Assembly: GCF_041956535.1 (NCBI RefSeq)
Contig: NW_027192193.1
Location: 688,719-752,718, forward strand
Source of the DNA: Calcarisporiella thermophila CBS 279.70
Lineage: Eukaryota; Fungi; Calcarisporiellomycota
Length of the DNA: 64,000 nt
Direction of reading: 5' to 3'
Part shown: positions 1 to 64,000 of the stretch, in pieces
How positions within the stretch are numbered: the first letter of the stretch is position 1
Layout of the letters: each line of letters begins with the position of its first letter
Position numbers and translations under genes: made by a program
The notes under the pieces: model-generated
What the model was told of the DNA's origin: nothing
The model's input: only the letters and a program-made list of their open reading frames with translations
The model's database searches: none

Positions 1-1141
1 TACGTATCGGTCTAGATGTACTTGATGAATCATATGGCCACAACCTTTAAAGATTTGTAGACGTCCACGCAGCCGACGCGCAAGAAGCTCACCATACCTA
101 AAATAATGTTAATAAGGTTTGAGGATAGAATGATGTATCAAGGATCACTTACCAGTTCTGAACAAGTACATCTTTATTACCTACTAACACAAGCACAGGA
201 ATCTTCTGCTCCACAATGTGTTTGGATTGCTTTTTAGGCAGATAATGTAAGAATATGCCTAACATTTGCTGAATGTTTCCGATAAGGGATTGTTTTCCTG
301 ACGTATTATAAATGTCTAGGTAAAATTTATTTAACTCCTCACGCTATCATATTTTTAAAGATTTAGTAGAGAGACACCATAAGAGAGGTAATGATAATTT
401 ACCTTGGTGGTGAATTGAAGATCATCAGAGCTGGTACTAAGAAACTCCTTAGCAAAAAAAAGTCGCACGACACGCGAAGCGCGAGTTTTATATGTAAGTG
501 CAAGGCCAGCCAGTGGTACACCAAACATAAAGCGCATCTATTTGAGCAACTAATCGTTATTTCTCTGTTTACTACGTACAAGAATAATATGCATTCACCG
601 TTGGCGGAAAATAGCGGCCAGCTGATGTAGAATCTAAAGTAACTGAAGCAAAATAGTTGGGTTTAAGTGCAACCATCCATTGGGCTATCATGCCACCCAA
701 ATTATGCCCAACTAGATGAATGTCTCCTGTCCATCCAACTTTCTCCAGCACAGCAATTGCATCCTTGGCCATACCCTTTACTGAATAGTAAAGCCTGATT
801 GGGATGTCTACAATCAAAGTTAATTATTTGATTTTGTATATACTATTACTACTTCTTACCAGAATGACCAACGCCTCGATTATCGATAATAAGTATCGAA
901 TATTCCTCTTTAGCCAGAAATTTACGAAGCAAGTAATACCAAGAACGACCGGGAAGGCCTAAACCTGGATTAAAAAATGTCGATTTCGATTAATTCTATC
1001 ACTAAGGCGAGTGTGTAAAATATTATTACCTGACAGTAAGCACAGATGTCTTGAACCACTCCCATGGATTTCATAGTGAATTTTCACTTTATTATTGATC
1101 GCATAGCCTTCTTGAAAATTTTCAAATCGTTCCAACACCAT
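1..1141 (-). CDS. Alpha/beta-hydrolase fold protein (Abhydrolase_1-like), 3' end runs off the window
   Basis: Six exons join in frame: MVLERFENF..IHYEIHGSG..LCLLSG / ..SILIIDNRGVGHS / ..IHLVGHNLGGMIAQ.. / MRFMF.. / ..IPVLVLVGNKDVLV / ..IFKGCGHMIH. DNRGxGxS, the nucleophile elbow, and the Asp and His motifs are all recognisable. Confidence 0.85.
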
Positions 1142-1612
1142 TTTCAACACTTTAGTTTGTGGGGATTACTGGAAAGAGGTGAGAAAATGCGGAGATTGAG
1201 CATGAATAACTTTATTTGAACAATTTATTGTTCGGCATGTGAATTTCTCGCTCGCATGAACTAATTATTCCTGTACTATATTGAGAACAACTCACAGATT
1301 TATAAAACATTGCTGAGCTTTGAACCGATTTTAAATGAGGTTTCAGCCCAAGTAGTGATTATACTCATTAATAAGAACTTTTTAATTCATCTCAAAATTC
1401 TGCAACTATCTAAAACTCTAGTTTTCTATGGTTACAATCGATACGAGAACTGAGGGATTACTATTAACTTGACCACCTGGCTAGCAAAATTTCCATTTCA
1501 ACAAAATTCATCCGTTTTGCTGAATATTAATTTGAAGAGTCAATTTAATGAAGATTATAGTGAATCCTAAAACTAATATTATATTGAGAATATGAAATGT
1601 ATTGCTTTAATT

Positions 1613-2482
1613 TTATGCTCGTCTTCGTCTTCCAGGTTTGCGGCCTCTGGTAGCAGGAGTTGGTGTAGCAGATGTTCGTCCTCTGGTTCGTTTATTTGAA
1701 GATGTTTTACTAGCTGTGCTAGTATTCGATGTTGTGGCAGCGCGACGACGACCCCGTTTCGCTGGGGGAGGTGTGGCTATATACATTCATGTTATTTTTA
1801 TACCGATAAGGATATATGCTGTCTATATTACCCTCAGCTTCTTCCTCTTCCTCCTCTTCCTCCTCTTCCTCCTCTTCCTCTTCCTCTTCCTCTTCCTCTT
1901 TTTCCTCGGGTGCTATTGATGAATTGGGAGAATCTTCGCGACGACTAGCTCCAGATCTTGTACGTGGAGCATTAAGAGAAGGAGTCGGAGAGGGAGAATT
2001 AGATCGCGAAGTATCAGCTTTGCGGTGTTCTGCAATAATATGCTCATATTCATCTTGAGGGAGCAAAAATTCTTGAACAGGTTCACGTAGTTTTTTGAAC
2101 TTTTCCTCTTCCTCAAGACCATCTTCTGAGTCCGATTCCTGCAAAAGGAGATGTATATTAATTTAAGATAGAGAATTAGTTCAAAATTACCATCTATTAC
2201 CATCGATTCTAAAATTTGTAAATCGTACAGATTGTCTAGTTTGCTCCAAAGTTCTTTAGGCAAATAGGAATCATCGGTACGGCCGGAATTTAGAAATCTA
2301 CATATATTTATCATACGAAAATGCTTATGAATGCCTTAAAAAAAATTAGGTTAGATAATGATAAAAGATGTTCACTATGATAACGCACCAATCGGTCTGC
2401 ATTTACTAATGGCATTGAAAAAATTTATCTCCATCTGTGATGTCCATTCCCGTTGTTTAATTTCCATTGCTGTTGACTCCAT
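1613..2482 (-). CDS. EAF7: NuA4 histone acetyltransferase subunit Eaf7 / MRGBP (CT20 family)
   Basis: Spliced N-terminus EWTSQMEINFFNAISKCRPIG/IHKHFRMINI..LWSKLDNLYDLQILE..EFLLP, followed by an acidic poly-E tract and a basic C-terminal tail ending GRRRRA*. Confidence 0.85.
1838..1905. repeat. GAA/GAG trinucleotide tract encoding poly-Glu in EAF7
   Basis: TCC/TCT repeats on the + strand; the ORF track shows a run of about 20 Glu. Confidence 0.9.
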
Positions 2483-2827
2483 TCAAAATCAATCCAATTT
2501 AGTTCAGGAATATATTCAGCACAATATACTACTAGGTCAAGATTTTTTTTGTGACTGCATTTTATGAAAATTTTCAAAGCCACATCTCATTTATAAAAGT
2601 TTCAATAGATCCAATATTTTTGGCATTTGATATAGATAGTCGCTAAGTTTGAAGGTAAAAAAAAATGACGAAATGATCTTCATTTATTCACTTTACGTGC
2701 AAGCGTAAATATTTCAAATAATTCAAGCAAGAGAAAAATAGAATAAACATGTAAATAGAGCTGTTCGTCCAAATGGCAATAGAAATATAATAAAGAAATA
2801 AGCATTCCAATATTCAACATATCCAAA

Positions 2828-3930
2828 TTAACGATTCATTACTACGAGCTCTAAGAACTGCTCATAATTAATCTGTACCCAGCCTAAAAGTAGAAAAATT
2901 TGAAATAAATACTAGTAAAAATTTAAACAAATGAAAGAGCAGACACTTTCCATCATTGTCTGTATCGAACCTTCGGAAAGCATCGGTAAGCGTTTTCACT
3001 GTTACGCATGCCTAGATATTTACTCTAATTAAAAAAGGAAAAATTGGTATATTAAGAAAAGAATTAGACTTGCCTGTACAAATGAATCAAAAGTGACATC
3101 CTGAGTCCCATATTTGTCATATTTCTTAATCAATAGCCCAATAAAGTTGTCTGATAAGCTAAAGACAGTCAAGATATTGTCAATACTTTTCGCATAATAG
3201 TAAAAAAAAACACACTCACTTGTATCCGAATGTTCGAAGTGCATTCTTAAGTTCATGAAAGTTGATTGTGCCACTTCCATCCGCGTCAAATGTAGAAAAT
3301 ATTCGGCGCCACTCCTCAATATATCTCCAGAGACCAGCAAATTCTTGGAAGTTTATCGTACCCTAAAGTCCAAAATTAGAATAAAATATATAGAACATCA
3401 TTTTTTCACTTACTGAATTATCAGTATCGAACATATTGACCATCATTCTACATGTCTCGTAATTAAATGGTGACCAATCGCCTAAACTTCTACTTAGTAT
3501 TAAAGGTGCATCAAATTATAATAATAATATATTGACCATTAATAAGGGCTCGCTGTAGTTCTTCAACGGTTAGAAATCCGCTGCGATCCGTATCAACTGC
3601 TTGAAACCAATACCATAGTTGTGGATCTGCGTTTTGTGGAGCATGTTGAGCACTTGTTGGTGGCGGAGGTCGTCCTGACATTGAAAACAGCATTTATTAA
3701 AATTATGCAGAACCATTGTTCAAAGATCTAAATTTTCTCTCGTAATTCACGCGTTTCACCAAAATATGTTCACTTTAGTACTCACCATACTGTGGCGCCG
3801 GTGTATTATATCCATATTGTTGCTGAGGTGGAGGTTGTTGGCCGTATCCACTATTATATCCTACTTGGGGTTGTGCTTGATTATACGGGGGTCTTCCATA
3901 ATTCTGTGAAGGTGTACCGTAGAATGACAT
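2828..3930 (-). CDS. PEF1: Penta-EF-hand protein (peflin/ALG-2 family)
   Basis: Gly/Pro/Tyr/Gln-rich N-terminus; [80 protein letters not shown]. Confidence 0.92.
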
Positions 3931-4115
3931 AATATGAGCTGAATTAGTGACGACAAAAGAAAAAACCAAGAGAAATATCGCGCTCTGAACACTTTCTAAA
4001 AAAAATGACGACAGCCAAGCAGCGCAGCTGACTTATTTTGAATGACTGCGCCTCTAATAATAATTAATTATACAGTCATATATGATATTAAAAACTTTGT
4101 AATTAGAAGTAGAAA

Positions 4116-5055
4116 ATGGGAAAACTGAAAAGCGCACTCTCAAACTTGATAAAGCAGCGGAAATCAAATGTACATAGTGGCCATACACGTTGCGAATCGC
4201 AGCCTCGAGTAGTAAAAAAGAGAAAAAGATCAGCTTTGAATGAGTGCCCATATGTCCCCGGTGAACGCATTCTTCTAGTTGGAGAAGGAAACTTTTCATT
4301 TGCACTCTCAATATGCCAATTCTATTCAGAACCTTCAGACCTTTCGCGGATCATTGCAACTGCCTTGGATAATGAAAAGACATGCTATGAAAAATATCCT
4401 GACGCTCGCGAAAATATTGAGAGATTGCGCCAAAAAGGAGTATGCGTAATGTTTGAGGTGGACGCAACACGTCTCGCATCTTATAAGAGTCTAAGAGGCA
4501 AAACGTTCCATAAAATTATATTCAACTTCCCTCATGCTGGTAAATTCTTAATTAGTTAGTATTAGTGTTGATAGTTAAATGTATCTATAAATAGGTGCTG
4601 GCATAAAAGATCAAGACCGAAATATTCTGATCAATCAAAAGTTAATATCTGGATTCTTCAGTTCGGCAACGCCTTTTTTAGCACAAAAATTCGAAGAAAA
4701 TGGTGAAAACAGTTTGGAATATTCAGATGAAGAAGACAGGCAATATAGTGAGCGTCGAAATTATGTTAAGAATTTGAACAGAAATGGCGAAATTTTGATA
4801 ACAATTAAATCAGGATCGCCTTACGATCTCTGGAATATTCGCCGTCTTGCCAAGGCAACAGGAGAGCTAGTCTGTCGTACAAGTTTTTTATTTATTCCTG
4901 AAGATTTTCCCGGATATCAACATCGAAGGACTCTTGGATATAAGGAGGGAGTAAGCAAAAATTCCAATATTGAAATTGTGCAGAAAGAGCCTCGTACATA
5001 TATATTTGTGCGAAAATCCGCAACCGAGGATGAAATCCCTAAAAAAGAAAAATAG
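4116..5055 (+). CDS. BMT5: 25S rRNA (uridine-N3)-methyltransferase, BMT5/BMT6 (DUF2431) family
   Basis: ILLVGEGNFSFALS, VDATRL, IIFNFPHAG/GIKDQDRNI..NQKLI, PYDLWNIR, FPGYQHRRT; one intron at ~4540-4594. Confidence 0.88.
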
Positions 5056-5711
5056 GAGAACGACAGAAGACGAAGATGATTAATTAGTTGTTTGGATATT
5101 TCTTAATACAGTATATATTAATAAGAACAACTGTGCCTTAGCAGATAATGTGTAAAAAACTATTAAACGAGTTATCATAAAACTTTCGCTGAATTGAATA
5201 GGTCATAGCATGCGATACTGTTTTTTTTGGAGTTATTCATTATTAGTAGTTTTATTTATTATATTATATACTATATATAGATAATATAAGGATCAGAGAA
5301 TGAATGATTTCCATTCGGATGGATTTAGAGAGCAATTCTATAATAAAAATACTGATTATTTCGTCCCATATCACTACAGAATATGCCAGTATTTAGTAAT
5401 GTTGGATATTTTTTATACTATTTTAATCCTTTCCGAGTTATATTCGATATTTTGTGACAATCACAAAATTAACAGAAGTATCGAACCTGACTCTATTACC
5501 TTTATTATATTATATATTTTGGTTATGTATATATAAATTTTGAAGAAAGATAAGACTCGCAAATTAATAATTAAACTCTATTGGATACCAATAACCACGG
5601 CCAGAAGTTTGACTGCTAATTAGAGTGTAAATATACTAAGCCGCAAGGACTGTCTTTATTTTTACAGGCATAGTCTCTTCCAAGTGAATTGTGTTTATCG
5701 CTAGCTAGATC

Positions 5712-8624
5712 ATGGCAAAGCAGAAGAAGAGCACTAAAAAATTTCAAAAGAAGCACCTTGCTGCTACTATTGAAAGGCGGAAGAAGATACAAAAAGTGAA
5801 TCAAGACATCAAAAAGCGAGAGTTTAAAAAGAAGGAGAATGCGATTCGAAGACAGCTAAAAGAAGGTTATAAATTTTTAGTGATGCATTTATATTCTACT
5901 TCTTCTCTTACTCTATTTCGATGCTCCTTTTTTAGAAGATGATAGGGAAAAAATAACGGATGATTCTGAGGAAGACGAATTTATTGACAGTGAAAATAAG
6001 TACGTTGATTACCTTGTATATTAAACTATACTTATCATTTATATCATTTTTTAGATTCTCCAATATGAGCGTATCTGAGTTTTTTAAAAGCGGATTTGAT
6101 GAGGAAGACGATGAGAAGCTTAGTGATGATGTAGGCTATCGTTATTTTTATTAGATTACTATTTAAATAGGATTTAAAGGTTTATATCTTGATCTAGGAG
6201 GAAGATTTTGAAGAGCTAGAGGTATCGGAAGGTATGTCAAATATATATATATATGTATATTTATACTTGTATTAAATATTTTTATTTATTCAGATGACGA
6301 GCACAATAGTGAAAAATCTGAGGAAGAACGAATCGACAATGAAAATTCAGACCCAGAGGCTAATAGTGATGAGATGGAAGAGGAAGCGTTACGTGAGATG
6401 GAAGAACAAATTTCCAAATTTGAATCATCTTCTGGAGGTCCTACAGCCATTACAAAGGAAATGATTGCTCAGTGGCAAGACGCAATTACGAAAGTAAATA
6501 TAACTATCTATTTCATTGTGTAATTTTATTGCATTATAATATTTTCATTCTCTCTACCAGAAAAAATCTCTTCGCTCACTCCGTCGGTTATTACTCGCTT
6601 ATCGTGCAGCAGCCCATATCAATGAAGATGAGGATGGTCGCCAATATGCATATAAGATCGAAAGCGGCTCTAGTATGATTTTAACGAAATAATTTTGCTG
6701 AATATTTTGGTAGCATATTAATTTCATATTTTTCTCTATAGTCTTCAATAAACTAGTAGTAGTCTGCCTAAAGTATGTAATTGATGTCTTTGAACATCAT
6801 CTACCTGTAAAACAAGTAGAGGGGAAGACGTAAGTACATTTAATTTTAATTTGCGCCTCATCCATTCCAAATTTTAATGCCTGCCTTAAAAAAGAAAATT
6901 ACCTTCTTCATCTCCGAAGTGGGAGAGCCTTCAAGGAGTCATCAAGTCGTTCCTATCCAACACTCTCCATCTTTTGAAAGAATTGACCGATAACAATATG
7001 ATATATTTTGCTGTTAAAGAATCTGAAAAAGCTATTCGATATTGGGCTTGTTTCCCGAAATTAGCACGGGAATATCTCAAAGTTTGTTAATTTCATTTTA
7101 TTTCGGCTACATTGAATTATAATTCTCTATTTTTTTTTTTTTTGCAGATTTTACTTAATTTCTGGGGCACGGCTGAAGATAATGTTCGAATAATTTCGTT
7201 CCTTAATATTAGAAAGCTCGCGGTCACTAGCCCTTCTCCATTCCTCGCTATGGCGTTAAAGGGCATTTATCTTAGCTATGTGCGCAATTCTAAGACGACA
7301 AATGTACACACTCTACCTTCAATCAACCTTATGTGCAACATGGCTACCGAAATCTATGGCTTAGATTTTAATGCATCCTATCAGCACGCATTCGTCTATA
7401 TCCGTCAACTTGCAATCCATTTACGCAATTCCATGACAATCAAGAGCAAAGTAAGATGCTTGAATTATTTACCTTCCAACCTAAAACTGTCTTTTAATAA
7501 TTTCTGCCCCATGATTAGGAGAGTTATAAAGCAGTATATAATTGGCAATTCATTCATTGCCTTGAGTTCTGGGCCAACGTGCTTGCTACTTATTGTGATA
7601 CTCAACGTGTTGCAGAGCATGGCGAATGCCTCCTTCAATCTCTTATCTATCCATTTGTCCAAGTTGCAGCAGGCGTTATACGGTATATTCCTTTTCTTTT
7701 TCAAATATCCTCTTTCCCTCTTTATTAAAATTTCTTTTATTATATAGCTTGATCCCTACTGCACAATATTTTCCTCTACGCTTTCATGTGATACGACTAC
7801 TTTTACCGTTAATACAAAAAACGGGAACCTTCATTCCGCTAGCGCCTTATCTATTTGAAGTACTTGACTCTGCGGAAATGCGTCGAAAACCTCGACCAAG
7901 TACAGCGAAAAAATTAGAATTTGAAACGCATCTCAAGGCCCCTAAACAATATATTGGAAATAAAATTTACCAGGTGTGTACTTTTATCTTCACTCTCTCG
8001 CCCTATTTATTATTTTCGAATTGAAATCTTTTTTAACCGTTTTCAATGTATAGGATGGGATTGCTGAGCAGTTAGTCGAGCTTTTACTCGAGTACTATGC
8101 TTGCTATTGTCTTTCGATTGCCTTCCCCGAATTAACGATTCCAGCAGTTGTGCAGGTAGCATTGTGCTTTTATAGAGTTGCAGAGATGAATAATTAACAG
8201 AATTATTGTAATTTATTACTGCTAGTTAAAGAGGCATATTAAAAAATCGAAGAACGTTAAATTCAATAAGCAACTGCACGGGCTAGTGGAAAAGGTAATA
8301 GTTTATTTCTATTAGCAAGCATACTGTAGCTAGTTGATTGAATAGATGATCAACTTATATTATAGATTGAGCAACAGGCGAAGTATATTGAAAGAGCGCG
8401 CTCTCAAGTAGAGTACAGCCCCAAAGATCAATCCCAAGTGGTAAAAATTATTTTAAATTTGTCTACGGCCTTCTGTCTCTGATAATGTTTTGAAATATTA
8501 GCATGCCTTTTTACGTGACGTGAAACCTGAACAAACACCCCTTGGACAGTATTGCAGAAATGCCAGAAAACTACGTGAGCAGAGACGTAAGCTCCTGGAA
8601 ACAGCGAATGAAGAGAGTGAATAG
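5712..8624 (+). CDS. NOC2: Nucleolar complex protein Noc2
   Basis: MAKQKKSTKKFQKKHL, LKGIYLSYVRNSK..TLPSINLM, YQHAFVYIRQLAIHLRN, LIPTAQYFPLRFH, SIAFPELTIP; many short GT-AG introns. Confidence 0.95.
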
Positions 8625-8765
8625 TTACAGTGTTCTGCGAAATAAAGATTGTTAATTTATATTTACATTCATAAATTTGTTTATTATAATTCTATTTTCG
8701 GCAAAGTTAAATCATTCAGTAATGAAAATTAAGATAGCAAAATAGAAAATGGAATTCGTGTACAA

Positions 8766-10403
8766 TTATTTGCCATCTTTCCGTTGTGCCCGAGACGATG
8801 AAGATGCTAAGGAAGAGTTAGAGGGTGCCGGTGATGCAGTGCGAGATTGACCGCGTTTTGGCCGAAGGGTTTGCCCTTCACCTTTAAACTTAGACTCCTG
8901 GTTTACAAATTAATTAGTTGGAGTATGAAGGTTGAGGCATATAATTATTCTATAATTGTTATTACCACTGAATCTACTGGCGCCTCCACTTCGTTCTGAA
9001 AAGGTTTGATCTCATATCCAAAATAGAGCTTACCAAACGGTAAATTAAGTGGGGCAGGTGCAATATTCTCAGCGTCCGGTTTTGCACTGGCTTTCTCGTC
9101 TGAACTCATCAGATTAGATTTTATATCAGTATTTGACACAGAAGAGGAGACTGATGGAGTAGGCGAGCGCGATTGAGCGAGGTTTCCGCCGAGACGTTGA
9201 CCACTACCTTTGAATGCAGTGAAGCCAAGCGGTGGAGATGAGACAGATTGGTCGATATTCATGGTTTTTGCCTATTTTCAAATTATGATGAGTAACCGGA
9301 ATTCAATATAGAATCTGAAAAAGGACGTGTTAACCATTGCAGGTATTTTAGGAGCTGGGGCAGGTTCTTTATATCCTACTGGAGGAGCAAAGTCAACCTA
9401 TTGAATATAATTAATAGATATAAATTAGAAATGAAGGTCTACTTTGTTACTTACGCTAAGATCGGTTTCTACTATCGAAATTGCACCACGGGTACTAGGT
9501 TTAACCTCCACGACCAGGATTTCATAAATTTTTCTGTTATAGCTTATTTGAATAATATCCCCTTCAGTGAGCGTGGAAAAGGTGCGAAGCTCATTTTCAA
9601 GTCTAAAATTAGAGAATTAGACGAATATGCACCAGATAAGATAAGGGATGAATAGAAAACATGTAGAGACATACACAGCTTTAGGATCACTAATGTCCAA
9701 AAAATCTACCGATTGTGGTTGTAATTTGACATAGGTTCCAAGAGGCAAGCTTGCATTTTTGACTTGAATAATATCACCTGGTTCTACTAAAAGGGTTTGC
9801 ATCATCTGTGAAGCAATGAGGTGAGTTAAAAATTTGGGTTAATACTATATTACTAATGTTATTACCCAATGTGGCAGATAAACATGACCTTCTTGCGCTA
9901 CAAATTCCAGCACTCCAGCATGTGTTCGTCTTTCGTGATCTTCATTAACAAGCTCAAAAAGCATCGGATATTGGATATTTAAACTAGCTGTTAATAGAAT
10001 AAAAGTAATGGGATTCAGCAAGACTTTACTGGCTACAAACTTAATTAACTAACCTAGTTTTGCAAGAGCTGATGGCGGCAAAATAACTAAAATCAGAGAT
10101 CAGAGCCGTAAGAAATTGGATATTGAAATTTAGTATTAGTATAAAATCATAAATTGATTAAAGCGTTTTTTAGTAAAAATTTACTTTTTCCTCCGTAATT
10201 TACTTTCTCACGTTCCTTTCCGTCCATCATTCCAACCGAATAACAGCGATAATGCTCTGAAAATCCTTGGCCTCCCAAATAACGGGAGGGTCCAAAAAAG
10301 TGGCCATAACTTTCATCATCGTAGCCGCCGAACTAAACAGTTTAAATAAGAATGATTATCGAATTGCATTTGATCTAACCAAACTTGATTTAACTAGTAC
10401 CAT
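8766..10403 (-). CDS. UFD1: Ubiquitin fusion degradation protein Ufd1
   Basis: [67 protein letters not shown] (SHP box); the ATG is followed directly by an intron. Confidence 0.95.
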
Positions 10404-10551
10404 GATTACGCGAAATTTAATAAATTTAAGGAGATTTTAAGAAACCACACGGTCTAATAATGCTTCTCATCATAAAAGTGGCTTATTGGGATTTCGATTT
10501 CAGACTTTAATAGTAAAAATATTTATTATATGATCTCCTTCAAGCCAAAAT

Positions 10552-11681
10552 TTAGTGAGTTGCCTGAGCACGGCGACGGTCACGTTCTTCTGCAATCGTA
10601 AGCTTGACACCTTTTCCTTTGGGAAGGGATATCCAAGGCTTGTTACCTTGGCCGATAACAAAAACGTTAGATAGACGGGTAGCAAACTGACGATCAAGCG
10701 AATCCTTGATGTGCACAATATCAAATCCACCAATATGACGTTCACGGTGAGTGATAACACCAACACGACCCATGTTGCGTCCACCCGTGATCATGCATAC
10801 ATTCCCAACCTCAAAATGAACAAAATCAGAGATTTTTCCGGTCTCGAGGTCAAGGCGAATGGTATCATTAACATTGATAAGGGGATCAGGGTAACGAATA
10901 GTACGGCCATCGTGAGTAACAATGTATGGGATACCCTTTGCGCCCAATTGCACACGCTTGACGCGGCAAAGCTTGTATGTTGCTTCTTCGGAGGTGATAC
11001 GGTGGACGGTGAAGCGGCCCTTCACGTCGTAGATGAGACGGAAATGCTCACCAGTCTTCTCGATTGTAATCACATCCATGAATCCAGCAGGGTAGGTGCT
11101 ATCCGTGCGCACCTTACCATCAACCTTAACAAGGCGTTGCATCAAAATGCTCTGCACCTCTTTTCCATTAAGCGCGTACTTCAAGCGGTTACGCAGGAAG
11201 ATAATAAGAGGAAGGCATTCACGGAGCTAAAAATATATTAAAAGCATTATATATCACGAGTTGTAAAGATTAAATACTAAATGGCTAAAAAATCCCTCGA
11301 GTTTGAACGCATACCTTATGAGGACCGGGAGAAGGGCGGGGAGCTTTATAGAGAATTTTTTGAATTAGTATGAAAGAATAACTAATGTAATAAGATCATC
11401 AGCATTATATTTTATTTACCATAGCAACCCGTCAATTTGTCCAGCATCCAATGCTTGGGAGCAGCAAGACGCTTCAAGTGCTTACGAGGACCACGCTAAA
11501 AAAAATGATGATAATAGATCATGAGATTCGATTCTTATAACCATCTATGATAATCCTATTGTCTTTAAACCACATCCATCCTCATCCACATCGCCAAATA
11601 CACATTTTACATATCCATCCATCTTATTAACCATTTCCACCACCATCCTTTTAAACTCTATCTTTGGATACCTACAACCAT
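10552..11681 (-). CDS. RPS4: 40S ribosomal protein S4 (eS4)
   Basis: [23 protein letters not shown]../[54 protein letters not shown]. Confidence 0.98.
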
Positions 11682-11699
11682 GGTGACTAACGTCGACTT

Positions 11700-11767
11700 G
11701 AGGAAAGAGAAAGACCAAACCCTTTGGGCTTCACCCGCACTGTTAAGTTCTCAAAACTATGTGACTA
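11700..11767 (-). promoter_or_regulatory. RPS4 core promoter: Homol-D-like box plus pyrimidine (TCT/TOP-like) initiator tract
   Basis: TAGTCACA on the - strand (11760-11767, one mismatch to CAGTCACA) lies ~45 nt upstream of TCTTTCTCTTTCCTC (11700-11714). Confidence 0.5.
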
Positions 11768-12021
11768 TTCATTTCAGATATCATATATCTGAAATCTTTC
11801 TATACCACTGATGTAATTTTATCCTATCGAATTTAAATTAGTCGTGGTGGACCAAAATAAGCGCGTATCATTACACTATGTTACTCAATTTATTTATAGT
11901 GGCATACTTGTAAGTATAAGTTGTTTACAATTTAAATAGGATACTCAAAGTTATAGCAAATTGGAAATGTAGCGAGTATCTAAGAAAAGAGTATCTTTCG
12001 AATAACTGTATCGATGTCCAT

Positions 12022-13797
12022 CTAGATCAAACGCTTTAGAATGTCTATAAATTTTCGTACATCCATAAAGGTGTTGTACAAAGGAACGGGGGCAATACGA
12101 ATGCAATTCGGTCGTCGTTCATCGCATACTACTCCTTCTGCCATCAAAGCATTGAATATACGGTCAAATTGGCTATCTGACAAAATCAATGAAAGTTGGC
12201 AGCCACGTTGTTCGGGATCTCTTGGGGTTATGATTTTAAAATCTAACAAACCACCGATCTCAGTATCGAGTAAATATTCGAGATAGGCTGTAAGTAACTT
12301 TGATTTGGCACGTAATTTAGGCATCGTGACTTCTTCGAATATTTGAAGAGACCCAAGAAGGCTAACTGTGTTAAGTACAGAAGGGTTTGATAACTGATAA
12401 CCTGCGGCACCAACTCGCAAAGGAAAGACTGAGGAGATTTAAGTTATTACATTACTATTATTATTGAAAAAGATTCCTCAAACCTTTGTCCATCTGGAAA
12501 CGGACATCTCGTTCAACCCCCCACCATCCACCAAAGCTGTACCGTAATATATTGTCAATCAAAAATACTGAGATATAACAATCCTAATACTAACCGTGGT
12601 CGATTAGATGATACATCACTATGCTTTTCATGCACAAAGAGACCAGCAATGCCACCAGGGCCAGAGTTGAGATATTTATAAGTGCACCAGCATGCGAAGT
12701 CAACACCCCACTCATTCAGCTTCATAGGTACATTCCCAACAGCATGAGCTAGATCAAATCCAACAATACAGCCCTTTCCATACAAACAATTATTAGTCAG
12801 CAGATATGTATTGAAAAAGAGATAGAAATACCTTTGAGTGACCAGCTTTTGTAATCTTTTCAATCTCAAAAAGCTGACCCGTGTAATATTGCACACCGCT
12901 AAACAGGACAAGAGCAATTGATTCACCTTCGCGTTCAATAGTCGATAGAATATCCTCCGTACGAAGTGTATATTCCCCTTCCCTTGGCTTTTGAAATATG
13001 AGTGCATCGGCAGGATCAAAACCGTGCAAACGAAGCTGAGATTCAATTGCGTACTTAAAACTACGGGTTTAATATCATGTATATTTAGGGCCTTCAATAG
13101 AAATATTACTCTGTCGGACGGGAAAGGCTTTTCTTCCATAAGAATTTTGTATCTGCGAGAGGTGGGTTGGTAAAAGGATGTCAAAAGGTAATGCAAGTTG
13201 CCAGTCAGAGTGTTCATGATAGCCACTTCGTCTGGTTTTGCACCTTAAATGTAATATATTAGATAAAATAAAAAAAAACCAAGAGAAATTATAATTACCA
13301 ATAAGCTCCGCTGATCTTCCTACAACGTTGTCTTCAATGCTAACCCAAGGTCGACCATAGGGATGATTGAAGTGACTTACCACGCCTCTAAGATAGAAAG
13401 AAAAATAAAATAATATTAAAATTCGGGATAACACATTAGAAAGCGTTCATAATACCTCTTAGCCCACACATCTAGCTCTTCTTCCACATAGACCTTTGAC
13501 TTTAGGGGTAGCAATCCTAACGAGTTTCCACAAAAGTATACGCACGTATTTTCACCTTTTGAACCCAATTTTTCTTTTTCCGCGTCTATTGCATTCAAAA
13601 CAAAAATTTAGTTAGAAGAAATATCATTAGTCTGAACGAAGTGTACCATTCAACGGGACGACATCTTTCACCAAAGGGATACTGAACTCCTTGCGTAGCC
13701 CTTTAAGTTCATCTCTTTCGTCCAGCCATGCGGCGATTTCAAATGATGACAGGCTCAGACTGGATTCCTTTACAAGTGCAGCTAATTCAGGCAACAT
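12022..13797 (-). CDS. BNA5: Kynureninase
   Basis: [58 protein letters not shown] (PLP lysine), [15 protein letters not shown]. Confidence 0.96.
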
Positions 13798-14078
13798 ATT
13801 CTAACTTATAGATAGGGTAGCCTAGAGTGCAAATTGACCGTGAGATTTTTTTAGAATTTTTTTTTTGCGAAATTTGTTGAGTGACATCTAGGTTCGATTC
13901 GACGAAAGATTTGTTTGGGTTTTTTCTATTTGATTATCTCTTTCTCTCCAACCTCTAAACCCAATCTCTTTTGGATAAGGTATTTTATCTTCGAATATTC
14001 CTCTTTATTTTGTGGATTTACGCGGCAATTGTCAATTCCAACCTGCCCTTAATTTATACTAGGCATATAAAAGAAATC

Positions 14079-16044
14079 ATGTTTCGTTTTGGAAGAATTC
14101 ACATTCGTTCCGCCTCCAATTCTTTACGGTACAAAACCGTGTGCGAATCTCGACCTGCAGCTTTGCCCATTATCAACTCTGCTGCCAGAGCGTTCAATCC
14201 AATGTCTCGCTCGCTGTCTTCTTCTAAGTAACTTTTTATAAACAGCAATATATCACACTAGCAAATGTATTTATAATTATATTTTGTTAGTATCAGTTAC
14301 ACTAAGCTTTATCGCACTATACTTCAACCTACCTTGTATGATCGCAGCAGAGTTCGTAGCTACAGCTCAAAATGTATTTTTTTAAATTTAAACCATCACG
14401 ATTGGCAGGAAACATCGCTAATTATATACATTTTTTATTTATAGCTTTTCCTCCACACCAGACTATTCTGATGCCTGCTCTTTCTCCAACCATGACAGCA
14501 GGAAACATCGGGGTATGGCAGAAAAAAGTGGGAGATGCCATAAACCCTGGAGACGTACTCGTTGAGATTGAGACTGATAAGGCTCAAATGGATTTTGAAT
14601 GCCAGGAAGAAGGATTTCTTGCAAAGATTTTGGTAGATAGCGGAGCAAAAGAGGTTTCAATCAACACGGTACGAATGCAATTATCCACACCCAGGAGTAA
14701 AATTTTCTAACACGAGATCAATCTTAAATCTCAGCCTATTGCTGTCCTAGTTGAAAACGAAGAGGATGTGAGTAAGTTTACTGAATTTACTGCGGAAGAC
14801 GCCGGAGGCGCACCTAAAAAAGAGGAGTCCAAGCCCGAGCCCAAGCCCGAGCCCAAGAAAGAGCCCAAACAGGAGCCCAAAAAAGAGGAGCCGAAGCAAG
14901 CCTTACAAAAGGAAGATGTCAAAGCTGAAGGTATACCCAATACTAGATTAATTATATAATATCTCTTATTGACATTTTGTTTAGATCGCGTGTTTGCAAG
15001 CCCATATGCAAGGGTAATATACAACACGCTTTTTAGAGATTGCAACCGCTATAATATCTTCTTTTTAGAAATTGGCCAATGAGCGCGGTATTACAATCGA
15101 TCAGATCAAAGGTACAGGTCCCAATGGCCGCATTGTTGCTGCGGATGTAGAAGGATTTGTGCCTGGTATGTGTGAACAAATCTCTTTAAATAATATAATT
15201 ACTGATTGTCTCGATATTCGCCTGATAACAGAGAAAGCTGCTACTGCTAAGCCCTCTGCTACTGAATTCATTCCATCTGCCCCGGCTGGCATTGCTTACA
15301 CCGATATTCCTTTGAGCAACATGCGCAAGATAATTGCCTCACGACTTACGGAATCTAAGCAAACAATTCCACACTACTATCTCACCGTGGATGTAGAGAT
15401 GGATAAGGTTCTGAAATTGCGCGAGGTGCTCAACAATCAAGCCGATGGTAAATTCAAGCTCTCGGTCAACGATTTCATTGTCAAAGCGAGTGCTCTAGCT
15501 CTCAGAGATGTTCCAGAGGCAAACAGCTCATGGCAAGGCGACTTCATCCGGCAGTAAGTTTACGCTTCTCTTTCATAGAAAAAACAGCTCCCTTAATGTA
15601 TATTTTTTGATTAGGTATCATAACTCGGATATTTGTGTTGCTGTTGCTACTCCAAATGGACTTATAACACCCATCGTGCCTTCCTGTGAAACCAAAGGCT
15701 TATCTACCATTTCGAATCTGACCAAGGAACTTGCACAGCGTGCTCGCGATGGCAAGCTTAAACCACAAGAATTCCAGGGTGGCTCATTCACCATTTCAAA
15801 CCTAGGCATGTACGGAATCAAACAGTTTGCTGCTGTGATCAACCCCCCACAATCTTGTATTCTTGCAGTGGGAACGACGGAGCAGAAAGTGGTTCCTGAT
15901 GCCTCTAAAGACTCTCATCGAGTGGCCAATGTAATGACAGTAACTCTAAGTTGCGACCACCGCGTGGTTGATGGTGCGGTAGGCGCACGTTTCTTGCAGA
16001 CATGGAAGCAATACATAGAAAATCCCCTGAAGATGATGCTTTAA
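14079..16044 (+). CDS. LAT1: Pyruvate dehydrogenase E2 (dihydrolipoamide acetyltransferase)
   Basis: Mitochondrial presequence; lipoyl domain [16 protein letters not shown]; GTGPNGRI; catalytic DHRVVDGA; ENPLKMML*. Confidence 0.97.
14830..14896 (+). repeat. Tandem 12-15 nt repeat encoding the (K)xEPK linker of LAT1
   Basis: AAGCCCGAGCCC / AAGAAAGAGCCC units translate to [22 protein letters not shown]. Confidence 0.8.
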
Positions 16045-16549
16045 AAACGCGCTAAAAAATTGCTCAACATTGATCTTTAGCCGCTGTTTTCAATCTTTCT
16101 CCCTCGATTCTAAACAAGAAGAGTTTTTTACTCTATTCTTTTTCATTTCCGCTATATAATTTTATCAATATTGAAATAGATTTTACACTTACCTCACGCC
16201 CAAAGAGCTATTAAATTAAAATGGTATCGAAGCAATTTTGCATATGCTTCTAACAACTGAGATATATTGTTACTTGGGTTTCCATTGGATTCGAACACTA
16301 TAAAGTAAAGCACTAGGAAACACAAAAAACTGCTAAGTGAATATATATATAGTATGTGTTCGAAGGATTAATTACATTATACTTTGAGTGGAAACATCAA
16401 TATAATATCGTAAAGTTTAAAAAAGAAATTGATATGAATTTGAAAACTAAATAAATTTGGACGTTCGATTCATAAGGAAAACAAAATTTGGAGCGAATTT
16501 TAGGTTTTTCTTATAAATCGTAGATTTATTTTTCAACGCTGGTGAATTT

Positions 16550-18529
16550 ATGTTCATTCCTCGTGTGATTGCAACTAAGCCGAAGCAAAGTACACCTGAA
16601 AGAGGACTAATTAAGAGGAGTAGATCTGAAGACTTCGGTGAGGCAGATTTGAAAAGGCAAAAATCAGAAAGTCTTGAGGGAGATCTGCGACTTAGCAATA
16701 AGTCATTCGAACAATTAAACGTGATTAATGCCGATTGTAGCCTGACGGTGCCACTACAAGATCTTGGAGATATCAAAGTAGAAGAGAAAACAGATGACTT
16801 GATTGTTGAGAAGAGTGCAAATCAACGGAAGCCTATTCCAGGAGAGCCCATTTGTATTGTATGCGGCAAATATGGAGAATATATATGCGATGAGACAAAC
16901 CATGACATTTGCAGGTAAAGTCCGGCAATATCTTTGAAATAGCCCCTATAATTTTTCCTGATCCCAACTACACTTTTTATATCAATAGTTTAGAATGCAA
17001 AGCGAAAGACATAGAACTATCGCAGAAAACTGCTGAAACCCCCCCAAAATCAAAAATATTGAGCTGTCTTCCTACCCCGAGCGAAAGAAACATGATTACT
17101 TTGCCGAAATCTCATCCAGCGAGTCATAGACTGATAGCAAATTTGGCCATGCAAACTCAATCCACGCTATTTCAATCGATTCATGACTCGCAAAGCAGAT
17201 TATTGCGCTCGAGATATTCTCTGACGGTAGAAGGCAACAGCATACCAAGGCCCATTGAAAAATTCGAATATATCGAGTTTGAGCCTAAATTGTTAGAGAA
17301 CATGCGTGCGATTGGCTTCATTAAGCCCACACCGATACAAATGCAATCCACTTCTGCTGGGATTTGTGGCCGTGATCTTCTCGTTATCTCTCCATCTGGG
17401 TCAGGCAAAACTGTAGCATATCTAATTAGCACTGTGTTTCACGTCTTCTCTCTATCGCGCATTTATAATAATCGTGCTGCGGGCCCATTTGCGCTTATAC
17501 TTGCACCAACACGTGAACAATGTGTTGGTATCGAAGAGTTAGCTAAACAAATGATAATTGGCCTTCCTAATATGCGAACGGCGCTGCTCGTGGGCGGAAT
17601 ACCGATCCCAAATCAGCTTCACCGTCTGCGGCAAGGAGCACAGATACTCATTGCCACACCCGGAAGATTTATGGAATTGTTGTTGAAATATCGTGAAAAT
17701 GTTCCTTTAGATAAGTTGCACTGCGTTGTTGTTGACGAAGCAGACACTATGCTATCAAAGGAATTCGATTCGCAAGCGAAGCGAATATTTAACATGCTTC
17801 CTCCGGCTGACCGTCAGATGTCCATTTTTGCTACTTCGCTCACCCAGCGTGTTCTCAGTTTCGCGAATACAACTCTTCTTCACCCAATCAAAATAACGAT
17901 GGGAGGTAGACGTGTTGCAAGTGAGATTAGGGTGCGACAAACTCTATTGTGGGTAGAGAACGCGTCAAAAAAGAAGAGGCTATTTGATATCCTGCTTGAT
18001 TCAAAATATTATCATCCGCCGATCATAATATTCGTAGAGGCAAAGCTGGGAGCAAGCATGCTTGCTGCCGCTGTACGTAAAAAATGCGGATTGGATGCAG
18101 TTTCATATCACGGAGAGGAGCCCATGACAGAACGTAAAGAGCTATTTTCTGGGTTTCACTCTGGTATATATCCCATAATGATATCAACAGGAGCACTGTT
18201 ACGTGGCATCTCCTTACCGCAAATTTCCATGGTAATTAACTTTGATATGGCCGGATCTGTCGAGGAATATTTCAACCAAGTCGGGTTTGCAGGCATAAAC
18301 GGAGTTAACACTGAATGCCAGAGTAATAAAATTCATGAAGGCTGGGCGATAACTTTTATTAACAATGTAAATGGCTAAAAATTGTATGAAATGCTTTCTC
18401 AAAACTCAACTAATTTATCTTTAGGATCATAAACATTTGTTTTCTAGACTACTAAAGTCTCTCGAGACACTCCCTGCTAATCGTATCACTCCTTTGCCAC
18501 CAGAATTGACCAGGAACCAAGTACTTTGA
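16550..18529 (+). CDS. DDX59: DDX59-like zf-HIT + DEAD-box RNA helicase
   Basis: zf-[28 protein letters not shown]; Q motif PTPIQ; motif I SGSGKT; PTRE; TPGR; DEAD; two introns. Confidence 0.88.
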
Positions 18530-19420
18530 TTCAATTGCATATATCTTTCATCATCACAACACTATAATAAACTTTATCGACAAATTTGTATTTTTTTGTA
18601 TGAATATCGTTTTTCATTATTGCATTATAAAGCTTTATGCGATACTGAGCCATTGTCTCCAAATGGCACATGTTAGAGTATTACTATCCAAAAACAACAG
18701 GTTTATTCTTGTACTTAAGGTAAGCGACGAGATCCCATATATAACTTCTATATGGCAGTCGATAGTATGTTAAATGGGATAATCTTACTTTTTTATAGAG
18801 AATGGGCTTAGTAATAAACACAATTATCACACAATAAATAAAGTTACTCTACGTAGAACAATTTGCTTGACAGATTACTATTTGAAATAAATTAAAGCAC
18901 ATTTTTTTTAGTCGCCTATACAAAACTGATGAAGCTAGTGGTCTATCCTTTCTTTCGCCGAAGAAAAGTATAAATTCAAATACGATAACATGATAACCTT
19001 AAGGAGACTTTCCACAGTCATCTCTTATATGCTAGTGCACTGTAGCCTCAGTTTACTTGCTGCATATCCCACGCACGTTGCACTAACGGGAGGCATTATA
19101 GGCCACCGAACCTACACTTCTGTGCCAGAGATTTCTTCTAGATTCATTTCAGATGACAGAATTACCGCAGCAAACATAGAGGTCTTTCCAGCGGCATCTA
19201 GTACATTAACTGCAATCTCGGGACTGCACTCCCTAAAGTCTCTACCCAATAGTTTTTCAAGCAGTTAATTTCCTTTTAAATATAAATTTTACCTAGCGAC
19301 TTTTCAATCTAATTCATGCTCATCTAAATTAATTATTTTTTAGCGCGCATTCACCCCTTCCTTTCATTAATTTATTTGCTATTTTAAACACAACCTTGCG
19401 TTACTCTTTGTTATCCCCAG

Positions 19421-20707
19421 ATGTATTTGTTGACGACTTTCATCTTTTTTCTAATATGTATTGAAGTCGCTACTACTCATCCTTTATGTATTGATTTTCC
19501 CGAACCTGATGATCTATCACGCCATACCTATACACCATGTCCAGTGGTACATCACGCGTTAAATCGGCGACAAAATGCTTTTAACGCAAACAATGCCTTT
19601 AATTTCCATCTAAATTGCAATGCTAGTCAAGAATTATGCGTCAAAGTAGAGCGTGGATTCACCAGAGTTGGCGAAATTCTTTCTACATACTATTTCAATT
19701 TCACAGCACCCATCAGAGTGAATGCTTCGTTCTATGAATTTTGTAAAGTAGAGCCCGGGAAACATACCGCTTGCGCGTCAGATGGAATGGCTTCTCAAAT
19801 AGGTTATGCTAGTGCAGCTCGCGGGATATTAATGACTGATGATGATGCTGTATCACGGATTTATCCCCAAGCATTGGTTAAACAATTTCAGCTCAATCCA
19901 CAGCCTGGCTATCACGAGTATGATATTAACTGTAATTTCAATGCTGAACTTAAGTGGAAATTTGAGGTAAGCATATCATACATATTCTACGCAATATATA
20001 ATATATTTTATCTTTAAATATAGTCATCTCCAGAGGAGCCCGGTGAAATTTCCTTTGAGCACATTGTTTTGCATGAACTACTTCATGGCCTTGGCTTTCA
20101 GACTTACTGGCGCAAATATTCGACCGCGGTGTCCCATAACTTCCTATATCCAATAGGGATATCACTAGTCAATCATTCTATGACTAACATATATACCTCG
20201 AACTTTGAGGGAGCACTGGATCGATATCTCATGGTTGTACCTAAAATGATTCACGCCACTGAATATACTAAACAAATAGACGCTGCAGCTCGTATTTTGT
20301 TTTCGCGTAATACGACTTCAAGAGAGTTTTTCAATGCTGTAGAATCGGCTCCCGAATTTCAGCCCGCAAGAGATATGCTCAACTACTCGCAAACTAGAGA
20401 CGCTTTGGCTTTATTGCCATATGGAGGGAAAGCACCAGACGATTTTATATTCATGGAGTCTTCAATCATCCCTTACAAAGCGGGTGCATCGTTATCACAT
20501 TTGTGTCTTGAGAAGTACGGGAAATCGGCGGATCGTTTGATGATCGCCTCTCAGCAGGATCCAAATAACATGCCTTTGTTAGTCCCAGATGTGAACGGTC
20601 AAGGGGGATCAATTGGGCCGCTTGTTCTACGTGCGATGGCATCTATAGGCTATCTTACAAAGCAGCAGCTGCCCACTCCACCCATTCCAAAGCTAGTTAC
20701 TATTTAA
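19421..20707 (+). CDS. Secreted zincin metalloprotease-like protein
   Basis: Hydrophobic signal peptide; YPQALVKQ; LEHIVLHELLHGLGF (HExxH); downstream GASLSH supplies a candidate third ligand; one intron at ~19967-20022. Confidence 0.78.
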
Positions 20708-21025
20708 ACTATTGTTCAGTAAATATTTATCTATTTCAATGCGAGATCTTATTTAACTCTCTTGACTCCAATTCCAGCTTACCCTTTATTTGAATCGTTA
20801 GCTATCCAATTTTTTTTTGGCAACTGAGACAATTTACAACTCTATATTTTGCGGAGAAAGAATTTTGTTTACTATTTCACTACCTAAATTTCCTATTCAT
20901 TTTACCTTGTTTCCTTTTTATAATCGTTTTTAATTATATCTTAATACCTGGTCACGTATTTTGCTTTCCTAATTCCAAACTTCTGATTAGTGTCGCTTCT
21001 CTCTTTTGTCACTACTCTTGTAGCC

Positions 21026-24000
21026 ATGGATATCCAGAATATGTACCATCTCTTTAGCGCTACATTTAATCCGGACCCGAATGTGCGAAAAAGAGCTGAA
21101 TTAGAAATCCGTAAGGTAAGTAATTAATTGCAAGAAAACTTGACACATGAGAAAATCTTGAGCGTTTTTCGGTTCTGGTGACAATAGCTAGAGGCAACAC
21201 CCGGATTACTGGCGCTTCTATTGCAAATTCTAACATCAGAGGAGTCCGACCCAAGTGTGCGTCAAGCAGGTAACCATCTCTGAACAATTCTATTACATAT
21301 TTTAACACGTATAAATAATGCGTTTTTTTTTTGGCAGTTGCTATTTTTTTCAAAAATCGTCTCCAAAAATCATGGGATCCGTCCAAACAGGGAACTAACC
21401 ATCCCATTACTGAAGAAGATCGTCACATCATTCGTGAGAATATCCTTCAAGTATTAGTCTTATCTTCGAACCAAGTTCGTGTTCAACTCACTGCTTGTTT
21501 GGGCATGATTCTCGCAACTGACTATCCGAATCAATGGCCCACATTTCTCGACCAAGTTCAATCAATGCTTACTGCAACTGAACCACGTACAGTCTATGTG
21601 GGCCTCTTGGCTTTAAGAGAAGTGGTCAAATCATACCAATGGAAAGTCGAAAATCGTGAACCGCTCAGAGAGATCGTGAAGAGGCTGTTTCCTACGCTAC
21701 AACAGATTGCTTCCGGTCTTGTTAAAGAGACGAGTCTGGATGCGGCAGAAATGCTTAAAACTTCTCTCAAGGCATACCATAGTACAATCAGATATGATCT
21801 TTCGACGGATCAACAAGATCCTGCTTCGCTTATTCCCTGGGGTACTTTATTCCTTCAGCTTGTTGAAAAAGAAATACCTACAGATTGGATGCCAGCTGAT
21901 GCGGACGAACGCGAAAAATACCCGTGGTGGAAGACTAAAAAATGGGCATTCCATTGTTTAAACCAGCTATTTTCGCGTTATGGCAACCCTGCTTTGCTTC
22001 CTGCCTCGAATAAGAAATATAAGGAGTTTGCCAACGGTTTCATTGCCAACTTCGCACCTAACATCTTGCAAGCTTATTTACGTCAGACAGAACTCTGGAT
22101 CCAAAAGAAGATTTGGATCAGCTCCAAGTGTTTAGCTATGATTGCAAGCTTCTATAGTGATTGGTATATATGCTTGCGCTTCTCTATTTCATATGTATGA
22201 AATTAACCTCTGCATTATTTAGCGTTAAACACAAGACAACTTGGTTGGCTCTTAAACCTCACGTAGAGTCTCTCGTTGGATACTTCATATTCCCGCAGAT
22301 GTGTTTTACAGATGAAGACCAAGAGCTGTGGGAGGAGGATCCAGTCGAGTATGTGCGCCTCAAAGTTGGTGAGTAAAGGACAATAGCCCTTGGCTCGAAA
22401 AACAAATGCTGAATTAATTATCTAGATCCATTTGACGATTTCCATTCACCCATCATGAATTGCACCAACCTGTTGATGAGTCTGGCTCAGGATCGTAAGA
22501 AACATACATTTATGGGGATTCTTGGGTTTGCAAATAGCATCCTCTCGAAATACGCCGAATCGTCGCCAGAGTCTCGGGATCCACGCCAAAAGGATGGTGC
22601 TCTCTCAATTATTAGCTGCCTTTGCCCAGTAATAATGAGACGCAAGTCGCCCGTCATAAATATGATGGAGAGCTTCTTTGTCAACCACGTGTTCCCTGAG
22701 TTTACCAGTCCGCATCCATTTTTACGAGCGCGTGCTTGCCGCATGGTACGCGACTTCATCGATCTTGAGTGGAAGGATGAAAATAATCTTGGGGCGGCCT
22801 ATCATGGAGTCATGGGCTGTGTCCAAGACCAAGAAATTCCGGTGCGCGTGGAAGCTCTATTGGCTCTGCAACCAATGACGCAACATGAATTGGTGAGGAA
22901 TGCTATGGGACCGCATCTACCTCAGATCATGAGCGGTAATTTTTCAAAGAGAATTTGAATTCTACCTATTTACACATGTATAACACTCTTTATGGGTCAT
23001 AGAATTGCTGAAATTAACCAATGACCTTGACCTTGACACACTTTCCAGCGTTACAGCTGAATTTGTGGAAGTTTTCTCTGAGCAGCTTACTCCATTTGCG
23101 GTTGAATTATGTGCCCAATTGAGAGACACGTTTTTGAGAATCGTGGAAGAGATGGTTTCTCAAGGAAATAGCATAACAGAAGAAGATATCCTATCCGGCA
23201 AGTTTGACGTGGACGATAAGACAATGACGGCGATGGGAGTATTGAAAACGATTAGTACACTTTTAATGAGCTTGGAGAGTACACCTGAGGTAAAATTAAT
23301 TTATAGTTATTTGTTGAAGAATTGCATAGCTCAATCTTCTCTTTTAGGTTTTACATAAATTGGAGGAGACGCTTCTACCGGTTGTGGTCTTCACCCTAAA
23401 GAATCAGATCATCGGTAAACCACGTTTTTGAATACTATTGTTATTGGAAAATGCTGAAACTGTTTTACGTCAATAGACCTTTACGATGAAATTTTTGAAA
23501 TAATTGATTGCTGTACCTTTGCTACCAAGCGCGTATCGCCTCAAATGTGGGAGGTATTTATGTTAATTTACTCTGCATTCAAAGAGTCAGCAATTGATTT
23601 TGTTGAGGGTAAGTTGAAACTAGCAGATATAATTTCTATCTGACTTAATCCATCATTGCCTCGTGTTTTGTAGAGATGCTTCCTTCATTGGACAACTTTA
23701 TTGCATTTGGCAAGGATGTATTTGTTTCCAGTGAGGACTTGCAGAGAAAGGTCTACGATATTATTGAAACTGTAAGTTCTTGAATGATATTTTTTCACTT
23801 TCCTCCCATCCTTCTAACCCCTCAACACCAAACAGGTAATGAAGAGTGATAGACTCGGGGAAAAAGATCGCATCTGTGGTTGTAAATTGATGGAATCAGT
23901 GATGCTCAACTGCCGTGGTGGAGTAGATGCAGCCATCGAGCCTTTCCTTCACCTTGCATTCCAACACCTTGCGCCCAACAGTATCAAAACCCGGGAATTC

Positions 24001-24845
24001 CGTATCCACTGCCTCGAGGTTGTAGTTAATGCTCTATACTATAACCCAAGTTTGACATTGGGAATACTTGAGCGCAATCAGTGGACACAGGGCTTCTTTT
24101 CGATGTGGTTTGCCAATTTCGACAAATTTGCTAGAGTGCACGATAAGAAGCTCAGCATCGTGGCGATTTGTGCGATATTGGAGACACCCACGGAACACAT
24201 TCCACCCACGCTGCAGGCAGCGTGGCCACAGATTCTAGGTGGAATTTTGACTATGTTCCAGTCATTGCCTCAAGCGGTTGAGAGTAAGCTATTCTGATTA
24301 TGCTATGGTGTTTCGAGATTTTCTAATATTTGTATCATATAGAACGCAAGCGGATGGAGGAGTTGTTCGGAGATGGCGTTGATGATTTTGAAAATGATGA
24401 TGAAGGTGTTGATGGAATCGACGACTACGAAGATAGAGATTCTGGGGATGAAGATGGCGATGTTCATGATGCAGATCAAGAGTATCTTGAATTCCTTGCG
24501 CAAGAGGTACATGCACGGGACCAGTCTATCCTTTCTAGAAAGCCCGCTAATATTTCTAAATCATTTTAGGAGGCAAAGAAGTCAATCGGGGATTCACAGA
24601 ATGAAGGGGATGACGAGGAAGAGGAGGAGGATCTCGATGAAGAGCTGATGTTCGAATCTCCGCTAGACGAAATTGATGTCTACGTACGTTTCCAGGACGT
24701 CTTTAGATCATTGCAGCAATACCAACCCGCCTCCTACACTGCACTTACTAAGGACTTAAGTCCAGAGCAACAGAACTGCATTCTATCACTTTTCTCTACG
24801 GCTGACGAAAATCGGAGAAAGCAAAGCGAAGAAGTTACCGCATGA
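21026..24845 (+). CDS. NMD5: Importin-7/8 family karyopherin (Nmd5/Sxm1-like)
   Basis: IBN_N domain (ATFNPDPNVRKRAELEI..VAIFFKNR), PWWKTKKWA, LWEEDPVEYVR, FLRARAC, RVHDKKL, acidic C-terminus with SPLDEIDVY. Confidence 0.9.
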
Positions 24846-25264
24846 TAAAATTATAATCTAAATTTTTCTTTTCTATGACATTTTACATATACATTTGTTG
24901 CCCTATTTGACATAAAGTCGCTATTCAAAATATCCATTTGAATCTGTTTTTTGGAATGCAAATGCTAAATTCGAAAATGGTGTTCAAGTCTGATAATGCG
25001 CAGGCCGTGATGGACTTTTTTATCAGTAGTTTCTTTTGATCTTTCCGATCGGCAATACATTTTGTCATTATGCTCACTATATCATTCGGTGATTACATGA
25101 GCACTCCTGTCCCGCTGTTAAACAACTCTAATTTAATATTTCAGCTTTATTGATTGAGAATTAACACTAGAGAGGTAATGAATGGTACAAATTTCAATAT
25201 TCATAACTGTCAAATTATAATAAAACATGAAAAAAAAAAAAATGCTTAAATGCTAGTCATGTAA

Positions 25265-26377
25265 TCACAAGCTTCCCTTCTTGAACTCTGTCGCTAACAC
25301 ATTTCGGCTGCCCTCTTCCACCAACCTTGCTCTCTGAAATTAATGCGATAACTCCTATGCGTTCAAAATAGCTCCTTTTCTACAAATCTTCTGATCATCA
25401 AGATCGCTTTATGTCACCCTCACCCCTCCAACCATGGCCTTCGGGTTCGTAGAAGCCAGAGGTCCACCTTTGTCGCTGGTGATTCCGGAAGCCTGGTCGT
25501 TATTTTTGGTAACTTTTCCGGTATCTATACCTGATATCACGAGATTTATTATGCTATTATCTTTATATTCTAAGTGATTTTACCGACCTGAAGCATTACC
25601 TGCAATTCCACCTTTCTTGGTATCTCCTTTGTTTCGCTCCTTTCTTTCCGCCTTGCCTCTGTTTTTCTTTCCTTTTTTCCTCTCCTTTATCCCTTTTTTC
25701 CCCTTCTTTTCCTTTTTTCCCTTCTTTTCCTTTTTCCCCTTCTCCTCCTTTATTTCCTGTTGCTTCTTGCTTTCATCCTTAGTACTTCCTATTTTCCCGG
25801 TCGAATCAAGTTTCATGGTGCTATTATTTGCACTCGAAATCCCACTGGTTCCGGCGACAGATGTGTTGTTTCCTTTTAACTTGCTTTCTTCTTTGGAGGC
25901 ATCACTTTCTTTCGATACCTTGGGCTGCGCTTTGTCTTCCCCCTTAGACACTACTCCCACGGATGGTTTGCGCGTACCCGTGTCCTTTTCGTCCGCTTCC
26001 TTTATAGCAGAGATTATACTGTTGGGTTTATCTTTGCTACCAATAGAGGTTGCATTGGCGTTCTCTTTAGATGCCGCATTGGCTTTTTTTCCCTGTCCTA
26101 GTATTCCGCCTATTAGATCGCCAACCGCCCCCATTGCTTTATCTGCTTGTGCGCCAACCGAAACCCCCATTGGGCCGAGTATACCGCCCAAAAGACCCGT
26201 TAGGCCCTCTTTAGAGCCTTTCCCTTCAGCCGCGCTAGCCACACTCTTTCCTGCTTCGCCAGTACGGCCACCCAAGATGTTTTCCGGTTGTCGTTTTTCC
26301 GACGTATTGGGTTGAACAGATGCTGCGGCGGCCAGCGCTGCAAGCATGGTGAACGAAATGAACGAGAGTTTAGTCAT
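25265..26377 (-). CDS. Secreted low-complexity protein with Lys-rich repeat, function unknown
   Basis: Signal peptide MTKLSFISFTMLAALAAAAS; 265-aa open exon; probable further exons at ~25422-25530 and 25265-25333 (the 3' end is uncertain). Confidence 0.6.
25640..25750 (-). repeat. Purine-rich 9/18-nt repeat encoding (KEK/KGK)n
   Basis: The + strand shows TTTCCTTTTTTCCCTTCT-type units; the translation reads KEEKGKKEKKGKKEKKGKKGIKERKKGKK. Confidence 0.8.
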
Positions 26378-27158
26378 GTATAGATATAACGACGAAGACA
26401 GAAGGGCTGATTCTTATCGGTCGATATTGACCAAGATATACAAAGAACACATAAGAGGTTATGCTGGTGTACTTTTGCAATTTATTTATTTATTATTTAT
26501 TTTACGACTGCTAATACAAAGCCATTTGATCAAATAACATGGATTTTCGTCCTTATCCCTTGATTTTTCGGATCCGGCGTATATAAAAGGCAAGTACTAC
26601 TGCTCTGTGATGCGGGAAACTTAAAAGATCATCAATCCTTATATAATCGGGTTCATCAAATGACGAATGCGCATCTCCCGGCTTTTCATTGGCCCAATGA
26701 GGGGATTGCGATTAGCGGCCGGATCGCTCTAACGGCCCCCTCACGACCCTTGGGATATATAAGTGGGATGCCGGAGACGCACGCACGTCACATGGGGGAG
26801 GGCATACCGCTTCGAGCAATGCATCAGGCTGACAGCGGCGGCCGCCCTTGATGCGTCTGGAAGGCAGATCCTGAAAAAAGGGAATGTAGTCACGCCGCAA
26901 AAACAAAGCCAATCTGGCCGCAAGGAATCAAATAAGACTATGATGTACCACCAGGCCCCTTGGTTTCACTGCCAAGGCAACCACAAATCCTCATAGGGCA
27001 GCCGGTGGCATTAGCACCATGTTTGTCACCCAGTTTTCCCGGCCCCTCTGATATCCCAACAGCTTCCCCCGAGTTCCTTCTCCCCCTATCCTATAATCCG
27101 CTCTCTTCCACCCAATCGGCATAGCGCATCCCCTCTTTAATCCATCGAGATCACTTAG

Positions 27159-27988
27159 ATGCTTAGAGCCCTACTCTTAGCCCTCCTCCTCCTCTTGCTC
27201 TCCATTGATACCAATGCCTGTGAGCGAGAGTGTAGAAATGCTATCAGCATAGCATTCGCAGAAAACTACTCTCCAAAGATCAAGGAGGAGTATCGGGAGC
27301 TGAGGAATGAATTGCGACAATTTGTCTCAGTGCATCCTCAGCATGTGTTGCTTGCTAATTCCATTAATAAAGGTAAGCACAAACTTATGTTTTACTCATA
27401 CAAGCATCAATATGTTAAACTCACTTCACGCTTCTCTTGCGATGCTCTTTCTCAGTCGTGAATTCACTAGAGAATAACACGCTGTCTATCCTCCCGAAAA
27501 TGATGGACGAAAACATATGTAAGTGTTTGTCAATACAACGGTATGCAGGACTTTACTGATTTGCGCGGTTCTACTCTAGTCGCAAAATACAGGGGACACT
27601 GCTTTTGGACGCTGGGAGAGCTGTGTGGTTCTCCCGTTTCTATTTCCTACCACATCCAGGACGTTCTCAACCTCACACGACAAGCGATTGTTCGCAACAT
27701 GACCAGCCGTGCTGTTCGCGGAGGAGAATACGAGACAAAATTGATAGCCGCAGCCCAAGAGGTGGTGGGCGATGACCGAACAGCACGACTGAGAAGTGGT
27801 TTTACAGCCTCACTGCGCAGATTTAGCGAGCATGTGTTGGAAAAGTTTTGCGAAAGCGGATGCGGAGATAAATGGATACCACCCATCCGTAAAATCTTGG
27901 CTCAGGTAAGCCTCGGTGAATGCATTCTTTGCTATTCTGTTAGTGATCACAGTCTAATCCTGGTTTGTTCTGCGTGTAGTTCCCATAA
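27159..27988 (+). CDS. Secreted cysteine-containing protein of unknown function
   Basis: Signal peptide, then CERECRNAISIAFAENY; exons join to give FAKYRGHC..LCGSPVSISYH..FCESGC..WIPPIRKILAQ/FP*; three GT-AG introns. Confidence 0.75.
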
Positions 27989-28715
27989 ATCAGCCCTCAT
28001 CCCCTAATATTTAAATCTATTTATTAAATTTTCTGCGTATTTATTGTAATGCTATATTTAAATGTGTTCTTTTAATCCCCATTCTCCGGTAAATAAAATG
28101 CCTTTTTCAAGTTCCGGGCTCGGTTCATTGTATTCTTAAGGTCCCCTTGACTTCAAGATTGAGCCGTTACGTTTGGGTCGATTGGAACCAGAGCAAGTCC
28201 CACCTTATTATCTTGAACTTGAATCACTTACACGAACTTGCCATCCTCGTGTAATACATGTCAAAAGAGAAACGATCCAAAATATAAATTTATTCTTTAA
28301 CACACTTTTTTAAGAATGGAATCGTTACGAGGCTATATTTATATGTATTAACCTTTATCCATGCTTTTGCTTCTTGGTGCTAGGTGTTCTCTAAATCAAA
28401 CTCTTCGGGAACAAATGGCAGAGTATTCTGGCTTTGAAACAAGTACTGGAGATATAGGAAATCTTTGATTAAAGAATTGACGGATTCCAATTTATTAGAT
28501 TTCGCATAAGCCCCCTCAATCCTTTTAATTGTACCGTCGAAACGTAGATGAACTTTTAGATTCAAGTGAATTTCCATACCATTGATAATTAAAAAGAGGA
28601 GGGAGTAAGCGGAATAGAAGAGCATTATATATTTTAGCTTGCTTTATCATATTTTTTTTAAAAATAAATTGGGAGATTGAAATCTCCTTTCCCGACTTAT
28701 CCTTAACCTCGCACC

Positions 28716-33782
<5,067 letters not shown>

Positions 33783-34622
33783 AATAGCTAGCTATTTTTT
33801 TTTTTTTTGCTTTGGGATTATATTATTATTTTATATGCGTGCATTCTTGTTAGAGCTATATCTTATATGCCTTTAGTTTGATTTATTTTTTATATTAGTA
33901 TATATATTATTTTATTTTTATTACTCTTTTTTATTTTTTATTTTTACTACTTCTAATAGCTATTTTCTCTTGTGCTTTTTGTATTTTGTTTATTTTCTAT
34001 TGTTTATCTTCCTAGAATTCTTAATATCTTAAGAAAAAAAATAAAGACCATGAAATCACAGCTGGAGTTAAACTGGAAACCAAAAACTCTTCATTCACTA
34101 TATGAAGGTGCTCTTTGTTAAATGGACAAAGTGAGGCTACCAAAACTATCTATTTAGATCGAAGGGATGCGCCATGATATTCCGCAATAATTTTTAAAAT
34201 GCCTTTGCAAGGATAGTATGTTTAATACCAATCCTCCCCCCCCCCCCTGCGCTCTCATATTCTCTATACTTTATCTTGGACATGCCATCAAGCGACGATT
34301 TTTTCATATTTCAACACTTTGCGCAAAGATTCTAGAGATAACATTCGAGATAAATTGTCACATTGATAGTATATGTACGAGTTTTAACTTCAATTTCTTA
34401 ACATTTCATTCTATGGTCGATACTGAACGCTGCCGGTTGAAGTTTTAAAATACTTAGGATGTTGATGGCAATCTTCTTTTAATTTTAATTTTCAAATCCT
34501 ACCCAATAAGAAGCGTGCAGCCTTCACAAGCATAGGCTATCGGTAGTTTATAAGCTACTGACCAGCCTAGCCATTACTTTTCTTCCTAATCCCACCTTTG
34601 ATTATCCACCCATTTTCTTCAG

Positions 34623-35631
34623 ATGAAAACATTCGCTACCTTTCTATCATTACTATTTATTGGAGGAACTGTGCTTAAAGGCGAGCAAATCTCTTTTAGC
34701 TCTAGCCCAGCATGCAGACGTACCTATATACTCTATCCTAGTTTAGACACACTGTTTTAACATCTTTTTGTAACTTAATAGCGGATATCATGTCATGTAG
34801 CGCTGAGAACGTCGACACATGTTGCAGTCCTAAGTATGGAGTTGTGGTGCTGGCTCTCCAGGTTTGTAGTCTGTCAACAGTAATTTTACTGGACGTTTCA
34901 TTACATAATTCTTTTCTAGTGGCTTGAGGATGCTGGACCAAAAGACGGATTTACTCTACACGGATTATGGCCTGATAAATGGTGGATATTTCTTTTCATA
35001 ATGTGCACGATAAAGCGTTATTAACATTATTTGAATAGCGATGGCCATTATCCCCCCTTTCAGGGCTGCGATCATACCCGCGCCTATAACAACGTAGAAG
35101 AAATTTTACGCAATAACACTGAGTTATATGAGAAGATGAAACGGTACTGGCCAAGCTACACCGGTGATTTAAACAAGTTCTGGTAATTCAATAATATTCC
35201 ATGGCATTGCCATCCCTTTCTTATACATATAATAATTTTTCTTTTCTTTTATATATCTCAGGTCACATGAATGGGTTAAGCATGGTACTTGTGTCACAAC
35301 ACTAGAGCCGCGCTGCTATGGCTCCGATTACCAGAAATATCAAGAAGTTCAAGATTTTTTCTCTCAAGCTTTGGCACTTCGAGACAAATTCGACATGTAT
35401 GCCACACTCGCAAAAGCGGGAATCGTCCCAGGGCGCCGCTACCGTGCCGTTGATATGCATTCGGCCATTATGGATTACCTGGATGCCGATGCAGAGTTGA
35501 TCTGCGTTCGAGGACAGCTGAGAGAGATTCGCCTTTATTTCAAGGTGCGTGGAACCGACGGATATCAAGTCATCGATTCACTTCGTTCTGGAAACTGTGG
35601 TGGATATGTAGACTACCCCGAGAAATACTGA
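34623..35631 (+). CDS. Secreted ribonuclease T2
   Basis: Signal peptide; CAS I FTLHGLWPD and CAS II FW/SHEWVKHGTC assembled across four introns. Confidence 0.93.
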
Positions 35632-36072
35632 CTACAGTTCCTCATCCTCATACCCGCACCAATCCAGTTTAATCTCTCTTGTAAGCACTCTTGTATACAC
35701 CACATGATCAAATGTTCTTTGGTATCCTCTTGTAATGAAACATATAAGCGGAAAAGGGTCGTGCCAATGCTTTTCTGAAATGATTGATCCAAAAAAAGAA
35801 ACCTTCTCGAAACAATCAGAGTTGTTAAACCGTTCATAATTACACGCCCAATAGGCATTCCAATCGATCGAAGGGCTAATTCGTTGGCCACCGCCACGCC
35901 AATGCGTTTTTTAGTTATAAAAATAAAAATCTTGATGTTTTCATTCTTCCTTTGCGCTCCGCTCCGTAGCCTCGCGTATCCATCCCTTTTTTAGTACAGC
36001 AACATCCTGGACTAAGATTCAACATATTCGATATATCTAGTTCCATTTCATCCTGTTGCTCATTCACACAAT

Positions 36073-39000
36073 ATGACGGACGTGACCTCGTTCCAAGATC
36101 AAAAGAAAATCGATGGATCGATTTCTCTGACGGGTATGCTCACCCAGATTGGCATTAATGTCGCGCTCTCTGTTGCGACATTAGTTGCCTTTTCCTACCT
36201 GCGTCCAAAACATTCGCTAGTCTATGCACGAAGTGTGAAGCACTCGGATGAAAAGTAATTGATGGTTTTACAGGCTCTGAAGACAAGTATTCACTCCTCT
36301 TTGTTAACTATAGTAAGACCCCACCACGTTTAGGCCAGGGGCTCTTAGACTGGCTGGGAGTAGTGAGGTAGGAAATCTGCATTGCTTACATGGTGAATCA
36401 AATTCAAACATTGCTACTTAACATCCTAGAATATCTGAAGAGGAAATGATAGAGAAGATTGGTTTTGATGCCGTGGTTTACATACGCTTCCTGTGGCTCT
36501 GCTTGCGCATCTTTCTTGCGCTAACTGCACTTGGCATCTGTGTGCTCATTCCCATCAATGTAGTGGCCACCATGCGGACGAATGGAGGAGAAGTTCCGGA
36601 AGGTGCAATAAAGCTTATGAGTATATCTGCGATCAGAGGAGATATCCGATGGTTTTGGGCCCATGTCATAATGACTTGGGTTTTTTCGGGCATTATTCTG
36701 TGGTTCCTTTACAGCATGTACAGAAAGCACGTCGAACTCCGGCGCAAATACTTTCTATCTGAAGAGTATCAGGCGTCCATCCACAGCCGCTCCCTTTGGG
36801 CTCTCAATGCGATTCAAATGCAGTCCGATGAGCAGTTGGCCGACTATTTTGCCAGGATAGGCCACCCCGTTCAGCAGGCTTACATGTGTCGACAGGTCAA
36901 TGATTTGCCTGAGAAAGTTGAGAAACACAATTTAGCGGTTCGAAAATTAGAGGGGGCCCTTACCAAGTATCTTAAAGGTACCGGTCCGATATTCTGCGGT
37001 TACTAAATTTAGGGATCTCACTCATCGCGACCAATTACTTTTCTACAGGAGAAAATGAAGTGGCTGAGAAACGACCGACTCATAAGGTGGGAGGCTTCCT
37101 CTTCTGCGGCGGGAAGAAGGTGGATAGCATTGAATACTACACCAATGAGATTCAACGCCTTGAGCGCGAGATTAAATTGGAGCGGGAGGAAGTCTTGTTC
37201 AACATGCCACTTTCGCATGGCTTCGTGAAATATCCGACCATCTCGCAGACGCATGGTGTAGCACGCGTCCTCGAAGGCAAACCTTTGCCCGAGAAAATCA
37301 AGGTCCTACTTGCCCCACAGCCAAAAGATATTATCTGGGAGAATGCAGTCTTGCCTCCGGCCATTCGGCACACCAGGAAATGGCTTGGAGTTCTGTTTTT
37401 CGTCATTTTCTGCTTTATTTGGATCATCCCGTTGACCATGGTCTCCGCCGTGGCCAGCATTAACAACATCGTCAAGTTTTTCCCGTTCACTAAGAGCTTC
37501 TTTGAATCGCAGAAATTTCTTACCGGTGAGGACACTCTTTCATTGATGAGTGAATTGACGCCTTGGAATTGACGCATCTATTCAGGCTTAATCGAGGCTT
37601 ACATGGCCCCCTTAGTCATGGCTATATTTTTCATGCTGCTACCGGTCCTGCTGCGATTTTTGTCAAAGAAACAAGGGGCACTTACTTACACGTCGCTTGA
37701 AAGGCACACTCTTGCTAAACTCTTCACTGTAAGCTGCTCCTCTCTCCACGCCTACAATTTTCCTCACCCTATTTATCCTCCTCATCTTCTAGTTCTTTAT
37801 CTTGAATAACTTGGTATACTACACGCTACTCACCACCCTCCTCTCAATATTCGGGCAAATAAGAGACGCCATCGGATCCGGCCAGTTCAACCTCGAAACT
37901 ATTGTAAGATCTATATTTTTCATATTAATGGTTGTTGCCAACGTAACGCTTTTGATAAACCTTTAGCGAAGCATTGTTGATCGCTTGAATGTTTTGGATT
38001 CCGTTGCAAGTGGTAAGGGGGAACGGTCTTTTTGCAGACGTTAGTTTGCGTTATAAGACGATGACAAACGTTCAATATCAAATAGGTCTCGTGAGTGTGT
38101 CCACCTTCTGGATAAACACCATCTCCCTTAGAGGGTTTTCAATAGTGATCGAACTGGCCCAGGTTGTGGCGCTACTGCTCATCACCCTTAAAAAGAGATT
38201 GCTCCGTTTGACTCCCAGAGAGCTCCAGGAATTAACGCAACCCCTCCAGTTTGACTATGCTCTCAACGGAAATATCCTTCTTTTCTTCCTCACCATCGGG
38301 TTGATTTATTCCGTCATCGCCCCGCTGGTCCTGCCCTTCACACTAGTGTTTTTCTCCCTCTCATACATGGTCTCAAGATATCAAATTATGTAGGTTAAAT
38401 ACGTCCGCCACATGTGCGCCCAAGATGCTAACCGTACATCCTAATAGCTATGTGTGTCGGACTAAGATTGAGACGGGCGGAACTATCTGGCGTGTGCTCT
38501 TCAACCGAATCGTTTTCAGCTTGATCCTCTATCAAATCATCATGATTGGCGTGATGAATATTAAAGGGGCAAACTACCTGTCCATCATCCTGATCCCTCT
38601 TCCAATCATCACTCTGGGGTTCAAATTCCTATGCAGGAGGTGGTTTGATCCCAAGTGCCGATACTACGAAGGTTCTCCCGAGGAGGGCAATGCGACGAGC
38701 GCGCGGCCTGATCTCCAGGACGAGCAGCTCTCTCGCAAATATGGCCATCCTGCTGTAAGTGGATTGAATACCTGTGCTTTGATATAAATTTAGTGACCCA
38801 ACCTTCCACCAATGACAGGTTTGGCAAGAGCTATTCACTCCTATGGTCCATGCTGACACCAAACATTTGCTCGGTAAGGTGTTCAAGGGGCACATTGCGA
38901 GCAGCGAGAAGCCCCAATTGCAACACTCCACGCAGAACGCAACCGTAATCAAGGGGCTGGACGAAAACGGCGCAGACCTGCGCATCCAGGCCGTGACCAA

Positions 39001-39244
39001 GGAGGAAATTGAAACATGGAAAGACGACTACGATGATGACAAAGGGTGGCAAATGTCTCGCCCTGTACAAATCCAAGAGGGTTACCCCGCCCATCTCAAC
39101 AATCAATATAATAGCGACCAAATGGCCACAGAACCCCCCAGAGTGCCGCCTCACGCAACCCACCAAATTCTACCGAACCAGGCCAATATAAATACCAGTG
39201 CGTATGGCTCGCAACCAGCGGATTATGCTGCGCACCGACAATAA
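36073..39244 (+). CDS. OSCA/TMEM63 (Rsn1/DUF221) mechanosensitive calcium-permeable channel
   Basis: IGFDAVVYIRFL, VLIPIN, APQPKDIIWEN, IYSVIAPLVLPF, ETGGTIW; about 11 hydrophobic segments. Confidence 0.93.
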
Positions 39245-39684
39245 TTCCATTATCCAAACTAAGAAATTGGGCACGGCAAGTTACCTCTCACTGCGCGAGA
39301 ATTATTGGCTATCTGCTGTCCCCAACCATGTTTTGTATATGCTAAAGCCAGCAGCTATAGGTTTTCTGCATCGATTCATTTATATAAAAACCCTTGATAT
39401 TTGAGCCAGACTATTTTCGTTCGTTTATTATCTGGAAACTTACTCTATTCTTGACTCTCAGTTTATCTTTATCAGTAATTTTTTAATTCTTCCCTTAGTC
39501 GAATATATGCTCATTGATTTTACACCAGCAGCATTCTAAGGATGCCGGAAATCAGTGCTAGATTTTACAGGAGCAAATTTCTTTTATAGGCAATACGGTT
39601 ACATGTGGCTTATCATGGTAACAAGTGGAGGGCAAGAGCTCTCCATTTCGAACATCGGCGTCTTCTTTGTCGGATTCTTCACAT

Positions 39685-40649
39685 ATGGAACTACAGCCAG
39701 TATACTATGATCGATCGGAATACATTGAAACCGTAAATAAGTTTATTCCCCCCAGTCTTTTTCGGCACAACCTTACGCGTCGCCGTGTTTGAATGTAGGA
39801 CACAGGGAACAAGGTCAGTCGGAACACTTGCATTACAGGCAGCCAGAACATTATTCTGGGTGGAAAGGTTCGTGTCATGCCAGGAGATGGAAATTCTGAG
39901 TGGTCTCGTTTGTCGATGTAGCAGTATTACTCAAAGGTGTTTTAAATTCTGAACCATTATCTCGCTTAGACAATTATCCAGACCAATTGTATAGTCCGGG
40001 GAGATCTTCGTAGAACAGGTGGCGGTCAGACGGTAGTCATATCGGTTGGGAGATACTGTCTTTTGGCAAAAAATTCGGTAATACGACCGCCATACAAGAC
40101 ATACAAAGGGTTGGATAAAGTTCTTGATCTATTATATGCCAACTTCGACGGAGAAAGCTAAACCTTGACTATGTTCTTTACTTTCCTTGAATATACCACA
40201 GGATATTTAGCTACTATCCAATGCGGATTGGTGATCATGTATCCGTGGGTGAAGGGAGCATCGTGGAAGCCGCGTCTATAGGCTCTTTTGTTCGCATTGG
40301 AAAAAACTGTGTCATTGTAAATAATGCTATGCATTCTAATGCCGCCTTCTCACCTGCTAAAAACTCCATCCATTCATAATAGGGCCGATTTGCTATCATC
40401 AAAGACTGCTGCCTCATCGAAGATAACACGTTTATCCCACCCAACACGGTGATCCCCTCGTTTTCCGTCTACTCTGGGTCCCCAGGTAAAATAATGTGGT
40501 ATTCTGTTGGTAAACAAGTGTGCATGCGAACTAACGTCACCACTGCAAAAACGACAGGGAAATTCGTGCGGGAGTTGCCAGAGACAGCGCAAGAGGTCTT
40601 TGAGCAAGAGACCAAAGATTATTATACACAGTTTATCCCACGTGATTAA
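39685..40649 (+). CDS. DCTN5: Dynactin subunit 5 (p25)
   Basis: [49 protein letters not shown]/..[30 protein letters not shown]; left-handed beta-helix repeats. Confidence 0.93.
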
Positions 40650-41272
40650 CGCTGCATTACCATCTCTGCATATATAATGATAATAATAATACATAATATA
40701 ACATACAAGATTCCTCCCCGCTCCGACCCTCGATTCCACGCGATGCTGACATTTTGTCTACAGGGGGAACCATCTGCTTGCTGCAGGAAAAAGCCAAACA
40801 GAAATCCTTGGGTTCATTGATTCTGTCTACAAGAAATTGTCTTAGAACAAAATTAGTATAGAACAGCTGGCCCATGATTAAAAATGCCAGCCACCCAAAC
40901 AGTAGTAGCTGCCTCTAAGCTATTGAATAACGCCGGATGACCCTCTATAAAGGGATGCGCCGATTTGTTTGATCACCTAAAAGACCACATCCTGAAGCGC
41001 TGTCATCGGCTTAAAATTTTACCATGAAAGGAGGCGGTTTTGGGTGGACCGCCACCTGACAATGAAGCTCAACCCCTAACTTCCTAATTGAAAGAAGTGA
41101 GCACAGCTCTTTTCTTATGTATCCCCTAACCTTAATGAATCCAAGAAACCTATTCGGTTAAAATCTGACCGTTGAAACTTTATGAAGGGCTGCGAATATA
41201 AAATCTCGCTAGGGGGCCGACTTTCTCACCATTTCCAGGGATTTTTAACCATCCCATGCTAACTATTGTAAA

Positions 41273-43470
41273 ATGGGCGATATCCTAGATAAATCGCATT
41301 CGAGTACGCGTGAAAACGGTGTCGATGGAGACCCTCTACAGGAGAAGGCTGAAGGCGGTGGTTTGAGTGCAGATGGTCTGGAGAAACAGGAGATGAGGGA
41401 AACTGCGGCAGAAGGGGTGCAGAGTGCAGTGCTTCCATTCAAGAGTGTGATCATTATCCTGATAGGGTATGTCGGAAGGGTTTGCGAGAAATGGGTACCC
41501 TGGGATAATAATGGCAGTAACAAAGCCGTCTACCTCTAGGCTTCTCTTGGCTGTTTTGCCTTGCGCGCTGGACCAAACGATCGTGAGCACGTGTCTCCCG
41601 CGGCTCTCCTCAGAGTAAATTCCTTGTTCTGGACTTCTACCAAAGCTTTATCGTTTAACTCGGTGCCATTCCTCCCCAACTTTATTGTCTATGCAAAATG
41701 GCTCCACTAGATTCAATGCCCTCAGCCTAATCGCGTGGGTAGGAACGGCATACACCATCAGTTTGACCGTTTTCCAGCTGCTTTATGGCCGCTTTTCAGG
41801 TATTCTCCACGAATCATGGTGGCTCTTTCCACTTATCTATTTTAACTAGCGTGGGATTTTCTATATCGCTTGGTAGACATTTTTGGCCGGCGTTCCACCT
41901 TTCTCTTCGCCATTCTATTGTTTTCGGTCGCCTCTGCATTATGTGGGGCATCACAGAACATGGTCATGCTCATCGTCTTTAGAGCTATTCAGGGTATTGG
42001 CGGGGGTGGGGTTTTCTCGCAAGCCCTTACCATCATAGCGGGTAAGAATCCTTTTCAGCGCTCCGTTTGCAGGTTTAAAGGGGCCCGTGTGGTTAATGTT
42101 TTATTTCGGGCCAGATATCACCTCTCCACGGGAGCGCGGCAAATACCAGGGTATTATAAGCGCCGCCTGGGCCTTAGCAAGCATCATCGGGCCCTTTCTT
42201 GGAGGAGTGTTTGCCGACAAGGTTTCTTGGCGATGGGCCTTCTACGTGAATCTGCCGATTGGCGCAGTGGCCGTGCTAATGGTTGCGTTCGTCCTTCGCC
42301 TCCCCCCTGTGCCAGGGGGGTTGAGAGAAAAGTTGAAGCGAATTGACTATTTGGGCTCTGCCTGCCTTGCGGTGCTCGTTGTCCTCATCCTGCTGGCGAT
42401 AAGCTTCGGGGGCAACACGATGCCGTGGAACTCACCCACGGTCATTGTGTGCTTTGTATTGGGCGGCATATTCGTTGGGGTGTTCGTCTATATCGAGGCA
42501 AGGGTCGCCCCTGATCCGGTGCTTCCCCCAAGAATATTCCTTGTATGGGATTATAGATTGACCACGATCATCTCCTTTTTATTTGGCATCGGGTTCTTTA
42601 CCTATCTCTTCTACGTATATACCTAAGCGCGCATTCTTCTCACTTTTAATAGCTGCTGACTCTTTGCTATTTTATTTTATTTTTTGTCTACACGTCCAGC
42701 TACCGGTTTACTACCAGGTTGTTCTAGGCGAGAGCGCCACCCAGAGCGGGCTCCAGATGATACCCGGCTCAATTAGTCTAGTGTTAGCGAGTGTGGCCAG
42801 CGGGTTCTTGGTCTCCAAAACCGGGAGCCTGCGGATTTTTATCTGGATTGGGATGGTGTTCATGGTAGTTGGGGCTGGGCTTCTCTCCACCCTCGATGAA
42901 AATAGCAGCCGAGGACAACAAATAGGGTACCCGGTGGTATCGGCTGTAGGAATGGGTTTCAACGTGCAAACATTGCTTCTCACCACGCAGGTGGTGGTGG
43001 AGCCCAAGGATATAGCAGTGGCGACTTCTTCGGCGCTCTTTTTCAGAACAAGTGAGAAGAAGCAAATACAAAGCTCCCTCCACCCTATGCATTACTAACC
43101 ACGTTGCATATGGCTTGTAGTAGGGGCAAGCTTCGGATTAGCCCTCGGAGGGTCTATCATCTATAATGAGTTGGCGTCGAAACTAACCGGCGTCGAGGTT
43201 CCAATCGAGGTCGTCAAGAATAATCTAGACGCCATCCAGCAACTTCCCGAACACCTTCGTGTACAGGTCATCCAAGCATACGTCTCTGGCATTCAGTGGT
43301 GCTTCCGCATCTGCACGATTGTATGGGGAATTGCTTTCGTGGGAAGCCTCTTGATCCAGCGTCATGAACTGAACCGAACCGTTGGGGCGGGACCAACTGC
43401 AAATAGGTCCGAAGGTATAGCCCAAGCAAAGCCGGGTCCAAATGATGGAGCTGCAGAGAGCACGGAATGA
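41273..43470 (+). CDS. MFS drug:H+ antiporter, 14-TMS (DHA2) type
   Basis: [68 protein letters not shown]. Confidence 0.93.
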
Positions 43471-43761
43471 TATTTGAGGCCTTTAGAAATTCTTCTGATG
43501 AAGGCGTGTGGCCATTCGAGCTGTACACTACCATCTACAGCGCATCCATGGCCGTGCATTTGCCTTTTTCATGCCTGGGCTTGGCCTGGTCCATTTCTGA
43601 TTCACCTTTGACAGGAGAGCTTTGGCTCACCACCTTTCCTATATACCATCTTTATTTAAATATATAGAAAGATAAGCAGAAATATATATAAGATATTATA
43701 ACACTATGATAAAAAATAATTATAATTCGAGGGGGTGAATCCACTGTAGTGGACTTTTTTT

Positions 43762-45619
43762 TTATAAGCAATTCAATCCCATTTCCCAGAACGATATCTC
43801 TAGTCTTGTGGCCTGCCTAAACACCTTGACCAGCTCGGCGAAGCGCTCTGGAGAGCCGACATACTTTGGCGCATCCTTTTCAAGCAGTTCTATTGGGGGG
43901 TGGGTAAGTGTGCATCAACAGAGAGAGTTAAGATTGGGAGAAGAGATGACGTATATTTACCGAGGGCATTTCGGACACTCTGCTGATAATCATCCGCGGC
44001 ATAGGTTTCTATCCATTTCCAGTAGGGGTTTCCATCTATAGAATTGCCCTGGTTAATGATCTATGACGGCAGCATGAGAGGAGATTTCATACGCACCTCG
44101 TTTAGTCCGTGGGTCGTTGAATAGTCTCGTCCCGATCTCCCCATAGCCGACGACACAGGAGGCGAGCGCCACTCGCAGAGTCATCAGGTCCCCGGTCATT
44201 CCTTGGTCAAGCACAAACCGAGTGTAGGCAATGGTGGCCATACTCTCGGGGGTATGTATCACCTCCTCGCGCGGTATTCCCCACGACTCACAATACTAAT
44301 GGTTCGAAACTCAATCTCCAAGTACGAGTTAATGGAGGGAAGTAGCCATTTACCTCGAGGTGCATGCGGCTCTCTTTTGCGATGAAAATGGTGATCTCCG
44401 AAGAGGCAGCAATCGACTCCATATCCTGGGACTTGTAGGCGGCGAGGGCATACGCACGTGCGAAGCTCTCTAAGAAGCGGTAGTCCTGCCGCAGATAGTG
44501 GATGAAGTTTTCGCGCGGAAGGGTGCCATTGGCCATTCCTTCGACGAAGGGATGGTGGGTGTAGGCGTGCCAATCCTGGATGATGGATAACTTCAACGCC
44601 TCGAAAAACCTCTCCCTACAGACACGGGGGGAATGCTTAGGCGCCCTGCTAAGATTATTGCAATGACCCAGAAGACCTACCTCCGATAGGGCAGATGTCG
44701 GATGTTGTGGAAATGATTCAGCGGGCCATGCCCATGCCCGAGAGAAAGAGACTCCCTAAGGGCGTCTTGGAGGAACGCCGAGGCTTTCTCCACCGCGTCC
44801 TTTACTTTCTTCCCCTTGGCCAGCTCGGCGGCAATGGCAGCGGAAAGAGTGCAGCCCGTCCCGTGGGTGTTTTTGGTCGAGACAAAGACATTGGGGATTT
44901 CGAAAAATTCAGACCCATCGTAGAGCACGTCATACACCACCTTGACGCCATCGCCCTCGAGCGGCAGATGACCGCCCTTTAAAAGCACATATTTCGGCCC
45001 CAGGGCCGAAATTCGCTTGGCTGCCGCCTGAAGTTCAAAATCATACACTGTTCAACACCATCCATGGGCTCACTTCAACAGAGAAACGCACGCAAACGAT
45101 ATCTACCTTCATATCATCAAGGCTCTTGATCCTCACTGAATCCATGTCTTTCGCGTGTCCGGCGCATAGTAGTTGGGCCTCGTGTATGTTTGGCGTCACC
45201 ACGAGCGTTATTGGCAATAAATCACTGATCAAGACTTCCAAAGCGTCCTCGTTCAATAAGATGGATCCCGAGGTCGACACCATGACCGGATCGACCACCA
45301 GGTTGATCACGTTTTCCTCCTTCAGCACCTGTGCAACCACCCTAACTATATCCGCGCTGAACAGCATTCCCGTTTTCGCGGCATCGACACCAATATCCTT
45401 TACCACCGCCCTCAATTGTTGCGCAACAAAGCTGGGCGCAATGTCCACGATCCCATCGACCCCCTGTGTATTCTGCGACGTCACCGCGGTGAGCACAGAG
45501 AGGCCGTAAGTTTTGAGGGCGGTGAATGTTTTGAGATCGGCCTGGATTCCCGCGCCGCCGGAGCAGTCGCTGCCCGCGATGGTAAGAGCGCGACCGACTG
45601 GCGAATCGGCTAGAGTCAT
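43762..45619 (-). CDS. THI20: Bifunctional HMP/HMP-P kinase (ThiD) + TenA thiaminase II
   Basis: LTIAGSDCSGGAGIQADLKT, VVDPVM, LKGGH, THGTGCTLS, GHGPLNH; TenA domain YLRQDY, ASCVVGY, LEISFWEMGL. Confidence 0.95.
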
Positions 45620-46167
45620 GGTGCGGCTGGTATTTTTTGGAGAGGGGAGAGCTCGAGAGGAGGACAGGCGTGTATTTTAGGGGAGAGGTACGAAAAATGA
45701 GAGCGAGCGAACCGTTCTGCCACTCAAGATTACACCGAATCCCGATTCCGAATCCTGAGGTTAGTAAGCCATTTACTATATCCATCATCAGGGCTCTCGG
45801 GCGATTTATCCTCAATTAGCGAAGAATCAGCGGGTTCCGGGGTGAAGCGACTTGAAATGAATATTCATTAGAAAAGCGAGAGAAGGAGTCAACAAATAAG
45901 AGTATAAGCAAGTAAAGACATCGAAGGATTAAAAGAAGGATAAGATTAAGAAAAGGGGGAATTAGGAGATTAAGAATTAGTAACCCAGGGTTTATTGGAT
46001 CGAAATGGAAAAGGTATTAGTGACAAGACTAAAAGAACATCCACAATAAATAGCCCCGCCCCGGCTCGTTCAAAGCAAAGGAATCAACAGTGTAATAAAT
46101 AGTAAGTAAATAGAAATAGAAGATATGGTGCAGAATAAGGCGAGGCGAAGAGAGGGGCGGCGGCCGT

Positions 46168-47247
46168 TTAGAGGTAAGTCTGCAGCTCGCAGTTGCCGCC
46201 TTCATAGACATCGATGCGGTTCAGGCCACGGAGCTGCTTGTTCATAATGTCATAGTACTTGATGTTGGTGACATAGATATCGAGGTGACGGTTGCCGAAC
46301 GAATAGCTCTTATCGTCGACAAGGAAGCACCCGTTGTGTTTCAAGTCGGAGCCGGGCACGTCCACGCCATCGAACTGCGGAACGTAGATCTTGCGCGGCT
46401 TGTTCTTGACGTGGAGATCGTTGGAGGCAATCGACACGAAGGGAACGAGCGGGTCGCCGTAGGAGTTGATTCCATAGCGATGCTCGGGTTCGATCTCCAT
46501 GAAGCAGTTGTATCCTCCCTTGCAGCTGCAGTTGCCGAGGTTGATCAGGCGGCCTCCGGCGAGCTCACCGCTGCCCTCGAGGCGCACCGAGCGAGCAAAT
46601 GTCTCGGGGACCGAGGCGAGCTTTTTGCCGGCGCAGGTCTTAAGCGTCACCAGTTTGCTCTTTTTGAAGTCCTTCTCCTTGGCAAGCCAGTAGTAGGTCC
46701 TAGAGGGGGCCGGGTTAGTCAGGGGGGCGGGAGGGGAGAGGGTGAGGAAGGAAGGAGGGAAGAGGAGGTGTATTTACATCTTCGAGTTCTTCTGGAGCAG
46801 CTTGCCATGCTTCTTTCTCTTTAATTCGGTTCCGTCCTCGGGGGTATCGGGCAGGACGGGCCCGGGCTGTTCCGGCGCGGGCTGCTCCTGCTGGACGGGG
46901 GTTGTGGCGTCGGCCGATGGTTGGACAAGGCTCTCGGCTGGAACCTGCTGCTCCACCTTGTTGAGGTCATCGGCAGGGGCGGCGTGCTCGGCCGTCTGGT
47001 TAAGGACGGCCAGGTTGGCGGCCAGGGGGATGAGCTCTTCCAGCTGGCGACGCGAGAACTTCGAAGCCGCGGGATGGAAGGCCGTGGCATTCAAGACGTT
47101 GTCGTGCGCGAATTGCTCCACGAGATGCGCGAGGCCAAGGGCCTCGAGATCGTAGTGCTTGAGGGCGCGGCGCAGATTGGAGGATGAGCCAGCCTGTGCG
47201 ATGCCAGCGGCACAGGCCACTAGGGCGCATGTCAATACAATTTTCAT
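46168..47247 (-). CDS. Secreted protein with a C-terminal 3D (three-Asp, MltA-like double-psi barrel) domain
   Basis: Signal peptide, pro-like linker ending KRKK, one intron, then MTYYW..RLEGSG..PLVPFVSIASND..IYVPQFDG..GCFLVDD..HLDIYV. Confidence 0.72.
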
Positions 47248-50200
47248 GGGGGAGTCTAGGTTGGGGGGGGGATGGGTTTATTTGGGGTTGGGATGGGAAG
47301 GGGATGGGCGAGGGGTATACCGCGGATAAATAAGCAAGCGCCGAGGAGGGAATTAAAGAGAGGAAGAGGAGCCTTTCAAAGGCTGCTTCGGGATGGAGAT
47401 TGGGAGGGGAGGGGAGAAGCGGATGGGATGATGGGAAGAAAGGAGCAGGGGGGAGGAGCGCGGGCAGGCAGGCTCTATATAGAGTGCTTGAAAAGGGAAG
47501 CCAGTTTGTTCTACTCGGAATGGCTTTTATTTTGTTCTGTTTTTGCACCTTGCCAGCGCAACGGTTGGCAGAGGAGGCCGGCGGCGTGCAAAATAAATTA
47601 GGGTTGGTTGTGCGCGTGTGCCAGGCTGGCCAGCAAATTCGGAAGCAATACGAGCTTAAACAGGAGTACAGCGGGGCCTTCTTTTTTTTCCATGGAGGGG
47701 TTTGGTTCCTAGCGCGGCCGTAGGGCGGGCGCGCGCAGCGCCGTGAGCCACATCCCCCCAACTCAGCCTCGCTGCTCTCTGCCTCGCGCCGTGTTTTGGA
47801 CCACTTTTCCTTTTGTTCTCTTCCGAATATTTGACTGGCGGTGGAGCCGCCTGCCATTGGCCAAAGCGCGCCGCGCTGCAAACCTTATTTCCGCAGTCAT
47901 TGCACGAAGCGCGGCGGCGGGTTTTATAAGGAGCCCGGCGGCCAATTCCTCCCAAGCAGTCTCCCCCCGGCCGCGCCGGCGGCACACCAAGGCGTCCTGC
48001 CAGCATTGGCCCCGATATCGAGGAGGGAGAGGGGGGCAATGGGCCGAAGGGCCATTAACCAGGCGGCTCCACAATTGGGCTTTTTTTTGCGGGGGAGAAG
48101 AGGAGTTCCGAGGAGGAGTTTGGGGAGAGTTCGAGGAGGGTGGCGCCGCAATGGATTAAATGACACCGGCGGCAAATGACGGTCGAGGAGGAGGAGAAGG
48201 CGCAGGGGCGGTTAGGGTGGATTTCCAACCCACCGCACCCTCAACCTGTTGCACTCGCATTTTGCATCCAAGGTCTCCACGAATCCACGTGCATCAGGCA
48301 ACTTCGTGACGTCACCAGATTGATGGTCGGCATCCGTGGTGGAAATTCAAGGTTGCATTTCCAGCAAATTCTGCTGCGTAGAGTTTGCCCGAAGATAGTA
48401 CAAGCGACACCACCGGAACCCTCCACTGCCCACTACACTATTTCGGACCGCGAAACTTGTTCGTTACATGGGTTGAAGAGCCATTATCTCCCCTCGGAGT
48501 TGTAGCAGCTATGCACTGCGCAAGCCCTATTCAATGCCCTCTTTTTCGACTTATTTTCTTCTCTTGCATGTGCATATAGGGCCAACGGGGAAAATGCTGG
48601 CGCATTTATGCTAGCATTCATACCACCGCGTCTTGTCGAGAACAGCTGGCACATCAACAGAACATGCCGCGGGGCATGGGAGAGCGCAGGGCAGGCCGAT
48701 CGAGGGGCCGATAAAAGAGAGTTACAGAGAGTTTATTGAAGAAGTGGACGGAGGACACCTTTCCTCGTGATGGCCACCGCATACATTTGCCTCTCTAGAA
48801 CATGGCTGGGCGTTTCCACCTTTCACGACGTCAGCCGGATAAACTAGGCCTAATCCGGCCTGACAAGAGATAACGCACGATATTACCCCCCAAGCCTGTT
48901 GACCAAAAACGGCGTGGACGTAGAAAGGTCGTGTGCGGCTGCCATCACTCCCCTTTGCCTTTGATGACTCCGCTCTCGGGAGTGACTCAGGTTGTTCCAG
49001 TCTACCGAGAGCCGTAGTAGCAGAAAGTAAGCCACGCTGCCTTTCTTGTATTCCCTATTCATTGTTAATAGGCTTCCCCCGTTGACGTTTTGGTGCAAGG
49101 GATCCTTGTACATACTGAGCCTGGGAACAACCAGGAAAAGTGGCTACACTGGCACCATAGGGTGTCTAATGTAAATCGTGCTGCAACTAACTGAAGTTTG
49201 ACAACCGTGTGTGCTCACCTGCTCGATCGCATCCGAGGTTCAAGACGATGCACAAAGCAAACGGAAACATGAGCACTAAAAGATGCTTTGATAAGGGAGG
49301 AGAGAGGGGCGAGGCATATGATAACGAGGACGAGGCAGGGAGAGGAGCAGGCTCATGTGTTGCAAAGGTTTGACAACCGCTGCGAGTGTGCGCGCAAAAG
49401 AGACATCTTGAAGCAGAGCTCGGAGAAAGTTCTTCGAGGCTATTTTTATAATCATTGATAAGCCAGGAATGTTCCCGTGGTCAGGCCTCGTGCTGACAAA
49501 AACAAATCTCCCGCAGGCAAATCAGGCAGGCCCTGCACCAAGCGACAAAACCCAGGAGAAAATAAAAGCGAATAAAGCACAAAGGTGGCGCGTTGAATTC
49601 GCGTGAGGCCGATGTCATCATTTCGCACGGGGTTGGGGGGGAAAGGGAGGGGAGGGGGAGGGGCTGGGCCGATCTAGCACGGTCGCCGGAGAGAGAAGGG
49701 ATGTCATCAGATTACGGGATGCGCAGCGACCAATTCCCCTGGCCGCGCGTTGATTGGTGCCCCGCTCATATGGCCCCGGGTGCAAGAACCAGGGAGAAAA
49801 AAATCATCGAAGACAGGCGACGGAACCTGAGAGGCTCGCAGGTTATGAATTAGCAATTCAAACGCCGGCCAAACCGCCGAAAAACGTGGGCGATTAGCCA
49901 ACGTGCTGAAATGTAGCACAGGTAATTACTTAACCTGCACCCTCGCCCATGGCCAGACCAGAGCAGTCTCACCGAGCCGACCTCGTACGCACCGTTGTTT
50001 GTTATTACGTGCGGTTACATCAAGGAGCCAGAACGAAACATGGAACCGTCCTGAGAAGATTGGCTATTTTTGTTTGTTTTCAAGAATGTTGAGCCTAGTG
50101 CTTTGATCCTCTTGTCCAGCGGGCCCTTGCACCCAATTGCGTTTCACACACCTGTCTTCTAGTGTCCGACAGTGTTTGTGGATAACTCCAGCGGATAATA

Positions 50201-50528
50201 GAAAATTTTCTTTTATAAAAAAAAAGCTGACTTTCAGGGCCAGCCTACTTTTTCTCCCTGAGAGCATTACATCGACCAGGAATCGCATTCGCTGCCAACC
50301 GTAACCCAGTAAGTAAGGAGGGCCCCCTCGTCGCTACCGGACCCTCTGCTCATTGCGCTTCATTTCTCACTCGCACTCACTCGCACTCTCTGCTTCCACC
50401 TAGAATCTCCCACCCCCCTCCAATTCCCCCTCCCCTTTCTCCTGTTCCGCCTCACTCCTTTCCTCTCATTCAGCTTCCTCCCCTCCCCCCCACCCACCCC
50501 TCCCGCCGCCTCCCGCTCGTACTCCCGA

Positions 50529-52082
50529 ATGTATTCCCCCCAACGCTCGGATTCCCTACTGACTCAAAGCTTCACCCCGCCCGAATCCACCAAACCAGCG
50601 TACATGTCACTCCTTTACAACGACTACCTCAACGAAGACGACTACCAGCACAACTGGCAAGGCCAAGCCCAATCGCAGCAACCGCAACCGGCTCAGTCGC
50701 CACGCCAAGACTACCCCGCCACTCCCTCCTCCTCCGCCACTGCCACCACCTCCCCCCCCTCCGCCCCCGGCCTAGCCGCTTCGTCCGCCTCCTTCCTCCA
50801 GCCCATGGACCCCGCGGCCGCCTATCACTCCCCCCTGTCGGCCTCCAGTGCCGCGGACTCGATGCTGGGGCCCTTCCAAGCATCGCCGCTCGACCCTCCC
50901 GGTGACGTGGTCCTTGGCCAGGGGGACTATCTCGCCGCCTCCTGTCTCGACCCCACCACCTCCATGCCCATGGTGGGCTGGACCGATTCGGACCTGTCGA
51001 AGGCTGGCCCTGGACTGGTGTTCGGAATCCCATGGATGGGCATGGACGACTCCTTTGGCGCGGGCCCCCGCCCCGCCCTGGAGGCGTCCACCTCCTCCTC
51101 GTTTCCCGCGACCGCCGCCGTCGCGGCCGGGACCCCCCCCAATCCCCAGAACCCCTTGCTCCACCTCCCCACGGGCGGCATCTCCCTCGCAAGCCGACGC
51201 AGATCCCTCTCCACCAGCTCTCTGCCGCAGCGCCCGAGCATCTTCCCCCACTTGGCCGCCGGCAAGCAGGCGAACCCGTCCCCCCTGTTCCAGATCACCT
51301 CCGCGTCCGACGAGGAGGGCCACGACTCGCTGGAGAGTGTGAAGGTCGACGAGATCCCCTCGTCCAGCTCCCTCAGCCCCCACGCAAGCGCCGTGCACAT
51401 GTCCGTCTCCATGCCGGTGAGCCCCGTGGCGTGGCCAATCCCCACCACCGCGGCAGGCTCTGGTAGCGCCGCCAGCTCTCCCCTCCTCACCTCTAGCCTC
51501 GAATCCTCCTCCCTGCCCGACTACGAACGCCTTGCCGGCCACCTGCCCCGAAAACGCTCCTCCTCCCTGCCCCCCGCCTCCTCCTCCTCGTCGACGCCCC
51601 AGACCCCAACGCTGGCCAACACGCCCCAAACCCGGCTTGCTGTCCAGATCCCACGTGCCTCCCGGCCCCGCACCCCCGGCGTCATCACGGCGGAGGAGCA
51701 GCAGCGCTTGGACGACGAGCTGGAGCGCGTCGACTTTGGGGACATCACCGTCACGGAGCTCAAGGATATGCTTCGCCAGCGTGGCAAGTCGGCAACCGGA
51801 AAGAAGGCCGTCCTCATGCAGCGCTTACGAGATGAGCTCGAGGTGATTCGGGGGTTCAAGCGCAGTGGGCTGCGCAGGCCCCCGGGAGGCGGCGGCGGAG
51901 GCGGCGCCCGGTTTGACCCCTATGCGAGGGCTTGTGGATGGAATGCAAGAATGCTAGCCCCTCCCCCCGTAATGTCGCCGCTGGTGACGGTGGCAATGGC
52001 TCCGGCTGGAAATCCAGATCGCGAATGTAATATGGAGGAGTTCATGTATTTGGGCGAGGGTGATGATATCAAATACGAATAA
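50529..52082 (+). CDS. Intronless Ser/Pro-rich protein with a C-terminal SAP domain
   Basis: 517-aa ORF containing the SAP motif ITVTELKDMLRQRGKSATGKKAVLMQRL (~51744-51830). Confidence 0.8.
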   Translation: MYSPQRSDSLLTQSFTPPESTKPAYMSLLYNDYLNEDDYQHNWQGQAQSQQPQPAQSPRQDYPATPSSSATATTSPPSAPGLAASSASFLQPMDPAAAYHSPLSASSAADSMLGPFQASPLDPPGDVVLGQGDYLAASCLDPTTSMPMVGWTDSDLSKAGPGLVFGIPWMGMDDSFGAGPRPALEASTSSSFPATAAVAAGTPPNPQNPLLHLPTGGISLASRRRSLSTSSLPQRPSIFPHLAAGKQANPSPLFQITSASDEEGHDSLESVKVDEIPSSSSLSPHASAVHMSVSMPVSPVAWPIPTTAAGSGSAASSPLLTSSLESSSLPDYERLAGHLPRKRSSSLPPASSSSSTPQTPTLANTPQTRLAVQIPRASRPRTPGVITAEEQQRLDDELERVDFGDITVTELKDMLRQRGKSATGKKAVLMQRLRDELEVIRGFKRSGLRRPPGGGGGGGARFDPYARACGWNARMLAPPPVMSPLVTVAMAPAGNPDRECNMEEFMYLGEGDDIKYE

Positions 52083-53055
52083 CTATCACCGTCGATGTTT
52101 GTTTTTCCAGACTTTTTTTTTCTTCCCTATTTGTTGTCTATTACTTACAGTTATATATATATATATATACTTCTTTTTTATCCACTCTCTATTTCACCAA
52201 CTTCATTCCTTTCTACATCTATGAACCTTATATCAGCTTACATATCACTATATTTATTTTACAATGATGTGCATTTTTTCCCCTCCTATCCCCTCTTTTT
52301 TTTTACCCTTCTCGTAACTTACTCCTCTCCTTACTATTCTCCTCCTCATTTTTTTCCCTCTCCCCTACAGGTAATGTGTTTTTATATCGATAAAACAATA
52401 AAAATTTCGGTTTCAATCACGGCAACCAAAACAGCGGCGCGAGCGCACGAGGGTTGAGGCGAAGCGAATGACTCAATAATAAACTTATCCACATGCCCTC
52501 GGGATACCCGCGAGATATCTTTTTTTCGTCGAATTGGGCTGAACGTAAATTTTTTTCTCTCTTTTGCTCTTGTGTTCCCGTACTATTTTCTTTCGCCTTG
52601 GAGGGTAAGAGGAGAGGTTGGAAGCGAGTGCGTGTGCCGGCTGCCTTTGATCTCCTAGCTTTCCTATTTGATTAGTTCATCCGTTTCTTTGTTTCCACAC
52701 TATATTTCTCTTTCTGTTCGGCTTGGCCTCAAAATTCAGGGGAAAGGCACGAGGGGAATTCTTTCAACGGATGCGTGATCTCTTCTTCTGATTCTGTTTT
52801 GCTTCTCTTCCTTCTAGAATACTGTAAAAAAAAAACCGACTTTTGTATTTGAACATTCCCGTCATCTGCATACTATTTAGAACCGCAATCCCGCTTCTAC
52901 ACCTAGGTAGGCATCATCCCTCCCCCCCCATCTCCTCCCACTCCCATCACGCCTAACCCACAACGCGCATTTGTAGTGAATTTTGCTTTTTCTTCACCTT
53001 CACCTTCACCTCCCTCTATTTCACCTTTAATCGGCATCATTTCCTTTTGCAAACA

Positions 53056-54663
53056 ATGGAGCAGCAATCTGATAAATCCACCACTCCCCCTGAATCCAGG
53101 CAGGAGGCTTCCAAACAAAGCCCCACACCATCGTCCAACAATTCACGCAGCGCCACAAACGATCTCAAATCCAATGGCCATCTGCGGAATGATCCTGCCT
53201 ATCGCGCTGCCGTAGCCGCTGGGTACAACCCCAACGATCCCGCGACATTTCACATCGCATACCACTGCGGCTTCTATCCCGTTCAATATTACCCCGGAGG
53301 TAATCCCCCTGCGGGGGACCAGTCGCCCCAATTCCAGCCCGTAGGCGCGGCAGGAGCATACTACGCACCCGCAAGCCCTGCTTTTTATCCCGCCAACCCA
53401 CAGAGCGCCCCCACGGCCGCGGCGGGGGTGGTGATGCAATCTCCGCCATTACATCCAACGGCTTATGGTTATGCATACCCCTCGAGCATCCCCTCCTCCC
53501 CTGCCTTCTCCCAACTCTCCTCTCCGCCCGGCTCGCCGCCGCTTCGCTACATCACGTCTCCCATGGCATCTCCGCCCGGCTCCCCATCATGGAAGCCGGC
53601 GCGCTCGGGCTCGCGTCCCTCCTCGCGCCAACAGGATCCGTTCTACAACCCCACGCAGACGACCAACGTCTACATTCGCGGGCTTCCCCCCACCACCACC
53701 GACGAGTCCCTGTATAATATGTGTGTTGTGTATGGAAAAATCACCTCCTCAAAGGCGATGCTCGACCAGAGGACGGGCGAGTGCAAGGGATATGGGTTTG
53801 TGATGTATGAGACGGACGACGAGGCCAAGCGAGCCATGGAGGCTCTTATGCAGATGGGATTCCAAGTGAGCTTTGCCAAGGTATACTATTTTCCACTGAA
53901 GAGCGAGGCTGGTTACTCACTGGCACCGCCACCCTTCATTTTATTAGGACTCGTTCAGTCTTCGCCTGAAGAGTTTACAGGATCATACCTCGACGAACAT
54001 CTATTTGTCAAATCTTCCTTTGGACATGGACGAGAATGTAAGTGGGCCCTTGCTCCCCTTGCGTTCCCCCCCCCCTCTCTCCCTCTCTAACCTACGCTGC
54101 ATCCATAGGCACTGGAGGAAATGCTTCAGCCATATCGCACCACGTCAAGCAAAATTATGCGCGACCCTGTCACGAACGCCAGCCGCGGCGTCGGTTTTGC
54201 TCGTATGGTCGATCGCCAGTCTGCGGAGGCCATCATTACCAAGTTTAATGGCACCACCCTGGAGGGATCGAATGTTCCTCTGCAGGTGCGCTTCGCCGAT
54301 TCTCCCGCTCAAAAGAAACTGAAGGGCCAGGTGGTGAAGAAGACGGTGTGGCGCGCGGCTGGGATGGGAATGGGGGTGGGCGGGATGGGCCAGCCCTTGA
54401 CCCCGGAGACGGTTCTAGGGATTGGAAATGCCCCCCCTGTTGTGGCGACCCCCTCCGGGTACTATGCTGCCTATCCTCCTCCCGCTCAGTCCCAGAATCA
54501 CCCTATGAATGCCCAGAGATATCTACCCCAGGTGGCAGCCACCTCGTACCCAGTTGGCTACTACTACCCCCCTCCTGCTGAGGGGGAGGAGAGGTCCTCC
54601 GCCGAGGAGTTGACGGGCTTGGTGCAAAAGATGGGCATTGAAGAGAAGGAGACCGTGGCTTGA
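53056..54663 (+). CDS. Two-RRM RNA-binding protein (RBMS/MSSP-like)
   Basis: TNVYIRGLP..CKGYGFV..FQVSFAK / ..TNIYLSNLP / ..SRGVGFARM..LQVRFAD; two introns. Confidence 0.88.
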
Positions 54664-55066
54664 TGGATCCTTGGCTGTTCTATGTTGGAATTTCTTAATG
54701 ATGGTGCCTTTTATTTTTCCTTTCTTCCTATATACAGAATGATACACGCGATAAGGAATATACTCCTGTCTTAAAAAAATAGTAACAAAATTTTTCTTTT
54801 TTCTGAATCTTTTTTTCTTCTACAATGAATTTTTGTTTTTTTTTCTTATTAATGAATCATTTTCTTTTTCTTTTTTTTTTCAACTCTGCGTAGACTTTTC
54901 TTATATATATACATATACACGTATTATATATATTTGACTGAAAAGAATATGATAGTTTTGTTTTTTTTTCTTATGCTTTTCCTTAGATTTTTTTTTTCCT
55001 TTTCCTTTTCTTTTCCTTTTTGGTTTTTTCTTAATTTTTTTTCCGCCATTTTGTTTTTCAGTTTTT

Positions 55067-55377
55067 NNNNNNNNNNNNNNNNNNNNNNNNNNNNNNNNNN
55101 NNNNNNNNNNNNNNNNNNNNNNNNNNNNNNNNNNNNNNNNNNNNNNNNNNNNNNNNNNNNNNNNNNNNNNNNNNNNNNNNNNNNNNNNNNNNNNNNNNNN
55201 NNNNNNNNNNNNNNNNNNNNNNNNNNNNNNNNNNNNNNNNNNNNNNNNNNNNNNNNNNNNNNNNNNNNNNNNNNNNNNNNNNNNNNNNNNNNNNNNNNNN
55301 NNNNNNNNNNNNNNNNNNNNNNNNNNNNNNNNNNNNNNNNNNNNNNNNNNNNNNNNNNNNNNNNNNNNNNNNNNNNN
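55067..55377. other. Assembly gap (311 N) flanked by T-rich low-complexity sequence
   Basis: Run of N in the sequence. Confidence 0.99.
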
Positions 55378-55691
55378 CTATTTTGTTTTTCTTAGTTTTT
55401 TTTTTTTTTTTTCTTTTCTTTTCCTTTATAAAAAGCAAGGTTCTTTACTGTTGAAGCCTCGAGCAGTCATTGAAGAGAGAAATAGGAAAGAGAGAGAGAA
55501 GTAAAAAAAAAAAAGAGGAAGAATTGATCCAAAGAAGAAAATATATATAAAAGTACTATAACAAAGATAATAAAAAAAGACACTAAAGTTTATAAAATGG
55601 AAGATACTGTGTATATGGTAAAACAAACATATATATATATATAGAGAAAGAGAGAGAAAGCGAGAGCATGGAGTGGAAAATCGACATGATT

Positions 55692-56910
55692 TCACCAAAC
55701 CCTTCTTCGTCTTCGACCTTGGCGCTCCTTCACTACCTCGTCATAATTTTTCACATGCCGCGACTGGCGTTGTCGGACCCTTTGATAGAGGTAGAGCAGG
55801 TTCGACAAATCCTTTGCGATGACAAACAGGCATCCGCCGATCACGTTCCGGTGGAACGTGTCAGTGCGGGCCCGTATGAACGCAAACCGTCCAAGGAAAC
55901 TGCCCATCGTGGAGGCGATGGCGGGGAGCAGAAGAGCCCCGGCAATCATCCGCCCCAGATCGGCCCCGTAGAATACTCGCATTTCCGTGTCGCGGTGCTC
56001 GTCCTCCTCTCTTGCCTCCACGCCACCCTGGAACTCTCCCGCCAGCTCGCGGTCCCGCTCCACTAGCTCTTCTCTCCACCCGTGCTCGCCCTCGGCGCCA
56101 AATCCTCCCACATCGTGCTGATCTCCGCGCAGGAGCTGCCTCCATCGTTTCTCCGGCCGCCCAAAAAGCTGGGCATAGACCCCATTGTAGAAGAGCCTAG
56201 CCCACGGGAGCAGGGACATGGTAAGCGCGGGAGTGGGGGGCCAGGTGAGGGCATGGTCACGCCCCAGCACAAGCAGCGGTACAAGGGGCATGAAGACATC
56301 CATGTGGGGAGTGCGAGAGGCCACCAGTAGTACGGGGATAAGCGGGAGCCCGATCCAGGTGCGCCAGGACCAGTCCCCTGCAAGAAGGGCCTCCCCCTCC
56401 TCCGCGCCACACACGGTCAGAACAGCGTAGGCCCTACAACGAAAACGAGAGAAAACTTATTCAGTCTTCCGCAAAATGGATCATGGCGGCTCGGGCCTAT
56501 CCGGGTTTGGACGGCTGGGAAATCCAAGAGAGGGACGCTCCTTACCCGTAGGTTGTTCCGGTGATGACGACCGAACATGTGAGGCCCACCACCATCAAAT
56601 ACGGGACTGCGCCTTGGAAGGCCAGATCGACCCGGGTCATGAGCTGCAGGAGGGTCGAGTTCCGCTCCGTCAGCACATAGGTGGCCTGGCACTGGGGGCA
56701 TCGCACCTTTTTCGAGGTCAATCCCTTTTGATTCTCAGAAATCCACTTGAGCAGGCACTCCTCGTGGCTGATGAGCGAGCATTGGCACGGCTTAACCCAG
56801 CGTTTGCCAGCCGACTCTGCGTCATCGCCAAAGCAGATCCAGCATTTCCGGGGATCCTCTCTGGAGCTTGAGGGCAAATGGGTCGTGGCTGATGTCGTGA
56901 TAGAGGCCAT
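55692..56910 (-). CDS. MARCH5-like RING-CH membrane E3 ubiquitin ligase
   Basis: RING-CH CWICF..WVKPCQCSLISHEECLLKWI..CPQC; TTYG/AYAV..; IGLPLIP; GALLLP..; IGGCLFVIAKD..YQR. Confidence 0.85.
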
Positions 56911-59181
56911 TCGCTCACGCGTCCTCTGATTAAGTCGCTGAGTGTCAAGGTTTTTTGTTCTTATATAGGAGTTGCTGCGAGTGGCACGGTTCTTTGCAAA
57001 GTATCAGTTGAGGATAGCCGCTTCCCAGGGGATAGCCCAAGCTCGGATTAGGCTTGCATTTTATTGCTGAAAAAGCACGAGTAAATTTGTCCCGGGTTCC
57101 ATGACAAATGGCACGCGCTCTGGTCTTTCCAGAGCACGCTGTTCTCAAGCTCAGTGCTCGCGCCATTGCCTCTGTCGATGCTCTCTCTCCTCTTTTTTTT
57201 CTAACCCGGGGCCCACCCAATGGCTACACCCGCCAGAGCCTCAAATTGAGACTTCCGGACCCCCTCCTCTCCGTATCCCTCAAATTCCCCTCCAGATTCC
57301 CCCCCCCCCCCCACACACACCACCTCACGCTCATATCACGTCAGAGCCCTGGCTGGCTTGACGGACTGCGGCCGACAGCCTTTCACCCGTCAACTTCTCC
57401 TAGGCCGTTTTCACTGACAGCAGATTGAATCATGCCATTTCGGAGTGTAACTTTCCCTTTTGGTGGAGCCAGGCCGATTCCGGATAAGCAAGAATTGGAG
57501 GAGGAAAAAATGCCATGAGGAAGCAGCGTGCACCTTACTGGCGCGATGCCACGCTAGAGGGGCAGCGGGCTCGCCATTCGAAAAACAAGCGGGGCAATAA
57601 AGCCCGATGTAGAAATTCCGCTTTGTTTTCCCCTCTTCTCTGCCCTCGCTAATAGAGTTGATTAGCAAATTAAATCACAGCAAGAACGTTGGCCCGTTTT
57701 GTGCTTTCCAGAGGAGCCTCCTCGATAATCGTGCATGGGTGAGGGGGGAGAGCACACATAGAGTTTGGGTTGAGCTGGAGTAATAGAGCATCATCCACGG
57801 CTGGGCTGCAGGTTTTGGGCGAAGAGAGCCGTGATGGGCTAGCGTTGGTGGAAACGCGGGAGCTCGCCGGTGGGGTGTAGGGGCTTGGGCAACCGGATCG
57901 CCTCTAGAGAAGGTAAGGAGGCCGAGCAAAAGGAGCAATTATTAAAGCTATTTCGTGTGTGCTTTATAATTTTATGTCCTGATTAATCTTGATTTTAGGA
58001 TTGTCCTGCCCTTCTCTCTCCCTTCCATCGGGCCCATCCCCTCCCCCCCCCCTTCTTTTCCCCTCCAACTGGATTTCGAATGTGCACAGCACGTTCTCCT
58101 TTGTTATTTTGGCCCTTCTTATCGTGGCGAGCACGAGGACGATAAGAATGTTGCACTCTTGAAAATGCACCTCCGCCAGAGGACAATAACAGGTTCATCT
58201 TAAATAAGAAGGAGGCGGGGGGAGCTTTGTATGAAATATGGAGCTAACAGCATGGAAGGGGATTCAGGGCTACTTGGACTTAAAAAATGGAATGGAAGAG
58301 GCCCACGAAGGCTATCTCCTCTGCCCAGACAGAATTGACGGGGTCATTTCAAGATCCTCTCGATGCATTAGAGTTGACAAATACACTCTATCTTCAAAGG
58401 GGACGACGCCGAAATCTTAAAAAACCAGTAGGACCGGAATTCGCGAAGACAGAGCAGAAACAAGGTTCTCTCAACCACCTCTCTTGCGGCTAGATTGATT
58501 CTTCCTCTTATCAGCTCCCGCGTCATCGTCGCTTGACCTGTTAAAGCTCAATTAAAGTATAATTCTTCGACCAAGGGGGGGAAGGTTTGAAAATTCAGGC
58601 TAGGTACATCGCTTGTCAATAAGGATAGAATCGGAGAGAAGATTATTACTAAAAAAAACCAAGCGTTGCATCGATAGCTCGACGACAAGGCTGCCATGTA
58701 TCTATTCCTCCCTGTTTGTCCGTGCCTCTGTAGAGTCCTCCTCATAGGGTTCCATCAGTACAGCTGGGAGTCGTTCCGAGCTTTTTTTTCTCAGCTCCTC
58801 TTCCCTGGCCTCCACACGGATTGCGTCCGTCGTCTATTTATTGCCACGTTAGGGAAAGCGAACCTGAGAAATTCTGGATTGCGTGTGTGAGCCATTATGA
58901 ACTTGGGATCAATTTAATTAAGGTTCGATTTCAAGTTAGGTGCATGCAATAACGAGTTGCTGCTTGGCAAGCGGGGCATATGGAGGAGGAAAGGATGGTC
59001 CTTCGTCCCCCCTCACCCATCTCAGCACGCAATCGGGTTTCCCCAAGGGAGCCACGGTAAAATTCAAAGAAAGACGTCTATCGGATCCGTTTGATATATT
59101 CTATGGAAGAGGCGAGTCCATCATCCTATTCCGTGGGTGGCGTCTTCAACCGGTTGCCGAGTTTCAAGAGGCAAGAGCACC

Positions 59182-59189
59182 TATATAAA
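59182..59189 (+). promoter_or_regulatory. TATA box upstream of the micro zinc-finger ORF
   Basis: TATATAAA ~150 nt before the ATG at 59337. Confidence 0.5.
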
Positions 59190-59336
59190 GGCGGGATCCG
59201 CGTAGTCGCGGTCGCATCTACAGGCCCCAGGCTCTTGATAAAATTTTTTAGACTTTTGTTCCATATAATAGCGCTCTCCTCCCCCATCCATCCCTTACCG
59301 GCTCCCATCTAGTATCCACCTAGACCCAATAGAGAC

Positions 59337-59438
59337 ATGCCTGCCACCACCTGCCCCTACTGCTGCTGCCGCTGTGCGGACAGCGACGCCCTTCGCGACC
59401 ATATCTTCAGCGTGCACCGGGGCATCCTCTTCGGCTAA
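59337..59438 (+). CDS. 33-aa micro-protein consisting of one C2H2-type zinc finger
   Basis: MPATTCPYCCCRCADSDALRDHIFSVHRGILFG*; spacing is C-x2-C-x12-H-x4-H with Leu three residues before the first His; codons are strongly C-ending; upstream TATA box. Confidence 0.65.
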   Translation: MPATTCPYCCCRCADSDALRDHIFSVHRGILFG

Positions 59439-59772
59439 AGCATCTGCCAGCCGGAACGTTTCCGAGGGCCCCCCTTCCATTGTTGTCATGTAGTATCCAA
59501 AAGCACCGTTCTATGTAGTTACCACCTCTCCCCACCTTTTAATTATCCTCATCCCACAATCGCCCTCTAGAGATTCAAGAGAGAGGGTTTAATGCTTCTT
59601 CCCCCTAATACCTTCCATTGTATTCTTGGCTGACTGGTTCCCCCAAGCGCTTTTTGGAGCACAAAAAATATAAAGACTGTTTTATTTTTGATATACATGA
59701 GATATGCTATGAACATTAGAGAGGATGCTAAGAATATTACGAAAGTTGCAGAATATGGCGGCCGCCCTCTCC

Positions 59773-60403
59773 CTACGGCTCTTCCTCCAACCCCTCTCCC
59801 CTAAACACGACCACATTGTTGTCGGTCTCGTGTATCCGCACCTCGTACAGCATTGCGCTCTTAGCTCCGCCCCCAAGCTGGTCCAATTCGCCCTTCATAC
59901 TTTTCCAAATGAACACGGCCAAATTCTCCGTGGTGCTATTAGTCACGAACAAATTCCAAGTTAAGAAACCAAATTCAGCATCGGGCTCAAGGGGGAGCTA
60001 GAAATGCAAGGAAAAGGAAGAATCCACTACCTTGGCACCTTACGGAAATGTTCCACGTCGAGGTCCAAGTTTCGGTGATCCAGCAATTCCAGAACCGCAT
60101 GGATGCATGTCTTGAGGTCGGCCAGGTTGAGGACCATGCCTGTTATCGGATCAATCTCGCCTCGTACTGTCACCTCCACTACCAAATAAAAAGTAGCTTG
60201 TGATTAACGACTCCTAATAACGGATGTATTTGGTAACTGTAATACCAAGTAGAGTTATTACATTTATAGTTATGACCATGGAAGTTTGGATTGTTGCATT
60301 TGGTGTAGAGCTTTTGGTTCTCCTCCGCGCTCAGATGGATGGAGTGCAGGCGATGGGCGGCAGAAAATGATTCTGACCGGGTGAGGTAGGCAATTGGCGG
60401 CAT
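59773..60403 (-). CDS. PTS: 6-pyruvoyl-tetrahydropterin synthase (animal-type PTPS)
   Basis: [20 protein letters not shown] / [56 protein letters not shown]; two introns, in frame. Confidence 0.95.
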
Positions 60404-60807
60404 TCGATCTAGAATGGATTACGAGAATAAGGTGAGAGAAAGAGGTGCTTGGGCCCAAAGGGGATTTGTAAGTGAATTCCCATTGGCTTGAATTTTCTCA
60501 CGGTGTAAAAAATAAATACCACCTCAACCCTTCTTCCTCTTAAGGAATGGGGAGGCGATGACGCTATCGAGATCGCGCACCCACACCCATTGAAAACAAA
60601 GAGCATGTATTGGTATTGCACGGTGAGATGCATACAATAGAAAGCAGATACTATTGCTACTCGGGGAAGAGACGGGATGACGGCGAATTTTCAGGCATAA
60701 ATTAGAAATGTGAAGTATAAATAAATAAATAAATAAGTGAATAAAGAGGGGAGGATGAAAGGGGAGGGTCCCGAGGCCCTTTCCCCCACCGCGTCCTTTG
60801 GACGAGT

Positions 60808-62199
60808 CTAGTTGGCCTTCTTCTGGGCGAGGGCACGGTCTCTTGCCCACATCAGGCGGAGCTCGACGGCCTCGGGTACGTTCTCGACGAAGAGTCCGTC
60901 CACGCCCAGATCGAACATCTGGTAGAACTCCTCCTTCTTCGCAGCGTAGCCGTCGGGCTTCTCTGGCGTCTTATACTGCTGGGCATCGTAGAAGGTGTAG
61001 GGGGCCGCACGGATCTGGCGCTTGTGGAGCTCCTGGACGAGCTGCTTGGCGTCGAGGAAGCCTCCCATCTGCTTGATCTGGGCCTCATCAAAGGTGACGT
61101 TGCGCTTACGATAATCGGCTTCAGCGCCCTCCTTGAAGGCGGCCTTCCACGGGCCGAAGTACTTGGCAAAGGTGGCGACGTGGTCCAAGCCCTTGGGCGT
61201 GAAGAATTCGGGGCGCTCGTCGACCAGCATCAGGACGTCAAAAGGCGAGTTCTTAGCGAGGTACTCGGCGGTGCTGGGGTCGAAGCTCTGGATGACCACG
61301 GGACCGCGGAACTCCGCGGGGATCTGGGCGGGGGCGGTGGTATTCTCCGGAAGGACGGTGGCGGGGCGGCTGATCTTGTGGTCGCCGAGGGCGTAGCCGA
61401 AGCGCTGCAGAGTGGACAGCACCAGGTTCTCGAAGAACCGGGGCTTGTCGGAGCGAAGGGAGTTGAAGTGGGTGGGCGACTTGAGCTCGGGCACGAGGCC
61501 GATGGGGCGGCCAACGCGGGTCGACAGATTCTGCACCAACTCGAGGTATTCTTCAAAGGTGGGGATGTTGAAGTTGGTGTTGAAGTACTGGGGCCGCACG
61601 CCAATGGGCGGGGTGAGCACCTTGAGCTTTCGCAGCTCTTCGAGCGTGAAGTCCTGGACAAACCAGTCGTCCTCCGTGACATTCTTCTCGCCATTGTAGT
61701 ATGTGCGGCTCGCCTTCTTCGACGCAAACTCGGGAAGCTCTGCAACGTTGGTGGTGCCGCCGAGCGAGAGATCGTGGAAGCACACAAGCGCGTCGTCCTT
61801 GGTCAGAACAAGGTCGGGCTCCACAAACTCGGCACCCTCAATGGCTGCAAGGTGATAGGATCCAAGGGTATGCTCAGGCATGATGGCTCTATCATTCAAA
61901 GGGGGAGAGGGAGAAGGAGAGGCATATGGATTAAAGAGCATCTCGAGTGCGCGTTGGAGGGCTCAAATTCATTCGCAAAAAAGAGTCTTCTCATCTTTCA
62001 TTGTCTTGGGATGCGGGGGGACTCAATGGAGGAGGAGCGGGGGGAGGGGGGAGGGTACTCACTTTTCACCGCGATGCGCGAACAGGGCCGCGGGCTTGCC
62101 ATCAAGGGTGGGCCAGGTGAATTCGAACGAGTCTGGGATGTGGGCACGCACCCCGCTGCCGACGGCCACGATTGCGAGAGCTAGAGGGAAGACCTTCAT
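60808..62199 (-). CDS. Secreted glycerophosphodiester phosphodiesterase (GDPD/GlpQ-like)
   Basis: Signal peptide; AHRG../PEHTLGSY..FVEPDLVLTKD..CFHD; IPTFEEYL; PELK; IQSF; GVDGLF. Confidence 0.93.
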
Positions 62200-62709
62200 C
62201 ACGTAGATCAGATACACACAGATGGAGGTCAGGGATATGAGGAGAAATAATCGCACGAAACGTCGCTTAACGCAGATAAGCATGGTTCTTGATTATATAG
62301 AAAGGGAGGACAAAACTCCGATCCAAATAGAATTCCTCATCTCTTTGCAACTCATTAACCTCGTTTCCAATTACCGATCACTGGGCCCCAACGTGATAGC
62401 CGAGGGGGGAAAGGCGGGATTCTTAGTGCGGGAAATCCTGCAAGCACGTGCCTATCACAAAAAAAGCCACCATTGGACGTCGAGGCCCACGGATGAAATC
62501 ATTGTGCGGGCTTTGCTTGGCTGGTTCGAATCCCTCTCTCTCTGCTCCAATACCCTGTGAAGCCTAGTTTCTAAACCCATTCTTTGTCATAGAGCCGTAT
62601 CCCGTTTTTTTTCCGTTCTTCTTGCTACGGTCCCCTTCCCGCTCCCCCTTCCTCCTTCGCCCCGCGCTTTTGCATCTCCAAACACACATAGAACTACCGG
62701 CTCCATAGA

Positions 62710-63676
62710 ATGTTGACTTATCGGCCTCAAGTCCTTGCCCTTGAGATAGACAAGGTCCTTGCTGACACAGCCGGTGCACTTATGCGATTCAGCACCTCGG
62801 CTTATGGCCAATTGACGTTTAACGTCGAGGATCTCTCGTCCCCCAACTACTGGGAGAGGCTCGGCCCCACCCCCGATGAGAGCCTTCGGTTTGCGCGCGA
62901 GTTTTTTGCAAGCAAAGAGTTTGAGAAAATCGAACCCATGCCGGGAGCATTGGAGGCATTAAGGGTATGTAGGGTGGGCCTATACATTTGGATGACCCAT
63001 TCGCTTTTACTCATGCTGCAGTAATAGGTTTTGAAAGCAAGACGATTCACCCTCGTCATTGTCACTTCGCGCCCCCAATTCATCGCTGAAGAGACCCGCA
63101 AATTTGTCGACAAGTATTATCCTGGAGCTTTCGATGCTATCGTACGTAGACTCCTCCCCCTCCCCCTCTTCTTGCTCTGTTAGGATTGTCTAACTTTTCC
63201 TTCTCCAGTATTTTGGCAATCATTATCTCAGCCTTCAGGAGCAGGCCTGCTTCGTCACCAAATCCAAGCCGGCCATCTGCCGGGATCTCAATGTGCGAAT
63301 CTTTGTGGACCAGGCGCCCTCGACCATCACCCAGGCGGAGGGATTCAGTGTCATATCCTTTGATCCCACCGGTTCTCTGCGGGGGATTGACGGAGTGGCC
63401 GTGAGTTGGCGGGAAGTGCTGGACGGCTGCCGCTCGAGGAGCCCCTTGCGAAATGCATGGACTCCGCTCTGCCTTGCTGAGGATGAAGCAGAGGTGGGAC
63501 ACGAAGAGGTCTTGGAGGAGGAGACCTCCGACGAGAGCAGTGAGGATGTAGAGGCAGAAATGGAACAAAGTATGAACGTGGAGATGCGAGAGATGGATGA
63601 GAAGGAGCAATCCGAGGCCCTGACCAGCATGGAGCTCTCGGATCCCGTTACCCATCCGATGTTTTTTGTAGTTTAG
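62710..63676 (+). CDS. NT5C-type HAD 5'(3')-deoxyribonucleotidase-like protein with acidic tail
   Basis: LALEIDKVLAD (motif I region), EPMPGALEAL, LVIVTSR (motif II), YFGNHY..SKPAIC..IFVDQ; two introns. Confidence 0.8.
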
Positions 63677-64000
63677 ATTGCTCTGTTGACTATGTCTTTT
63701 TGAATATTTCTGTACAGTCACCTGCCACCCCCTATTGTGTATCATGTTCTTTTTGTTTTCATTAATCTCTTGACATCGCCTTGATTATTTTTTTTCTCTC
63801 TATCTATCTCTTTCTTATCTGTGTATTCATGTAAAATGTTCTCTTCATTACATGTGTGGATTGTGTGTTAATAGAGGTAACTACATGTGCATGTATGCTT
63901 TATTCAGAATGCTGGGTTGGTGGAGGATGAATAGCTGATAAAAAGCGCCCGGTGGTGGGGGTAGTGCAGATCACGTGAAATGGGAATGAAGGAGGATGGT

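Follow-up and report, generated by a model that had tools for sequence, protein, structure and literature searches.

The stretch of DNA analysed here, referred to below as the window, comprises 64,000 nucleotides (G000:C3:688719-752718) of the 28.2-Mb, 116-contig genome of Calcarisporiella thermophila CBS 279.70 (JAZGQU), which is published in PMC11393059. The neighbouring GDPD gene is 99% identical to VTP21DRAFT_7197 of this species. The locus under study contains a short open reading frame (ORF) with the elements of a putative transcription unit and a gene on either side, at the following positions of the window.

56545-56910, minus strand: gene for a RING-variant (RINGv, MARCH-like) finger protein, ATG at 56910
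59182..59189, plus strand: element TATATAAA resembling a TATA box, at -155 relative to the ORF's ATG
59190..59336, plus strand: putative 5' leader, free of ATG, with G at -3
59337..59438, plus strand: ORF for a peptide with a single C2H2 finger, 33 codons from ATG to TAA
59352..59417, plus strand: core of the finger, Cys6 to His27, C-x2-C-x12-H-x4-H (AlphaFold2 and Foldseek)
59439..59772, no strand: stop-to-stop spacer of about 335 nt between the ORF and the PTPS gene, which would contain both 3' UTRs
59776-59952 and 60182-60403, minus strand: two exons of the PTPS gene, recognized with Pfam when searched separately

The ORF is missing from the existing annotation. An initial annotation, made from the sequence alone, had described it as a stand-alone 33-aa C2H2 ORF with exact C-x2-C-x12-H-x4-H spacing, a TATATAAA about 150 nt upstream and an orientation convergent with the PTS gene. 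All of this is present: the ORF lies on the plus strand at 59337..59438, the element at 59182-59189 (-155), and the PTPS exons on the minus strand, with the two stop codons about 335 nt apart. The RINGv gene is divergent from the micro-ORF, with 2.4 kb between the two start codons, and no recognizable coding sequence was found between them. The nearest upstream ATG on the same strand is at 59103, which leaves 234 nt without ATG before the ORF. The encoded peptide begins with MP and ends six residues past His27. The four ligand positions of the finger are C6, C9, H22 and H27, Leu19 is at a canonical core position, and Cys13 replaces the usual central aromatic residue. Seven of the 33 residues are Cys, six of them inside a stretch of eight residues.

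The base composition of the ORF resembles that of a gene. The GC content at codon positions 1, 2 and 3 is 0.53, 0.56 and 0.85, as compared with 0.48 in the 500-nt flanks. The GC3 of the neighbouring genes in this GC-rich compartment is 0.79-0.81, matching the 0.85 of the ORF, and over the surrounding 2 kb a value of 0.85 at any one codon position is attained in only 0.3% of 102-nt segments. The three-base periodicity and the GC3 signal both end with the stop codon. A coding-like GC3 signature is absent from all other open frames on both strands between 57430 and 59770. According to 200 block shuffles, the C2H2 pattern is expected by chance 0.11 times per 64-kb window, or 0.005 times when the Leu is required. 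The 2.45-kb micro-ORF region is unique in the genome, with no repeats of it elsewhere, and an origin of the ORF from a repeat or transposon was rejected on this basis. No Rfam family matched the region. The best Pfam match of the peptide was Zn_SUZ12 (22.7 bits, gathering threshold 28), and zf-C2H2_4 scored 18.1 bits (threshold 27, E 0.004). Single short fingers frequently fall under the Pfam gathering threshold.

A further C2H2-like motif (CPAC-x12-H-x5-H, Leu included) is located at 57530-57598 on the minus strand, inside an ORF at 57411..57668 (-). It shares the 'empty' intergenic region with the micro-ORF, from which it is 1.7 kb away, and is read from the other strand. Its GC3 is not coding-like, three Pro stand at the expected start of the helix, and the family profiles did not detect it. 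Despite the 0.005 expected per window, it is probably due to chance or a very old relic.

The structure of the peptide was predicted with AlphaFold2 from a two-row alignment. The model is a beta-beta-alpha finger with a mean pLDDT of 87.4, a beta-hairpin at residues 4-13 (strands 4-5 and 12-13) and a helix at residues 16-26. Foldseek matched it in the PDB to the even-numbered fingers of ZFY, to tramtrack, to the GAGA factor and to 6c23_A, a cryo-EM entry of PRC2 with cofactors. These best matches superimpose on it with an rmsd of 0.6-1.3 Å, and alignments to solved C2H2 fingers over 26-27 residues have 0.7-1.3 Å; the Foldseek E-values are non-significant, as expected at a length of 33 residues. 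C6, C9, H22 and H27 agree with the C2H2 ligand pattern and are invariant in 15 of 15 aligned relatives. In the hydrophobic core Leu19 is present, and the aromatic position holds Cys13 in the window copy, Tyr in the paralogue described next and Phe or Tyr in the other relatives.

A six-frame search of the whole genome with the peptide gave one further locus, G000:C7:450304-450402 on the minus strand (E 0.001). This paralogue, called the C7 copy, also runs from ATG to stop in exactly 33 codons and is 47-52% identical to the window copy at the protein level. The DNA flanks of the two copies could not be aligned, and no upstream open-frame segment is shared between the loci over the 8-10 kb of each that were compared. 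At both loci, a divergent gene is found upstream at a distance of about 2 kb, and a convergent gene has its stop codon 335-365 nt away. Of 96 aligned bases, 46 differ, distributed as 13, 10 and 23 over codon positions 1, 2 and 3, and 11 of the 15 identical residues are encoded by different codons. When an equal number of changes is scattered at random, 15 identical residues are kept with P = 6e-5. The comparison covers 32 codons of a single pair that was itself found by protein similarity, and gives pN 0.32 and a saturated pS of about 1, which is inflated by the shift in GC3 between genome compartments (0.85 vs 0.38). As judged from these alignments, such a pattern of differences cannot come from conservation at the nucleotide level or from neutral conservation, and the pair shows purifying selection on the protein. 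The initial annotation had named conserved C/H spacing, ORF length and selection in other fungal genomes as a check on the ORF; within the C. thermophila genome, the C7 copy retains the ligands and the 33 codons, with the pN and pS values given above.

The paralogue also bears on the Cys residues outside the finger pattern. The initial annotation had noted three extra Cys and had regarded the micro-protein as a possible metal chelator or sensor of the metallothionein type. In such a reading the CPYCCCRC cluster would take up further Zn, Cu or Cd in addition to the structural ion. The extra Cys are present, and the cluster is dense as described above; the paralogue has two extra His within the corresponding stretch, which would fit a chelator. 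However, the extra Cys are specific to the window copy: the C7 copy has H, S and Y in place of Cys10, Cys11 and Cys13, respectively, and these Cys are likewise not conserved in the long family or in the other micro-fingers described below. The cysteines of CCCRC as a whole correspond to H-S-H-Y, the Tyr being the central aromatic residue there, and only the four canonical ligands are invariant. In the AlphaFold2 model the segment belongs to an ordinary finger hairpin, and no Pfam metallothionein family matched. The metallothionein-like part of the earlier proposal thus found no support, and chelation or metal sensing is given only a very slight probability, the smallest among the explanations considered.

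The pattern CP[YF]C-x12-H-x4-H was found at eight places in the genome, as compared with none in the reversed control. Two of the eight are the micro-ORFs, and four belong to one small, lineage-specific family of longer proteins, named MG..LP-CPYC here after its start. The members are located as follows.

L027:1189-1590, minus strand
L028:1108-1590, minus strand
L021:1225-1590, minus strand
L025:1477-1611, plus strand, with a second exon, each exon searched on its own; the donor of the intron, GTAAGG, overlaps an in-frame stop

The proteins of this family are 122-161 aa long. As in the micro-ORFs, the CPYC finger follows directly after the start codon, at the extreme N-terminus, with equal spacing, and the tail after the last His resembles that of the C7 copy. 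Unlike the micro-ORFs, the long proteins have an N-myristoylation-like MGxxxS start and continue after the finger with C[AS][PA]GY..LAK.G[YF]F, a region rich in Pro and a basic tail that contains a conserved Trp. The annotation lists one of the genes as the uncharacterized VTP21DRAFT_1980, with identical sequence and length. A word search found no relatives of the family. The window ORF, with its MP start and no C-terminal motif, lies outside the family as so defined. Compared with the C7 copy, the N-terminus of one long member gives 35 bits and the window copy 34 bits, and long members are among the best non-self matches of a profile built from both copies, with E-values of only 0.1-1.4, at which the link between micro-ORFs and long family is statistically not distinct from general C2H2 likeness. 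The C-terminal profile of the long family has no match in the 800 nt downstream of either micro-ORF, and no homology to this C-terminus was detected in frame behind the C7 stop. A resemblance to LDT.C..L.AK.G about 500 nt behind the C7 copy was rejected, its score not being above background. From their sequences, both micro-ORFs are best read as old finger-only offshoots of the MG..LP-CPYC family.

An offshoot may also be dead. The window ORF could be a decaying relic, a silent N-terminal fragment of a long-family gene that is open only because it is short, and the existence of the longer relatives is in keeping with this. A 33-codon frame is stop-free by chance fairly often, the core aromatic residue has been lost to Cys13, the TGC-TGC-TGC run could have arisen by slippage, and a clearly non-coding C2H2-like motif is located nearby, at about 57530-57598 (-). 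On the other hand, 47-52% of the residues have been kept although the synonymous sites are saturated, which needs long-lasting selection on the protein, and the periodicity with GC3 0.85 ends exactly at the stop codon. The missing trace of the family's C-terminus behind both copies means that the truncation is old, yet both fingers are intact, and neither the ATG nor the TATA box nor the ATG-free leader is missing. A relic is considered rather unlikely.

The other way in which the ORF could be misread is as part of a larger spliced gene, either as the last exon of an upstream gene or with its stop codon bypassed by splicing or readthrough. AG dinucleotides 4-15 nt ahead of the window ATG would serve the first version, as would the 2.4-kb upstream region, which is otherwise without explanation. 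Against it stand an in-frame TAG eight codons ahead of the ATG, the lack of a CTRAY branch motif in the upstream 50 nt and of any frame with coding composition from 57430 to 59336 on either strand, and the two loci themselves, which have no common upstream segment and whose upstream neighbours are both divergent. The idea of a last exon is much less attractive given that the relatives carry the finger at the N-terminus, one of them being backed by an annotated protein of identical length. The stretch from His27 to TAA contains no GT, so that the window copy cannot be a first exon, and its stop stands in the strong terminator context TAA-A. In the large HMMER search described below, no annotated protein contained the window finger. 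Further points in favour of a larger spliced gene come from the relatives: CTAAT...CAG directly precedes the ATG of the C7 copy, GTGAAG spans its stop, and the intron donor of L025 overlaps a stop in the same manner. Overall, a larger spliced gene is thought very unlikely for the window ORF.

The donor-like sequence of the C7 copy reads CC/GTGAAG (the slash marking the junction) across TGA. Behind this stop, at L002:1225-1491 (-), there is a same-frame ATG frame of 85 codons with a Lys-rich tail in A-rich DNA. This arrangement could reflect splicing, readthrough or coincidence.

Relatives were also sought outside the genome. A word search with the 41-aa open frame gave no match, and a HMMER search with the two-copy profile against 1.84 billion representatives yielded nothing but generic proteins with multiple fingers; none of the annotated proteins contained the window finger. 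Both micro-ORFs were absent from a collection of 15 billion predicted proteins in an exact look-up. Metagenome scans with profile-derived patterns and the motif C-x2-C-x8-ALR.H[IV]FS.H gave one match, within a multi-finger protein of 555 aa, and the look-alikes of the peptide in the ESM Atlas are only clusters of short C2H2 fragments. Word, profile, exact and metagenome searches thus detected no relative outside the C. thermophila genome. This absence says little, because nothing close to the lineage has been sequenced; for the neighbour gene, the next-best match is 52% identical.

A 61-aa protein with two fingers, P0046, which was among the matches of the HMMER search, resembles the C7 micro-ORF over its first 33 residues and starts four residues before the first Cys, as the C7 copy does. 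It is encoded at L016:1628-1813 (+) and on five like contigs in Logan assemblies, between phosphoglucosamine-mutase-like and Ku genes in a compact, prokaryote-like context. Because of these prokaryote-type neighbours, P0046 was set aside as a case of general finger likeness and is not regarded as a true relative.

The two copies belong to a wider class of short frames. There are at least 150 C2H2 finger matches in the genome, of which 12 in open frames of 79 codons or less were analysed. Eight of the 12 run from ATG to stop, encode 28-45 aa and have the C-x2-C-x12-H-x4-H layout, so that the genome holds at least eight further unannotated one-finger micro-ORFs, as follows.

L029:398-517, plus strand
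L031:356-475, minus strand
L030:398-487, minus strand
L032:374-475, minus strand
L033:380-481, minus strand
L034:395-484, minus strand
L036:398-481, plus strand
L038:395-529, plus strand

In these eight the first Cys comes 3-7 codons after the ATG, and 1-20 residues follow the last His. By sequence they fall into two or more groups, MWRCEYC... and M..C[DH][LFY]C...QLRYH..., and three pairs gave pS 0.78-0.89 and pN 0.17-0.28. Together with the window copy and the C7 paralogue they make up a set of ten. TATA[AT]A occurs between -200 and -40 in eight of the ten, as compared with 12% of random positions in the loci sampled, and nine have a purine at -3. All ten are absent from the collection of 15 billion predicted proteins.

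The window ORF is a stand-alone gene in the preferred reading because its paralogue is conserved as a protein of 33 codons, no upstream exons are shared, the finger is N-terminal in its kin and TATA elements are enriched. The ORF would then be a real, unannotated gene for a one-finger microprotein that is transcribed and translated and binds zinc; the probability assigned to this is slightly above even. The unannotated micro-gene proposed at the outset is in this respect supported by the paralogue, the signs of selection and the TATA enrichment. It would have its own promoter, and its product of 33 residues would be one classical Cys2His2 finger and nothing else. A single Zn would be bound by C6, C9, H22 and H27 in the beta-beta-alpha fold.

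Beyond ligands and core, A18, R20, I23, F24, S25, R28 and L31 are conserved between the window and C7 copies. Given the spacing of three to four residues along the helix and the tail, we infer that this set lies on one face. The base-contact positions (-1, 2, 3 and 6) are D, D, A and D in the window copy and N, T, A and H in the paralogue. Base-specific reading of DNA is not proposed, because these positions are acidic in the window copy and not conserved in the paralogue; contact with a protein, or less likely with RNA, would be made through the conserved face. The peptide would be a competitor of the microProtein type acting on its longer relatives. Competition with the finger of the long family would be the most economical mode of action. 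As with microProteins, the peptide is small (33 aa), consists of one domain and has larger relatives with the same domain in the genome, the link to these being statistically weak. The initial annotation had also suggested a dominant-negative interaction module, and this idea appears more plausible now because longer proteins with the same N-terminal finger exist in the genome.

Several known systems are similar in part. The even-numbered fingers of human ZFY (PDB 5znf, 7znf, 1kls) have the same C-x2-C-x12-H-x4-H spacing, about 41% identity to the window model over 26-27 residues, an rmsd of 1.0-1.3 Å and, like the window finger, an unusual residue where the central aromatic one is expected. 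They are units of a DNA-binding array of 13 fingers, whereas the window finger would be the whole protein, with no linker or neighbouring finger and with acidic residues at the base-contact positions. The SUZ12 zinc-finger domain (PF23320), the best Pfam match, shares a CP[WY]C...H-x4-H finger with the peptide; the match (E 8e-5) is below threshold and covers profile positions 24-48, or 25 of 70, and neither the VEFS box nor another part of SUZ12 is present. Plant microProteins such as LITTLE ZIPPER and MINI ZINC FINGER derive from a domain of larger proteins and compete for or sequester partners. They are functionally proven, 70-100 aa long, and contain a leucine zipper and a ZF-HD-type finger, respectively. 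The window peptide shares their small, single-domain make-up, while its mode as a competitor is a proposal drawn from sequence and model. The N-terminal half of human ZNF706 is disordered and SERF-like. At 76 aa, ZNF706 is also a very small protein in which one C2H2 finger is the only folded part, though it is more than twice as long as the window peptide, and no sequence relationship was detected between them. It is reported to act on nucleic-acid structures, namely G-quadruplex RNA, and not as a sequence-specific transcription factor (bioRxiv 10.64898/2026.04.10.717804).

It is tentatively suggested, at somewhat less than an even chance, that C. thermophila has at least ten one-finger C2H2 microproteins of several families, which have their own TATA promoters, are under selection and form a layer of small molecules that, in a zinc-dependent way, compete with larger zinc-finger proteins or serve them as adaptors. 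Within this ten-member scheme the window ORF would be the CPYC-type member from the family with the N-terminal finger. As far as a literature search and general knowledge reach, no finger-only gene system has been described in fungi. The new aspect would be a classical C2H2 finger as an entire protein. The window peptide, with 33 residues, would be among the smallest natural proteins with a single classical zinc finger. If expressed, the peptides of this set would make it possible to study, in a simple and natural setting, which roles an isolated C2H2 finger can fill by itself, be it as a competitor, adaptor, or RNA or protein binder. They would also show how regulators of the microProtein type originate via truncation of larger genes. 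A whole set of such genes would have been missed entirely by standard fungal annotation, a practical warning that conserved genes of early-diverging fungi may be hidden by length cut-offs.

A run of 311 N is located at 55067-55377 of the window, inside a T-rich low-complexity tract, and is possibly an assembly gap. The composition profile of the window falls to a GC content near zero because of this run.
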